Program-made: the position numbers and the translations under genes
In this document: positions 1 through 64,000 of the stretch, piece by piece
Numbering within the stretch: position 1 is the stretch's first letter
Layout of the letters: each line of letters starts with the position of its first letter
The notes under the pieces: generated by a model
What the model was told of the DNA's origin: nothing
Seen by the model: only the letters and a program-made list of their open reading frames with translations
Database searches by the model: none
Assembly: GCA_002811645.1 (NCBI GenBank)
Contig: PDIP01000026.1
Coordinates: 62,001-126,000, forward strand
Source: Corallochytrium limacisporum Hawaii
Taxonomy: Eukaryota > Protista > Pluriformea
Direction of reading: 5' to 3'
DNA length: 64,000 bases

Positions 1-1842
1 ATCAAGATGCCCACCGGTCCCCACTTGAATGAATGCAATCTTGGGGTTCTCCCCTGGTCCAAGTCGTGTTGAGTGAGTGGACCGCACTGATCCGGTCTGT
101 GTGTGTATGGAACCCACTTGTTATACCGCCACTACCTCTACGGTCAACAGAAGGCTCCATCCCTGCACAGGCACACAACACTTCGGCGCATGCCAGTTAC
201 ACAGACTACCAGCGGAGATAATGCAAATCGATTATCTCTCCTCTCAAAGTATCTACGTCACATATTGAGAACGCTGCTAAGGTGGAACCTGTGCTCTCCA
301 CGGCTCCTCAGTCTAAGGGTTGACGAATCTCCAAATGAATCCTCCATACACAACCAACTGACTCACAGTCACCAGCAACGATAGGCATCCAACGGAAGTT
401 AGATGTTCAGCCGTCGAGTGATACGGGCTCGGGCAACTGCACGGATGTCCATATTCAGTAGGTGGGACACACACCGGGGATGGCTATTCATGGCAGACGA
501 TGTTGCGGTGGCTGCCAAAAAAGCAAAACGCCCCGGGGCACCCGGCTCAACAGACGCGCTCGTTTCTTTTACTTTCGTGCCCCTTATTCATTCTCCGCAC
601 TGCTTTTCCACCTCTTTTTTTCTTCCCCCCCTTTTTCATTTTTCTCGACCGGCCCGAGAGGCCTTCCCCTCCCCTTCCCGCTCCTCCCGTCTCTTCTCCC
701 AACTTTTTGCAGCCAAAATTGAAACATAGGAAAGCTCAGGGAGGAGGACAAGAGTTTAAGACGCAAGGCCGAGAGGGGAAGTGGAGGACACGCCCCCGGG
801 GGGGGGGGGGGGGGGAGGTACTACCGGGACAAGAGCGGCGGCTACCTGGGGCCAAATTTTCCCAGCACATGTGGTGGTGTGTGGTGTGTGTTGCGCGGAG
901 CGTCCCCTTCCAAACATTCACCTCATCATATTTCCATACTTGAAATGGAGCGGGTTGGGGCCACCTACCAAAATAACACCATTGTTAACACACCCTGCTC
1001 ATATTTTTTTTTTGCGGGAAATCGAAAATTCATGACTGACACTAATTATACACACTTACGCGGGATCTCCAAAACCACATATACCTACAATGTACAGTCA
1101 TTGTCCTCATCAGCATAATCATCTCATCACTTTCCACATCCACGGGCAGGACCACTTTCGGATTCACATTCTCTCTTGTCTTAGCGAAAATTGCCCCCCC
1201 TCCCTCACCTCCCCTTTTTTTGCCCCGTTTAAGTGTGTCCTTGCTGACGGCGGCACGCAGCATGGTATAAGGTCAGGCACAACCGGCCGCAGGCATAGAA
1301 TCTAGCATTGCAGGTGTGTCCACACCCGTCTCACCAACTATAATTGATGGTGATTGATGGAGATGGCCATCTACATTTTCCATCACATCCCGACACCCTG
1401 AAAAGAAAATTCAAAAAAAAAAATCCACCAACCGGGAACACACACACGCACACACACCACCTACGGAGAAAAATACCCTAAACTTTAGGTGCGGGACCGT
1501 CCGAAGCAGTTTTGGAAATTCGCTAACATGTGCATCTATACTTTTTTTCTCCACTCTCTCCCGCTTTATACCCGTTTGTTCTGATCTCAGTTGATGAAAC
1601 ATTCTATGCTGACGCGCCCAGTGGAAATGGACACAAACAAAACGGACATAAAAATTCTTTCAATAGGGAGAAGAGGCCAAATCACTCGTATTAGTGGGGA
1701 AGGTTCGGGACGCAACACAGCCACCAGGCCATCTAACCAGCGGAGCGGTCCCGCTGATGCCCTGGCGGTGTATAAAATGGCCCCTGTTTTTTTTTGGGAA
1801 ACAGCAAAAGCCTCTCCCCCTCTCTCCCTCTCTCTCTCTCTC

Positions 1843-1902
1843 TCTCACTTTCTCACTTTCTCACTTTCTCACTTTCTCACTTTCTCACTTTCTCACTTTC
1901 TC
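1843..1902. repeat. 8-bp tandem repeat (TTTCTCAC)n, about 7 copies, after a (CT)n tract
   Basis: Directly visible: tctcactttctcactttctcacttt... Confidence 0.95.
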
Positions 1903-4341
1903 CTCTTTGTATATTTTCTTTGTTTCCTGTCCTTCGTTTGCTTCTTTCTTCTTCCTTTTATTCTTGGGCCGTACGCGCTTTGCTTCTTCTATTTTCTTTT
2001 GCGGGTTTGGAGAGTGACGCGGGGAGGCCGGCCAAGGACTCAATTGGGTCAGCGATCGCACTAAAACAGACAAACGGTCCGGCCTTTGGAGCTCGGAGCT
2101 GGGGACGTGTGCGAGACACACACACACACACACACACCCCATGAGGTGGAATCGAAAAGATTGGTAGTGACCGAATCTTCAGGGCAAGGCTCTCTCTCTC
2201 CAACGTCACATATAGGTATTCATTCCTATGAGTAAAACACAGGCCGGGGACGACCCTTTTCCGGGACAAGGGACAGAAACAGGAAGGTAGCCTTCTTTGA
2301 CAAAAGCATCTGCAGAGTTGCAAAATGGGGGGGGAATCGGTAAACGGCTGTAGTACTAATATGTGGTAATTTCAACAGAAACATGGTGTAATTGACCAAA
2401 TAGCTAAGTTGATTGACTCGAGAGATAATGTTTTGATTGTCAACCGGTGAACCGAGAAACTATGGAGCAATGTGCATTAGAGATTTTGACAAGAGTTGCC
2501 AATTGCTGCTATCTCTTATCCATAGGTTCAATATCGAGACTCAACCTTGCATTAGTAGAACCACTAAGAGGGAAACTGCAAGGTATCCATTTTGGAAGGA
2601 AAGTGTGGCTCAATAACGCAAAACGTTAGGTCCTTGCGCCAAGGATGTGGGGAGGGCCTAACATCCAGTGAGCGCAAACTAGCCCATTTTAGTATATTTT
2701 CTATGCAGACTGAAACAGTCATGCGAAATAAATGCAAGACGCGCCAAGAGAGAAGAAATTCGGAGTGCCGGGGACCCAAATAAACAAAAAGTTGCAGTTC
2801 TTCATTTCCCCACAAAGCACGAGGGGTCGAGAGACTCATAGCGCCGCTTTCTTAAACAATCCACAAGTCTACCGTACAGCGGAAGGTTGGAGAAAGGCTG
2901 GGATGGGGAAGGGAAGGGAGAAGGGAAGGGGGGGGGGAGACTATGGTAGACAAAAAATTGTCGGATTAGGTGAGTGGAAGGTTATGTGAGAAAAAGTCTG
3001 AAACGGTAAAAACAAATATTAAGAGCGATAGAAGAAAACTTTTTTCACATTTTTTCATGGCTCGTTTTCGTTTTACATTCTACCAGTACTAAATTCACGC
3101 AAAGCCAGCTCCGCGTTTCTGAAAAATTGAGAATTCGACCCTGGTTTGATTTGTTCAAATATGGACCGGAAGACGGAGAAATTGAGAAGTGACTAAGATT
3201 CTATATGAAACCTTTGGAGAGACCAAGGCACCTGTAGATCGATCGATCTCACAGACTTGCGAAATGAACGCATATACCTACTGATGTACAGTAAACATAT
3301 CTAAATTGCATTTATGCATCAGTAATATATAGTAAATGTATTGAATTTATACCCTTGCACTGTGTAATTGTGTTGAAAGGCCCCACATTCACGCACGGCG
3401 AAGATCGTGAGCCGTCATGCACAATAGACGGTGGAAGCAATTTACTTGTGCAGTACTGTGAACATTTTCGAAAGGCCACAAATACATCTAATACTTAAGA
3501 CAGGGCACTGAAGCAAGGGACTCATTTTCTTTGTTCGTGCCCTCTCATTTGTTTCACAAGCCGTCTTCTACTAACAGCGGATCATGCAAGTTTTGCACCA
3601 GCACGCGCATGCGAATAGACAAAACCTGTGCTCTGATACAGGCACCAGGGTTGGTATACCATCTAGACTTCAAATCCGCATAATGTTCGTATGGTTTGAA
3701 AATGTTACTCATGGCCACGATGTAAACGATTGTATGTGCAATGTGCGGGTGGTTGCTGTTGCGATCCGCAGCACCACGGCCACAAAAACACTGAGACGAT
3801 TGCGCACGGGGCCGCCCCAAATATCCATCACTTCCCGGGAGCTCGGAGCCATAGTAGCCCTATATTGAATCATAAAAAGCAGCTGTTTTCTTTTTTTTTT
3901 GAACCGGTGGTTTTCACCGCCTACCATAGGCCGGAACTGTGGGTTGGGACTTGGGCGGATCACTTTAAACCGTCGGCCGCATAGGTTCAGTAGATTGACT
4001 AATTCATTCTGCATTCTACCGGAAGAGTGACTCGGACTCCCCAACCCCCCCCCCCTTCTACGCCCACGCAAGGTGTGGCGTATTGAACCCAAGCCCAACC
4101 CGGGCCCCTGTGTCTTGTGAACTTAAACTGTTAGAAATGGAGTGGAATATTTATAATCGCAAGCACTCAGACTTCGGCGGATAATAACGCAGAGATTACT
4201 TGGCTTGCCAGATCCTCTCCTCTTCTCGGTTGTTGCTTCCACATGATCTTCTCATACAATGGGGTCTCTGAATTCGCTGTGCAAGAAGCAGCATCATGGA
4301 GACTATCCAACCCGACATGACAACCCTTTCTCCTTTTCTCA

Positions 4342-4473
4342 TCAGTTCGAGCATGCGCAGAAGTTGCACGCTCTGCCGCAGTAACAGGTAGCACATGGGC
4401 CGGCCAGGGCCGCAGGAGCCGAGCAACAACACAGCAGACAAAGAGACGCAGTCAAAGCAAGCAGTACATTCAT
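4342..4473 (-). CDS. Putative small secreted cysteine-rich peptide precursor, 43 aa: MNVLLALTASLCLLCCCSAPAALA|GPCATCYCGRACNFCACSN
   Basis: Hand translation of the minus strand; below the 60-aa ORF cutoff. ATG at 4473, hydrophobic leader ending in an A-L-A signal-peptidase motif, 19-aa mature region with 6 Cys (CxxCxC-GRA-CxxCxC), tandem TGA TGA stop. Confidence 0.6.
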   Translation of the reverse strand: MNVLLALTASLCLLCCCSAPAALAGPCATCYCGRACNFCACSN

Positions 4474-7295
4474 CTCGTTCTAGAACACCGAGAGGAACTG
4501 GAATCGGGCGCGAAACAACTATCAGGCCAGTGGGTTTGAGTTTTCTATAAACTTTTGTGACTTTAGACTGTGTGCTCGTACGTTCTTCCGTTCCTAGGTC
4601 GCTTTAGCATCCCGGAATCTTATCCTTGGTCAATGGATTAGCAAAATTGGATCTAGAGTGGAGGCTGCGCACTCAAGTGTCTGCTCGCACTCCCGACAAC
4701 CTCCCAAAATACAGCCCAAGGTCCTGGCCGCAGGATTTACGGTGGAGGTTGATTCCCTTCATTATATCCAATGAATGGCTTTGTTTGGGCCGGAGCACTT
4801 GGTGTTGGGTAACTCTACACACATGCAGGTTGCCCCTTTTGTTCCGGAGCGTGCAAAAAGCACACAACGGCCCGGTTCCGTGTCGGTCTCTTCGTCCGCC
4901 CGGCTCTGATCCTTAGACCCAGCAGCAGAGAAATAAAAATAGTAAAGTGAGGTGCGTACTGAAACAGTCCCAGGTCAGCAAAGGGGGAGCTCCGTGGTGA
5001 TCACTAGGCTATGTGTATAAACAATGGTAAGGATTTCCTCCTATGTAATTTTGCAGCCGTTGAGGGTTTTTCGTAGTGGGTAGACCTGAGCAAGACGGGC
5101 GGGCAGGTGTAGGGCGAACGCGTGTCGGCCGTACTCATATACTTTTTGGCGGTGGGGCGGGTGCATCGTATGGAGCCATAGAACTCAATTTCTATATCAA
5201 ATGTACTACCATAGTGCTGGAAACTAGCCAAAAAGGCTCTGCTCAGCTGAAAATGCTTCCTGCGAAATATGTGCCTAGAGGGGAGGATAAGACAACCAGT
5301 AAGAATTTTTTCAATCTCTCAGCCTACTGGTCATGCTATTACTATATGTTTTTAGCACTGAATGTGCTCAATATCGCGCTTCTGGATACCCCTGAGCGAG
5401 TCTGTGCAAGAGAGCGGGGTCAGTCGGCAAAGATGATTTTATTCTGGCACGGTTTTCTTTCCAACTCCCTACCTGCACCTGCGTAGAGGAAGTACTCGGT
5501 GGAGTTCTGGTGCTCCAAGGATAAAGAAAATTAGATACACTTCAGGTGGATCCGTGCGCGGGGGTAACCCGTTTGTATACCAAACTGCATTCGGTTTTGC
5601 GTCAAGAAAGGCTTAGTAGGTTGTTACTTTCCCCGGATTCCTCTGAGGAGAGAGAGGGATTTCTATACTTTTTCTAGGCAATCCTTGCGTAGAGAAGTAA
5701 AAAAAAAGAACGAACCCTAGAGTCTTCTGACGAGAGAAAGTAAGAAGATCTCGACCTCTTCCCTTCCCCTCCCCCCCCCCCGGGGGGGGGGCCGAAAAAA
5801 GTGAAAACAACGGGCGAAAAAACATAGCAGCGAAGGACGAGGAGGAGGAGAAGGGGGGGTGACCCTTGGGTAGCCACTGTTGCCCAGACCATCCCCCCCC
5901 CGGGCGGCCATTTGGATTGCTTATATATCCGGACTTATTTATAAACAGGTATTTAGAAGATGGCAGTATATATTAATTCGGGCTGGTCCGAGTGTGGGAA
6001 GGGACAAAGCAATAGGCAACCGAAGCATTATGACAGCTACCTGGAGGGGGAGGGGTAAATAACAACAAATGGCCAAGGCACGTACTCCCTTCTTGATCGG
6101 TGCTGTGTATATACTCACCGAACCGTTGTGGAGGGAAGCGAAGAGAGAAGGTGGAGGAGGAGGGGCAATTTTACAGGCCTCATCTCCTGGCCCGTCCAAA
6201 CACTCGCGGGAAGTCAGAGTCGGGTACTGAATTTAGTACCACGGGAGGGTTGGTCCCATGACCCACATTGAAGAAGAGATCAGCACACACACACACACAC
6301 GCCAGAACAACTGCTCTGGAGGCTTTTCGTTCTGTAGGGACAACCACCTATGGGCCTCAACACACGTGCACACCACGCTCCAACTCATTCAGATGGCCTA
6401 CCATCTACTGCACATGATAAGGATGGGAGATGATGTCGCACTCTGGTGGCATCTGCCCTTGTCTTGCTTTGGTACACGGTAGAAGGGACTGTGGTGGGTG
6501 ACCGACAACAACAAAAGCCGCCAGCCCCCCCCCTCGGGGAGGGGGGGGCCTTGTCGCTCTCCACCGGCCTGTGACGACTGAAAAACTACACGTATCAAAG
6601 TAGAGTCTCCCCCGAGAACCGTCCCATCTCCGCAGTACCCGTTCTACTACGGTGGGGACCAAAAACAACTCTGGAGGGTACAAAGCCGGAAAACAAAACA
6701 AGGGGCCCGGTGGGGCAGGGCAGGGCCGAAAATGAAACCGGCGGGGACTGGGTGCTCCTGTTCGTTCACCAGCCGATCTGGCCTAGCTCCCCCCAAAAAG
6801 CCAGTCCGGAAAACCAGTACTAAATAAACTAAACAAATTTCCCGGCCAGGGCGAATCTGACACTTCAATCGCCCTGACTCACACAACCCTCCACCCTTAG
6901 TCTCAGCGTTTGTGGGACCGAGGCGAGGCTCGTGTTGGGAGGGGGGTGTAGTAGACCCGAGACTCGTAACAAACTCTCCCCAGTGCTTTTACAGCTTTCG
7001 GGCCATTTTCTTTTCCGCTTTGGCTGTGTGTGTGTGACACCTTACGCGATTTTCTTGGGCCTTGGGGGAAGACAGGGGAGCGGGACACAGAGAGAGAGAG
7101 CTCTGTTTTGGCATAATCTGGTGCCGTGGGTTTTGGCACCGTGGAATGGTTTGAAGACTCATTTCTTTTGTTTTGGAAGCAGAACACGGTGGCAGGTATG
7201 TTACAAAAGGAACGTCGGTAAACATTTTTTATGCGGGGCGATAGTGGCATTACTCACATTAGTTATTCGGTGGGAACGACATAAATCTAGCAATC

Positions 7296-7973
7296 ATGGC
7301 CTTGTCTGACGAAGAAGTGACCCGCCAGATTCGGCAAATGGTTGCCTTTATTGAGCAGGAGGCCGCTGAGAAGGCGAACGAAATCTCGGTCAAGGCTGAG
7401 GAAGAATTCAACATTGAAAAGGGCAAAATTGTGCAGCAGGAAAAGCTCAAAATCATGCAGCAGTACGAGCGCAAGCAGAAGAACGCCAACATTGACCGGA
7501 AGATTCAGTACTCAAACGCGCTCAACAAGAGTCGCTTACAGGTTTTGAAAGCCAAGGAAGATACAATCGAGGAACTGATTGAGAAGGCCCGCCGGGATCT
7601 GTCCAACCTGGCAAAGGACTCTGGCAAGTACAGTAAGCTCATGGAGAGCCTGGTCCTGGAGGGTTGCTTCGGTGTCCTCGAAAATGAAATGGTAGTTGTG
7701 TGCCGTGAGCAGGACAAGAATGTGGTGAACGGAGTGCTGAGTGGAGCTCAGAAGAGGTACACTGAAGCCACGGGCAAGAATGTTTCTCTTGCCATTTCTT
7801 CCACATACCTTCCCAAGGACTCTGCCGGAGGTGTTGAAGTCTCCAACAAGGACGGATCTATCAAGTCCATGAACACCCTGGAGGAGCGTCTGGAATTTGC
7901 TGCTCGTGAGCTGCAGCCTGAATTGCGCACCACCGTCTTCGGAGAGAATCCCGAGCGTGCCCACGCTGCGTAA
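7296..7973 (+). CDS. ATP6V1E: V-type proton ATPase subunit E
   Basis: MALSDEEV..QIRQMVAFIEQEAAEKANEI.VKAEEEFNIEKGKIV, GGV and NTLEERL motifs; 225 aa is the typical length; single ORF. Confidence 0.97.
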   Translation: MALSDEEVTRQIRQMVAFIEQEAAEKANEISVKAEEEFNIEKGKIVQQEKLKIMQQYERKQKNANIDRKIQYSNALNKSRLQVLKAKEDTIEELIEKARRDLSNLAKDSGKYSKLMESLVLEGCFGVLENEMVVVCREQDKNVVNGVLSGAQKRYTEATGKNVSLAISSTYLPKDSAGGVEVSNKDGSIKSMNTLEERLEFAARELQPELRTTVFGENPERAHAA

Positions 7974-8500
7974 GGGTTTACTATCATGTGACGCACATGC
8001 GACACCACACACAGACAACACACAGACACACATATATACATACACATTGGACGTTTGCAGGGGCAGAGAGTCGGACATCCAGCACCAAGTCAGGATACCC
8101 GAGGGTCTGATTCTTGTAAACGCATCACATGTACGAAATCACACTCCTAATCATTACATTGTTGAAGTAGTATCAAAATCCGAACCGACCATGCAATGGG
8201 TTTCACTCCACTCTGTACACTGTCTTGCTGAGACGGAAACACCGAATACATGCATACACAGGTGATCACAGTAACGGCAAAGAAAGGGTTATTAGAGAAA
8301 TGGTTCATGCCCTACAGGGCAGGCAAGTCTATTGGGAAAACTTTTTATGGCGCCACCGGGGCCCATGACATTGTGCGCGCCCCCCCCAAGTGTTGTACTC
8401 ATCGGGCATCCGGACCATGGCTTTGGTGATTTACGACGGGAGTTTTCGTCAAAAATCTTAGTTGGTCTCATCATTTCTTTTGACTGTTATGTTTCAAACA

Positions 8501-10255
8501 CTATCCCACAATTCGGTACGCCCGGTAGCTCGGAGCGTCCGTTGAAGAGATGGAAAAGACAGAGGCAACGACCAGGAGAACTTCGTTGGTATTGGCGTTG
8601 CGCACGGTCAAGAGGCTGCCAAGATTGCACACCACATTGTCCATTTGCTGTCGATCTGTAATGGCGCTCGCCTTTTGAATGACATCTTGCACAAAGTCAC
8701 ACAGAGGACTGATCGCAATCTCGTAGGCATACGGTGCCTCGCGGTCATAGGTCACCTGCGTCTGGACACGCTCCGTAGCCTGACGGCCAAAGGAGTACAC
8801 GGCACTGCTACACGACAGCTGGTAGTCGTGGTCAGTTTCCAGATGGATCACGTGAGTGAAGTCCGAATGCATGGCGTGTTCGGCGGCACGGGAATTCACC
8901 CAGAAGGACATCATGTAGAAGCGATCCTTCACTCCGTTGCGGAACATGTCGGGAAGGTCCGGAAACATGCCGGCCAGCTGGCTTAGGGGCATACTTTCCA
9001 AGTAGCCAGCGGTCATGGGCTGGTTCATGTGCATGACATACTCGGCATTCGGGCGCTGAGCGCCGCTGTTGCCATGCTTGGGCAGACTGTACAGCATGTA
9101 CTGGTTCAAGCGCACAGGATTCTGGTTCTGGGCACTGGCACCGGACGGGTACTGACTGTTCAAGCTCTCGGCCTGCGGACTGCTGCGTGGCTGAGGTGCA
9201 GTGTGCTGCTGTTCGGACTTAACCTGTAACTGGGCAACTGTGGCCGGATCATCGGGTTGAACGCTGCTGTTGCTGGCAGTTTGAGAACGCTCAGGATAAG
9301 AGCCTTGCTGTCCTTGACCAGTCATGGACGACGGTTGCCCAGCTTGCTGCATGTTCATGCCACCGGTGGCAGCACCATGTTGGGCAGGCGTTTGGGGAGC
9401 AGCAGCAGCAGTTTGCTGAATTGGGACTTCCCCCGGATACGACGGTACGCGGGCCTGGGGTGCCGAGCCATACATTACGTTCGTACCTTGTCCCATTTGG
9501 GCGGCAGCTGCGTAGGCTCTGGACATTGGCAGCTGCATCTGCTGGCTCTGACGGACAGCCGCGTAGGGGAGCTGCTGGTCATATGGGTTCCGCATACCAC
9601 CAAGTTGACCCTCGACGCCAGTCTGGCTGGGATTGCGGCTGGCGTACCCAGCGGTCATGCCGGGCATTCCCGCGGTCTGGGTGTTGTATTCGCCTTGCAT
9701 TCCGTACTCAACGGGATAGTCGGGGCCCACTGCCATTCTGTACATGTCATAACCGGGTGTCTGTTGTGATCCGGCAGCGGCAGTGCCGTAGGGGAACCGA
9801 AGGTGCTGGTCCATTGGGGCACTCACAATCTGCGCGGAAGACATCCCCTGCATACCATCTTCAGCCACTCGCTGCATTTCTGGGTCACAGTTCTTGAGGC
9901 GTCCCTTCATCTCACGCTGGCGCTTGCGGGCCAGAACTTGAATGTGACTCGAGACCTGTTTCCGCGAGCGATATTTCTTGGTTTTCTGATAGATATACCG
10001 AGCTATTAACTCATTTCTTCCATACATCTTGCCTTCTTCAGCCAAGATGATCTTGCGTCTCCCACACGGTGGGTAGAGAACCAGGGCTTCTTCAAAGGCC
10101 TCTTCTGTATCTTTGGACCAGACAACTTCATCTTCGTCTTCCCCCCCCGCTACGGAGGCCGGAGACTTCTCCTTGTCTGACATGTCAGGCGCAAAGCTTG
10201 AGACGCTATCAAAACTTCTCATCCACCCCCTATCGACTGCAACTTTACTAAGCAT
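8501..10255 (-). CDS. TEAD: TEAD/Scalloped transcription factor (TEA domain, Q/P/G-rich linker, YAP-binding domain)
   Basis: TEA domain VWSKDTEEAFEEALVLYPPCGRRKIILAEEGKMYGRNELIARYI...RKQVSSHIQVLA. C-terminal FYMMSFW, CSSAVYSFGRQATERVQT, SPLCDF and EVLLVVASVF match animal TEAD YAP-binding-domain blocks. Confidence 0.95.
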   Translation of the reverse strand: MLSKVAVDRGWMRSFDSVSSFAPDMSDKEKSPASVAGGEDEDEVVWSKDTEEAFEEALVLYPPCGRRKIILAEEGKMYGRNELIARYIYQKTKKYRSRKQVSSHIQVLARKRQREMKGRLKNCDPEMQRVAEDGMQGMSSAQIVSAPMDQHLRFPYGTAAAGSQQTPGYDMYRMAVGPDYPVEYGMQGEYNTQTAGMPGMTAGYASRNPSQTGVEGQLGGMRNPYDQQLPYAAVRQSQQMQLPMSRAYAAAAQMGQGTNVMYGSAPQARVPSYPGEVPIQQTAAAAPQTPAQHGAATGGMNMQQAGQPSSMTGQGQQGSYPERSQTASNSSVQPDDPATVAQLQVKSEQQHTAPQPRSSPQAESLNSQYPSGASAQNQNPVRLNQYMLYSLPKHGNSGAQRPNAEYVMHMNQPMTAGYLESMPLSQLAGMFPDLPDMFRNGVKDRFYMMSFWVNSRAAEHAMHSDFTHVIHLETDHDYQLSCSSAVYSFGRQATERVQTQVTYDREAPYAYEIAISPLCDFVQDVIQKASAITDRQQMDNVVCNLGSLLTVRNANTNEVLLVVASVFSISSTDAPSYRAYRIVG

Positions 10256-11347
10256 GTGTTTAACTGTTCAATTTCCCATATGCGACGAGGTGTCGTTCAC
10301 GGCGTACAGATCTTGAGGAACATTGGTGGTGGACTCTTACTTTCACTTCTTGCTGATTCTTTCTCTTTCAAACCTGAACGGTTATTGTTCATTGCGAAGA
10401 CGACGAATACTACTGAACAAAGATCTGCACTTCACTTTCTTACATAGCTGTCCTACGGTGCCGGGTTGATCCGCTCTCATGTTAATATCAGGAGAGAGCG
10501 ACGACCCGCAATACGGGAGCGGAGTATCCAACAGCGAGGAGAGAAGGTAGGCATCATTAATCACTAACGGTCACATCGGTAAAGACGAGAAACGTAGATA
10601 GGTAAGACGGGGGAGACACCGTCTAACAGAGATATCGAAGAAAACAAAATTGTGAGGCCAGACACTTTGGTAAAAGTAACATCATAGGCAGGACACTTCT
10701 GCCGCACACACACACTCACTCACGCACTGGCCTGACCAACCAACCAAACATCCCTCCCTCCACTCCCTACTTCCATCCCCCCCCCTTCCCCACCACCACT
10801 TCCTCCTCCCCGCAAGCGTACAACCAATACACACTACCCNNNNNNNNNNNNNNNNNNNNNNNNNNNNNNNNNNNNGGGGGGAAAGAAGGGGAAGGGGGGG
10901 GAGGGTGAAGGGAAGCGAAAAGACAAGAAGAAAAAAAAGGGAGAGAGAAACCCTGCAAACGAAGGAAGGAGAAGGGGGAGGGGGGGGAAGGCAGGTAATC
11001 CAGCCCCTCCCCCCGTTGCGACGAAGACAGTTTTGAAACGGTGGGTTGATTACCAGTATACAAAGTCAATACACAAGAAATTCAAAATGCGGGGACCGAC
11101 AGGAGAACAAAAAAAAAAGTTTGGGGAGGGCAGACGACACAAGAAACGAAGGAGAAAGGNNNNNNNNNNNNNNNNNNNNNNNNNNNNNNNNNNNNNNNNN
11201 NNNNNNNNNNNNNNNNNNNNNNNNNNNNNNNNNNNNNNNNNNAGAAAAAGGGGGGGGGGGGGGGGGAGGGGGGAAGGGGGAAGGGAAGGGGGAAAGACAG
11301 GTTGGTGTTGGTGGTAAATGGGTGAAGAGGGCCCCGAAGGAGAGAGG

Positions 11348-11349
<2 letters not shown>

Positions 11350-11398
<49 letters not shown>
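11350..11398. repeat. (GA)n microsatellite
   Basis: Directly visible. Confidence 0.95.
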
Positions 11399-11401
<3 letters not shown>

Positions 11402-14400
11402 GGTTTGGAGGAGGGGAATGCCATCGGAGCCATCCCAAACGCAACTTTGGCAGAAGAGAGAGAGATAACTAAAGGGAGAGGAGAATGGCGAGCAGCAAGA
11501 ACACAGAACGAGGGAGACAGAACACGGGACCTTGCGTTAACAGCGTGACCCACGGGCCTGGTGAAGGATGTCCACACACTCTCTTGTCTTTTTTTGTTGC
11601 ATGGGAGGAAGAATGAAATTGAGGGAGGAAAAATTCGTTGGAGATCCTTCAACCGCGAAACCAAACATGACCAAGGAAATCAAACAGCGATACGGAAACC
11701 AGAGAGCCAGAGAGGAAATAAAATTCCACAGGGGCACTGGCTCAGCTCCTTCTTCACACCTAAACCTTGAGGACATTCCTCAGGACGCGTAATGGCACAT
11801 GTAATCCAATCTACCGAAGCAAAGGAGCGGAGTAGAGCGGAATGAGGGCAACGAAATGAGAAGGTTTGGGCCAACCAATTAGCACAGGAGGAAGAACAAC
11901 TCAGAGTTGCGGTAAAAAATAGAGTCACTCTATTCCATTGTATGCTACTGAGACAGTTTCTTTTCTTTTTTTTCTTATGGTCCCTGACCTCTCTCCCCCT
12001 CCTTCCTCTCCCTCCATCCTCCGCGTCACTGTAGGCCCCGTCTGCCTACCCACTACACTGCGACTGACTTTGTCCCCTGTCCCCCCCCCCCGGGGAGGGA
12101 CCCTCCCACCCGGCACCTGGCCTCCTCCCCACAACAAAAAAAAATGAAGAAAGAAAAAAATAAAGAAACCAACGCATTTCTCCGGGTGGTCGAACTAATT
12201 CTGTATCGATCAGTTTCTTTTCCATTTTCTTCTTGTTCAATCCTCTCTCTCTCTCTCTCCTTCTCTCGTTCTCTCGTTCTCCTGGCTACTCCGTTGTTGT
12301 TGGTGTGTCTGCCTTTGACAGGTACAGGAACCCAATTCATTTTTTTTCCTGCGTTGTTCTTGTCCGGGGTCCTGCCTTGCATTTAATATTGAAGACCTCA
12401 CACACGCGCGCACACACCCGCACCCTCGGTTTCCGGGTTTTTCTTTCTCTCTCCCAACCACGGGACCCACAACACACACAGAGCTCCCAGAGAAAACAAA
12501 AGCCCCTCCCTTTTCCCCGGAGGGTGGTCAACCGGTCCCCTTGTTTCTCTCCCACTCCCCTCCCCTTCTCCTCTCCCGCGAATGTTTTTTCCCAGCTTAA
12601 AAAAACCACCTTGCGTTTCTCTCTTTATTTCGGGCTTTTTCTTTCTTTCTTTTTTTTTTATATTTTCATCCCCCCCCCTGGTATACCTACAGATTCTCCG
12701 CACTCTCCTCTCCTCCTCCCTCCTCCACTCCTCCCCCCACTCACTCTTCTTCTCTCTCCTCTGTCCTCTCTTCCCCCNNNNNNNNNNNNNNNNNNNNNNN
12801 NNNNNNNNNNNNNNNNNNNNNNNNNNNNNNNNNNNNNNNNNNNNNNNNNNNNNNNNNNNNNNNNNNNNNNNNNNNNNNNNNNNNNNNNNNNNNNNNNNNN
12901 NNNNNNNNNNNNNNNNNNNNNNNNNNNNNNNNNNNNNNNNNNNNNNNNNNNNNNNNNNNNNNNNNNNNNNNNNNNNNNNNNNNNNNNNNNNNNNNNNNNN
13001 NNNNNNNNNNNNNNNNNNNNNNNNNNNNNNNNNNNNNNNNNNNNNNNNNNNNNNNNNNNNNNNNNNNNNNNNNNNNNNNNNNNNNNNNNNNNNNNNNNNN
13101 NNNNNNNNNNNNNNNNCCCCAACCCACGGGGGGACGGCGCATTCCACAGACCCCACCCGTTTTCCATAATTGTAGATTAACGCCACCTAGTCGTGGGTTT
13201 TTTTTTGTGATTATACACTCTCATTGCAGGTTTCGCCCGCCTGGACGGACGAAACGGACGGATGTGTGCAAATTAGTCTAACCCCTCTTCTTTGGTGCCC
13301 ACTACACCAAACTCATTGTTCTCCCATCTTTCCTCCTTCTCCCCCCCCCCTGCACCCCCTTCTTCACGAGAGAGGCCTGTGCTGGTAGTGCCCTGCTCAG
13401 AACCCCGCTCTCGCGCTCTCTCGCTGCCCTTCGCTTACTGTCTCTTTTCGCCATCTTTTCCTCCTCGTATTCCCTCGCACCCAGAAAGCCCCCTTCGAAG
13501 GGAAAGGCTCTTCTTCTCCGAAGCCCGAACATCTTCCCCAACCCCATTGGTCACGTTTTGTGGTGGACGGAGGTTCGATCTCACTGAGCAACTCTGTCCA
13601 TGTCCGCGCCAGCGGCGCCCGCAGCAGGCTCCGTGCACTCGGCAACAACAGCGGAGCTCGTCGTAGTGTGCATCTTTGTGACTTCCTCAGCCTAAGTCAG
13701 CTCGATGCAGCATTCACCATGGCACGTGTGTGAATGCCCGACTGCTCAGAGAGCTCCTGTGCAGGAACATGATGGGAAATGGAGGACGCCAAGATGCCAT
13801 TGATGTGAACGACAGGCACACGCTGATGGAAAGTAAGGACAGAAGTGTTCGGCAATACTTTGGCTTGCAGTGCCACAGAAACATGCATACACCGCAAAAG
13901 TACAGAAGCGGAATTTGAAAAAAAGGATTACTCGGCTTTGTGACAAACCACTCCCTTTGGGTTGCCTTCGATCGATCTGGTTGTCGCAGTGTTTCATCGT
14001 TGTTGTGCGTACAACTTCTCGTTGCATATGTTCTTGGAATTCGCTGAGTGCGTCATTTCTGCTTATTCACCATAACTTGCTTTTCTTTGATTTTTTTTCT
14101 CTGTCTACTACGTTCATCTGGGTTTCGCAGTCTCTGAGATCTTCCACAACAGTTGATATCTTACACACATGGTGTATGTTTTTTGCTTGCAAGTGCTGCG
14201 CACGGTCTTCGAGACTCGTGTGGTCGCGGCCCCTGTTTTTCGTTTGGTGGTTCCTATTCTCCGGATTTGATCTCCTCATTCATTGTGTTCCACCAAGAAT
14301 CTCCAGGACCAGGTAAGGAAAACCGACAGATAAAGACCCAAGAACATGAAACAAAAACAAACAAGGGAAAACTATTCTCTGTTTACGTGTATGCGTACGT

Positions 14401-16996
14401 GTCGGTGTGCGTGTGTGTAGAAAATATTTTGTGTGTACGTGTGCGTGAGGACGTTGGGAGTTGCCACTTCGGCAACAGCACAGGCCAGCTCTTGGTTTCT
14501 TCCTCGCTTTTCATTTGTCCGCGACTTCGTCATGGGTAAGCCCACAAGCAGGGCCAAAAAACCATCCGTGAACCATGCCCCGGTGCGCGCATCGTGAACT
14601 GAATCCGGGAAGTTTTAATTCCGGTACTGTCCACCCGAGCGTATGATGGCGGACAGGCTGAAAATGATAGGGTACCTCAAAGTTCACAGGGAGTTCTCAC
14701 AGAAATGTTCATCTTATTTAGAATTCCATGGGATGCTTTTTTTGGGGTAGTTGTCCATGGAAATTCTTTGTTCCTAGGACATATCTTGTTCCTGGTCGCC
14801 AGTGTTACATCTCAAGCATTCCCTTAGATTTGGTTCTGCCGCGGCCGTTCGTCAGCTTTAGGGATTCGGGGCAGACTCCTAACCGAGGCAGTGTGGGCCC
14901 CCTTCCATCCCCCTAATCATCGTCAAACCAGCGGTTTATATTTTTAGATATGCCGCAGTTCTCCGTTATTTCCGATTCCATCGTTCCTGGGTGTCGTAAA
15001 TGGTGGTGTGGGGAAATGCACCGGAAAGTGTAGAGATAGTAAACTTTTTCTGTTCAACACCCGCCTGTGTGTGTGTGTGTGTGTGTGTGTGTTTCTTTTT
15101 TCAAATTCCTTCAGAAATTTTGTTTGATTGTTCTTCGAGACACTGGACATGGAAAATTGTATGTTTGGTACGTGCCTACGAAAAGCGTGTTTTTGTTCAC
15201 GCATGCATCTTCTTTAATTTCGGTTTCCTTTTTTTCTTTTTTTGGTGGCCTTCCGTGTCCGTCAATTTTCTCTTCCCCATTTTCATTACCTTAATATTGT
15301 TGCTGCTAAATATTGATGAGCTGCTGCGGTTGGGCCCCTTGAGGGTTCTTAGTTGTGCACTGGCTTTGCAGTTTTTATACGGATGTCCTATCTCTGTCCC
15401 GGGTCAATTCATCCGCTGTCGGTTGTTTTGATATACGTATACAGCACATATGCGTGATGTTGCGGACGCGGTCAGCCAACGCGTCCTTATGGTCCCGTGA
15501 ATACGAGTGCAACCAGTATCTGCGCCCCAAATCTCTTAACTAAAGATTGCGTTTGTTTTTTCGAAATAGTTCAGATAGGTATGTCGCCTGCCATAGCTAT
15601 CTTGTAAAACTATCCACAAATATCCCACCATGCTGGGATCAATATGAATGAAAAACAAAAGAGACAATCACGGACAGAGAGATAGACTGGGGAGGGGAAG
15701 GAGAGGCATGACCATCATGATGTCCACGCCACCAAAGGCGTACCGCTATTTTATCTAATGATGAGCAGAAAGGAGTGCCACAGACAAGGTGCAAATAAGA
15801 AACAAGTTCCATCAATTGCAACCCTACCAAGATTTGCACAGCGCTCCACGCTGGCGCACGCGGCGTATGACTCAGAAGTTTGTGGATTTGCAACAATTTG
15901 TGTGCTGACGAAGACATGATGGCTTGCTATACCCAAAACCCAAGCAAGTATGGTCCAAACAACACCAATCCTTTTAAAGAATAAGATTCTTGACGCCTAA
16001 ACGCATCATTGTTTCGTCATGCGCTGAGGAATAGGACGGTTCAGATTCTTGACCGTTCTGTGATTCTTGTCTACTGATGACATACCACGTCCCCGAAACA
16101 TACAAAGATCAGAGCATCCAACCCGGTTCATGTTGCATAGAAGATGACGTTCATAGGTTTTGAGACATCCAAGCCTTCGAGGTGAGGATGTTCCCTCTTC
16201 TATATCTTGACCACAGGGGCCTGGGGCGCGGTACACAATTTTTGGATGGCTCATCCACATCTGCTTTCATTTCTTGACCGACGAGAATCCAATTCCACAA
16301 GACAAGCGACGTCCAAACGGGGACAGCAACGTCAAGGAAGCCAGTGGTTGGTTTCATACTGTTCTTCCTTTTTTGCGAAGGTTTTATACCCATCGTTATT
16401 TCACATATGAATAGATTTCCTCTTAACCACCACCACCACCACCACCCAATAGGCCCATCAACTGGTTCAGGTGTGCACTTTATCGCAAACTTGGCAGGGA
16501 CGTGTTCCACATTGTCGTCGCAATGCTTTAGTTCGCTCATTCTATTTGTACATAACAGGTGCTACCAAATGACATTTAGTAATGGATAAAACAGCCAAGC
16601 CACCGCTTCACTCTCAGTTGCCCTTTCTGTTCGCGCTCCGCTCACGGAGCATTCTTTCTTCGGTCTTTTTGCGTTCTGCTGGTGAGATCTTTTTGGGGTC
16701 TGTTAGGTTCTAGTGATAGGCAGTGTGGCTCCCGTGGACATCCCCAAACGCAAATGTCCTATCACCACCCAATCCAACCAAGTGAAGCCATAAGTCATCA
16801 TGTTTTTAATATCAGTTTTTACCAGTGAGCATGCAATCGATTCCCGCAACCTGGGCCCATAAATGATCCATGTTCCGAGAGTGTCCAGAGGAACGGTTGC
16901 TATTTCGTTGGACGTTTCTTTAGTGTCACAACACATAGAATATACAGGGAAGCAAATGAGAGAGTGAGTGAGTGAGCGGGAGCGGGAGCGGGAGGG

Positions 16997-17070
<74 letters not shown>
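16997..17070. repeat. (AGAC)n tetranucleotide microsatellite, about 18 copies
   Basis: Directly visible. Confidence 0.97.
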
Positions 17071-17071
<1 letters not shown>

Positions 17072-20000
17072 GTGTTAGAGGGGGGGTCCGTGCTAGTGAT
17101 GCACGAGGTAACTAAGTTTTTTATTGTTTTCCCAGCAACCTCGAATTTGAACCGTAGCATTTTTTAGTATCTGCAGTACAAGTCCAGGAATGTAAAATGC
17201 GCAGATCTTGCTCTCAATAGCGGAAGGCTCCCCCGGAGCCCACGCACCTCGTGGTGGCTGCGCAGGACAGTTCATATAAATATCATCAAGAACAGTGATT
17301 GCACGGAACGTATCACGAAAAACTGCAGATTGTTTGGGGATGGACCAAATGAATGGTGAATGTAGAATAGCCATATTCGCATCAAATGACGAAGAGGGAT
17401 GGGAACAGTCGCAGTGGGCAGCGTTCCCTGCCTAAGCCAGAATTTTTGTAATTCGAAACATTTCAGATTCTTTCCATAGGAATGTACGGAAACTCTCGCG
17501 GAATTGGGGCGCTTGAAATATTCACCGATGTTTTCTTTCTGTGTTCCTCATATAATATTGAACAGGGAAAAATTTGGGAGAAGGTAGAAAGCCCTAAGAA
17601 TACTTCATCAATCGGCAGTTTGGAACATATGGTCATCTCGTGCCGATTCCGTTTTGCTCTGGGCGAGAGAGTGGAGAGGACACAGTGATTTCGTTCGATT
17701 CCGACCTTTTGATGGCCAGTGCCGCCTTTAATTTCCACGAGATCACGATGGGCTTCACAGTTGTCCTCGGACTCTACCAAATGGATCGCCCCCCTGAGTG
17801 CACTGTTGATGTCGGCATCAGTCATCATGTAAAGCTGCAGCGCCACCACAGGTCTGTTCAGGGCAGGATGTTCTTCGTGAAATGGAACGATCTGCGAGCC
17901 GCAACAACGTCAAGCAAGCTCAAAATGAACCCTCACACGAGGCCCTGGTAGCTGCTCTATCCGCGACCGATAGCGGGAGGAGAAGAATCGTTTTCTTTGA
18001 AGCATTCGTTTGAAATGCCCGCTTTCGGAGTTCAGACGAAAAAGCAAACCTCCTCTGACTGTGCAAATTAAGCAGCAAGCGGGCGTACGACTAGTCCTCA
18101 AAATATATCGATAAGCAATATGATCTTACAAGCACAGGTAGCTACCTGTGAAAAGAAAGCCAGCGAAGAATATTGGTCGTAGTCATCAATTGGTTGGGTG
18201 GGCATGGTTGGTAGAGTTTGCAACGATTTCATCAATGGCTCTGTTAACATGGGAATGCAAAGACAGCAATATTTCCAGCATGCCTGTTTCGAGATATCGA
18301 GCTCTGCAACGTCCTAGAAGATGGCAACAGATATCCCGACATGCGTTGAAACTGCGTCGGTGACCGTTTGCTGCTGTGCAATTGCTCACCGGTAACAGTA
18401 TGCGAGTATAGCGAGGAACCATCGGGTGTTCTTAAGTGGGTCGCCAGGCTCCCTGGAAGCCTTGGTCGGTGTAGGGAAACATGCACGCGTCGTGCTGGGC
18501 GAGTCCTCCGCTGCGATTACACGATGTTTTCTGGATCTAGGTTGCACTAATCCCGCAAACTGCATGACGACTGTGTTCGGTACTTTTTGTACTGGTAGAC
18601 GGTCGTAGGCAACGAGAAGGCAGGAGAAAGGGCACATGTTAGTTCATGCGTCCGCATATTTCAGTAAGAACAAGGTATGTGGTACCCCCGTAGAAGCCCA
18701 CGCGATCAGATGTGTGCTTATATAGGTCGATAACAAGAAGTAAACTGAGAGAAAGCGCTGAAATGATCGGACACGGAATGATTTTTGATCGGGCGGGCTG
18801 TAGAAACTGATGAGCAAACCCGGCGTCACTCTGTTCTTTGGCGAACCCAAAAATATAAAACCTCCGCCACAAAGCATACACTTTCCGCAGCGCTCGTCAC
18901 TGTATCTCAACATTCTGCTACCAGAAAGGGCTCAGCAGTCTCGTTGTCGCCGTTGTGATTCCGTGTTGCTGCCTACGCGACTTGAGCATGGTTTCCGTTG
19001 TCATTTTTGTGTTGTCTTTGCCGTGGAGAACGAGGTAGCAAACTTTGTGTCCTCACAATCAACAGAACTGAAACACGGTCACTGATTAAGCGTTCTCCAC
19101 CTACATTGATAACAAAAATCAAAGTCAAGAGCATCATCAATCTGCTTCGTCTCCACGCCGCGGGACGAAAAGTTCACAACTTGGTGTCTGTGTGCACTTA
19201 CGGCCATACATGAGAATGTGGTGGCATTAAAACAACACCTAAACACCTAAACACCTAGCGGGGATCTCTTGGAAAGTTTGTCAGCGACCCAAGACGCGCG
19301 CTAAAAAAAGCCAGCAGGCTCGCCACTACACATCATTGTTTGAGGTTGCTTCCCATTCTGGATCTGGCTGTCGTTTCTGGCTTTCTCGTCCCAGCATTTT
19401 ATCGATGTGAAAGTACACTGACAGTGTTGACCACTTACCTCGGAAGAGTGTAGGAGTAGGATGTAAACGTAGAGTAAACACAAACACGAGAATGGCGATT
19501 GTAATGTCCACAAGGGAACTTTTATCTTGTTGTCAGTTGTGTACCCTAGTGTGGTTTTTGTTGTGATCAAAGGATGCCCCGGGTTCCACCCAGGAAAGAG
19601 AGTCGCCACCAAGGTTGGACACTATCCAATGCCTAAGGAAGCAAGCTAGGAACGAAGTGAAGAGGGGACCCCAGCATGCCTGTATCATGGTATATGATAA
19701 GACCTTTACAGACTGTCGAGTGTACACATCCTAGAAGGCACGGTCGAAACTCGAGAATCAGCGCCTGAGGCTTTGTCAGTGCCACCCACAGGCCAAGACG
19801 GACCGCGCCCCAATCAGATCCACCGCGCCACCTCTTGAAACTGTCCATGCTTGGCCAATCTTTCGGAACCATCAATACGATAGCAAGGGTCCCCTTAGAA
19901 CCACAGGGGTTACACCCCACCTTTGGGCGATGATTAAACAAATATATACGCCGGTGCCGGCTGCCCGCCACTATCATATTCTCCTCCAGCATACCTCTGA

Positions 20001-21176
20001 ACCACCTATCGTTCCTCGTTTCCTCTTTCTCTCTCTCCCTCTCTCTCTGTCCCTGTCTCGGTCTCGGCTTCTCTCTCCCTGTCTCTCTCTGTCTCTCTCC
20101 CTGTTTTGGCGGGGTTGAGGTTTTTCTTTGGGTTTTTTTGTTGGCTGTTTTCGTGTCAGTGAAGCAAGGTTTTGGCCAGTTGTTCAGTTGTACAAACGAA
20201 CTTATGCAGAAGAGAAGAAAGAATCGTAACCAGAACGACACATCGTTGGGCCGCTGCCACATAATTTGATCGCCTTGCCTTTTTGTATGTGTGTGTGTGC
20301 GCGCGTGTGTGTGTGAGCAGTTGGTTGTGCAAGAAACACACACGATCGTCATTCCACACACATACACACACACACTCACACTCACCTTCACAGAAACACA
20401 TCCTTGGAAAAATTCCTTGAGGGTGTGTTGCTGACCCAACACGAAAAACCCACAGAGGGTCTGTCCCTTGGGATGAGAAGAATGTAAAAACACGGCAAAT
20501 TAAAAAGAAAACAAACACACACTCACTACGAAAGGAGAGTACACGGAGGGAGGGGTGGGAGGATACTAAGCGGCCAACGACGAAAAAAAAAGTTTCTTGC
20601 CAAAACCACCAACAGCAAAGGAAGAAAAATAGCATCCCCGGGCGTTATGAAGCGCAAGGAAAAAAGGAGAGGATTTGTGTGTGGGGAGCGAGAAAGAAAG
20701 GTTAGGGGGAGAGGAAGGGGGGAAGGTGAGAGTATGAGAGGAAGGGAGTGGTCCTTCTCCACTCAATTCTTATTTCGTACCAAAAGGGCGCGTTCTCGGC
20801 CCCGCATCTTCCAGCTATCAGTGTTTTGCTAACTGCGCTGTGTGCCCATGTCCTTGTCATCACCAGACTTAGAAACTCTGCACAATGAATGTTGGAGATA
20901 GGCGATAGGGCTTGGAAGGCATGGTAGCAGGAAGAAGAGTCAAAGACCATGTGGTACAATGTACACCTATCTTTGGATGTCGGTGTTGGATGGCCATAGG
21001 AAGCTGGAGAGACGGACACGATTTTGCCTGCCGCAAACCACAACAGCCACAACGACCCAACCCCGGGATTCCCTTCCGCTACTCACACCTTGCCTTAGCG
21101 GGTGGCCTTCCTATCGATCTATCTCTAAGGGGGCCCGGAGTAGACCGAAATGATCCGGGCGGAATGTACATGGTGC

Positions 21177-21184
<8 letters not shown>

Positions 21185-21246
<62 letters not shown>
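21185..21246. repeat. (GT)n microsatellite
   Basis: Directly visible. Confidence 0.97.
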
Positions 21247-21247
<1 letters not shown>

Positions 21248-24200
21248 GGGGGTGGTGTTCTACGTCGGGGGTGGCTGTTCTCGCAAATGACTGGTCCAAA
21301 CTATGCGGTTGTGAGCATCGAGGCGCAGTGGCTGATTTGTACACCCCACCCGCCAGAGGGGATTTTCCGGATAAATAATGTCTGTTTGTACTCTGTGATT
21401 GGCAGTTCGGGATTCATCCCTGTGGCCAACGGTGAATTCCTTTCATCGACGTGTTTTTAGCAAAGCACAGGATCTTCAAGATGTCAGTCCGGTCCGACCA
21501 AGGAACAAACGGAGAGAGGAGAGAATGTTTTGTTCAGCGCCACAGGAGATCACTATGCAGTGCTCCAGGAATTACACGCTGGTGGTGGTCGTACGGTGAA
21601 GCTGAAACGCGACCCTGAGCTGGTAGGGTACTGTGAAATACGTGTGCAAACCATTCTCAGAATTTTCGTTGCCAATACAAATGAAATTCGCCGAGAAGAA
21701 CAATGAATCTTTAGTGCGGCACTGAATATCTCCGGTGGGGCCCTGCATCTTCGTTGCATATGGACATCCAGATGAAGCGTGTCGAGCGGTGGAATGATCT
21801 AGCACCGGGCCTGCGGTTCATGGTCGGGTCTTCTTTCGATACTTTACTGTGGCAAAACGTGTGTGCACCGGCTCGCTGAGTCCGGCTTTTAAAAGATTCA
21901 GGAGATCTAAAACTTTCCGAGAGGTCCCTTACCGCCAACATTTCAGTTCCAAATACTTCCATCTTCGGGAACGTCGAGATTAATAATTTGTGTGTCCCAC
22001 ATCGTTCCAGATATGATTGTTTGATACCCCAAGCCATCATCACCATCATCATGGTCCAAGATGTAACGAACTGCTCCACTGTGTTTCAAAAGTGAACGAT
22101 CACTAATGAGGGCGCGGCACCCCTCGTCCCCTCTCCCCCCTTCCCAAGGGCCAACCGTGGAGGAGGATCATAAGGGATCTCGTCGGGTTCTTCACTCCTC
22201 CTTGACTGTGTGTACCTTGATTCTGGCTGTCTGTTGCGTACGTTGATCAAAGGGTATTTTCTTCCGGCATATGTGATGGCGAAAAGCTGCCCACTCGATG
22301 CATTGAGAACCGCAGAATGTTCGGCTGAAGGGTTATGTGACGTAGAGGTTTTGCTCGCATCGGAACATTGCATAGCTGGCATACAAAGAAGCAAATTTCT
22401 GCTTGGACCACATTCAAGACGAATGTTTGGTAACATTTCATCATGAAGAAGAAGGAAGGATTCAGATACCTGGCTGTTTTTTTTGCTTGATTCCTGAAAG
22501 TCACGGACCTTACTTGGATTGCATACTTCTGAGAGCCTCATCGGCAATGGTCCCGTTTACTGTTGTTTGAAAGGTGTTGAAATTTCTCATATCGTATCCC
22601 ACCGCCTGACCATCAGTGCTAACTATCTTTCAAACTGTTGGCCAAACTAGGACTATGTTATATGTGGTCACCCGCCACAGGTTGTGCACAGAGACTGCTG
22701 TGGTGATAACTAGTCACGGGTTTCCAGGAACCAACCCCCGAAACACCACAAAAGTGCAACAGTGAAACGGATAGTTAGGAAACAACAGGTAACAACGCGA
22801 CGACAATACCTGATGAGGGAGGGGTGGACGCGTTGTAGTTACAGTCGTTATCAATCGGTTAATTTCTGTTTCAGTGGTGGCGGTGTGTGAAGTGCAGGGG
22901 GTGTGCGAGTATGAAAGGACCTGACATTTGGGTAACAGCATCCAAAAGCAAAGACTCCCCTGTTCAGAACGAACGCTGATTGATTCGGAAACCATGGTCA
23001 GGCGGAGACTCATCCAACGACGCCCTTGAAGAAGCTGATCGTTGACGAAAACTAAACAATGTTGACATTCCATTCCAGTTTCACACCATGCAAGCTGTTA
23101 TCGTATTGCTTGAGCATAATTGCAAAATGTTGACCCCGTGTTTGTTTGACCTGATGGGACTAGTGTAAATGCCGAAAGACCCTTGTGGCCGGAAGACGAG
23201 AAATCAAAAAAACACCTGCCTGTCAATGATTGAAAGAAAGGAAGCCCGATAAAGAAAAGGAAGATCTCCAATCTTCAACAGGGTTACCTGTGTTGCGCAC
23301 AGTGCGCACTTGGCCATGGACAAACATAATAGAATTCAAATCGGCGCTCGGCCTCCTGACAAGCGGCTGGTGATAGGGCGAGAGTTCATGTGATTTTGTG
23401 GGTTTTCACCGGAGGTTAGCCCCTTTGTTTGGATTTGCTTGGATAATGCTCAAAGTGGCTCATATGTCGCACATACCGACAGAATGCTATTGATTTCCGT
23501 GAATGAGGCATCATTGGGCATGCATTGAGGTTTTCCATATCTATATTAAAGGTTGGCATACAAACCGACAGGGTTGCAGGGGCTTAGCAAGTGGAAGTAC
23601 GCTGCTACGCAGGAGCGTCAATGGCTTCTTCATCCCTTTCGTCGCTCCGGGACCTGCGTACGAAACATGACGAGAGTGGTATAGAGCACATCCAACATCC
23701 AAAACAAAGACTACTGCGGAGACAGCAACACTGTCATCTCCGGCCTGCTTAACCTTAGCAGCGCGTGCTGACGGAGAACGAAATGTGTTGGGGAGGGTCG
23801 GCGAGAATGCCGTACTGCGAATCGTAATCCCTTCACAAATCAAACAGCCCAACAACTATGCCACTCGACTAGACCAAATTGCCATAGACACAAAAGACTG
23901 TTGGATCTGCAATTTCGAGAGAACAAAAGCGGGCCGACCGAAGCCACAGACACTGAGGCACAGAGACACCCCACCGTTGCAGCTCAGCCAGCATCACAAA
24001 CCCAGAGAACATCTGGGACAATCAGCATCCACCATCGCTATTGAGGACCCCAGAAAGAAAAGACAGGGATCACTGTACACGACATGGGGCTCGATGATGT
24101 CGAGGGCATACTCCACATTTCATATGAAACGTATCTGCCGTAATTCTGCGGCAGTATTGCCTTCGTCAGCATTACGTCTCACACATGGTGTCACTGAATA

Positions 24201-25895
24201 CCCACGTACAAAATTTTTGGATTATGAACGCACCACAATGCAGAAGTCAAAGAAGACCTCTGTGACAACGTGTCACGTTGTGTAGCTTCGTGTTCCTCTT
24301 CGGAGCGTCGCGTGATTTGCTGTACCTTCGTGTTTCTCTTCCGTACGTCGTGTGATTTTGGTGAGACTCTCCGCCCGCTTCTTTTGTCTCCTTGCTGCTC
24401 TGTCTACGCAAGGCAGTTAATTTCTCATAAGCAATAACCAACCAAAAATGTCTCGAAATTCCAGCGTTCATGCTTAAGGACGAAGACGTGTCGTCGTTGT
24501 TGCTGAGGAAGACAAGACCCGTCCAAAGACGAAGCCTACTTTAGATGTCTTTCTTGTGGGGGTTGTGGGCGGGTACGAGCAATTACTATTGCCGGGGGAG
24601 GCAATGTATGTCGCTTTTCATCCAGTTGGGCGTGTTTAGGGTTTTATACGAAGAAAAGTATCAGCAACTTTGGCTTTTTTTTATTTGTCGTTGTGGTTGT
24701 TGATTTTTCTTCTTTTTTTTTAAGAAACTCAAAAAATAAACTTCCCCAGTCTTTTAACCGCTGGTATCTTCTTTCTTTCTTTCTTTCTTCTTCTTTTCTT
24801 TTCGTTTGCCTGGACACAACTGAGATAGAGTCAAGCTTTCCAACCCACCACCGGCAAGGGCAATCTCGAGAGTGAATTTATATGGTCTGTTGGCCCTTCT
24901 TCTTTCTCTTCTTTGGACTTCGTGTTGCATTCCTTTTGGTTGTATATGGTTGTGCGGTCGATCGGGCAGCACCGTTAAAAGAAATATAGAAACATTGGAG
25001 CCATGTGTCCCCGGGTTTATCTCTATAACCAAATACAAGCACCGAAAACAGGATTAAAAAGAAAAGTCAAGGAAAATTGTTAAGTAATGAGATAGAAGAC
25101 AATAGAAAATATACCACGAGGCACCAAGACCTGGCTGGTTCCCGCCAGATGGCAATCAGCGAGTGGACCGGAGAGAGCCACACTGGGAGAGAAGTAAACA
25201 CACAAACAGAGAGGCACGGGGGGTCAACCCGACCCGCCAGCCACTCAGAGAGCGCCGCGAAGAACCGGACCTGGCACCGGCGGGGCAGGAATCACCCTGA
25301 GAAAAGACAAAAGGGACAAAAAGAGACAGGGACACGAAGTAAAGGGACCCAAAACTGAACAAAAACAAAGAAAATTATAAAAAGAGGGAGGGGGGAGTGA
25401 GATGAGAAAAAATGAAATTGTGCTGTATTATACCTCCCGGCTTTGAACTTCATCCGTATTTTTTGTATTTATTCTGTATCATTGGACTCTTTGTCAAGAA
25501 TTCCGCTAGAATGTTGTATTTAGTCAATGTCTCTGCTTCCTTTACTTTGGTCTCATATGTGTCACAGCTCATTTAATATTCCGAGTTTTTGTATGGTTCG
25601 GACTGCCATAGGCTTTTGCGGGTTTAGGTTTGTTCACACACAGAACCGGCTCTGTCAATTTGTGTTAAAGAGATAGGGAATATTTCATGGAACGTGAGCT
25701 CAATGCTCAAGCTTTCGAATGTTTGACGGTTTTTTTTGCCTAATGCTCTGCTGGGTTTTTACCGAAGCTAGGGACGAAGGAAGAGGGAGGGGGGGTTGGG
25801 GGACCGACTGTCCACAGTGCGTCATGCAAGTGAACAAGCCACCTACCCACGGGCCCGGAGTTTCTACATTACCCAGCATGCGTGCGTGCGTGCGG

Positions 25896-25896
<1 letters not shown>

Positions 25897-25952
<56 letters not shown>
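25897..25952. repeat. (GT)n microsatellite
   Basis: Directly visible. Confidence 0.97.
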
Positions 25953-25955
<3 letters not shown>

Positions 25956-28718
25956 CTGGTGGGCTGGCCTTCGAATAAAGAATGCGTTTCATGGCGTCCG
26001 GTAAGGGTGAAACTATGGGAGCCGTGCGTGTGGCACTGGCGGCGCCTGCCTGCCCCCCCTCCCCCCCGACGCAGTGGTAGCGTGTTTCTTTTTTCTTTTT
26101 GTTTTGTTTGTCTTTTGTCCTGCTTGGACTAAAAAATTGCTTTGGGGAAGGGAGGGGGGAACACGTTAAGAAAAGATGACAACGGGATTGACAAAAGAAT
26201 CCTTCGAATAACGTTTTGGCAATAGATAAGAAAGGAGCGGGAGGAAAAGGAATTACGGCTAACTTCACCGCCATGGATTCCCGGTGATGAGGAAGGAGGA
26301 GGGACCATGAGGGGGGGGGGGGGCAGAGATAATGAATGACTGACTGATTGTGCGTCTATGTAAAGAATGGTTGGTCGGTCGGTTTGGGTGGGGATGGGTG
26401 TGTAATAAAAAGGCTAAAAAAAAAAGAAGAAAAGGGCGAGGTTAGAAGTGCGTGTACGGCGTGTGTGTTTTGTGTGTTTTGGTGTTCATTTCTTAGGGAT
26501 CGGTGCTGCGGAGTTTGCCAATGAATAAGTTTGTGGGCTATAGGCAATCCCTCATTCTACTGCATATGTCTCAGTGGTGTACAGGGCCGTTCGATCATGC
26601 GGTGGTCCCGCCAAATTGAAATAGGAACTTTAATATTTGCAACGGTTTGCGATCGAATGATAGAGATGCCTGCTAGAAGTTGCAAGTAGTGGGTTCCGAG
26701 GACAATAAGTTAGCCACTGTGTCCTCTGACTCTGGACCCCTGACCTCTATGTCCCATGCATGCATGTCATGCATGCGTGCCATGCGAAGTTCTTTAGATG
26801 ATAAGCCGGCCGGGAGTTTGAGAACAAAGAATGATGATCAATTGGACACACAGAGGTCATAGAATGTTGCTCCCTGTCACGGAGTTTTTCCCTATTGTGG
26901 GTGATACACCACCGGACTCTTGACTCCCATTGTGTGTCAAACCGGTTGCCCTAAGATCATGTTGGGGGGGGAGGGGTTCTACCTTTTCAGGGAGTAGCAC
27001 GTAATTAGTCCAAAGCCATCCGCATTGGCGGCGAGCTCGAAGGACCGTGGCATCGCCAGTCTTCCAGTGGTAGCAGCAAATGCACATCGACACTGCATCT
27101 TCCACCCAGCAGAGAATTGTGTTGGCGCAAGCGACAGCGCCAGCAGGCACATCTTCAGTTCCGTGGTCGATAAGGCTTGGATGATGTGTGTCGGAGTCGT
27201 GTGTGCCACAGCGTTCTTCAGCTCCGCTACGAACCCCAAATCCAATGACTTTCTGGCGGTGAATCTATCAGAGTTTTGGCAGAGTGTGAGTTTCACGGCA
27301 ACCGCTTTAATATACTACGCTACCTCGTGCTGTATAAGGAAGGTGTACATGGCGAAAATTACTCACCGTGTGAGGCGTAGTAGTGGTGTACAATAAGGTA
27401 TTGGGAAGGACGCACACACACACACACACACAAGAGAGAGAGAGAGAGCTCTGCCAGACAGTACAACTCCCGACAGAGAGAGAGATAACAGAGAAGAGAG
27501 AATAGAAAAGAGAGAGAATTGAGAGAATAGCGAATAATCCACACAAAGATAGAGAGCGACGGACAGAAAACGCGCCACTGATCCCCAAGGACAGAAGGAA
27601 GGAAAAAAAAAGAAAAACTGAAAACGATAGGAGTGAGCGAAGCCGATCATAAAAATGACACACCTCTCTGCGCTGGGAAAAGACGGATTCTACCGGGCGG
27701 GACGGAGAGGGGAAGGAAGGGAAAATTAAAAAGAAAAGAAAGAAAGAAAAAAAGAAAACCCATTAGAGCCGGGGAAAAAAACAAAAAAAAGGATGGTACG
27801 TGTAAAGTAGGACGGTTATGACGCATAGTGAGAAGAAGACCGGGGGAGGAGAGTGAAGGGAAGAGGGGAGACCCGGAGAGCCCCCTTCCCTGCCTCTCCC
27901 CCCGTGGGGCCAAGAAACGGAAGAAAGGGTGGAGAGAGAGAAGTGAGAGAAAGAAGAGGAACGAGAGGGATGGATGGATGGTTTAGATTAAAAAAGCGCG
28001 AGGAGGAAGAAGAATGAAAAAGAAAAGGAAGGAGGGGGCGGGTGGAGTGGGTGGGCGCAGTAACAAAAACATCGGGCTGGCCGGCCCGCAAGTGGCTCGG
28101 GTTGGGCTGGAGAAGGACAAAGCAGGGACACACACAGGGAGGGGGTGGGTGAGGGTGGAAAAAAAATCAAAGGGGAGAGAGTCCAGTGTTTCAGGGGGCG
28201 GCTGTCCCCCCACCCGGGCACTTCGTTGTAGTTCCGTAATAACCAAGGTTTCAGCTATTCGCCTCACTGGGGGACACGAAGGGGGAAGCCGGGGGCCGGT
28301 TTTGTGACTGTAAAGGTGTTAAACCCCCCCCCTTGGGAGGGATGGTTGCTGGCCCTTGTTGTCTCTCTCTCCCCCCGCTCTCTCTCACCATGGATGAAGG
28401 TGCGATGGGCCCCCCCCTCCCTCCATCCTCACCGGGTCGGTGGTGTTTTTTTTTTTGACAAATCAGCTTGAATTTGATATACGCCAAAATTTTCGTAGTC
28501 TTGGGGTACCTGAAATGTGCTTAAAAGTATATTAAAATAGTTTTCTCAAAGAGCGCTGTGTATGAATTGCGTTTGCGATTGATAGGGGCCCGGTAGTTGA
28601 TGCCGAGGGCTTCCTTGTGGGACAGGCCGTCTACAGGACCCACCATCTTCTCAGTGTCGTCGGTCTGAGGAACATCAGGATTGCCAAGCAGCTGCATGTG
28701 AATGGACGTGTGGTTTGC

Positions 28719-29717
28719 TCAAGATGACAGTAAAGGTGAATTCTCACCGTGATGACTGCGTGGCGGAGGCAACCCGTAGTTGTTGCTGTTGAGATCATCA
28801 ACGATGCTTGTGTACCGTTTGTTGCCATCTCCGTCGAAGAAGCGATTGCGCCGAAACAGGAATGTCGCAAACCGAAAGATTGCACCAGGGATGGTCAAGT
28901 AATTGAACGCGGTGCCTGGTCCCTTACACTTTAGGATCCTTGGCATTGCCCACGTTGCTGCCGTTTCGGGTGTCTCGCACAGAATGTTGAAGATCTTCAG
29001 ACTGCTAGGCTTTGCATCCCTGAGCAACAGATTTGTGAGGACCATGCCTGGGGTCAGGATGTGAACCCCTACGTTCCCTTTCAAGTGGTCTTTGTTGTCC
29101 TTGATTTCCGATCGTAAGCTACCCGCCAGCTGATTGTAGCCAGCTTTACTGGCTCCGTACACCAAGGAGTTCCCTGTGGCATTGCCTCGCGTACCGGCCC
29201 CGCCGATGAGGATGATCTTGAACTGGCCGCCTGGTCGCCGGCCCGCAGAGATCTCCCGTTGCCATGCCCGCATGGTTTCCCGGCACAAGATAATGACACC
29301 GGTCAGGTTAACGTTGAGTACCTTGGCAATGTCCTCTGCAGTCTGACCGTCGTCCACTAGTGGCTTGTAATGGGCTTTGGCACTGAGTCCTGCATTAGCA
29401 ACTACTATCTCTAGCGTCCGGTTATATTTCGACATAAACCATTTCTCCGCCTCTTTGACAAAGTAAGCAGGTCCTTGAGTGGTACTCAAATCGCAAGCCA
29501 CTCCGTGCAGATTCTGGGCGTATTCGGGTGTAACTAGAGTCTTCGCGTGGTTGATCGCCGCCGCAACGGTTTGCTCTGAGCTACCTGCAATGCACACAGC
29601 ATGGCCATGCTTTAGGAATTCGACAGTGAGGGCAAAACCGAACCCGTTAGTTCCTCCTGTGATTGCTATGTTCTTCATCATGTTGCTAATCTGACTCGCA
29701 CGACGGCGTGTGCACAT
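28719..29717 (-). CDS. Short-chain dehydrogenase/reductase, NYC1/NOL (chlorophyll(ide) b reductase)-like; ATG at 29717 or 29681
   Basis: Generic SDR motifs TGGTNGFG, ANAG and YGASK. Subfamily-type blocks YKPL, GAGTRG, PGMVLTNLL, FNILCETPETAA and NYLT...RRNRFFD recall plant NYC1/NOL. SDR call is certain; the subfamily call is from remembered motifs. Confidence 0.85.
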   Translation of the reverse strand: MCTRRRASQISNMMKNIAITGGTNGFGFALTVEFLKHGHAVCIAGSSEQTVAAAINHAKTLVTPEYAQNLHGVACDLSTTQGPAYFVKEAEKWFMSKYNRTLEIVVANAGLSAKAHYKPLVDDGQTAEDIAKVLNVNLTGVIILCRETMRAWQREISAGRRPGGQFKIILIGGAGTRGNATGNSLVYGASKAGYNQLAGSLRSEIKDNKDHLKGNVGVHILTPGMVLTNLLLRDAKPSSLKIFNILCETPETAATWAMPRILKCKGPGTAFNYLTIPGAIFRFATFLFRRNRFFDGDGNKRYTSIVDDLNSNNYGLPPPRSHHGENSPLLSS

Positions 29718-31795
29718 CAACGCCTCTGGTAAATGATGTTCACTCCTGGTCAGATACAGCTACCTGTGTTCAAGAACCTGCTGGCGTAGATATGAAGTGT
29801 GGCAGGCAGAAGAAGGTGTCGTGCTGCAAAACGAGTCCCACCCACACACGCGCGCACAATACGTACCAAAAACCCGTCCGTATCCGCTGGCCGGACCCGG
29901 GCGTGCGTGGAACCCGTTGGGGCACACGGCGGCCTCAAGGTGGATCGTAAAGGAAGAGGGCTGAAGAGGGGAGCGGGGTCAATTTTCCTCGGAGAAGGGG
30001 CCTATATTCAGGCAAAACTTCCTCCGGGCAAAGAAAACAGTGAGACTTTTCACAAACCGCCCCCCCCCCCCACCGCCAACCACACACGCCTTTCCCGAGG
30101 GCACGACCGGTGGAATCTGATGAGAATGAAACAATATGTCCTGCCATCTCTTCACTCACGTAATGTAGATCCCACAACGCACATCCAGACCAGTCATCGG
30201 AAAACCATTATCGACCATCGCTGTTCCTTTCTGATATCCTCCATCGTTCAGGACCTAGATATTAGATGGCATGTGTGGAGGGTGTAGAACATGATGATGG
30301 TTGACGGCCCGGTTCTCCATGATTCCCCCCCCCCCGGGGGATCTCGTGGTCTACTTTACTCCTCAGTACACCGACGCATGCATCTGTTTTGGCGATTGGT
30401 GAATAGCTCACACATAGGGAGAACCAATAAAGATCCTCACTCCGCTTATCTTTGCGCACCCCTTGTGCTACGGAATCGCACATTTTGATGCGATTAATAA
30501 GTGTCTTGCTCACCGCGCTCTCAGCAGCTAATAAGCCTTGTTCGGTTTCTGGTGGTGGGTGATGCAGTGGCAGATCCGAAGGAGAGGCACAGTCGCACGC
30601 ACAAGCCACTCGGTTCCAAGCAGTGCACTGGTCGGACTCAGAGCTTCGGCGGTGGGGGGGGGGGTTGGTTGTTAAAGGATTGGCCCGGATTCTGCTTTTA
30701 CACACACACACACCCCCTCCCCCCTCCTTTTCTCTCTGTGTTTTGTCTCCATTTTTTTTTTGCCTTTGTTTTCGCCTGCAAAGGTTATTTTATTTTGATC
30801 CTTTGTGGCCAGGGAGAAAATCAGGGCGGCCCCGGAAGGCCCCCCGGGGGGGGGGGAGGAGGGCAGGGTCCGTGCAGGTATGGTCGCTGGCTATTTGCGG
30901 AAGAGACTTTGCAGAGAGAGAAAAGAGGGAAGGCACCCCCCCCCCCGGGGGGGCGGCCGGGGGGGGGGGGGAATTTTTAAAAACCAAAGGGGANNNNNNN
31001 NNNNNNNNNNNNNNNNNNNNNNNNNNNNCCCCCCCCCGGGGCTGGGGCCGGGGGGGGGGGAGAATTTTTAAAAACCAAAGGGAAAAAGTGTGCCAACTGA
31101 GGCACTGGGTCGAAAACCGTGCCCGTTCGTTCGGTGGTCATGCTTTACAGTTTTCTTCGAGGTTGGTTGAACGTTCCGTGATCACACACACACACTCTCT
31201 CTCTCTCTCTCTGTCTCTCTCGTTCTCTCTTTGCTCTCTCACTCTCTTGTTCACACACAGGCCTTGCGCGCTGGTGACTTGCCCGTTCGGCATGATTCTA
31301 CATCCGTCCTTCTCTGCTGCTAAACCGTTTCTTGCATGCCTTACTCCCTGTGTCGGACGAGCTGGACACGCGCAACACTCCAAGCCCCCCCCCCACGCCA
31401 AAACCCAGAAGCTCCCGGGGCGCCCGTCCCTACCAGAAGTTTTGGCGGTGGGACGCAACGGGCGAAGGAAAGAAAAGGGAAAAAAAAAAGCCATCCGGTG
31501 GAATCTGGTGAGGCCTTTTTGGCTTCTCAGCCGCGTTGCGTCTCTGTGTGTCTCTGTGCGCTGACTGTGCTCCCGGGTGTCTGTGGTCATAACTTCCTGC
31601 TTGCTGGCTCATTTGTTTCTCGTGAACTAGAGAAGGTATTGGAGAGAGGATGGCTGGACTAGTTGAGCACCGTTCGTACATGTAATTCTATCCGTGAGGA
31701 TCATGCGGAGAGTAGAAGGAAAGTCGATTGAAAAGAGTGCGACGTAGATGACATGACGGGTTCGTGACAGGGCCTCCTAAATTTAGACAGAACAC

Positions 31796-33205
31796 ATGAA
31801 CAACCAAACAGTAACCATGGCTAATAGTATTAGCTTCAAAGGTGAGTCCATGGACATGGACACTCTGTTTTTATACTTCGTTGCAGTGGTCGTGGGGATG
31901 CAGCTGCTGCGCATGATCATGGTCCCCATTCGGTCTCGGTCAGTAGCAAACCCTCGACTGTTGGGAAGACAGAACGTGCTTCTGGTGATAGCACACCCAG
32001 ACGACGAGTCTATGTTCTTTGGTCCGCTGATGGCACAACTTAGTCCAAAGGCAAATGGCCAGAGCAAAGCCAAGGACAATGAGGATCAACACATGCCGAG
32101 TGCCCCAAGGTCTCCCGGAGCCAGTGTTCCTTTCGAGGATATTGAGGATCCGAATGAAGATGGATACATCCTCCCTAAATTGTACGTACTGTGCTTAAGC
32201 ACGGGTGATGCCGATGGCAAGGGCAGTACTCGGGTTCAGGAGCTGAAGAAGGTCATGGAACTCTGGGGGTACGATCCTGAGGAACAGCTGCAGATCCTCG
32301 ATGACCCCATGCTTCCCGACAGCATGACAGCCCAGTGGCCACAGACAATTATTCAGCGATATGTACGGACAGCGGTGCAAGCATGGCACGTTGACACAGT
32401 CATTACCTTTGATCAAGGAGGCATATCGGGCCACTTCAATCACATTGCCATTCACAAGGCACTTGTGCCGCCCGGTACGTGGTCTGCGAAAGACTATGAA
32501 GCTCTGCCCGTCACCGAAAAACGCAGAAAGGCCGAGCAGCTGAGACGACAACAGCAGAAGACAAAGTCCAAGGCAAAGAATCGGTTGGGCATGTCCCCAA
32601 ATGGCCACACGGGAACACCGCCAGCAACCCCAGACAGCAAGGGGCCGCTGACCCGTAGTCGCAGGACAGCTGTTGTCAATGGCAAGTCACCCGGTTCCAA
32701 GGACATTACTATGTCGTCACGACCGAGAAAGGGAGCGTCCAAGACAGCGACAGCTAAGACAGCAACGTCAAAAATAGCAACATCTAAGCCGTCCCTCGCA
32801 GTTAGCGAGAACCATGAACCATCCGCGACGTCCCTTAGCAATTCAAACACGCCCCGACTGCCGCTAGGCAAGTCCGTGCGAATCTTATGCCTACGCAGTG
32901 AACTGCCGTTCCTGAAGTACACAGGCGCGATAGAGCTCTTCTTCCGCACCCTGCTCTTCCGTAAGGGCATGAGCGTATGGACGGATGCGAGACACATCAG
33001 CGTCGCCGTGAACGGTGTGCTCTTTGGTACCGGCTGGACGTGTCGGACGGCCATGTTCACACACTGGAGCCAAATGGTTTGGTTCCGCTGGCTGTATATT
33101 TTCTTTTCGCGGTACATGACAGTGAATGACTTTGTAGTCATGGTCGAAGGCGATTCGTGGCACCAGAATGCCATCGATGTCGCAGCGCATGGTCCTGATG
33201 AATGA
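31796..33205 (+). CDS. PIGL: N-acetylglucosaminyl-phosphatidylinositol de-N-acetylase (PIG-L/GPI12) with long insertions; true start may be a downstream Met
   Basis: N-terminal transmembrane segment, VLLVIAHPDDESMFF, LCLSTG, ITFDQGGISGHFNH and C-terminal HWSQMVWFRWLYIFFSRYM.VN. Confidence 0.93.
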   Translation: MNNQTVTMANSISFKGESMDMDTLFLYFVAVVVGMQLLRMIMVPIRSRSVANPRLLGRQNVLLVIAHPDDESMFFGPLMAQLSPKANGQSKAKDNEDQHMPSAPRSPGASVPFEDIEDPNEDGYILPKLYVLCLSTGDADGKGSTRVQELKKVMELWGYDPEEQLQILDDPMLPDSMTAQWPQTIIQRYVRTAVQAWHVDTVITFDQGGISGHFNHIAIHKALVPPGTWSAKDYEALPVTEKRRKAEQLRRQQQKTKSKAKNRLGMSPNGHTGTPPATPDSKGPLTRSRRTAVVNGKSPGSKDITMSSRPRKGASKTATAKTATSKIATSKPSLAVSENHEPSATSLSNSNTPRLPLGKSVRILCLRSELPFLKYTGAIELFFRTLLFRKGMSVWTDARHISVAVNGVLFGTGWTCRTAMFTHWSQMVWFRWLYIFFSRYMTVNDFVVMVEGDSWHQNAIDVAAHGPDE

Positions 33206-33698
33206 GGGACTTCAAAGAGTATGGTCTCGACACTGTAACAATAAAGCATGCGAACTACTGATGACAACGCTATGGTCATCACTTATCATTCAACCAAAAA
33301 ATGTTGTGGTAGTTTTTCACTAGTATACGTTTGTTCGTTTGATGTTATATCTACTTTGGAAATTCGTAGGACTCAATCTCATTTTTGCAAAAGAATTGAA
33401 AATTTGGAAGTGAGTAGACAGATGCTCATTCCTCTCCTTTCGGAAAGGGTGTTTTCAAAAGTCTTTCTGATCGTGCTCCCTGTCCCATTCACGACAAAGG
33501 AATATGGGCAGAAAGTCGACTCGTTGATTTAAAATGCTTTGGAAAGCGTGCGCAGAATGTTGTTGGAAATGTGGAAGAAAGGTTGTTGTCTTTGAAATGA
33601 ACACAAATAGGGTGGATAAACAAAATAAGGGTGGTTGAATGAGGCAGGATGTAGATGAAGGGAAAGATCACGAAGATGAGACATGGGAACATGGGACC

Positions 33699-35078
33699 TT
33701 AAGACGAAGCATTGGCATTTGCATTGGCCTTAGTTGGTGTAGCTCCGGCGGGAGCTGCACCTTCGGCGGCTTTGCGGCCCTCGGGCGTGTCTGCACTGCC
33801 CGTCAGGCTCTTGATCGCATTGAAGGCCTGGGACGCAATGTTCCAAACAGAGGTCTGTCCATCCGTTCCTGGCTCTCCGGACTGACCGTCCGGGCCCACT
33901 GCAGCGGCGCTGCCATTGGCAGTGTTGTTGGCCTCTGAGCCGCCCTTATCAGCAGCGATGCGCTTGCTCCTCTTGGGAGTAGGCTCCGCATCGCCCGGGG
34001 GGGCCGGCCTGCGCACCGGGGACGCTTGCCGTTTCTTCGTGGGAGAACCCTTAGTGCCAGTGGCAGCACCACCAGCCGCATCCGCAGCATCCGCCGCACC
34101 CTCCCCATCAGCTGGGGTCTTGGGCTTCTCGTTTGCTGCCGCTCGAGTCTTGCTCGGGGACTTGGGTGCGTTTGTGGGAGACTTGCTCCGTGCCCTAGTA
34201 CTAGGAGAGTTGCCGGCCTCAAGGAATCGGTTGCGCCCACCGGAAACTTCGGCTGTATCCTTCTTTTCCTTGGTCGTATCTTTCTTCGCAGCTGCCTTCT
34301 TGGTGGGTGAAGGGGATTTCTTCGCAGAAGCCTTACCGGCCCTCTTGGCCGATCCAGACTTCTTGGCGGAAACCTTGGACGCAAACGCCGGACGGTCCTG
34401 GTTCTTTGGCCGTCCGCGGGGCCTCTTCTGCGTGGGTACACTGATCTCCGCCTCTGCAGCTTTGCTGATGGCAGTCCGACCCGTCGGGGTATTGCAGACC
34501 AGAGCTTGCTCCAGCAAGGATCCCTGTCCTTTGCCCTTGGCACCTGCAGGTGTGCCTGAACCACCCCTCTTCTGGCCGTCCTGGCCGCTATCTCCAGCGC
34601 TTCCATCATCTTCCTTCTTGGCCTTACCACGAGGCGGGCCACGGGGACTGTCATCCCAGCCCAGCACAACCTGAACCCTGAGGCTCTGCTGCGGCATGAC
34701 TTTGGGCATCTCAGCGGCAGCCTTGTAACGTTCCACAATGTCAGCAGGAGTACTCTCATGCAAAGCCGGATAGTTACCGTCATTGGTGGGGACCCACCAC
34801 TCGCAAATATCTTCTGTTGTTGTGGGATGACTGAGTAAAGGAAGGTCTTTCTTCTTCATAGACTCCTTGGGGTCGACGTCCTTATGCGCAGTTTTTAAGT
34901 GTCGAGGCAAGCGCTTTTTACCAACTTCAATTGAGCACTCTGGGCATCGAGTGGTACGGTGGGAGTAGCGGACGTGGTGCTTTAGCTGATTCAATCCCAG
35001 GACCAAGCGCTGACAAGCAGGGCAGCGCATCAGTCCTTCCCGGGGTGCTCCCTCCGGGATCTCCGCGGGTTTATCCAT
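33699..35078 (-). CDS. Chromatin-type protein with two C2H2 zinc fingers, an AT-hook and a K/A/S/P-rich tail
   Basis: CPAC-x12-HVRYSH and CPEC-x11-HLKTAH fingers; KRPRGRPK AT-hook; several S/T-P-x-K/R sites. Confidence 0.85.
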   Translation of the reverse strand: MDKPAEIPEGAPREGLMRCPACQRLVLGLNQLKHHVRYSHRTTRCPECSIEVGKKRLPRHLKTAHKDVDPKESMKKKDLPLLSHPTTTEDICEWWVPTNDGNYPALHESTPADIVERYKAAAEMPKVMPQQSLRVQVVLGWDDSPRGPPRGKAKKEDDGSAGDSGQDGQKRGGSGTPAGAKGKGQGSLLEQALVCNTPTGRTAISKAAEAEISVPTQKRPRGRPKNQDRPAFASKVSAKKSGSAKRAGKASAKKSPSPTKKAAAKKDTTKEKKDTAEVSGGRNRFLEAGNSPSTRARSKSPTNAPKSPSKTRAAANEKPKTPADGEGAADAADAAGGAATGTKGSPTKKRQASPVRRPAPPGDAEPTPKRSKRIAADKGGSEANNTANGSAAAVGPDGQSGEPGTDGQTSVWNIASQAFNAIKSLTGSADTPEGRKAAEGAAPAGATPTKANANANASS

Positions 35079-37320
35079 TGTCTAAAGAAAAGGTTGTGTT
35101 TCTTGTTTCTAAGTTCCCTTAAACCCCGGTTGGAAAGATTATCTTACAGTTTTGAAATGCTGTACAAAGAATAATGATCGTTTGATTTGGTTCTAGAGTC
35201 TGGTGGGCGGCATTGTCGCTAGCCTAAAAGTTGAAATTCCAGACTTTCTCCTTGTCACCGAACTGATGAACACATTAGTCCACATTAAGTTTATAATGTT
35301 TACTGATCAGATTACCACCTTATACCTTTAGTATGAGATGTGATAAAGCATCATTCCATGTTCTGCATGAAGTCCACAAGTGGCAGTATTAACTAAAACA
35401 CGCCACCAACATTTCAAAATGTTCCAAAGCCATCACCGGCCGGGAGTTCGAAACTGGCAGAAATCATTTCCTCCCGTCCCTGGAGTTATTCCGTACTGGC
35501 AGCCATAACACACACATACAGCCCAACGCGCACACACACAATGGCTTCACCGGATTGCACAACACTGGGCCCCCCCCCTCCTCCCCCCCCATTCCCCTTG
35601 ATTTCCAAATCGGCAGATGGAGTAAAGCCAATATCTCGAAACCTCCCNNNNNNNNNNNNNNNNNNNNNNNNNNNNNNNNNNNNNNNNNNNNNNNNNNNNN
35701 NNNNNNNNNNNNNNNNNNNNNNNNNNNNNNNNNNNNNNNNNNNNNNNNNNNNNNNNNNNNNNNNNNNNNNNNNNNNNNNNNNNNNNNNNNNNNNNNNNNN
35801 NNNNNNNNNNNNNNNNNNNNNNNNNNNNNNNNNNNNNNNNNNNNNNNNNNNNNNNNNNNNNNNNNNNNNNNNNNNNNNNNNNNNNNNNNNNNNNNNNNNN
35901 NNNNNNNNNNNNNNNNNNNNNNNNNNNNNNNNNNNNNNNNNNNNNNNNNNNNNNNNNNNNNNNNNNNNNNNNNNNNNNNNNNNNNNNNNNNNNNNNNNNN
36001 NNNNNNNNNNNNNNNNNNNNNNNNNNNNNNNNNNNNNNNNNNNNNNNNNNNNNNNNNNNNNNNNNNNNNNNNNNNNNNNNNNNNNNNNNNNNNNNNNNNN
36101 NNNNNNNNNNNNNNNNNNNNNNNNNNNNNNNNNNNNNNNNNNNNNNNNNNNNNNNNNNNNNNNNNNNNNNNNNNNNNNNNNNNNNNNNNNNNNNNNNNNN
36201 NNNNNNNNNNNNNNNNNNNNNNNNNNNNNNNNNNNNNNNNNNNNNNNNNNNNNNNNNNNNNNNNNNNNNNNNNNNNNNNNNNNNNNNNNNNNNNNNNNNN
36301 NNNNNNNNNNNNNNNNNNNNNNNNNNNNNNNNNNNNNNNNNNNNNNNNNNNNNNNNNNNNNNNNNNNNNNNNNNNNNNNNNNNNNNNNNNNNNNNNNNNN
36401 NNNNNNNNNNNNNNNNNNNNNNNNNNNNNNNNNNNNNNNNNNNNNNNNNNNNNNNNNNNNNNNNNNNNNNNNNNNNNNNGGAGGAGGCCAAAGGAGCGGG
36501 GAGCAGGCGAAGAAGACCGGGGCAGGTGTTTTCAAGAGAGAGAGAGAGAGAGAGAAGGGGGCCGCGAATCGAGGCTCAGGCAAAAAAAGTGGGGGGGAGT
36601 AAGGAGAGTCGGGAGCTTTGGGGGGGAGGGGGGAGGGGGTGCGGGAGCCTGACTGACTGTTCGTGAACCAACGGGGTGACAAATTCGATTCGGCACACGG
36701 TGCGTCCTTTTGGCGCCGTCAGCCAGTACTATGGGTATCGTGCACAAGATTCGCTGTCGTGGTGTCTTTTACGGTATTGAAGTTACTGGCACCACGGGGC
36801 GAGAAGCGAACTGGCGTGCCGGCGAACTGTAGAAATGCGCGGGTTCACTGGGGGGTTCGGGATCTGAATATGCAGTACTTTCACTATAGTCGACCATGCG
36901 TTGTCTTACCTATACGTCGCCTTCCGTTTCTTTGTTGTTTTTGTTGTTGTGTTCTCCTCGGGAGGGGGGGCTTTGGGCATACGTACCATAGTGAATGTAC
37001 CGCGATTCAGGTGCGATACGGCCTGAGTGGCCTGGGCATACCGATTTTGTTTTGACTCAATGTTCGTCGCCCCATGGCCTCCCTTGGGAGCTCTTTAGTA
37101 GTGAATAAACTGAGTTTAGTCCCAAGAAAGTTATATCCCCCAGTCCAACCTTGTCGCCTTTATTTTCTATAGTCAGAGATGAATATTTACAGTATCCGTA
37201 TGTAATATGAGTATATCAAAAAGCTTCCGTGAGATGATCGTCCTCTGAGAGCTACGATTGCCAATCTGGCTTGACAAGTTACACAGTGAGAATCACGGAG
37301 CGCCAACGGCGGGGCCCGAA

Positions 37321-37392
37321 TCACTGTGGTGTTCATGGCGCATGACTCATGATCGCGAGTGTGTCAATCGCGGCGGAGATACCAGCTTCTGC
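37321..37392 (-). pseudogene. Degenerate HisKA H-box remnant at the phytochrome 3' end
   Basis: In-frame reading AEAGISAAIDTLAIMSHAP*TPQ* aligns without gaps to the hybrid-kinase consensus [23 protein letters not shown]. Confidence 0.7.
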
Positions 37393-38991
37393 CTCGACGT
37401 TGTCACCCAGAAGATGCTGCGCTTTCTCATTCAGAAGAAAGTCTGTCAGACGCAGGCGAAGAAACTCAGCCTCCCGGAGCTGAATGTCGCTCCAAGGAGT
37501 GCTGGTATTGTGCACATTCTCGTGCCATGGAGCGAAAGACTTGCGAGGATGTAGGGACCAGCTGCCATCCTCATCGATTTGGATGCGCGTTTCGGGGTTA
37601 CCCGCCCAGGAAATGGTCCGCATGACTTCCCCCCGGAAGAAGAGCAGATAGTTCCTATCACCCGGTAGGATAACAGCCAACACACCACTGGCATGCTCAG
37701 TATACTTCACAGCCTCCGGGAAATGCGCAGACAGATGGTCCGTGGAGTATAGACCCCCCAGGTGCTGACCAAACCGTGTGTTTTCATCGGTGTTCATAAT
37801 CCATCGAAGCAGGTCCTCACAGAACTCGGTTGGAGGCACCCTTCCACGAACATGAACCTTACCGTCAATGCTCACGAGAGTGCCGGTGGCCTCAAACACA
37901 TCCATCAGGTCAGCAGTGAACTGTAGCAACTGATCTATGCTGTTCACCTGCGCCCTCTGCCCGTTCAGTGTCCGGTTTAGTTTCTCGTGCTGGCAGTTCA
38001 GGTGCTGGTGAATTGCCTGATAGTCAATCTTCAGTAGCTGCAGACTGCATGCTTGGGCAATGACTTCAAAATGAGATATGGCCTTCTTGCTCAGAGGGCG
38101 CGGAGAGTAATGGTAACAGAGAACTAGACCCCACAGCTTAGTGCCCTGGACAAGTGAGCAGGACATGGTTGCAGAGACGCCCATATTCTTCAGGTATTCA
38201 ATGTGCATCGGAGATACAGAACGGAGTGCTCCGTGGGTCATGTCCATGGGCTCCAGAGCAATGCAATCCTCGCTGACGCGGTATAGCCTACTGTCACCGC
38301 CGTTGACGTTACCGAGCACTCTCACTAGATTCTGGACATACAAGGCGCGAGCCTGGCGCGGAATGTCCGAGGCAGGGAAGTGCAGGCCAAGGTACCGATT
38401 CAAGGGCATCTCAGCAGCCTCGGCGACAACACAGCCGTTACCACTGCTGTCAAACTTGTAAATCATGACCCGGTCATATCCACTTATCCTTTTAATGCCC
38501 ATGACCAGGCTGTCGTAGCATTGACTGGCCTGCGTAGAGTTGAAGATGTCAGAGAGGACGTTGGAGAAGTTCTCAATGAGCAGATCCTCCATGTCGTGAT
38601 CGCATGCTTGGAATTCGATTCCGATCAGTCCATTGCCAGCACGGTAGAGATCGATATCTACAGGTTGAAGCTCATTGTCCTTAAAGGGCAACTTAACGGG
38701 TAGGTTCTTATAAACTTTATAGCGGCCGCTCTTCTGAAATTCCTGCAGGGCATCGCCCAAGCTGTGGCCCATTAGGTTCAGCATGCACTTTCCGCGGTAG
38801 TCCTCCAATTTACCTCCGAGGTGTTCTGTCACATTTTCGGAGACGATTTGGACAGTAAAAGTCGTTGGATGTACTACCACCAATGTGCCATGGGGCTGTA
38901 TACTACGAGGAGTATGCAGAGGAGCCAAATGGTGCTTCTCTACCAGTTCGCTGATGTCAATCCTCTGACCATTCTGCGCTCGCACCACCAT
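37333..38991 (-). CDS. Phytochrome photosensory core (PAS2-GAF-PHY) without an output kinase
   Basis: PLHTPRSIQPHG (PAS2); GYDRVMIYKF, HFPASDIP.QARALY and LRSVSPMHIEYLKNMGV (GAF); WAGNP and PRKSF tongue motifs (PHY). ORF ends at LAIMSHAP*. Confidence 0.95.
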   Translation of the reverse strand: MVVRAQNGQRIDISELVEKHHLAPLHTPRSIQPHGTLVVVHPTTFTVQIVSENVTEHLGGKLEDYRGKCMLNLMGHSLGDALQEFQKSGRYKVYKNLPVKLPFKDNELQPVDIDLYRAGNGLIGIEFQACDHDMEDLLIENFSNVLSDIFNSTQASQCYDSLVMGIKRISGYDRVMIYKFDSSGNGCVVAEAAEMPLNRYLGLHFPASDIPRQARALYVQNLVRVLGNVNGGDSRLYRVSEDCIALEPMDMTHGALRSVSPMHIEYLKNMGVSATMSCSLVQGTKLWGLVLCYHYSPRPLSKKAISHFEVIAQACSLQLLKIDYQAIHQHLNCQHEKLNRTLNGQRAQVNSIDQLLQFTADLMDVFEATGTLVSIDGKVHVRGRVPPTEFCEDLLRWIMNTDENTRFGQHLGGLYSTDHLSAHFPEAVKYTEHASGVLAVILPGDRNYLLFFRGEVMRTISWAGNPETRIQIDEDGSWSLHPRKSFAPWHENVHNTSTPWSDIQLREAEFLRLRLTDFLLNEKAQHLLGDNVEAEAGISAAIDTLAIMSHAP

Positions 38992-40891
38992 CTCGCAATG
39001 CTTGTATGGGTGCTATCCTTTTTGTCTGTAATCCAATAGTAGAGCCAGCGTTCAATTTTCACGTTTCTATGGATGGCTGGCTCACGTTCTTAGGGAAGCT
39101 AATCATGGGATATCTACCGTCCTGCTCTGAAGGTCCTGGGAGATGTTCATGCACCGCAACCTAAGTACCACCCCTGGATGTAGTAGATCTGAAAAGAGAT
39201 GCTGTAGACATACCATCGAGAGACCCGTTCTGTCAACATAAAGAAAAGCCACAAGAAGAAACAAAAGGCGCTCAGGACCCTGGGGAGTTGGGCCTCATTC
39301 TTGAGTATCCCGAATAAGACTGAGGATAGCCAATACATGTTCCCTTTGCATGCCACCCACCCTTCCCCCCATGGACCCACCCAACCCGGGCCGGGAGGGT
39401 CGGGGGGTGGCTGTCCCTCGCCCCTTTCCTCGGTAACTGACTCTTTCCGTCCCCCGTCGTTGCGAACGTATAAAATTTGGACAACCGAAATTGCGGAAAC
39501 TCCGAGCACGCCCGCTCTCCCCCGGGGGGGGCCGGGAAAGCCCAAGTTTGCTACCCGCCCGACCAGGCTGAGACGCAAGGTTGGGAGAAGCGGGAAAGCA
39601 CGGAGAGGAAGGTGGGGGGGTGGGGGGACATTGAAGAGGAATCCCGTCTNNNNNNNNNNNNNNNNNNNNNNNNNNNNNNNNNNNNNNNNNNNNNGGGGGG
39701 GACATTGAAGAGGAATCCCGTCTCGCCTCGCTTGTGCCCGTCCGGACGGGTAGCCAAAACCGAGAATTTTATGCTTCTGCCGGGGTATGAAAGGGGAGAT
39801 TGTGGGTGTCAAATTCCTTTTTTTTTTCCTCGTCTTTTTCCTTTATTTTAAAAGAAACCAATCTGGAAACCCACGTAACTTCCACATTCCACCCCAGACT
39901 CTTTGTTTCATTGTAACCATTCATCGGTGCAAGGGAAAGGAGGGGAGGACGTAGTTCGGACTAAAGCGATCCTTAAGATGAATTCCGCATAATCTTGGCA
40001 CAGAAAATGAAACGAAGTGGCTGGCTGGACGTAGCAGGCGCGCACTGAACGGTTATTCTACTGCCACCAACGTCTCACACGAGGAGACACGCATGGTGGT
40101 GCATACTCCGTAGAAAGGAAAGTGACGAGCAAGCATGTTGAACAGCCATAAACGGATGCATTCTGTGAAAGCGATAGCTCTCTGGCTTAAACAGATGCGA
40201 GTGCTCTGAGTTACCAACTTCCTATTCATGATGCAAAGGGCCTCTTCCACCTTAGGGGCACAGGATTTCAATGCAAGATCTCCATTGCTAGAGAACCATG
40301 AACAGGAAAATTTGAACCGCAGTCTTCTGGTTCCCGATAAGTATGGATGGTGGGAATACAGCAACAAAGAGGTGGCCGTTTGTCGGACATGAACGTTAAC
40401 ATCACTTTGTAGGTACTTCGTGTCGAACAGACATCCTACGCACAGGTTTGGCTGCGACATACGCATGCGTGCACGGATACCATACTGTTCACGACACCAC
40501 TCCACTCCCCTCAGACATCAAGAGAATTTTATTGCGGAGGAGGACAGTTGTAATTTAGCTATACCCTAATAACATCATTATTTTATTTTAAATCGAGAGT
40601 CCATTTTTCGCTTAACTATAGCCCAGGGACTGGTTTATTTTTTTTGCGTGTGGTCCCTGAACGCACCTTTGCTTTGGCGCGCGGCTCCGTGTAGGGCGAT
40701 GGGACTGGTCACGAGTTCTCAGCAAAGCTAAGCCGGGGTCACTAATTTGCGCGCAAGTTTGCAGGTCCTAAACTCGGTGATATCTGCACAAACATGGATG
40801 AAGTTTCAATCAGTGTTACAAACCGCGCGATGACATTAGTCTATGAGTAGTATGTAATCAGCCTGTCTGATTGGAACAGAGGTGCTCAATC

Positions 40892-42547
40892 ATGGTTGCA
40901 CCATCCCAAGAGGCTTCGTGGCCGACCACGGTCAATTGGCCATGTTACGAATATGGCGGGCAACTGCGGGACCATCACAAAGGTGTTCCGTCACAGTCCG
41001 CACTGACATCAATCAGGCTTGATGGTACTCTTAAGCGGCAGACACTTCAGCTCAAATGCCACCAGGAGGGCTGCTCCGACCTGCCAGACACTGTGTCCAA
41101 AGGTATCTTCAAAGGCAAGGGACTGCATCGATTTGACGACTCCTTATTGGCACAAGGACAAGGAAGTCGAAAACGAAGAAGGGTACATGACCAGGGCAAT
41201 GGTCTAGCTGCTGTATTGGCGGATCTTCCAATCTTGCGAGGGCCATCCATCTCAAAAGAGAATTTTCTGGCGCAGTTGAAGTCCTCAAACAAGCTCAGTT
41301 CCTTTGATCCAAAGTGTGTTCGCTGTATTTCCTGGCATCCTAATGATGCTAACTTGCTTGCTGTTGCTTTTGCTGATGACTCGGTGTGGATTTATGACTG
41401 GCGGAGTGAGCAACATGTGCGTTCCCAAAGTGAAGATGGTGTAGATGAAGAGTACCATACACTGGGTGGCCCCAGTGCTCGGCCATTGCGGGATGTGCGT
41501 CAGAGCAATATCATCTCCTTAGCATGGCGCCCGACTTCACGGTCGATCTTGGCAGTGGGTTGTCCAGCAGGCGTTATTCTTTGGCGAGGTATCGCCACCA
41601 GCCGTACTCAGGCACGATTGCTCAACCAGGACGATTTTGTCTTCGATGGAGACAAGAGTTCATTGGGATCCAAGCTCATCAACTTGATCTCCGGATCGTC
41701 CGCAGGGTCCGCTATTGCAACGACAGATCTTGATGGTGCGTGTGTGACATCACTATCCTGGAGCCCGGACGGCCGCCTGCTCGCTGGTGCGTCTCCCTTG
41801 GACACATCGATCCACGTTTGGAATCTGTCCTTGAGTACGGTGACCGGGCTGCGGTGTGCAGGAATCACACACGGGTTTTCTCAAGTGCTCTTCACCCAGG
41901 ATGGAACCTACCTGTGGGCCACGGGCAGTGAAGGTGATGCGGCGTCCTGGCCCACAGCGACCTGGGACGTTGTTCGATGGAACACTCATGGGATGCGTAT
42001 CACCTCAATCGCAGGTGTTGAAGGCACTTCGTCTGTAATTGTTACGTACGAAAAAGAGAGCTATGTATACCTTCTGGGCACGGATGTACCTCAGGCAGGA
42101 ACAAGGTGCGACTTGCTTATGGATCTGAGCAAGCACATCACGCCCAACGTTGGAGACGGGATTGGTGTCATACCCGTCTCCTTGGCCGTGAACAATGCGG
42201 GTAACAGATTGGCAGTAATCCTTTCCAGTGGAGGCAGAGAAGATGACTACGCCGTGGCGCTATTCTCGATTAGTGTCACGGATGGGCTGACGCGGAACAT
42301 TCAGCTCATTGGGCTAGTTGGTGCTCCTGAGGGTGCCACCGGAGGGCCTCGGCATATTAGCTTCACCGAGACCGGGAAAACCCAACCCAGGGACGGCAAT
42401 GGCGCCGCTCGATCACTGACACCTGGTAAATTCAAGTACGACAGTTTAGACTGCTCAGTGCTGAATGTATTGTGGCCGAGTAAGACTGACGATGAGCGGG
42501 TCAATGAGTGGATGATGCGTGCCGTGCCGTGCTTCTACATGACTTGA
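40892..42547 (+). CDS. AAAS: Aladin-like WD40 nucleoporin
   Basis: SWHP..LAVA..DD.V.IY, LRDVRQSNIISLAWRPTSRSILAVGC..GVILW and VTSLSWSPDGRLL..ASPLD..I.VW match aladin WD repeats. First ATG at 40892. Confidence 0.85.
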   Translation: MVAPSQEASWPTTVNWPCYEYGGQLRDHHKGVPSQSALTSIRLDGTLKRQTLQLKCHQEGCSDLPDTVSKGIFKGKGLHRFDDSLLAQGQGSRKRRRVHDQGNGLAAVLADLPILRGPSISKENFLAQLKSSNKLSSFDPKCVRCISWHPNDANLLAVAFADDSVWIYDWRSEQHVRSQSEDGVDEEYHTLGGPSARPLRDVRQSNIISLAWRPTSRSILAVGCPAGVILWRGIATSRTQARLLNQDDFVFDGDKSSLGSKLINLISGSSAGSAIATTDLDGACVTSLSWSPDGRLLAGASPLDTSIHVWNLSLSTVTGLRCAGITHGFSQVLFTQDGTYLWATGSEGDAASWPTATWDVVRWNTHGMRITSIAGVEGTSSVIVTYEKESYVYLLGTDVPQAGTRCDLLMDLSKHITPNVGDGIGVIPVSLAVNNAGNRLAVILSSGGREDDYAVALFSISVTDGLTRNIQLIGLVGAPEGATGGPRHISFTETGKTQPRDGNGAARSLTPGKFKYDSLDCSVLNVLWPSKTDDERVNEWMMRAVPCFYMT

Positions 42548-42622
42548 CCTGATCCCTGTCCTAATATGTACTACTAGTAGCATGTATTCATTACATTCTT
42601 TAAAATCATTATTCCTTTTAGC

Positions 42623-42964
42623 CTATCGACGACGGTCTACAGGTGCTTGTGCCTTAATTGTCTTCGTTGGCTTTCTGGCTTCCTGACGTTGCTTCTGCTG
42701 AAAAATGGGGGCGTTTTGCAGCATATCCGGCAGAATGAAGAATCTAATCTTGGATCCCCGAATATACACATGCTGTAAGTCCTCCACCTTCCCATCTCTG
42801 TGTGTTCGAGTGACATTTACAAGTTGGCAATTCATGTTATCTTCTGCAGACTCCAGTCTTCCCCTATATACTTCCCCTGTGGTTGTCTCCAGTGTTACCG
42901 TGTGGCCGATTGCTTCACTGAGCAGCTTAATGGGAACTCCGATGGCAATTTTGCTTCCCCCCAT
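42623..42964 (-). CDS. SNRPD3: Small nuclear ribonucleoprotein Sm D3
   Basis: [34 protein letters not shown]...[19 protein letters not shown]. First ATG at 42964. Confidence 0.96.
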
Positions 42965-43144
42965 TGTAAGTTTCGTGGACACCTACAAGACAATAATTAA
43001 ATATATTACTTAATTATAAAGAACTCATTTTTCCTTAGATCTCGAGTAAAGTATGTTGCTTCAAATATCCATTCACCGGCAGAGAAGCCCACATGGAAAG
43101 CCGGATCGGCCGAGTTGTCCACTTGTCCGGGCTGGCCTACACTG

Positions 43145-43164
43145 CCCCCCCCCCCGGGGGGGGG
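43145..43164. promoter_or_regulatory. C11G9 palindromic tract in the SmD3/USP divergent promoter; representative of about a dozen C(n)G(n) tracts
   Basis: The sequence is directly visible; the regulatory role is inferred only from recurrent position upstream of genes. Confidence 0.4.
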
Positions 43165-43372
43165 CGGCGCGAAAAGTACAAAACTGGATAGTGTGCTCAG
43201 TAAGAGCCTCTGCAGCCCCTGGGGGAGACCCGGACGGGGGCAGCTACTATTTGGATCGCATCATTACTACGTTAAACCACGACAATGCGTTCACAAGGAG
43301 CCACACAGAAACACTTGAAAATCACAATGCTGGTCACATATAGGTTAATATAATAGAGCAACAAGCGGCAAA

Positions 43373-45256
43373 ATGCCAATTGATCCTACTCATTGGAACG
43401 CGCTGGTCACGCGATCAAGCCTGGTACACAAGTCCGTGGGGAAAGAGAATGAGATGGCCATTCCAACAGCAGGGGGAAAGAGAGCTGGTCGAAAGAAAAG
43501 CAAAAGATCGGCGTTGAACACCAAGCCTGACAATGAGATAACGCAAACAGAAACAGACAAGGAGAGAACAGTGTCCACAAAGCGACAGTCATACACTGCA
43601 AGTAAAGAAAGCAAGAAGCAAACGGAAAGTGAGGAAGATGGAGAACACACAAACCATTCCGAAACAGATAAAAAGACCCAGCAGAACACACTGAGCAACA
43701 TGTTTTCACACCTGTGGAAGACGACCCCAAAAACATTACCTGCTACAGGCAATGACAGACCACATTGTACGAATTCGGGGGAAGATTACATTGATGACAA
43801 ACCCTTAACGAATGTCCGAGCTCTTGACTCGAACTTTTTGCGCACGAAAGGGAAGGACGATGGGGCAGAATCGAATCACTCGGTCCAGATGAAGAATTCT
43901 GACCCTGCGCTGCCAAAGACAGGTATTCACCCAATAGCGGGACACGACAACACGGAGGAATCAGACTCGACTGGATCGAGTCCAACGCGAAAGAAGCGCA
44001 GAACGAAGCCGAAAGAGTCTCCAGCATCAGCAGCGAGAAGGAAAGCGATGGAAGTAGAAGAAGAGGCAGACCGGAAAAAGAAAGCAAAAGCTGCCGCACT
44101 TGGCAACCTCATGGCAGGTTTCCAGAGGAATGCGAAAAGACAAGAACTTGTAGAGGCGGAGGCGGAAAGCGATAATGTACTTACAGGTCTCAGGAACATG
44201 GGACATACCTGCTTCGTGAACAGCGTGCTACAAGTGCTCAGGATGTCAAAGCTATTCCGAGAAGCCGTTGAAGTACAAGTTTCAAAGTGCGGGAATCCCG
44301 CTCCATCCTTGCTATTGAGTTTGCAGCGATTAATGCGGGACATGGACGCAATGGACTCACTTGGGGTTGAAGGCAAGCGACCGTCCTCTCTAAGTCCTGA
44401 AGAATTTCTGCAGGTTTTCCGTGCGCAGACAGGGGATCTCTTTCCAGCATTCATCCAACACGATGCGCATGAATTCTTCTCTGTGCTACTCAATAACTTA
44501 GATCCCGAGAAAAGTACTCGGAACGAGGTCGTGGAAGTTGTTCGGTCAAAGGCTGTGGAAGGGGATGACGGAGTACTTGGTATATTTTCGGGTGTCTTGA
44601 AACATATCACTCAATGCAGTGAATGTGAGACTCCGCGCGCACAGTTCGAAGCCTTCATGGAACTTCCGTTTCGCCTGAAGTCCGCTAGCTCGGCCCAGAG
44701 TCCAGGCACCTCTCCTGTGCGGAAAACGTGTGCCAGAACTCCCAGCACAAAGCTGGCCATAGGTGCGTTGAAGCTACCCACAAGACTACGAGGACAGAAC
44801 AAACTGGAGTGCGATACGTGTCGCTGTGTTCAGGAAGCCAGGCGTTTCACGCGCGTCGAAAAGCTACCCCCAGTTGTTGTTTTCCATGTGCAAAGATTTG
44901 AGTATGATACCATGATGCGCCAACGAAAGATTGCACAGTCGATTGTGGTTGACGACAATATTAGCTTTGGCACGGCTGGTACGGATCACTGTGTACGTAG
45001 GAAAGCAGTCTACCGGCTCCACGGTGCCATTTTCCACAGTGGCGAGACAACCACGTCCGGGCATTACACGTCTGCTGTGCGCATCACTGATCCGGAGATA
45101 ATTCAAAGAGTAAATTCCTTGGACGTCACACGGTCCACACAAACTGAGGACGACCTGTGGATTCACTTCGACGATTCAAAGACGAGACTCTTGAGCTCTG
45201 CTAATGATGAACTTGGCCGAAAGAGCTATCTTCTTGTTTACCACGCTGAAGGATGA
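43373..45256 (+). CDS. Ubiquitin-specific protease (C19 family), USP1-like
   Basis: Cys box GLRNMGHTCFVNSVLQ, QHDAHEF, two CxxC pairs, His box HSGETTTSGHYTS and WIHFDDS. The His box resembles USP1; subfamily call is tentative. Confidence 0.92.
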   Translation: MPIDPTHWNALVTRSSLVHKSVGKENEMAIPTAGGKRAGRKKSKRSALNTKPDNEITQTETDKERTVSTKRQSYTASKESKKQTESEEDGEHTNHSETDKKTQQNTLSNMFSHLWKTTPKTLPATGNDRPHCTNSGEDYIDDKPLTNVRALDSNFLRTKGKDDGAESNHSVQMKNSDPALPKTGIHPIAGHDNTEESDSTGSSPTRKKRRTKPKESPASAARRKAMEVEEEADRKKKAKAAALGNLMAGFQRNAKRQELVEAEAESDNVLTGLRNMGHTCFVNSVLQVLRMSKLFREAVEVQVSKCGNPAPSLLLSLQRLMRDMDAMDSLGVEGKRPSSLSPEEFLQVFRAQTGDLFPAFIQHDAHEFFSVLLNNLDPEKSTRNEVVEVVRSKAVEGDDGVLGIFSGVLKHITQCSECETPRAQFEAFMELPFRLKSASSAQSPGTSPVRKTCARTPSTKLAIGALKLPTRLRGQNKLECDTCRCVQEARRFTRVEKLPPVVVFHVQRFEYDTMMRQRKIAQSIVVDDNISFGTAGTDHCVRRKAVYRLHGAIFHSGETTTSGHYTSAVRITDPEIIQRVNSLDVTRSTQTEDDLWIHFDDSKTRLLSSANDELGRKSYLLVYHAEG

Positions 45257-45424
45257 AGAAATTAGCCAGGGAACAATGACATTCCCAACTCCTTATTCTG
45301 GTACACTTCTTTGAGATTATATTATAGAGGACACCTTTGCTATCCTTATGATTAGTCCATGAACGATCATAACTATTGATGGTGGCATGCCACACCCGCA
45401 TATGCAACATGGGCCGTTGTGTAC

Positions 45425-47014
45425 CTAAGCAGTATCTTCGTGCACAAGGAGGTCCGTGTAGCCAGACGTAGTGAGGGGTTTGCGCATCTTCAGTGCTTCT
45501 TCAACTTTGTCCCGATTGTACTTTTCTTCACGTATGAACTTTGCCTTGATTTGCTTACGATTGCGCTTGGGCATAATACGTTGGATCAGGCTGAAATCTG
45601 TGCCACACGTTGACAAACCATAGTAGAAGAGATCCGTCTCCTCCTTACTCCATTTGTCAACCGTTGCACGATTGGCAAAGGACCAATAAGTCACATGATT
45701 TCCGTACTCCTGGACCACCCGACGTGTCAGTGCTTCTCGCTCGCGCTCCCGAAGCTCACTAGCGTTCACACTTAGGGATTGTGGATCCAGAACAATGTCT
45801 CCCGTCTCGCTGACCCGTACCTGGGGCGCGAAAATAGAGGATCCACTTCGTCCAGCAGTCGCTTTGTCGGCCGGAACATCATTCCGGGGCGAGTCCACAG
45901 GGCTCTCCACAGGAGCAGGTGACCCGACCGCCGATGTTTGCGGTGATTCCAATTCACCCCCACTCTCCCGGGTTGCGGTGACACTGCTAATTTCTGAAGA
46001 TGCCATCCTTGCCGCGCGACGTCGCTGGCGAGTCAGCAAACGCTTTTCCACTACGTCCTGCATGGGTCGGGTTTTGGGATTAAAGATGATGTAGTCCTTC
46101 ATCAGATGCGGACCCTTGCGATTTCGAATTGCCTTAAGTAGATTTTTCTTCTTTTCGCGATAATTGGACAAAGGCACCGCATCCCTGTGAAGGCCAGGTA
46201 CCGGCACTAGTGCCATTCCGTCGCTTGCGTGCTCTGCATCCTCTGATTCATCTGCCGGTCTCGCACCTTCTGCTTCATCACCTGGCGACGCAGAATTTTT
46301 TCTTTTACCTAGAGAGGATGTCAAGGATCGTGACGGTAGATGACCTTCCTTCAGCATGGGAGTAGATGATGGTGCGGAGCGGTCAAAGGTGACGTACTCA
46401 TTGTCACCGAAAGCTACCGTTTTCGCCTGCCGCCCAGTAGCATCCTTGGGTGCAAACGACGACTTGCCCTTTCGAATGCTCGACTGTGGTGTGGAAATGG
46501 TCGACGGTGCTGCTTCCTTTTCTGATTGAGAAGCCGGTCTTGGTGTAGAGCTAGCACTAAGAATTCGCGGCGGGCGCATTCGGTGACTCCGTGGTGTACT
46601 GATCGGTGTTCCTTGTTGTGATGTCGTGGGCGTTGGCAGCGATTGACCTGCACTTGTGTCCAATGCTGTGGCTTGCGTTGCCTCTGTGTCGTCGTTGGCT
46701 GACGCATCCTGGTTGCCCGCTGATAACACAGGGGCCGCCTCCTGGGTTGTCGCACTGGACGACGGTCTGCGCGGCCTATCTCGGCGAATATTGGGTCCAA
46801 ATCTGCGCTTGCCGGAAACTGTAGCCGCAGCTGCTGCTGTTTCTTCATTTTCTAATTTTGCTTTTACCACTGGTGACGGCCGTCCGCGAGCTCTGCTCAC
46901 ACGAGGTCCCGGTTTTCGTCTCACTTCCGCAGCGTCCTGAGACTCTTCCTTTACCGTATCCTTGTCTTTATCCTGGTCTCTTGCAGAAGATCGGCGTGTG
47001 CGCGTTACTGCCAT
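45425..47014 (-). CDS. BDP1: TFIIIB B'' subunit (BDP1)
   Basis: APQVRV...G.IVLD..SL block and SANT domain KWSKEETDLFY.GLS.CGTDFSLI...P.RNRKQIKAKF.REEK.N. Confidence 0.93.
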   Translation of the reverse strand: MAVTRTRRSSARDQDKDKDTVKEESQDAAEVRRKPGPRVSRARGRPSPVVKAKLENEETAAAAATVSGKRRFGPNIRRDRPRRPSSSATTQEAAPVLSAGNQDASANDDTEATQATALDTSAGQSLPTPTTSQQGTPISTPRSHRMRPPRILSASSTPRPASQSEKEAAPSTISTPQSSIRKGKSSFAPKDATGRQAKTVAFGDNEYVTFDRSAPSSTPMLKEGHLPSRSLTSSLGKRKNSASPGDEAEGARPADESEDAEHASDGMALVPVPGLHRDAVPLSNYREKKKNLLKAIRNRKGPHLMKDYIIFNPKTRPMQDVVEKRLLTRQRRRAARMASSEISSVTATRESGGELESPQTSAVGSPAPVESPVDSPRNDVPADKATAGRSGSSIFAPQVRVSETGDIVLDPQSLSVNASELREREREALTRRVVQEYGNHVTYWSFANRATVDKWSKEETDLFYYGLSTCGTDFSLIQRIMPKRNRKQIKAKFIREEKYNRDKVEEALKMRKPLTTSGYTDLLVHEDTA

Positions 47015-47563
47015 GATTATATGATTAAATTATACAATACGGAAATTGTTTACATTTTGCTCGCTTCGATATTCTGTTCGTGGGTTAGTCTGTCAGTATT
47101 CTTTCTCCCTAACTTCCGTGCAACACTCTGTGCTTGGCATGAAGCCTTTAAATTTCATGTTCCCGGTCAAGTACTAGACCTTAGGATTGTCACCTTAACA
47201 TATTTCAAATATCTTGGACTCTCTTGAAAAGAAAGTTGGCACGACTCGTTCGCCTTCACCGGCCATCCACCGCTATGGCCCACGAAACGCAGGTCCCACG
47301 GAGACAGCGCGCAGTCCACTCTTCCTTTTGGCGGGTCTCTCGCGGCTCAGTACTTTCACAACGGGTCCCCAGGCAAACGAGGGGGGATCGGTGGTGGTAT
47401 GCCCACCAAAGGGAAGTGGAGGGGAAGGGGGGAGCGGGAATTCGCTGAGTCGTAAAATATTTCGTTGGAGCGCTTTCGTATGTAAACGAATTCTTGCAAT
47501 TCGCGCAGGTGAGATATATTTCTATTGGGGGCGGGGGATGTTTTATGCGCGGGTCGGGTCGAT

Positions 47564-49786
47564 TCAGGCCACAAATCCACCCGAGATCGCATCGACGAAT
47601 CGTTCGACCTTGTTGTAGTCGTCTTGACGGGCCTTCTCGGCGGCCATGATGATACTCTTGACACCAACCCAGATGTGTCCTTCAATGCGTCCTTTGATCT
47701 GTTGAGTTTCTGCTGGAGCAAAAGTGTTCATAAGCGTCAACGCCTTCTCCAGTTCGTCACTGTTGGAGATGTTGGGAACGTGAATTTCAGAGTCGAAGCA
47801 TTCGTTGATGCCAAGCTCTTTCATAACGGCCTTCTTGGACGTGGTTCCCACCACCACCAGTTTCCGTCCCTTTGGCGGCGTCTTGCGCAGGAGGGTCATA
47901 AGTGTCTGCAAGATGCCGTTTGAGAAGCGTGGTCCAATCTGTACATACTCCAACAGACGTTCAATGTCATCGACAATAATGCAACTCATCTGTGACTTGT
48001 AGGCATCGTCAAAAATCTTGGTGATCGTTTGAATCTTACCAGCCTCGCTAAATCCGACCAATTTGGCGGGTGAGATGACTTTGACGTAAGGGAAGTCGCT
48101 CAGCTGACCAAGTCGGGCTGCCAGGGCGGTCTTGCCAGACGCGGTGGGACCGTGCAGAAGAACAGACACCAACGGAGTCTTGTCACTGTTACGAGCCTGA
48201 TTCATAATGAGCTTACCGTCTTCCAGGATCTGGTCGATAGCAGGCGTCCAGGACAAAATATCGTTGAGGATATAGGTTTGCAGTTCCTCATCTTCGGCAC
48301 CGTAGGCCGGCTTCACTTCATCCAGAGCGCCCAGGAAGTCATTGCGAGTAATCTTGACCGCGCTGATGTCCACGCCTACAGATGGGTTGTAGCTATTCGC
48401 TTTGACATGGCGATTGAATGCAAAACTGGTTGCTGATTTGACAAGACCCTCAATTTCAGCACCGCTGAAGTTCTTTGTTAGTCCAGCGAGCTCATCAATG
48501 TCAACATCGCCATCCAAAACATCGTTCTGTCGCATTTTCGAAGTGTGGATCTTCAAAATCTGTATGCGACCTTTCTCATCCGGCAGAGAAATCTCCATCT
48601 GCACTTCCAGACGACCTGGGCGAATCAAGGCCTCATCAATCATATCCTTACGGTTTGTCATACCAATGACCAGAATGTTGTTCAGGGCCTCCACACCGTC
48701 AATCTTGGACAGCAGTTGGTTCACCACCGTATCGTGCACACCGCTTCCGTCACGCACACTACCACGAGCTTTGCAGATGGCATCGATCTCGTCGAAGATG
48801 ATAATGTGCAATGATGAGTGATCGCCTTTAGCCTTGTACTCCGTTTCAGCATCCACAAATAAATTGCGAATATTCTCTTCGGCTTGACCAACGTACTTGG
48901 ACAGAATTTCTGGGCCGTTCACAATCTTGGGTTCGTTCGCCTGCAACATTTTTCCGATCTGACGGGCCATCAGAGTCTTACCCGTACCTGGAGGGCCGAA
49001 AAGAAGGATACCTTTGACGTGCTGCACGCCCAACTTCTCCACAACTTCAACGGGGAAGATACGGGACGCGAAGGCACGGCGGAAAATGGCACTAAACTCG
49101 TTGTCCAGACCACCAATGCCCATTTTTTCAAAGTTCCACTCCGGGTTAATTACCTGTGCCCGCTGGCCCACCAGATTGATTAATGCCTTCTCTCCTGATG
49201 TAACATTGATGGTTGACTGTTCGGTGAGGATGCCCATCCGGGGGAACCCTCGTGCCTGCGGATCACCGCTGCTGTCGATGTTCGGCGAGCCGCTGAGCAA
49301 GTCATCTGCGCTAACCGTGTCAATTCTCTGGACGACAAACTTCAGATTATGACCTTGCACATCTGCCACAAACACTTCGCCAACAGAAAATGCGTGAGAA
49401 TGAAAGTTGCGGGTGATCAGGGTGGCAATGTCCTTGCTCATAAACTTATGGTTTGTTGCCTTAGCCTTGGTGACAAAGTCTACTTCTACACTCATGGAGT
49501 GGGCGTAGAGAGGCGCATTTACAGAATTGGGATCGAAAGCTGAGACTGTCAACTGCTCACCTAGACTAACTTCTACCCACTTGCGCTGTTGACCATTGAA
49601 AGCCAGCTGGTTTGGCTGTACCTGTTCAGAGCTGCCATAGTTCAACACGAAGCTGCCCGCATTGGTGGCAATACTAACGTACCGTACCTTATCTGAGAAT
49701 GTTCCCGGACCCGAAAAAATTTGATGGGTCAATGCCATCGTCTCGTTGGCAGATTTTGCCACCGAGAGCAATTTTGTTTCCGCCAT
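47564..49786 (-). CDS. NSF: Vesicle-fusing ATPase NSF/Sec18
   Basis: MGIGGLD.EFSAIFRRAFASR, GPPGTGKT, FDEIDAICK.RG, RPGRLEV, second Walker A GPTASGKT and IGPRFSN. First ATG at 49786. Confidence 0.98.
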   Translation of the reverse strand: MAETKLLSVAKSANETMALTHQIFSGPGTFSDKVRYVSIATNAGSFVLNYGSSEQVQPNQLAFNGQQRKWVEVSLGEQLTVSAFDPNSVNAPLYAHSMSVEVDFVTKAKATNHKFMSKDIATLITRNFHSHAFSVGEVFVADVQGHNLKFVVQRIDTVSADDLLSGSPNIDSSGDPQARGFPRMGILTEQSTINVTSGEKALINLVGQRAQVINPEWNFEKMGIGGLDNEFSAIFRRAFASRIFPVEVVEKLGVQHVKGILLFGPPGTGKTLMARQIGKMLQANEPKIVNGPEILSKYVGQAEENIRNLFVDAETEYKAKGDHSSLHIIIFDEIDAICKARGSVRDGSGVHDTVVNQLLSKIDGVEALNNILVIGMTNRKDMIDEALIRPGRLEVQMEISLPDEKGRIQILKIHTSKMRQNDVLDGDVDIDELAGLTKNFSGAEIEGLVKSATSFAFNRHVKANSYNPSVGVDISAVKITRNDFLGALDEVKPAYGAEDEELQTYILNDILSWTPAIDQILEDGKLIMNQARNSDKTPLVSVLLHGPTASGKTALAARLGQLSDFPYVKVISPAKLVGFSEAGKIQTITKIFDDAYKSQMSCIIVDDIERLLEYVQIGPRFSNGILQTLMTLLRKTPPKGRKLVVVGTTSKKAVMKELGINECFDSEIHVPNISNSDELEKALTLMNTFAPAETQQIKGRIEGHIWVGVKSIIMAAEKARQDDYNKVERFVDAISGGFVA

Positions 49787-50644
49787 GGTTGAACTATCCG
49801 AGTCTATTCCATCAGCGGCCAACGATCTTTGTTGAACTGCTATTCAAAGAGTACATCTCTCTCCACGTTCGTGTCCACAAATACCAGTCGTGTGATACGG
49901 TTAAAGCAATGACATCATCAACGCCGTCAATTTGTTCACCGCATCACCACCTGAAAACTATAATACACTTATTTCAGCAAAGAAATGAGTGCCGAAAAGT
50001 TTGGAGATCTCCCGGGGCCCTGGGGGCAAAGGCAAAACATCGGACCCGCCCGTCACCACTGCGCAACCACCGGGCATGGCGGGCAGAGTTTTACTCAAAC
50101 CGCCTCCGGCCGGTGCCCATCACAACGACCCCAAAGAAAACGAAAGGGCGACGTCGTGTGTTTCCAATATGAGTTCCAAATTGCGAGCCTGACCCATTTG
50201 ACACGCATATATTACCTATATATCGAACCCGGGTTCTCGAACAAACGACCTATCTTTGGAAACAATTTTTCTTTTTTTCCAGACTCATTCAAACCCCGCC
50301 TTCCCCCGGGGGAGTGGGGTTGCTTTTTGGGCTTCGCCACCGAGAAAAATGACGCGTTGATTGAGGTTTGATTACGTTGAGTTTTGGTTCGAATCAAACG
50401 CGGGAGGGGAACCCCAGGCGGTTGCGCCGGGGAGAAGACTCGAGACCCGCAGTCTGGTCTTGCGCACATTGCCGGCCATTCCGCTGGTCCTTCAATATGT
50501 ATACATCCCTACGAAGGGTTCAGGAAGGAGAATTCCGATACTTCAATGAGCAAACCACGAAATGGAAAAAGTTGACCATGAATGTAAGAACTGTAAGTAA
50601 AGCGTCCGCTGGGTAACCGAAGTCCAATCCTCTCCCAAGGCTCA

Positions 50645-52342
50645 ATGTCCTTCATAGACGCTTTGCCGGCGCCGAAACGTTCGGAACCAAGGGCGCAAGG
50701 ACCATTGCCTGCGAGTGTGCTACCTAAAGAAAAAGCAGAAACTTCGACGAAAGCAAAGGAAAGCTGGAAAGAGGCCGCTTCGAAAGCAGGCGGCGTTTTG
50801 CGGACTACCGATGATTTGGGTGAGCTGCGCACAGACCAATTGCTAAAGGTTCACCCCAGCGAGCTTATCAATGACAAAGCAGGACACGGCAGAATTGTCT
50901 ATTACAAACAGAGTGATACCCAGGAAAAAGACATTCCAGATCGGGCCAGCATTCCCATACCTTCGGACGCGGAGGTTGCGGACTCCTTGAAAGAAACCCA
51001 GGGGCTTCTTGACAAGCTTCTCACTGAGCGGTCAACTGCGCTGAATGCGATTTCGGCGGTCCAGAAAGTAATCAGTGACGCTACAGAAGCTTCCCATGAC
51101 GCAGTTGTGCAGTTCACTCCCGATGGACATGACGAGACTAAGGTAATTCGCATGACCAGCGCCAAGATTGATCCCATGGCGCCAGTTAAAACTGACCGTA
51201 ATGCCACGACCCTGCCCAAAACCACTATGGTTGCAGCCAAGAATTCTGTACCACTTTTACATGAGGCACATAGGAAGGTTACTAAAGAGGAGCAGGCTAC
51301 CTGGCAGGTGCCATCGTCGGTCAGCAGTTATAAGAACAAGAAGGGTATTCTAATTCCTTTGGAACAGAGGACGGCAGCTAGAAACCTAGGGGCAGACGCG
51401 GAGAGAGCGGAGCAGGCCGACCGCCGTGAGTCTGCAGCGGACCGCTTTGCTGACTTCAACGAAGCCTTGGGAGCTGCGGAGCGTCAGGCAAGGCAGGATA
51501 TTGCCATGCGGGCACAGCTGCGCAAAGAAGAACGACTTCGGGAGGAGGAAGCTCGCCAGCGAGAACTTGAACGCATTGCGCAACAGCAGACGCGGGATCG
51601 TGGACTCAACGAACAGCGAAAACAAATTCTAGAGTCCCGTCCGTCTGATGCTTCACGTGGTCGTCCTCTTAGCCTTGCTGAACGTGAGCGGTTGCGTCGC
51701 GAGGAAAGCGACACCGGGCGAGGACGTCCGCGGCTACACCACCAAAACAATGAAAGAGAACAGGATGAGGAGGAGGACGTTGATCCAGAAGTTGAGGTTG
51801 ATGACCGCGTGGCCAGAAAAGGAAATCGTCTACAAAGGGGTTTTGATCAGGATGAACATGACCTCTATGACGAGCCACTGTTTAAGGGTGGGTCTGCTGC
51901 TACACAATCGATCTATCGCCCCCGCAAGAAATCTGCGGGAAACAATGATGATGACGCCCTCGAGAGTTTGGTTCATGACCAGTCCGGAGTCGGTGCTGGC
52001 GCAACGCAGAGCAGAGGTGCCAGCGGTCCCATCGAGTTTGAACCAGCTCGGGACCACGAGCAACTGAGGGACGAGGATGAGAGTGCGAGGTACAATCCAG
52101 AGGACGGTATGTCCCGCCGTATTCGTGCTCTCAACAATATCGGAAAGCGGGGCACCATGCACGCGACGAGCAGCGGTGGCGGTGTGTTCGACGGGGCGAA
52201 ATCTAAAGATGTAGCCAGGGCAATGGGACAGTCTGGACGGACCATCGGCTTCAGTAACGCATCGTCATCATCTCATAGAGGCAGAGACGAAGATGAGGAC
52301 AGACAGTACGAACGCGATGACCGTAAACGACATAAGAGATAA
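50645..52342 (+). CDS. SNW1: SNW1/SKIP/Prp45 spliceosomal protein (divergent)
   Basis: LPAP start, DPMAP, LH...RKVTKEEQ..W.VP..VS..KN.KG..IPLE.R, LYDEPLF, SIYRP and GPIEFE blocks in SNW1 order. Confidence 0.88.
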   Translation: MSFIDALPAPKRSEPRAQGPLPASVLPKEKAETSTKAKESWKEAASKAGGVLRTTDDLGELRTDQLLKVHPSELINDKAGHGRIVYYKQSDTQEKDIPDRASIPIPSDAEVADSLKETQGLLDKLLTERSTALNAISAVQKVISDATEASHDAVVQFTPDGHDETKVIRMTSAKIDPMAPVKTDRNATTLPKTTMVAAKNSVPLLHEAHRKVTKEEQATWQVPSSVSSYKNKKGILIPLEQRTAARNLGADAERAEQADRRESAADRFADFNEALGAAERQARQDIAMRAQLRKEERLREEEARQRELERIAQQQTRDRGLNEQRKQILESRPSDASRGRPLSLAERERLRREESDTGRGRPRLHHQNNEREQDEEEDVDPEVEVDDRVARKGNRLQRGFDQDEHDLYDEPLFKGGSAATQSIYRPRKKSAGNNDDDALESLVHDQSGVGAGATQSRGASGPIEFEPARDHEQLRDEDESARYNPEDGMSRRIRALNNIGKRGTMHATSSGGGVFDGAKSKDVARAMGQSGRTIGFSNASSSSHRGRDEDEDRQYERDDRKRHKR

Positions 52343-52434
52343 ACAAAGAAATTTACATTACTGGTATTGAGAATTAGTAGTATGTCTTATTAGTGTACAG
52401 AGAACGTTGAGTTGAATGTGACGTACGATGTTCT

Positions 52435-54918
52435 TTAGAAGATGTTCATCATCTGCAATTTTTTCATGCGGGCTTCACGCTCGGCCCGCATCCGGGCCAG
52501 CTTTTCAGCCACTGGATCACCTTGCTTCAAGGGGGACACACGGGGAGCGGCGGGAGGAGCACACCCTTGGGGAGTTTGAGGCCTGCTCACGGGTTCTTCC
52601 TTCTTCGATTCCACCGGTTTGGGTTTCTCGTTAGACTCCTGAACGTCCTGCTCCCTTGTTGGTTCCTCCTCTTCCTTCGTTCGTTCTTCCTCTTCCTCGT
52701 CCTCGTCGTAATCTGTTTCATGTTCTTTCTCGTCTTCATCACTGCCAATGACAGCTGCCTCGGTTGTGGTCTCCAGGACTTCAACCTCTTGCACTGTGGT
52801 CGCTGCTTCTTCAACCGGGGTCACCGGGGTGTCAGAAACTTCAGTATCTGGCATTTCAACGGTGTCATCGTCTTCATAGGACTGTGCCTCAGGCTCCACA
52901 ATCTCCCCGTCAGTCTCCACGACTTCTTCGGGCTCAGGTTCGACAAAGTCATCGACATCGTCCGCATAGTCAACCACATCAGCAAGGGTGTCGTTGGCGG
53001 AAAATGCTTCAGTGGCTTCGGTCCCCTCCAGTTCATCATCTGTGATCATGTCCAGCAGGGCATCGACCTCATCTGTTGCGAGTTCGTCCAAGGTCTCCTC
53101 AATGCTCTTGTACTTCGCAATGTCAACCTCACTTCTCATCATCCCCAAGTTTGCTTCACCACCCAGACGCCTGTGGCAGACCTCGGCCTCGAGAATCTCA
53201 ATGTGTTCCTCATATAGTTTTCTGACTTCGTTAGCAACGTCTTTCATCTGGCCCTGCATGACTTCAATCTTGTGCTCAGCGGTCTGGCGCAGATGGGTCT
53301 CAACCTTCAGTTCTTCACTGACCTTGGCTAATCTACGCCTGTTCTCCTTCGATGCCAGTTTGAACTCCTCGTTCTCGTCCTTGGCGGACTCAAGCTGGGA
53401 CTCCAAGGCAACCCGCTCGTCGGAGACCTTAACGAGCTCGGTAAGGTTTGCCATCCACAGAGCCTGCAATTCTTTAGCCAAATCACCGGTACCTTTGGCT
53501 GCTGAAAGAGTGCTCGAAACCCGTTGGATAACATTTTCCATCTTTTCAACATTGGTCATCTCTTCAGCGCTCTTCTCAGATTCTCCCGCCTCTTCTGCCT
53601 CGTCAGCTCTTTCTGCCTCATCGTCGAATTCCTCTACTTCGACTTCCTCAACGTTGGGCTCCTCTACGTCGACTTCCTCAGCGTTGGACTCCATTCCTTC
53701 GACTTCCTCAGCGTTGGACTCCTCCACCTCGACTTCCTCAGCGTTGGACTCCATTCCTTCGACTTCCTCAGCGTTGGACTCCTCCACCTCGACTTCCTCA
53801 GCGTTGGACTCCTCTACTTCGACTTCCTCAGTCTCTACAGTGGCAGATTTAGTATCGATTGCCGGCGTCACGGTCATGGCGTCCTCATCGTGTTCCTCTT
53901 CGCCGTCATTCAATGTGTTTTCGGTTTCGATTTCTGCATGTTCAGCTTTTGGCGAGTCAGTGACCTCGAGTTCTTCTTCGTTTCCTCCCGTTAGATCAGC
54001 AGTCTCAGCTTCAACTTCTTCGCCCTTCGCCGTGTCAGCGGCGTCGAGTTCTGCTCCGTCGTCTTCCACAGCGTCAACATTCTCTAGCTCTGCTTCGTCA
54101 TCCTTAGGCATGTCATCTGCCTCAAAGTCTGCTTTATCGTCTTTCAATGTCTGACCACCCTCATTCTCCACTTCCTCGTCCTCTACCGTATCAGTAACCT
54201 TAACTTCTACTTTCTCATTTTCTACTGTATCAGAGGCCTCCACAAGTTCCAGTTCCTCATCCTCCAGATGTTCAGCAGCCTGATCTGTGGAATGCAAACC
54301 CTCAATGACCGTGGACGGCACTTCCACGATTTCAGTGCCATCATCGCCGCAGCTCTCAGTGATAGTTTCTGTAGAACCGTGGATAGAATCCACTGCGGTA
54401 TCGAGCCCTAGGTCCAAGTGGCTGCCTTGCATAGAGAGCATCGAATCCACTGCACTGTGTGTCGTTGTTTCACTAAGTACACCACCCGGTAGTTCCTTGA
54501 GCTCGGCTGCCGTATGTGTGGTAGCAGTGGTGGAAGTAGCGGAATAAAGGGCAACTGACTCAGTCCGGGGAGTCGCCTCCTGGGCGATATCCTCCAAAGG
54601 ATTGCCACCAACTTTGGTCTCTGACACTGGGAGTTCCATGCTGGAAGCACTCAGCTGACGAGCAGCCCGTAGGCTCTTGTTTGCTTCCTTCGTTCCTCGG
54701 AGTTCCTGTCTCGCAATAACTTGATCTGTAATCTGTTCTGTCTCTATCTTGAAGACCGGAGCTGCTGCTGCGGTACTCAGAGTGCGGGAACGCCCACGGG
54801 CATTGTCGATTTCACTTTTGGTGGGAGTTGGTCTCCTGCTAGACTTAGCAGAAGTTGTTCGACTAGTCGGTTTCCGGGAGAACAACCCCCCGTCTTTAAG
54901 ATCAAAGAGGCCCCTCAT
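52435..54918 (-). CDS. Highly acidic 827-aa protein with a central coiled coil and 10-aa tandem repeats; function unknown
   Basis: Long ATG-initiated ORF, E/D-rich, with a heptad-like segment (LQALWMANL...EAEV). Confidence 0.85.
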   Translation of the reverse strand: MRGLFDLKDGGLFSRKPTSRTTSAKSSRRPTPTKSEIDNARGRSRTLSTAAAAPVFKIETEQITDQVIARQELRGTKEANKSLRAARQLSASSMELPVSETKVGGNPLEDIAQEATPRTESVALYSATSTTATTHTAAELKELPGGVLSETTTHSAVDSMLSMQGSHLDLGLDTAVDSIHGSTETITESCGDDGTEIVEVPSTVIEGLHSTDQAAEHLEDEELELVEASDTVENEKVEVKVTDTVEDEEVENEGGQTLKDDKADFEADDMPKDDEAELENVDAVEDDGAELDAADTAKGEEVEAETADLTGGNEEELEVTDSPKAEHAEIETENTLNDGEEEHDEDAMTVTPAIDTKSATVETEEVEVEESNAEEVEVEESNAEEVEGMESNAEEVEVEESNAEEVEGMESNAEEVDVEEPNVEEVEVEEFDDEAERADEAEEAGESEKSAEEMTNVEKMENVIQRVSSTLSAAKGTGDLAKELQALWMANLTELVKVSDERVALESQLESAKDENEEFKLASKENRRRLAKVSEELKVETHLRQTAEHKIEVMQGQMKDVANEVRKLYEEHIEILEAEVCHRRLGGEANLGMMRSEVDIAKYKSIEETLDELATDEVDALLDMITDDELEGTEATEAFSANDTLADVVDYADDVDDFVEPEPEEVVETDGEIVEPEAQSYEDDDTVEMPDTEVSDTPVTPVEEAATTVQEVEVLETTTEAAVIGSDEDEKEHETDYDEDEEEEERTKEEEEPTREQDVQESNEKPKPVESKKEEPVSRPQTPQGCAPPAAPRVSPLKQGDPVAEKLARMRAEREARMKKLQMMNIF
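53631..53830 (-). repeat. 30-bp coding minisatellite, about 6.5 copies, encoding EEVE(V/G)(E/M)ESNA
   Basis: Repeated gacttcctcagcgttggactcc unit at 30-nt spacing. Confidence 0.95.
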
Positions 54919-57900
54919 TTTTGAGACCGTACTATCGTTTCCGTGAGCTGATTTCGGCGAATGATTGAGTTGTCCTGTATATTTCTAATTCCCAATGTTC
55001 ATGTGCTGTTATACTCTGCCATTACCCCTCAATGTGACACTGTGTACACTTGCTATACCATTGAAGCCAGAAACTTCACAAACAGTCCCGAAATGAAGGT
55101 CGATCTTTTTGGTACCTTCACTGGATGAACCTTATGTGAACAGAATTCAGGACCGTCTAAGGGCGGGTCATGACTGCGCAGTCACTGCTCCATATTGTCA
55201 CCATTTCTCACAGTGCCTATCACCAGGTTGTCTCTTTGTTTTGGAGACCCCATGAGCCGCCAAGTTCAATGAAATCGATGACAACGGAGTCCTGGTTTCT
55301 TATATTGCCCTGAAGGTGACCCTGTCTTTGTCGCCAGCCCCTCAGGGGTGAAAGACAAGCACGGCCGGCTCCGCTCGGTCCGCTCGGTCGTCATGCAGCA
55401 GAGCCGCCTACCCTTACCTTTCTATGTGAACAATTCATATATGTTCAGTATGGAAAATCAAAATCCGTACAAGAAGACCTTAGGAGCACCCCCGCACCGG
55501 TCCGAACGGTCTACCTCCCTGCCTTCCCCCTTCCCCTTCCACCCCGACCTTCTACTGCTGCAGGTGGGTCAGTGTTGAAACTGCGCAGTACTGCGAAATC
55601 TTCCTAGTATATTTTCAGTACTTAAGACCAAATCCACAAGAATGGAGACCCCTCTTCCTCACCCTCCCGAGTCTCCCATATGACCGGACGAGTAAGAAGT
55701 CTCTGATCCGGCGTGGTTTGCGTGGTTTGTGCAAAAAAAAAATGCTAATCTTCCATACGGAATATACTGTATTCTCAGTGAAGGTTACAGAGAGGGAGAC
55801 TCACAAACCTTCCCGGGGGCGGGGAGGGGGGCCTGCCAACTACTCCTTTTTTTTTTCAAGGTGCGAGCCCAAGCACGCAGCCACCCTCTGCCTATCCCGT
55901 CAGGCGCCCCTCACTCGCACTCACTCGCCCCGCTCTCTGTCAGTGTTCGCTCCTCCTTTCTTTCTCGTTTCGTGGTTATCAGTGCTTGGAGTGGCTGAAA
56001 ATGGCACGTCAGTACATTTTGTACGCGGCTGGTAGCGATAGTCTGCGATGCACCTAAGGCACATCTCGGACCGGGAGGCTTATCTGTTTTCGCGGTCCTG
56101 GCACTTCTGTGTGGGAGAATTGCCACCGCAGATGGCGGGCTGGTTGAAGGGGTTGCCGCTGGCCCCGCTCTGCTGTGTGCCACACATAGACACCTCACTG
56201 GAGGAGAACCTGCAGAACAGCAGGTGCAAGCATCCAACCAAAGCATCCAGATAAATAAGGAGACGTGTGCAGTGGCATTTGACGCATTACACTAACGCTC
56301 CGGAGGACTCTGTGTTTTGTTTGCCCTCTTGGTTACTATTTGTGATCGTGTACAGAGGACACAGCTTACTTCATCGCCTGAACGTACGAGCAGCAACAAG
56401 GTAGCAGCTCTTGCTTGCCGCTGCTCCGACCCAAACACTAACCCAGCGAATGGCAGCAGGGCGGCAACCAGGGCGCCATTTACCCGCCCTCCGGGTCTGT
56501 TTTGGTAGACCTCTGCAAACTATTAGCACAGCTGGTGCAAGGCGTAGTAGGCGTCGCCTAGGAGACTTTAAATATTTGTGCCATTAAGGATTTTGATTGC
56601 TTTCATGAAGATAATGTAACCGATATATGCAAATTGATTCAAAAAGAAAAAGTGGTATCTTTGCATAGCAAACAGGTGTTGATTTGATAAATTGATTCTA
56701 TTCCGCTTCCTGTTGGCCGCATGCGAATTTCCACCCCAATGCAGCAGAAGCACTCCTGTCCAAAAAACAGTGACTTTGTCAGTCCACAGACAGTACAAAA
56801 CAACCAGTTGCAACATCTTCTAACAACATCCACACCGCATCAGGCCGCAGGACCACACCGCCTCTTCCGTGTGGAAGAACGGCAATGTGGCCCCCTAATC
56901 ATGCTGACACATAAGATTCCAAATCACTACTTGCAGTGCTCTGGGGAGTCTTTGTTCGTCATCTCTGACTTGATTTTTCAGAAACACATCTCCACTTGTG
57001 TTGGTATAGTAAATCACAGCATCCAGTGTGCGCTATAAGCCGCAGCCAAGCAGATACCTCCAAAGTCAGAGCATCAGTATAAGAATCGCCACCTTAGCTC
57101 AGTTCATTCACGAACAAACAACAACAAATATGTCTCACACGCGGAACAACCACATGCCACGGAAGAAGGAATAAGGATGCAGAGTCACACAGTGGCCATG
57201 GCCTGTCTGGGCTGCAGCGCCAAGATCGGAAACCTTTCGCGGGGCTTGTGCATGTGTGATGCATGGCCGCTCTTGCGGTTGATTCTCCCCTCCCCCTTCT
57301 TTCGTCCTCATCATTGATTTTCTCTCCGGCCCCGCTCAGAATTTCCCTAGGGCTCAGAATAGAAATGAAGGGAACAGTGTGCAGAATTATTGGACGCAGC
57401 GGCCGGGGGAGCTCGTACTGCTCCCAAAATTTTTTGTGCGGAATGATCAACCGAAGGGAACTCGGAGGAAAATCAACCGCGAGGGCTTGACAGATAGGTC
57501 CCACCTATACGACTATTTCATTATACTTCGATGTCCAGTAAAATTATATATATTATATACTAATATTTATCCAGTTAGTGTGGAATACCTATATAGAGTT
57601 TAATATACACAAAATTTGTGAGATTGCATAATGAATCCATCGACTCCCTCCTGCGCAGTCCCGGCTCCGAGGGTGTGAGCTCTTTGCGGAGTTCCAGGCC
57701 TGGGCAGTTAACATCTCGGGGTTGTTTTGGCATAGATACTTCGGTACTCGCATAGTTTAGAAACAAATGCAATACATTTAATATAGTACAGTCACTTCAA
57801 TTGCTCCGAATCTCTCACATGGACCTATTAAATTGGTTTGCTTTTCTTTTTCACCCCTGCGGCGGGTACTTCCGCCTCGAGACCCACGACGGTATCTCCG

Positions 57901-59707
57901 CTATGGAAATGGCCATCAGATGAAGTATTCGAATAGGTCTATTAAGCATACCTGAAAGAATATATCACAGTTCGATACTTAATATATTGATATTATTAGC
58001 CTTACTTATGGCCCAATGTACAAATGCCTTAATTGCCCTCTATTTCGGGCTTCCCCAACCCTTTCCACCCCGAAATTCCCCTAATTTTGGCCCTTTTTGG
58101 TACATTAAGTACTGGACCCTTCGTGGGGCGATTTTGGGCCCCTGGGGCAAAGATCTCGCGCTCAAACAGCCGAAGGATAACTTTTCGGTACTGAACATAT
58201 GACATTTTCTTGCACTTTGTGGTCCAAAGTAGTTCCGCGGTGACCCTGACCCGACGGACCGTGCCAAGTTGTCCAGTGTTTTGCCTTCTCTTCAGTACTC
58301 AATCAATGGCAAATAGAGTCCTGGGCCAAAGAGGCGCGACAAATTTGAATTCTTCCTGAAAGGCCGCCGGCCAGGTCTGCGAATCGCAAAATTCTCAGAT
58401 AGGTCTTGAAGTCCTTGAACAGGTATTTTTATATATTAAATGCATTGCATAATTTTATTCGAATTATTAATTTGCTTTACATCGAAGTTACAATTTTTCG
58501 TGCAAAATCTCCCACACCATTTGTATGGAAACGTCTTTTTTTCTCTGCCACGGACGTTATAAAAAGGAAAAACAAAAAAAAAAGTGGCAAACTGTGGGAC
58601 CACTTGCTAAGGGTGCTTCTGGTTCCCCCCCCCGCCCTTTCTCCTTGCTCGCTCCCGATGCCCTTCTTTTCTTTCCTTTTTGAGTTTCTCAAGGTGCTCT
58701 GGGTTCGAAGGGTGCAACAAAAAATGTTGCACCTGCTCCCAAGGGGGAGATTTTTGCGAAGAATTTCAGTACTGAGGAGAGAGATACACGGATGTCGCGT
58801 GGGGCTGAGACAAGATGGTGCGAATTATGGCCGACTAAGGATCTGAAACTGAGATAGGTCTAAATTCACATCGCGTAGCAAAATATATGATCAATATATT
58901 GGCCTTTCTAGGAGATTTGGACATATTCAACCCCCAAATTCGTACATAATTTGGGGTATGTGCCTGATTTTATTGTCGGAACCTTCTCGTACTGAATATA
59001 CTACACATTCTTGAAAGTATTGACAATATGAACTGTTGCTGAGACCACTTGGTCCCCGACACACTATAGGTCTCAATACTCCTCATATGCGACAATCCAT
59101 ACTAACTGCATGATCTTTTTTTTTCAATTGTGCAGAAAAAATAGTGGGCAAAGGTTATGGTTCCCTGCCTCGCAAGTACGAGATCTACCTCATAAGAGCA
59201 TTGACGATTTCAATACTTTCCGTCTCCAGTACAAACTATATTGAGATTCGTTTCAAACTGCATGGTCCCAACAGCGAAGGGACCAGGCCCCCATGGGAGC
59301 GGGGATCCCTGGTAAAACTGGGAGGGGAGGCACACAAAGGGGAAAATAGTTAGTATTGGCTTGCAAGGGCTAGTTTGCCAGGGCGAACAAGGGGAGACGG
59401 GAGGTGGGAACAGGGGGGGAGGCAGACGGGCTGGAGTCGACCTGCGATTGATGGCATTTGGGGTTCCCAGACCAAAGCGGCGATGCAGTCCTTTGCACGG
59501 TCCCAGACCCGTGCACAGTCTTGGGATGGATTGGTCGGGAACTGTCGAAGGTGATGCCACCTCGGAGTTTGCCACCAGGTGAGACTTGAGACGTGCCTCT
59601 GCTGCTACTTGAGACTTTCAGGACATCCAACCGTTCAAGACTTTCGACTGCACCATCATAAGAGTCTCGGGACTAAAGTCTTAAAGCTTATCTGCAAATA
59701 CATTAAC

Positions 59708-60193
59708 ATGTCGCTGGTCGTAGCTCCTTTCGCCGTCGCCGACGGTATCATGACTGCTAATGCTATGGAGAGCATCGAGGAGATCGATATCCTTCCCGCC
59801 CTCATGCAGCAGATCCTTGCCCTTCTGAAGGCTGGTCAGCGCAAGGCTTCTTCCATGCGTGCCATGGAAAACGAGGATGAGGAAGAAGAGGAAGAGGAAG
59901 AGGAAGAAGAGGAGGAAGAAGAGGAAGACGACGATGAAGAAGAGGAAGAAGACGACGATGAAGAAGAGGAAGAGGAGGAAGATGATGATGATGAAGAGGA
60001 AGACGAGGAAGAAGACGATGAGGAAGAAGACGATGACGATGAGGAAGAGGACGACGACGAAGAAGAGGATGACGATGATGAGGAAGAAGACGACGATGAG
60101 GAAGAGGAAGAAGAGGAAGAGGAAGACGATGATGAAGAAGAGGAAGAGGACGATGATGATGATGAGCCCGCCGCGAAGAAGGCCAAGAAGTAA
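59708..60193 (+). CDS. Small polyacidic nuclear protein, 161 aa: short N-terminal domain, 98-residue D/E tract, C-terminal NLS-like PAAKKAKK
   Basis: ATG at 59708. The tract mixes GAA/GAG/GAT/GAC codons in one frame and ends in a basic motif before TAA. Confidence 0.8.
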   Translation: MSLVVAPFAVADGIMTANAMESIEEIDILPALMQQILALLKAGQRKASSMRAMENEDEEEEEEEEEEEEEEEEDDDEEEEEDDDEEEEEEEDDDDEEEDEEEDDEEEDDDDEEEDDDEEEDDDDEEEDDDEEEEEEEEEDDDEEEEEDDDDDEPAAKKAKK

Positions 60194-61123
60194 ATGCCAT
60201 TATCTAGCAATTAGACTCAACATCCCTGAACGGGATCGGTCCCATGTTCAGCAGATGATCGCAGTACATCATCGTTCCTTTGCTCTACACTCCATGGTCA
60301 CATCAGCATCAGGTGTATACACAGTTAACATGCACGGTTGCAGCAAAGCCAAACCATATCCCAGTATTTGACATGGTCCGGCATCTAAACTAAATTACAT
60401 AGCCACACGCAGAGACATGTCATGGCACCACTCTCTAATAGCAAATACACCAGATACTACTGTTTCCGTACATTCAGTAACTGATTAAGACCTGTTATTC
60501 AATGATTGAAATGTCCTCACATGTCCGTATATTATTTGCATTTACAAAGAGTGGAAGGGCTTAATTTTTTTAAATGTCCGTATGTAATTTAAGCCTGTCA
60601 ATACTGAATGTATATGGCCGCACTACGTGTCGCTGGCGGAGATGCGGCAAGGGCACCGGGAGCGATGACGAGTCGCCAGATTCCTATTACGGAACAGATT
60701 AGTAGGGTCTCGAAGGGCTCTGAGTGCAACTCTTACCTTTTGGGAGCGCTCCGAGGCCGCCTGCCAAATCGCAGGCGAAACACAGAGAATGCCCTCCCCC
60801 GCTCGGCGCTGCCTATCGGTTGCTGATAATCGAAGTGGACGGTCCTCGAATGCCAAGCCAAATGATTCAATGAAGAAAACTGGAGTTCCAGGTACCCTTC
60901 ATTATCCCAATTGGATGCCGAAACAAAGTCTGGGTACTTGAATCAACTATGTGACGAATGGTTACTTTGTCGTGTGTGAGAATAAGCGAAGAGATATTTT
61001 GCATGACGGCTACACGTATCAGCGACCCCGATATATGACTTTGCACGAACGGTAGTAGAAACCAGTAAGCATGACGTAGACGATCGTTCTTCTGTCAAAG
61101 CGACTTGTTTTCTTCATGACACT

Positions 61124-62452
61124 ATGTCGTCTCCAACAAGAAAGGGCTCCACTACGGAGGTATCATCCATGATGGCTGAAGCTCAGGGCTACGTCAGATC
61201 CTTTGGTTCTGGTTCCCGCATGCGGAGTGAGTCACAAAGTATGCCAGAGGGTGAGGCACTTGAAGAAATCACGGATCAGGAAATCATTAGCTTCAGCCAA
61301 TACACACTAACTGCACAGCGGGCGGTGCTCCTAGGTATGACGTACATATTTAGTGCGGACGATGATGCCCGCATCAGCTATTCTCGGGCTGTATTGAGGC
61401 TGACACGCTCGATCTACTTGAGCTGTACCACGCGCCGTCAAATTGACCCGGTGTTGGAGGGCCCTCGACAGAGCACGTACGCCACAGACTCGGGCTGGGG
61501 CGAAGCATATCGTGCTGTGCAGACGTTCTTTGCCAATGCACATATATTGCAGTTTTATCATACACCCATCACTGGCAAATTGCGTATACATGGCAGCCAG
61601 GAAGACAATGGGGGTGCAGAAGATGCGACAGATTTAGACAGTGAAGGAAAGACTGCGGAGCAGAATGGTGAGTCACCCGTGAGAAAGAAGCAGCGACCGG
61701 AAGAAGACGATGCCTTGACCCCGTACCTTACGCATCCTCCGGGACAGTCGATGGACATTTGGGAAGCCCCGACCCACCTGCGGGACGAACAGGCCGCGGT
61801 CGTCGAGACAATGGTGGGTGATACCTCTAAGGCAGCGCTTGGTATTCACCGCTTATGCCAAGACGGACACAGCGGAATGAGGATTGGCATCACGGAGGCT
61901 CTAGAGCGCGCGATTCAGTGCCTGCGCCTATCGGCAGCTCGACTAGGTACTGCAATCCCACACGTTACGAAAGACGGCATTCTCTACATGGACCAGTTGA
62001 ACAAGACTTTAGCCATTAGCGGTGGCAAGGGAGTGCTGCTAGTGGTACCCATGCCCTCCTCGAGTGATTACAAGCGCAAAGACAAGGCCAACATGCTGGG
62101 TCGTGCGTTCACATTTCCGTATTGCTGCGGAGCCATTGTTGGATGGGGATCTATGTACAGCATGAACTACGGTTATGCATTCAGCATTGTTGATGACAAC
62201 GCACTGGTTGTTCTTAGCACAGACGCCTGCATCAATCAGGTCGACACGGGCAATATCAACGCGTATTTTGCAGAGAAACCAAACGTGGTCAAGTTTGGGG
62301 ATGTTCACGAGGTAGCATATATTGGCTTCCTCATTCAGAGCGAGGAAGCCTTGGACACATTCTTTACGTTCTTGGGCTCCATCAAACCTCCGCTTTTGTC
62401 AGTGTTGGCACGGTCTGGTTATGACGTTCAGGTCGAGGCCAGGGCTTTGTGA
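61124..62452 (+). CDS. ATG4 (peptidase C54)-fold protein lacking catalytic residues (pseudoprotease)
   Basis: ATG4 blocks in order: VLLG.TY, TRR...P, TDSGWGE.YR..Q..FANA, D....LGIH.L...G, DG.LY, VLLVVP, F.FP...G, LVVLSTD, IGF...EE..D.F. Confidence 0.75.
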   Translation: MSSPTRKGSTTEVSSMMAEAQGYVRSFGSGSRMRSESQSMPEGEALEEITDQEIISFSQYTLTAQRAVLLGMTYIFSADDDARISYSRAVLRLTRSIYLSCTTRRQIDPVLEGPRQSTYATDSGWGEAYRAVQTFFANAHILQFYHTPITGKLRIHGSQEDNGGAEDATDLDSEGKTAEQNGESPVRKKQRPEEDDALTPYLTHPPGQSMDIWEAPTHLRDEQAAVVETMVGDTSKAALGIHRLCQDGHSGMRIGITEALERAIQCLRLSAARLGTAIPHVTKDGILYMDQLNKTLAISGGKGVLLVVPMPSSSDYKRKDKANMLGRAFTFPYCCGAIVGWGSMYSMNYGYAFSIVDDNALVVLSTDACINQVDTGNINAYFAEKPNVVKFGDVHEVAYIGFLIQSEEALDTFFTFLGSIKPPLLSVLARSGYDVQVEARAL

Positions 62453-62523
62453 AGGACCAGCAGACTGTATGTGATGTCATTCCTTTTGCCAGCTTTGCGG
62501 ATATGTACCCGGAATAAATGAAA

Positions 62524-64000
62524 CTAGAAGAATAAGTCGAACAGGTCGGGAACTGCACTGCCATCTAGAGACATGCAAGCGCTCGCAAAGTGTGCAAGGA
62601 TGTCCAATAGATGTCCCACAGTGACATGGTGCTCTTCCTCCATATCCGTGTCATCCTCTATCAGACCCAAGAGATCTCTCTCAAAGTCCTCATCCTGGCG
62701 GATGCAGAAAACCAGTTCTTTTACATCAGCCAGACTGGCAGCAATGACCTGTTCGAGAGCTTTGACCTGCCTATTCCCTCCGAAAACCCCAGAACCCCAA
62801 TGTCCCGTGTACACTACTCCTGGCCGCGGCTTCCCTGCAATAGATCGCATCTGGAATGATGCCAGCGCCTTTGCCATATCTCGTTCCCTCGTTGGTTTGC
62901 AAGTTTCATCTGCAAGTCTGCTACCTGGAGGGTCATCCTTGACTGTGCTTAAATCCTTCGCATCCATGAATACAACCCAACGATTCTTGCTGCGTTCCTC
63001 TTCGATTTCCACGTCCGATGATGGTGCAACGTACTCAAGATGCTCGCCGTACCCCTTTGTCAGGCTGGGCAGGACGAACCCAGAGACCGTGATCACTTCT
63101 TCGTCACCCATTGGTGGCGCCAGTAAGGCTACCAGGGCAAGTTCAGGCGCATTGCCAATCAAACACTCTTCCTGGCTTCCACCTGGACCCATTGCCGGTG
63201 CCCTGTTAGCGAAACTAACATGCATCGATGGTACTTTCAAACTTGCTGGTGAACTACTAATTTCATCAGCTGGACCTTTCATTCCTACCCGGCGGCTATG
63301 ATCGAATCGCACTCGACAACATTTTGTTTTGAACATTGCCGGGCTGGCAAGGAGGTCGTGAACAGTTTGGATCCTGGTTGCATCGTCATCTGCATCCTTC
63401 ACAGCATCCTTGAAGGGTCCCAGGGTGCTCAGCTTCAAGGTCTGTCGATTGTATGCAACGACCCGTGAAGAGGACGAATGTGCGGATGCCTGCTGCCGAA
63501 AATAGTCAAATAAGCACTTGAGATGGACTTCATTTGCTTTGCTGTCGTTTGCACGCTGTAGGTACACCCGAAAGTCGCGGAAGCGTGTGTCAGTGCCTTG
63601 TTCCCCGTCCGGGCCAGCCTCGAGCGGCAGACCAAGGAACATAAAAGCCAGTAGACGAGCACAGTCCTTGGCCTGCAGACGTAAACTGACATTTTCATCT
63701 GAAGGCAGCACAGGTAAGTGTGGGATCCCTTGCAGTCCATGGTCTGATATTGCCACGCCATAGATTGTCGGCAGTATTTCTGCGAGTCCCGTTTTCTCGT
63801 CCAATTCCCGTAAGTACTCGCGGTCCAATACCGCACCTCGTTTCCCATACTGATTGATTAACCATGCTATGTTGATTTGATCTGCGGAAAGATGATTGAT
63901 GTGGTCCCATTCCTCTTTGTGATCGGCCACGGCCCAGGGCATGGCCACAGCGGAGCGGTGCCATGTCTGATGGACAGGATCCTCTTCTTCTATCACGAGT
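62524..64000 (-). CDS. PARG: Poly(ADP-ribose) glycohydrolase-like protein; 5' end lies beyond the window
   Basis: LKCLFDYF, VSFAN...QEE...PE, GYG, MDA, RD..KA...F and TGHWGSGVFGGN.QVK.L.Q..AA. Frame is open to the window edge. Confidence 0.88.
   Translation of the reverse strand, partial: LVIEEEDPVHQTWHRSAVAMPWAVADHKEEWDHINHLSADQINIAWLINQYGKRGAVLDREYLRELDEKTGLAEILPTIYGVAISDHGLQGIPHLPVLPSDENVSLRLQAKDCARLLAFMFLGLPLEAGPDGEQGTDTRFRDFRVYLQRANDSKANEVHLKCLFDYFRQQASAHSSSSRVVAYNRQTLKLSTLGPFKDAVKDADDDATRIQTVHDLLASPAMFKTKCCRVRFDHSRRVGMKGPADEISSSPASLKVPSMHVSFANRAPAMGPGGSQEECLIGNAPELALVALLAPPMGDEEVITVSGFVLPSLTKGYGEHLEYVAPSSDVEIEEERSKNRWVVFMDAKDLSTVKDDPPGSRLADETCKPTRERDMAKALASFQMRSIAGKPRPGVVYTGHWGSGVFGGNRQVKALEQVIAASLADVKELVFCIRQDEDFERDLLGLIEDDTDMEEEHHVTVGHLLDILAHFASACMSLDGSAVPDLFDLFF

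What the first reader, a model, noticed from the sequence alone, without database searches (positions are those of the whole stretch)
37333..38991. Phytochrome in a holozoan-like genome lacking both chromophore-attachment cysteines
Seen: the N-terminal bacterial/fungal site (C-x3-PIH) reads KHHLAPLH, and an in-frame TAG eight codons upstream of the ATG rules out a simple extension. The plant/cyanobacterial GAF site (CH) reads SPMH. Pocket residues equivalent to DrBphP Y176, D207-I-P, Y216, R222, R254, H260, Y263 and the PRxSF tongue are kept, but H290 appears to be Tyr (LVLCYH versus LIACHH). Known: phytochromes are established in plants, algae, fungi and bacteria but not animals; a Cys-less RpBphP4 variant acts as a redox sensor. 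Inference: a non-covalent tetrapyrrole (bilin, haem or chlorophyll catabolite) sensor, or a light-independent sensor. Flanking genes are eukaryotic, but N-gaps lie on both sides.
Basis: partly seen in the sequence, partly recalled or inferred. Interest (0 to 1): 0.8.

Follow-up and report, generated by a model that had tools for sequence, protein, structure and literature searches.

The report
Cysteine-less, kinase-less phytochrome in Corallochytrium
A single-celled marine relative of animals carries and transcribes a second red-light-sensor (phytochrome) gene whose pigment pocket is intact but which has lost both the cysteine that normally anchors the pigment and its entire signalling half, making it a candidate for a natural phytochrome that holds its pigment without a chemical bond.

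Summary
Window 37333-38991 (minus) is an intact, intronless 552-codon PAS-GAF-PHY phytochrome. The canonical N-terminal Cys is His20, and the Cys-x-x-EPIHIPG motif carries 4 changes in 7 conserved columns. The His290 equivalent is Tyr293, which 0 of 362 homologues have. The pocket and tongue residues are kept. The missing GAF Cys is normal for this class and is not an anomaly.

New here:
- The ORF stops two codons after a fossil phospho-acceptor His. No kinase remnant follows, so the protein is sensor-only.
- Contigs of two 2015 runs that look like transcriptomes cover only 37136-39100. They end 23 nt past an AATAAA and contain the upstream in-frame TAG, so no upstream exon can supply a Cys. 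His20, Tyr293 and the stop are shared by two strains.
- Its best match among 1.84 billion proteins is a Cys-bearing 942-aa paralogue in the same genome, EukProt Clim_evm60s108 (Corallochytrium limacisporum). The scan had already reported that paralogue on other DNA. The two are sisters in ML trees, and the short copy has the shorter branch.
- The genome has haem oxygenase and no ferredoxin-dependent bilin reductase.

Best reading (0.45): an expressed sensor-only phytochrome that binds biliverdin non-covalently. Rivals are a chromophore-free regulator and a recently disabled relic. Contamination is unlikely.

The parts
37333..38991 (-). Complete intronless CDS: 552 codons plus a TGA stop at 37333-37335
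   Evidence: ORF list. Contigs of two runs are collinear with it and show no joints. Codon positions checked.
38992..39100 (-). 5' UTR of at least 109 nt, containing the in-frame TAG at 39013-39015
   Evidence: X2 contig 38593-39100 is identical to the window. TAG checked.
38905..38934 (-). Degenerate chromophore-attachment motif, residues 20-29: His20 in place of Cys, then E23A, I25L and G29R. The other strain has Gly29.
   Evidence: Conserved-column table, gap-free BLASTP to the paralogue, strain differences.
38614..38928 (-). PAS_2 domain (residues 22-126)
   Evidence: Pfam PF08446, E = 4.4e-14.
38035..38517 (-). GAF domain (residues 159-319) with a conserved bilin pocket: Y178, D209-I-P, Y218, R224, R257, H263, Y266, S277, S279
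   Evidence: Pfam PF01590; column compositions.
38203..38208 (-). Met262-His263, the position of the plant/cyanobacterial GAF Cys. Met is normal for the bacteriophytochrome type.
38113..38115 (-). Tyr293 (TAC) at the DrBphP His290 / SaBphP1 289 position
   Evidence: The codon is unchanged in the second strain.
37426..37956 (-). PHY domain (residues 346-522) with the tongue: W462-x-G464, P482-R-K-S-F486, W489-x-E
   Evidence: Pfam PF00360, 9.7e-42. The AF2 model shows a beta-hairpin tongue.
37345..37488 (-). 48-residue C-terminal helix (residues 502-549): the PHY exit helix continuing into the remnant of DHp helix 1
   Evidence: DSSP on the AF2 model gives H502-549.
37336..37359 (-). Fossil H-box L-A-I-M-S-H-A-P. 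His550 sits in the phospho-acceptor column, and the ORF stops two codons later.
   Evidence: Alignment of the tail with bacterial kinases: that column is H in 63 of 87 rows.
37136..37332 (-). 3' UTR of 197 nt with AATAAA at 37159-37164. The transcript contig ends 23 nt after the hexamer.
   Evidence: X1 contig 37136-38708; hexamer position.

Best explanation
This is the second phytochrome gene of Corallochytrium limacisporum. It is an old duplicate of the Cys-bearing, kinase-like paralogue, and it is now a transcribed, sensor-only protein: PAS-GAF-PHY plus a 48-residue exit helix.

Shown:
- The fold-defining domains, the bilin-pocket residues and the tongue are conserved as well as in the full-length paralogue.
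- The attachment Cys is His.
- The His that hydrogen-bonds ring D is Tyr.
- The kinase module is deleted just after the fossil phospho-acceptor His.

Inferred:
- The protein still takes up biliverdin IXa, made by the cell's haem oxygenase, into the GAF pocket without a thioether bond.
- It responds to red/far-red light with altered, probably red-shifted, photochemistry.
- It signals through contacts of its dimer helices and exit helix with another protein rather than by phosphotransfer. The most obvious candidate partner is the full-length paralogue.
For: Architecture and fold:
- Pfam PAS_2/GAF/PHY.
- AF2 model with pLDDT 90.5 and pTM 0.88.
- Foldseek TM 0.75-0.80 to Pr-state photosensory modules.

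Selective decay:
- Of 92 columns that are at least 90% conserved in 119 bacterial homologues, the short protein keeps 80 and the full-length paralogue 82.
- 4 of the short protein's 12 misses fall in the 7 columns of the Cys motif. That is 4/7 against 8/85, Fisher p = 0.005.
- So the pocket and tongue stayed under constraint after the attachment site was released.

Rate: its terminal branch is shorter than the paralogue's, 0.82 against 1.07 under LG+G4 and 1.52 against 1.85 under C20.

Expression and gene model:
- Contigs of two runs from two studies cover only 37136-39100.
- They stop 23 nt after an AATAAA, show no introns and include the in-frame upstream TAG.
- His20, Tyr293 and the stop are the same in both strains.

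Chromophore supply: haem oxygenase is present (PF01126, 5.6e-45) and no ferredoxin-dependent bilin reductase was found.

Literature:
- Recombinant phytochromes mutated at the binding Cys still embed the chromophore and show modified photochemistry.
- A Cys-less PhyB signals in planta (PMC8707292).

Bacterial precedent: the only bacterial homologue lacking both Cys (P0234) sits next to a response regulator and a haem-oxygenase-like ORF.
Against: - No binding or photochemistry was measured.
- Tyr at the His290 position is unprecedented among 362 homologues. Changes at that site impair photoactivity or stability in studied bacteriophytochromes (PMC6126659).
- Between the two strains there are 6 non-synonymous and 3 synonymous differences, giving dN/dS of about 0.59. 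This rejects omega = 0.1 (p = 0.011) but not omega = 1. One of the differences hits the 91%-conserved Gly29.
- The well-kept half H-box suggests the truncation may be recent, so present-day function after truncation is not proven.
- According to a 2021 review, no natural phytochrome has been shown to carry its bilin non-covalently.
- The heterodimer test gave no verdict.
Confidence: 0.45

Rival explanations
1. The protein has a light-independent role. It no longer holds a bilin and works as a chromophore-free regulatory or scaffold subunit, for instance a partner or dominant-negative of the full-length paralogue. Alternatively it senses something else, such as redox state or another tetrapyrrole. 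This would be analogous to the Cys-less 'achromo' RpBphP4 of Rhodopseudomonas palustris.
For: - The Cys is lost and three more residues of the attachment motif are changed.
- His290 is replaced by Tyr.
- The output domain is gone, leaving a long exposed helix suited to coiled-coil contacts.
- Precedent: Vuillet et al. [quoted passage not shown] I saw this only as a reference in PMC6879726; its content is from my own knowledge.
Against: - All residues that contact the bilin and the tongue motifs are retained as well as in the Cys-bearing paralogue: D209-I-P, Y178, Y218, R224, R257, H263, Y266, S277/S279 and PRxSF. This is hard to explain if no bilin is bound.
- The redox-sensing RpBphP4 keeps its kinase; this protein has none.
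Confidence: 0.25
2. The gene is a recently disabled relic. It was a working phytochrome histidine kinase for most of its history, then lost its kinase by a rearrangement after the H-box His and lost its Cys. It is still transcribed but is drifting towards a pseudogene.
For: - Homology ends abruptly two codons after His550, with no kinase remnant in 35079-37400.
- The half H-box is still recognisable, which fits a late truncation.
- Between-strain dN/dS is about 0.59 and not distinguishable from 1.
- There is a G29R polymorphism at a conserved Gly.
Against: - 552 codons remain without a stop or frameshift in two strains.
- Conserved columns outside the Cys motif are kept (77 of 85) even though the motif itself has accumulated about 0.85 changes per site.
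- Its branch is shorter than that of the paralogue.
- It has a defined poly(A) site and is expressed.
- Five of the six non-synonymous strain differences fall on variable columns.
Confidence: 0.25
3. The 3.2-kb island between the two N-gaps is a bacterial contaminant or a misassembly.
For: - N-gaps lie on both sides.
- All non-self homologues checked are bacterial.
Against: - The best hit in the exhaustive search is the paralogue of the same genome, and the two are sisters in the tree.
- GC3 is 0.61 and the RSCU correlation with neighbouring genes is 0.63, like the paralogue's 0.69.
- It has a eukaryote-style AATAAA and transcript end, and is present in two runs from separate studies and strains.
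- The 39650-39694 gap is flanked by the same 28 nt on both sides, which points to an uncollapsed overlap.
- All six gaps of the window sit beside G/C- or purine/pyrimidine-rich low-complexity tracts.
Confidence: 0.03

Closest known systems
Corallochytrium limacisporum long phytochrome (EukProt Clim_evm60s108; G000:C110, 942 aa)
   Same: Same genome. It is the best hit of the exhaustive search (308.7 bits, 35% identity) and the sister in ML trees. It has the same PAS-GAF-PHY module with the same pocket and tongue residues. The two share rare changes at conserved columns: Arg to Ile/Leu at 305/323 and Trp to Phe at 451/464.
   Different: The long copy keeps the Cys (Q-C-D-L-E-P-I-H) and the His290 equivalent, and carries an HATPase_c domain (Pfam) followed by a further C-terminal region that earlier notes call a pseudo-receiver. 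It has Ser where the phospho-acceptor His should be. The short copy keeps that His but has no Cys, no His290 and no kinase.
Bacteriophytochromes (BphP), e.g. Agrobacterium Agp2 (6g1y), Stigmatella SaBphP1 (6bao/6bap), Deinococcus DrBphP
   Same: 30-38% identity over the whole photosensory module. The GAF site is Met-His as in BphPs. Biliverdin is the only bilin the genome can make. The predicted fold is Pr-like. SaBphP1 also naturally lacks the His290-equivalent (PMC6126659).
   Different: 356 of 362 homologues have the N-terminal Cys and nearly all carry an output module. None has Tyr at the His290 position. This gene is eukaryotic, monocistronic and polyadenylated.
Cys-less 'achromo' RpBphP4 of Rhodopseudomonas palustris (Vuillet et al. 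2007, EMBO J; content from my own knowledge, reference seen)
   Same: It is a natural phytochrome homologue that has lost the bilin-binding Cys.
   Different: RpBphP4 retains an active histidine kinase that is redox-regulated. This protein has no kinase and keeps a fully conserved pocket.
Engineered Cys-less phytochromes (recombinant Cys mutants; Arabidopsis PhyB without the binding Cys, Oka et al. 2011, as reviewed in PMC8707292)
   Same: The chromophore is embedded without a covalent bond, photochemistry is modified, and signalling is retained but weaker. This is the proposed mode of action here.
   Different: Those are laboratory mutants. The review states that no phytochrome from its genuine host has been found with a non-covalent chromophore.
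Stand-alone PAS-GAF-PHY proteins of bacteria (e.g. metagenomic P0210, 531 aa)
   Same: A photosensory module without a fused output domain, encoded as a complete ORF.
   Different: Those proteins keep the Cys and His290 and end right after the PHY helix. This protein ends inside a fossil H-box, so it derives from a kinase by truncation.

Membership tests
Phytochrome superfamily (knotted PAS-GAF-PHY photosensory module) | PAS_2, GAF and PHY domains in this order | tested here: met
   Pfam PF08446, PF01590 and PF00360 are all above the gathering score. Foldseek TM is 0.75-0.80 to solved modules.
Phytochrome superfamily (knotted PAS-GAF-PHY photosensory module) | Conserved bilin-pocket residues (DIP motif, Tyr176/216/263, Arg222/254 and His260 equivalents) and tongue motifs (W-x-G, PRxSF, W-x-E) | tested here: met
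   All are present.
Phytochrome superfamily (knotted PAS-GAF-PHY photosensory module) | A Cys for thioether linkage of the bilin, either N-terminal or in GAF | tested here: not met
   His20 and Met262. Only 1 of 362 homologues shares this state.
Phytochrome superfamily (knotted PAS-GAF-PHY photosensory module) | Binds a bilin and photoconverts between two states | not testable with these tools
   Needs recombinant protein and spectroscopy.
Bacteriophytochrome histidine kinases (BphP-HK) | N-terminal Cys three residues before E-P-I-H | tested here: not met
   The site reads H-H-L-A-P-L-H.
Bacteriophytochrome histidine kinases (BphP-HK) | HisKA/DHp plus HATPase_c output | tested here: not met
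   The ORF stops 2 codons after the H-box His. tblastn finds no kinase remnant downstream. The transcript ends at 37136.
Bacteriophytochrome histidine kinases (BphP-HK) | Biliverdin supply from haem oxygenase | tested here: met
   PF01126 at G000:C272, 5.6e-45, confirmed on the translated ORF. No PF05996 bilin reductase was found.
Achromo RpBphP4-type redox-sensing phytochromes | Cys-less sensor coupled to a redox-regulated histidine kinase | tested here: not met
   It is Cys-less, but no kinase is present.
Fungal phytochromes (Fph) | Specific phylogenetic affinity, N-terminal extension and HK-receiver output | tested here: inconclusive
   No N-terminal extension and no HK-receiver output. No fungal sequence appeared among the best 120-150 hits of three searches. 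No fungal sequences could be fetched for a tree.

The most novel reading that the evidence does not exclude
This is a natural phytochrome that works with a non-covalently held biliverdin. A 2021 review says no such phytochrome has been found in a genuine host. It occurs in a close unicellular relative of animals and acts as a kinase-less light-gated subunit that pairs with its Cys-bearing paralogue. The two copies are complementary relics: the short one keeps the phospho-acceptor His and has no ATP-binding domain, and the long one keeps the ATP-binding domain and has lost the His.
Probability: 0.25. Interest if true: 0.8.

Novelty: new variant of a known kind. Interest (0 to 1): 0.6.

Why it matters
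Phytochromes are described from plants, algae, fungi, slime moulds, heterokonts and bacteria. I found no paper that links them to Corallochytrium, and none reporting one in Holozoa: the three papers that hold both words do not connect them.

Within that already unusual setting, this copy is a natural experiment. The covalent anchor, the ring-D His and the whole output module are gone, while the pocket and tongue stay conserved.

If it binds biliverdin, three things follow:
- It would show that covalent attachment is dispensable in nature, not only in mutants.
- It would offer a small, eukaryote-adapted, biliverdin-using scaffold with probably red-shifted absorption for near-infrared probes.
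- It would give a testable model for how sensor-only phytochromes signal through partners.

If it does not bind biliverdin, it documents how a photoreceptor is dismantled step by step.

Tried and rejected
- **Heterodimer test.** Complex prediction with short 130-552 and long 150-650 scored 0.06 and gave no verdict. It is not evidence either way.
- **Cluster names.** That query could not be made. I judged origin from gene neighbourhoods instead.
- **Large tree.** A 113-row tree under the mixture model did not finish in two calls. I replaced it with a 60-row LG+G4 careful tree, whose bootstrap had not fully settled, and with 30-row C20 trees.
- **Leave-one-out trees.** Each Corallochytrium copy alone finds no supported bacterial home. 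Long-branch attraction is therefore not formally excluded, but nothing contradicts the sister relation.
- **P0266.** This was the top hit of the paralogue search, at 360 bits. It is a purple-bacterial protein with two tandem sensor modules, not a closer relative.
- **P0188.** It looked like a bacterial precedent for a split sensor plus kinase. It is a frameshifted kinase, with its H-box lying in the 'intergenic' stretch.
- **Kinase remnants downstream of the stop.** None were found in any frame.
- **Papers.** I found none on phytochromes in Corallochytrium or Holozoa. Hehenberger 2017 and Vuillet 2007 are not held.
- **Fungal and algal phytochromes.** They could not be fetched, so the requested Fph/algal phylogeny was not done.
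- **Between-strain dN/dS.** It has too few changes (9) to decide.
Full report
**What is there.**
- Window 37333-38991 (minus strand) is an uninterrupted 552-codon ORF. Pfam assigns PAS_2 (22-126), GAF (159-319) and PHY (346-522), all above the curated cut-offs.
- The closest solved proteins are bacteriophytochrome photosensory modules: Agp2 6g1y at 2.6e-74, then FiDCB and SaBphP1.
- An AlphaFold2 model built on 89 aligned sequences is confident (pLDDT 90.5, pTM 0.88). It shows a beta-hairpin tongue and a single 48-residue C-terminal helix at 502-549.
- Foldseek places the model on Pr-state modules of Agp1, PsBphP, SaBphP2 and DrBphP, with TM 0.75-0.80.

A gap-free BLASTP alignment with the paralogue puts His20 opposite the canonical Cys: K-H-H-L-A-P-L-H against Q-C-D-L-E-P-I-H. 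Among 362 homologues gathered in three searches:
- 356 have that Cys, 7 have the GAF Cys, and only one (bacterial P0234) has neither.
- Met262-His263 in GAF is the normal bacteriophytochrome state.
- The His290 equivalent is Tyr293, and no homologue has Tyr there. It aligns with residue 289 of SaBphP1. The literature says the His at this site hydrogen-bonds ring D in Pr and a propionate in Pfr, and that variants at it impair photoactivity or stability (PMC6126659).
- His20 (CAC) is two base changes from a Cys codon. Tyr293 (TAC) is one change from His.

**Gene model and expression.**
- Two public runs of 2015 from two studies hold the stretch.
- Their contig sets are 13-14 Mb in total against a 24.1-Mb genome. 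Laid on 36490-39650, they cover only 37136-39100 and nothing in either flank.
- One contig ends at 37136, which is 23 nt after an AATAAA at 37159-37164.
- Another runs from inside the CDS to 39100. It is identical to the genome and passes through the in-frame TAG at 39013-39015.
- No joints were reported.
- I take this as RNA, although the tool marks 'RNA' as a guess. On that basis the transcript is monoexonic and polyadenylated, at least 1.97 kb long, and no upstream exon can extend the reading frame.
- Run X2 is identical to the window. Run X1 is another strain, with 9 coding differences (3 synonymous, 6 non-synonymous), 2 substitutions and a 2-bp deletion in the 3' UTR.
- His20, Tyr293 and the stop codon are the same in both strains.
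- The window's Arg29 is Gly, the canonical residue, in X1.
- dN/dS is about 0.59. This rejects omega = 0.1 (p = 0.011) but not omega = 1, so the test has little power.

**Truncated output.**
- The tail...I-D-T-L-A-I-M-S-H-A-P-stop, aligns with the DHp helix-1 / H-box of bacterial kinases (E-L-D-S-F-A-Y-x-x-S-H-D-L). His550 lies in the phospho-acceptor column, which is His in 63 of 87 rows.
- Homology ends there. All three downstream frames are full of stops, and tblastn with seven kinase C-termini finds nothing in 35079-37400.
- The protein is therefore sensor-only, derived from a kinase by a break just after the acceptor His. This agrees with the separate first-stage note s1-569731.

**Origin.**
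- The genome is 24.1 Mb in 286 contigs and holds two PHY-domain genes.
- The second (G000:C110, 942 aa) is EukProt Clim_evm60s108, i.e. Corallochytrium limacisporum. It keeps the Cys and an HATPase_c domain but has Ser at the acceptor-His column. The scan had already reported that gene on other DNA (s1-578680, s1-564546).
- In an exhaustive HMMER search of 1.84 billion representatives, that paralogue is the best non-self hit (308.7 bits, 35%). The next hit has 38% identity.
- The top hits I could inspect lie in prokaryote-style gene neighbourhoods.
- ML trees join the two Corallochytrium proteins: UFBoot 100 / SH-aLRT 99 under LG+G4 with 60 rows, and SH-aLRT 98 under LG+C20+F+G4 with 30 rows.
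- treekit warns that two long branches meet. Each copy alone finds no supported bacterial home, so nothing contradicts sisterhood.
- Shared rare replacements at conserved columns support sisterhood: Arg305/323 to Ile/Leu and Trp451/464 to Phe.
- Codon usage is native. GC3 is 0.61, and RSCU correlates at 0.63 with window genes against 0.69 for the paralogue.
- The upstream gap is flanked by the same 28 nt on both sides, and all six gaps of the window sit beside G/C- or purine/pyrimidine-rich low-complexity tracts.
- Contamination is therefore very unlikely.

**Constraint.**
- Of 92 columns at least 90% conserved in 119 bacterial homologues, the short copy keeps 80 and the long copy 82.
- Four of the short copy's twelve misses (C20H, E23A, I25L, G29R) fall in the seven columns of the attachment motif. 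That is 4/7 against 8/85, Fisher p = 0.005, or about 0.85 against 0.10 changes per site.
- Had the whole gene drifted as long as the motif has, roughly half of the other conserved columns should have changed.
- The short copy's terminal branch is also shorter than the paralogue's.
- So the pocket and tongue stayed under purifying selection after the covalent site was released. This is the main argument for continued ligand binding.

**Chromophore supply.** The genome has a haem oxygenase (PF01126, 5.6e-45, confirmed on the ORF) and a weaker second match. It has no ferredoxin-dependent bilin reductase. Biliverdin IXa is thus the only bilin the cell can make itself.

**Mechanism proposed.**
- Biliverdin enters the conserved pocket but is not thioether-linked.
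- Light-driven ring-D isomerisation, tuned by Tyr293, refolds the tongue and moves the exit helix.
- The output is a change in contacts with a partner, not phosphotransfer.
- The first step rests on the literature. Cys-mutated recombinant phytochromes embed the chromophore with modified photochemistry, and a Cys-less PhyB still signals weakly in planta. The same review notes that no native phytochrome with a non-covalent chromophore is known (PMC8707292).
- Binding, photoconversion and the partner are inferences. The heterodimer prediction gave no verdict.

**Rivals.** They are a chromophore-free or redox-type regulator (0.25), a recently disabled but still transcribed relic (0.25) and a contaminant (0.03).

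**Limits.**
- Only assembled contigs of the runs were available, not raw reads.
- Fungal and algal phytochromes could not be fetched, so the deeper origin is open.

Noticed in passing
G000:C110 (L002:409-3237) against window 37336-37359: The two paralogues are complementary relics. The short copy keeps the phospho-acceptor His (M-S-H) and has no ATP-binding domain. The long copy keeps HATPase_c and reads S-V-S-S-D-S at the same columns.
   Followed up: partly
window 38905-38907: Strain polymorphism at a 91%-conserved Gly of the knot motif. The window (and run X2) has Arg29; run X1 has the canonical Gly29.
   Followed up: partly
window 39650-39694 and the other five N-gaps: The same 28 nt (GGGGGGACATTGAAGAGGAATCCCGTCT) lies on both sides of this gap, so it looks like an uncollapsed contig overlap. 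All six gaps of the window sit beside G/C- or purine/pyrimidine-rich low-complexity tracts.
   Followed up: partly
L012:4001-7381 (metagenome contig, protein P0234): This is the only bacterial homologue of 362 that lacks both Cys; it has Phe at the N-terminal site. It is a full histidine kinase followed by a response regulator and a short haem-oxygenase-like ORF. That hints that Cys-less bacteriophytochromes may still use biliverdin.
   Followed up: no
L008:3001-5350 (metagenome contigs, protein P0188): An apparent sensor-only phytochrome followed by a separate HATPase ORF is really a frameshifted kinase. The H-box G-H-E-L-R-T-P-L-A-S is encoded in the 'intergenic' 32 bp in another frame. The same arrangement recurs on at least 6 contigs.
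   Followed up: partly
window 38176-38208: A 33-nt stretch encoding the conserved I-E-Y-L-K-N-M-G-V-S-A region also matches, with 3 mismatches, longer contigs of both runs (3.0 and 5.5 kb). These are probably the long paralogue's transcript.
   Followed up: no
G000:C175:245601-245954 (L004): A second, weaker haem-oxygenase match (E = 1.9e-12, C-terminal half of the family only) lies inside a 479-aa open frame. I did not examine it.
   Followed up: no

Follow-up and report, generated by a model that had tools for sequence, protein, structure and literature searches.

A 64,000-nt stretch of the Corallochytrium genome, hereafter the window (G000:C171:62001-126000, from a compact host assembly of 24.1 Mb), carries on its minus strand a gene for a phytochrome that retains the PAS_2-GAF-PHY sensor module and whose reading frame stops two residues beyond the histidine of a degenerate histidine-kinase H-box. 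Phytochromes are light sensors of plants, fungi, algae and bacteria. Our preferred reading, with a probability of roughly 0.55, is a real nuclear gene that encodes a sensor-only phytochrome, retained and acting through an output independent of the kinase. The features on which this reading is built are listed in Table 1.

Table 1. Features of the truncated phytochrome gene and its 3′ side (window coordinates)
Feature	Position	Strand	Extent and basis
Truncated phytochrome CDS	37336..38991	-	552 aa, single exon, ATG at 38989-38991; ORF list, translation, Pfam, AlphaFold2, codon usage
His20 at the biliverdin-Cys position	38932..38934	-	BLASTP against the paralogue, conserved columns
PAS_2	38614..38928	-	Residues 22-126, PF08446, E 4e-14
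GAF (bilin pocket)	38035..38517	-	Residues 159-319, PF01590, conserved and invariant columns
PHY	37426..37956	-	Residues 346-522, PF00360; W-A-G 462-464 and PRKSF 482-486 intact
H-box remnant AEAGISAAIDTLAIMSH	37342..37392	-	Residues 534-550; matrix, register, P0206 match, helix in model
Degenerate H-box continuation	37321..37341	-	GCG CCA TGA ACA CCA CAG TGA (A P stop T P Q stop); translation, codon distance
Non-coding 3′ flank	36480..37320	-	No kinase remnant, open frames of at most 79 codons, single copy in genome
832-N run (scaffold gap)	35648..36479	.	The window holds six such runs (35-832 bases)

The ORF list and the translation of window positions 37201-38991 (minus strand) gave one long frame, which together with its TGA spans 37333-38991. 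Upstream of the ATG the frame stayed open for 7 codons only and no coding-like frame was found, indicating that the gene consists of a single exon. The GC content at the three codon positions of the ORF was 0.59/0.37/0.61, and its relative synonymous codon usage (RSCU) correlated with that of the neighboring genes at r = 0.69, within the range of those genes (0.33-0.82). The neighbors are eukaryotic, encoding an Aladin-type WD40 protein, PIG-L and a zinc-finger-like (C2H2-like) protein. A look-up of the exact 552-aa protein in public assemblies returned no record.

Pfam analysis identified PAS_2, GAF and PHY (E 1e-41 for PHY), in this order, and no other family. The scores were 53.6, 41.6 and 142.8 bits against gathering thresholds of 21.4, 22.4 and 27 bits, and they equaled or exceeded those of a full-length paralogue encoded in the same genome (125.4 bits for its PHY domain). 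All 30 invariant columns of an 82-sequence alignment were kept; the conserved residues include D209-I-P, H263 (the His260 equivalent), Y178, Y266, R224, R257, W462/G464 and P482-R-x-S-F. In 154 relatives, 82 columns reached at least 85% conservation; the truncated copy kept 72 of these (88%) and the paralogue 75. The relatives themselves kept 78 at the median and 73 at the 5th percentile, and none kept fewer than 69. The AlphaFold2 model had a mean pLDDT of 90.1 and a pTM of 0.88, showed a β-hairpin tongue, and predicted an uninterrupted helix from residue 502 to residue 550, ending at His550.

The bilin-pocket and tongue motifs were present with one exception, Tyr293, which replaces the equivalent of DrBphP His290. 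The bacteriophytochrome motif C-x-x-E-P-I-H was not found upstream of PAS_2. BLASTP against the paralogue aligned LVEKHHLAPLH with LLQCDLEPIH, placing His20 where the bilin Cys stands; this Cys (column C20, nearly invariant) is conserved in 97% of the 154 relatives, and the first Cys of the truncated protein is residue 69. Glu23 and Gly29 of the same region were replaced by Ala and Arg, respectively. Met262 occupies the GAF Cys site of plant and cyanobacterial phytochromes. Since His20 and Met262 stand at the two canonical sites, covalent bilin attachment at either of them is excluded. An upstream exon was considered as a source of the Cys and was ruled out, the Cys position itself falling within the ORF. 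The missing attachment cysteines and Tyr293 weaken the assumption that the protein is a normal light sensor, and the loss of the Cys, Glu23, Gly29 and the His290 equivalent could mean that the constraint on the chromophore pocket was relaxed. Non-covalent bilin binding appears plausible from the sequence. Cys-to-Ala mutants of Agp1 and DrBphP retain biliverdin binding and photoconversion, and work by Vuillet et al. from 2007 reportedly describes chromophore-less bacteriophytochromes as redox sensors in Rhodopseudomonas. The genome also contains two heme-oxygenase matches, one full length (G000:C272:25262-25894, minus strand; E 6e-45, in a 262-codon frame) and one partial (G000:C175:245601-245954, minus strand; within a 479-codon frame), both of which are possible candidate sources of biliverdin for the two phytochromes.

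We then consider how the protein ends. Its C-terminus is ...AEAGISAAIDTLAIMSH-AP-TGA, and reading on past the stop in the same frame gives ...NVEAEAGISAAIDTLAIMSHAP-stop-TPQ-stop (in a longer extract, ...LLGDNVEAEAGISAAIDTLAIMSHAP-stop-TPQ-stop). The codons CAT GCG CCA TGA ACA CCA CAG TGA run from 37344 down to 37321 on the minus strand; the histidine is residue 550, the first TGA (37333-37335) lies 2 residues beyond it, and a second in-frame TGA follows four codons past the first. This string and its frame, as given in the initial annotation, were reproduced by our translation, and the arithmetic of its proposal that four single-base changes would restore ELRTPL is right. The annotation had further described the frame as ending in a degenerate HELRTPL-type H-box preceded by residues that align without gaps, and both statements hold. 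A multiple alignment placed ...TLAIMSH gap-free under ...FLANMSHE(L/I)RTP... of the bacterial kinases. His550 lies 68 residues past the P of the PHY-tongue PRxSF, and this distance is 66-68 residues for the phospho-acceptor histidine of bacterial phytochrome kinases. We derived a position matrix from HELRTP-type H-boxes (31 distinct windows), on which the 17 residues up to and including His550 scored +12.0 bits, compared with a maximum of 3.5 bits over 12,689 control 17-mers from the other long ORFs of the window and -6.2 bits for the second-best position within the phytochrome; a score at least as high was reached by 4 of 20,000 shuffles. True H-boxes score 20-35 bits on the same matrix, which identifies AEAGISAAIDTLAIMSH as a degenerate remnant.

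Among 290 homologues, the best local matches to the last 23 residues were H-box segments, with scores of 42 for the top match (P0206) and 34 for P0078 across 18-20 residues. The tail alone had no meaningful match to Pfam or to PDB sequences, so that the case for an H-box rests on its register and on the purpose-built matrix. Helix 1 is represented by its N-terminal half only; a complete H-box/DHp domain with a phospho-acceptor histidine was not found in the protein and Pfam HisKA is absent. A Cph1/BphP-type H-box (SHDLKEPL) was rejected, its score of -16.8 bits not being distinctive, and the remnant fits the HELRTPL type only. Past the His codon, the next 18 nt are separated from ELRTPL by a codon distance of 4 (p about 0.003); across the window 0.27% of all 18-mers come equally near, and in local non-coding DNA 9 of 1998 do.

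No trace of a kinase was detected downstream of the stop. When the paralogue and ten histidine kinases encoded in this genome were compared by tblastn with 32001-37400, every match had E>0.1, and a kinase-core HMM applied to six-frame pieces of 33000-37345 and to the read-through frame (X at stops) reached E 0.42 at best. Genome-wide scans found neither HisKA nor HATPase_c anywhere on contig C171, where the gap is a run of N. The N, G1, F and G2 boxes of HATPase_c were found neither in the ORF nor in any frame of 32001-37400. Response_reg had no match in the phytochrome ORF or downstream of it, and no hybrid histidine kinase receiver with a phospho-acceptor Asp was recognized. These scans, including the search for HisKA and HATPase that the initial annotation had named as a check, bear out its statement that no HATPase or receiver remnant follows the stop. 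Because the frame ends a few codons into the kinase, the truncated phytochrome can neither autophosphorylate nor use the usual phosphate relay.

The 853 nt past the stop showed no coding signature: GC at the three positions was 0.56/0.52/0.50, RSCU correlations in the three frames were 0.1, 0.25 and -0.2, and the minus-strand frames, of at most 79 codons, were low-complexity. An AATAAA hexamer lies in this flank at 37159-37164 on the minus strand, and the next gene on that strand (33699-35078) is the zinc-finger-like one. Considering that the window has six runs of N with lengths of 35-832 bases, the 832-N run is probably a sized scaffold gap. Its flanks are unique in the genome, and its edges (35520-35647 and 36480-36660) are low-complexity, with poly-C/poly-G tracts, (GA)n and CA-rich runs; it is probably for this reason that the assembly breaks there.

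Several ways in which the frame might be continued or might have been interrupted were examined and rejected. Splicing was discarded because the stretch from the His codon to the stop lacks a GT, so that any intron would delete the histidine; moreover, such an intron would interrupt the H-box for more than 850 nt, which would be out of character, as the other kinase genes lie in single open frames. A frameshift would not restore the kinase either, the other two reading frames being unrelated to kinases. Stop-codon read-through was dismissed as well, with a second TGA four codons on. Transposon insertion as the cause of the truncation was set aside, given that neither the gap flanks nor the 3′ flank is repeated elsewhere in the genome.

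To which proteins is the truncated phytochrome related? An exhaustive search of 1.84 billion representatives returned as its top match the same-genome paralogue, P0121 (942 aa; 35% identity, 309 bits); the other matches were 31-40% identical, and none above 50% identity was found in the databases searched, so that no orthologue is known. In a word-index search, the best non-self proteins (304-966 aa) were bacterial phytochrome kinases with 30-37% identity. The initial annotation had suggested looking for full-length paralogues or orthologues, and of these the former exists, on another contig: P0121 is encoded at L003:5302-8127 on the plus strand (G000:C110:230301-233126), between genes for eIF3c and an FtsH-type protease. 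It comprises PAS_2-GAF-PHY with the bilin Cys present, a HisKA match restricted to profile positions 19-65, and a well-matched HATPase_c, which looks intact and whose N, G1, F and G2 boxes are readable. Its H-box is unrecognizable (best linker matrix score -9): a Ser-rich tract lies there, and ...LLVSEDISMDMKTRLNDIV occupies the place of SHELRTPLN. The C-terminal receiver-like tail of P0121 had no Pfam Response_reg match.

In a maximum-likelihood tree of 156 sensor modules, the truncated copy and the paralogue grouped as sisters with an SH-aLRT of 100, their end branches measuring 0.83 and 0.88, respectively. The next relative (support 93) was P0122, a 763-aa PAS-GAF-PHY-HisKA-HATPase protein with ...MSHELRTPL, encoded on a gene-dense metagenomic contig. 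Considering that the sister is a kinase and that the nearest bacterial relative is P0122, we conclude that the common ancestor of the Corallochytrium pair was a kinase with an HELRTPL-type H-box. Every named neighbor of the truncated phytochrome was bacterial, and no fungal or Physarum hybrid-kinase phytochrome occurred among the 150 best representatives. A bacterial origin of the Corallochytrium phytochromes is thus suggested by similarity ranking, the tree containing no fungal, Physarum or algal sequences. The genome encodes at least 10 further HisKA frames (11 loci, L004-L014), all single open frames of 790-1809 codons, 8 of which have a clear SHELRTP-type (or CHE(L/I)RNP) H-box. Judging from these frames, the organism retains a substantial two-component repertoire, although both phytochromes appear to have left it.

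According to the initial annotation, an ancestral kinase was cut off by a CGA-to-TGA nonsense change and then decayed. Kinase ancestry is supported by the part of HisKA and the HATPase that the sister keeps and by the domain organization of P0122, and the near-match of AP-stop-TPQ to ELRTPL, in register, fits a stop made by point mutation. Decay in place finds no such support: with 853 nt devoid of any kinase trace or coding signature, the loss could just as well be due to a deletion or a rearrangement located a few codons beyond the stop.

The annotation had also left room for a sensor that evolves neutrally. Relative-rate (Tajima) tests with six different outgroups and the family consensus counted 42-62 changes on the truncated branch and 46-58 on that of the paralogue, every chi-square being below 3.84. 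Since the duplication, therefore, the sensor has not outpaced its full-length sister in rate, and it is not an old pseudogene, in agreement with the end branches, the conserved columns and the host-like codon usage; this comparison cannot date the truncation, and a recent truncation would leave the same signature. Synonymous sites are saturated between the two paralogues, which share 35% protein identity.

We propose the following course of events. A gene for a bacterial-type phytochrome histidine kinase would have been duplicated in the Corallochytrium lineage. In one copy a stop would have appeared three codons past the phospho-acceptor histidine, most simply by mutation of the Arg codon in HELRTPL, and the kinase core and any receiver would then have gone. 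What remains would be the PAS_2-GAF-PHY core with a neck helix of about 28 residues, corresponding to the first half of the phospho-acceptor helix. In bacterial phytochromes the neck helix forms a parallel dimer interface. The sensor, presumably expressed, would have been kept by selection and would work without phosphotransfer. It probably still binds biliverdin, as its pocket residues are mostly intact, and would do so non-covalently, the attachment Cys being replaced by His. Light, received through this biliverdin, would be its input; with impaired photochemistry it might instead sense bilin or redox state. The protein may dimerize through the GAF/PHY spine and the neck helix, either with itself or with the His-less paralogue, and its output would consist of state-dependent protein-protein contacts, so that it would serve as an adaptor dependent on light or bilin, or would modulate the paralogue. 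The roles suggested in the initial annotation, a kinase-independent output or service as a pigment-binding or dominant-negative partner, seem reasonable.

A broader version of this proposal, which we put forward tentatively, is that the lineage left the His-Asp relay twice: one copy, without H-box and receiver Asp, keeps its ATPase, the other consists of sensor and neck, and the two act as a heterodimeric pair or as separate adaptors, a holozoan parallel to plants. That the two copies instead form a split kinase, in which the His-bearing stub is phosphorylated in trans by the ATPase of the paralogue, hardly seems credible.

A retained sensor has to be weighed above all against a young pseudogene, in which a recent event (nonsense mutation and deletion, or rearrangement) removed the kinase half, and the sensor is still open for lack of time. 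We regard this as rather unlikely. The lack of any kinase trace and coding signature immediately past the stop does speak for deletion rather than slow decay. Also compatible with a pseudogene are the loss of the bilin Cys and of the His290 equivalent, changes at several residues of the N-terminal knot, and a slight, non-significant excess of changes on the truncated branch when GAF is taken alone (29 vs 17); nor is there an orthologue through which constraint could be seen. However, 1656 nt have stayed open with coding-type GC1/2/3 and host codon usage, the rate has matched that of the full-length sister across the whole post-duplication history, and all the invariant columns and both tongue motifs were kept. 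In addition, the H-box has lost 9 of 17 consensus residues in its in-ORF part and 4 of 6 in the post-His codons, while the sensor kept 88% of its conserved columns, which argues that the constraint on the kinase ended well before the present and suggests that it was lost long before any constraint on the sensor.

An assembly or sequencing artefact, or hidden exons, would account for the truncation if the kinase lay in the 832-N gap or in unplaced sequence, or if the stop were a base-call error. The gap does begin 853 nt downstream of the stop, its 832 bases would be just enough for a minimal kinase core, and the stop is known from the assembly alone. Nevertheless, a single base error would not suffice, given two in-frame TGAs, the A and P after the histidine and other frames that are not kinase-like; an intron would have to exceed 850 nt in a compact 24-Mb genome and would remove the histidine; the stop lies inside the contig and not at its edge; and no orphan, sensor-less kinase fragment was found elsewhere, every HisKA match being in a frame of at least 790 codons. 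We therefore consider an artefact decidedly unlikely. The interpretation of the tail itself could also be questioned, as it might once have led into a PAS or other output domain, or be a generic signaling helix. Some bacterial phytochromes run ...FLAIFEHSPIAV... into a PAS domain, HMMER alignments with XccBphP chains and with two PAS-output proteins, P0195 and P0260, reach the last residues, and the last 12 residues score 29 and 27 against such proteins; the tail alone has no Pfam or PDB match. These scores are exceeded by those of the H-box segments of P0206 and P0078, which extend over 18-20 residues, no control 17-mer reached the matrix score, T-P follows in register past the stop, and the sister gene codes for a kinase, as does that of the nearest bacterial relative, which makes this interpretation very improbable.

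If the preferred reading of a retained, sensor-only phytochrome is correct, the gene is a natural experiment on whether phytochrome signaling needs the kinase half. Should the truncated protein be expressed and functional, the sensor module alone would suffice in a second eukaryotic lineage, and the paralogue pair would represent two independent exits from phosphorelay signaling. It would also provide a compact natural sensor (552 aa) without the canonical attachment Cys, which makes it interesting for optogenetics and for near-infrared probes. A young pseudogene, by contrast, would be a mere footnote to the paralogue. The question is directly testable, since Corallochytrium can be stably transfected (bioRxiv 10.1101/2020.11.12.379420). 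Our literature searches found no paper mentioning a phytochrome in Corallochytrium or another unicellular holozoan; that on Corallochytrium and histidine kinases returned a study of GPCR signaling only, and that on Holozoa and phytochromes nothing relevant among the titles and abstracts. A search on bacteriophytochromes without chromophore likewise returned nothing pertinent. In a 2018 survey of eukaryotic histidine kinases, the unicellular holozoans were Capsaspora and Monosiga only, and phytochromes were reported in fungi, Physarum, algae and plants (PMC6324907).

Among known systems, the bacteriophytochrome kinases (such as P0122, P0206, P0166 from Limnospira and P0181 from Pseudanabaena) have a PAS_2-GAF-PHY module 31-38% identical to the truncated protein; solved sensor modules such as 6g1y and 6bap match it at E 1e-74. 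The distance from tongue to histidine and the type of H-box are the same as in the truncated copy, which differs in lacking DHp helix 2, the ATPase, a receiver and the N-terminal Cys, and in its nuclear eukaryotic context. The paralogue resembles it over the whole sensor, and both copies have given up a working H-box. They did so in different ways: the paralogue keeps the bilin Cys, the His290 equivalent and HATPase_c, whereas the truncated copy keeps the histidine and half of an H-box, and nothing beyond.

Protein-language-model neighbors of the truncated phytochrome were bacterial PAS_2-GAF-PHY clusters with representatives of 473-602 aa. Two bacterial stand-alone sensors, P0235 (516 aa) and P0188 (546 aa), likewise end soon after PHY and belong to the same 7-member subtree (support 81), but they keep the Cys and have no H-box stub ending at the histidine. 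We found no characterization of either protein. The P0235 gene (L022:4001-5551, on a 34-kb JGI metagenome contig) is complete, with no kinase nearby and a DUF421 gene next to it. P0188 (L020:4001-6350 and L021, JGI metagenome) has a split layout in which the 546-aa sensor is followed, after 32 nt, by a 225-aa HATPase_c gene; it is carried on six contigs, with this layout at both of the two places viewed, and is thus probably not an assembly error.

The kinase-independent output that we propose has a counterpart in plants, where the N-terminal module of phyB signals without the C-terminal half, via light-dependent protein-protein interaction (review PMC10813442). The phyB module is from another lineage and uses a GAF Cys and phytochromobilin, and the C-terminal half is still present in the natural plant protein; phyB has PIFs, and Corallochytrium has no comparable known partner. 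Fungal Fph (group VIII histidine kinases) and Physarum PhyA and PhyB are biliverdin-type sensors of Amorphea with an N-terminal Cys and HK-REC outputs (PMC6324907; PMC4758236), PhyA and PhyB being full hybrid kinases (PMC4758236). The layout of the paralogue (sensor, histidine kinase and receiver-like tail) resembles that of these hybrid kinases, whereas the fungal and Physarum phytochromes, unlike the truncated copy, are full length and have both His and Asp.
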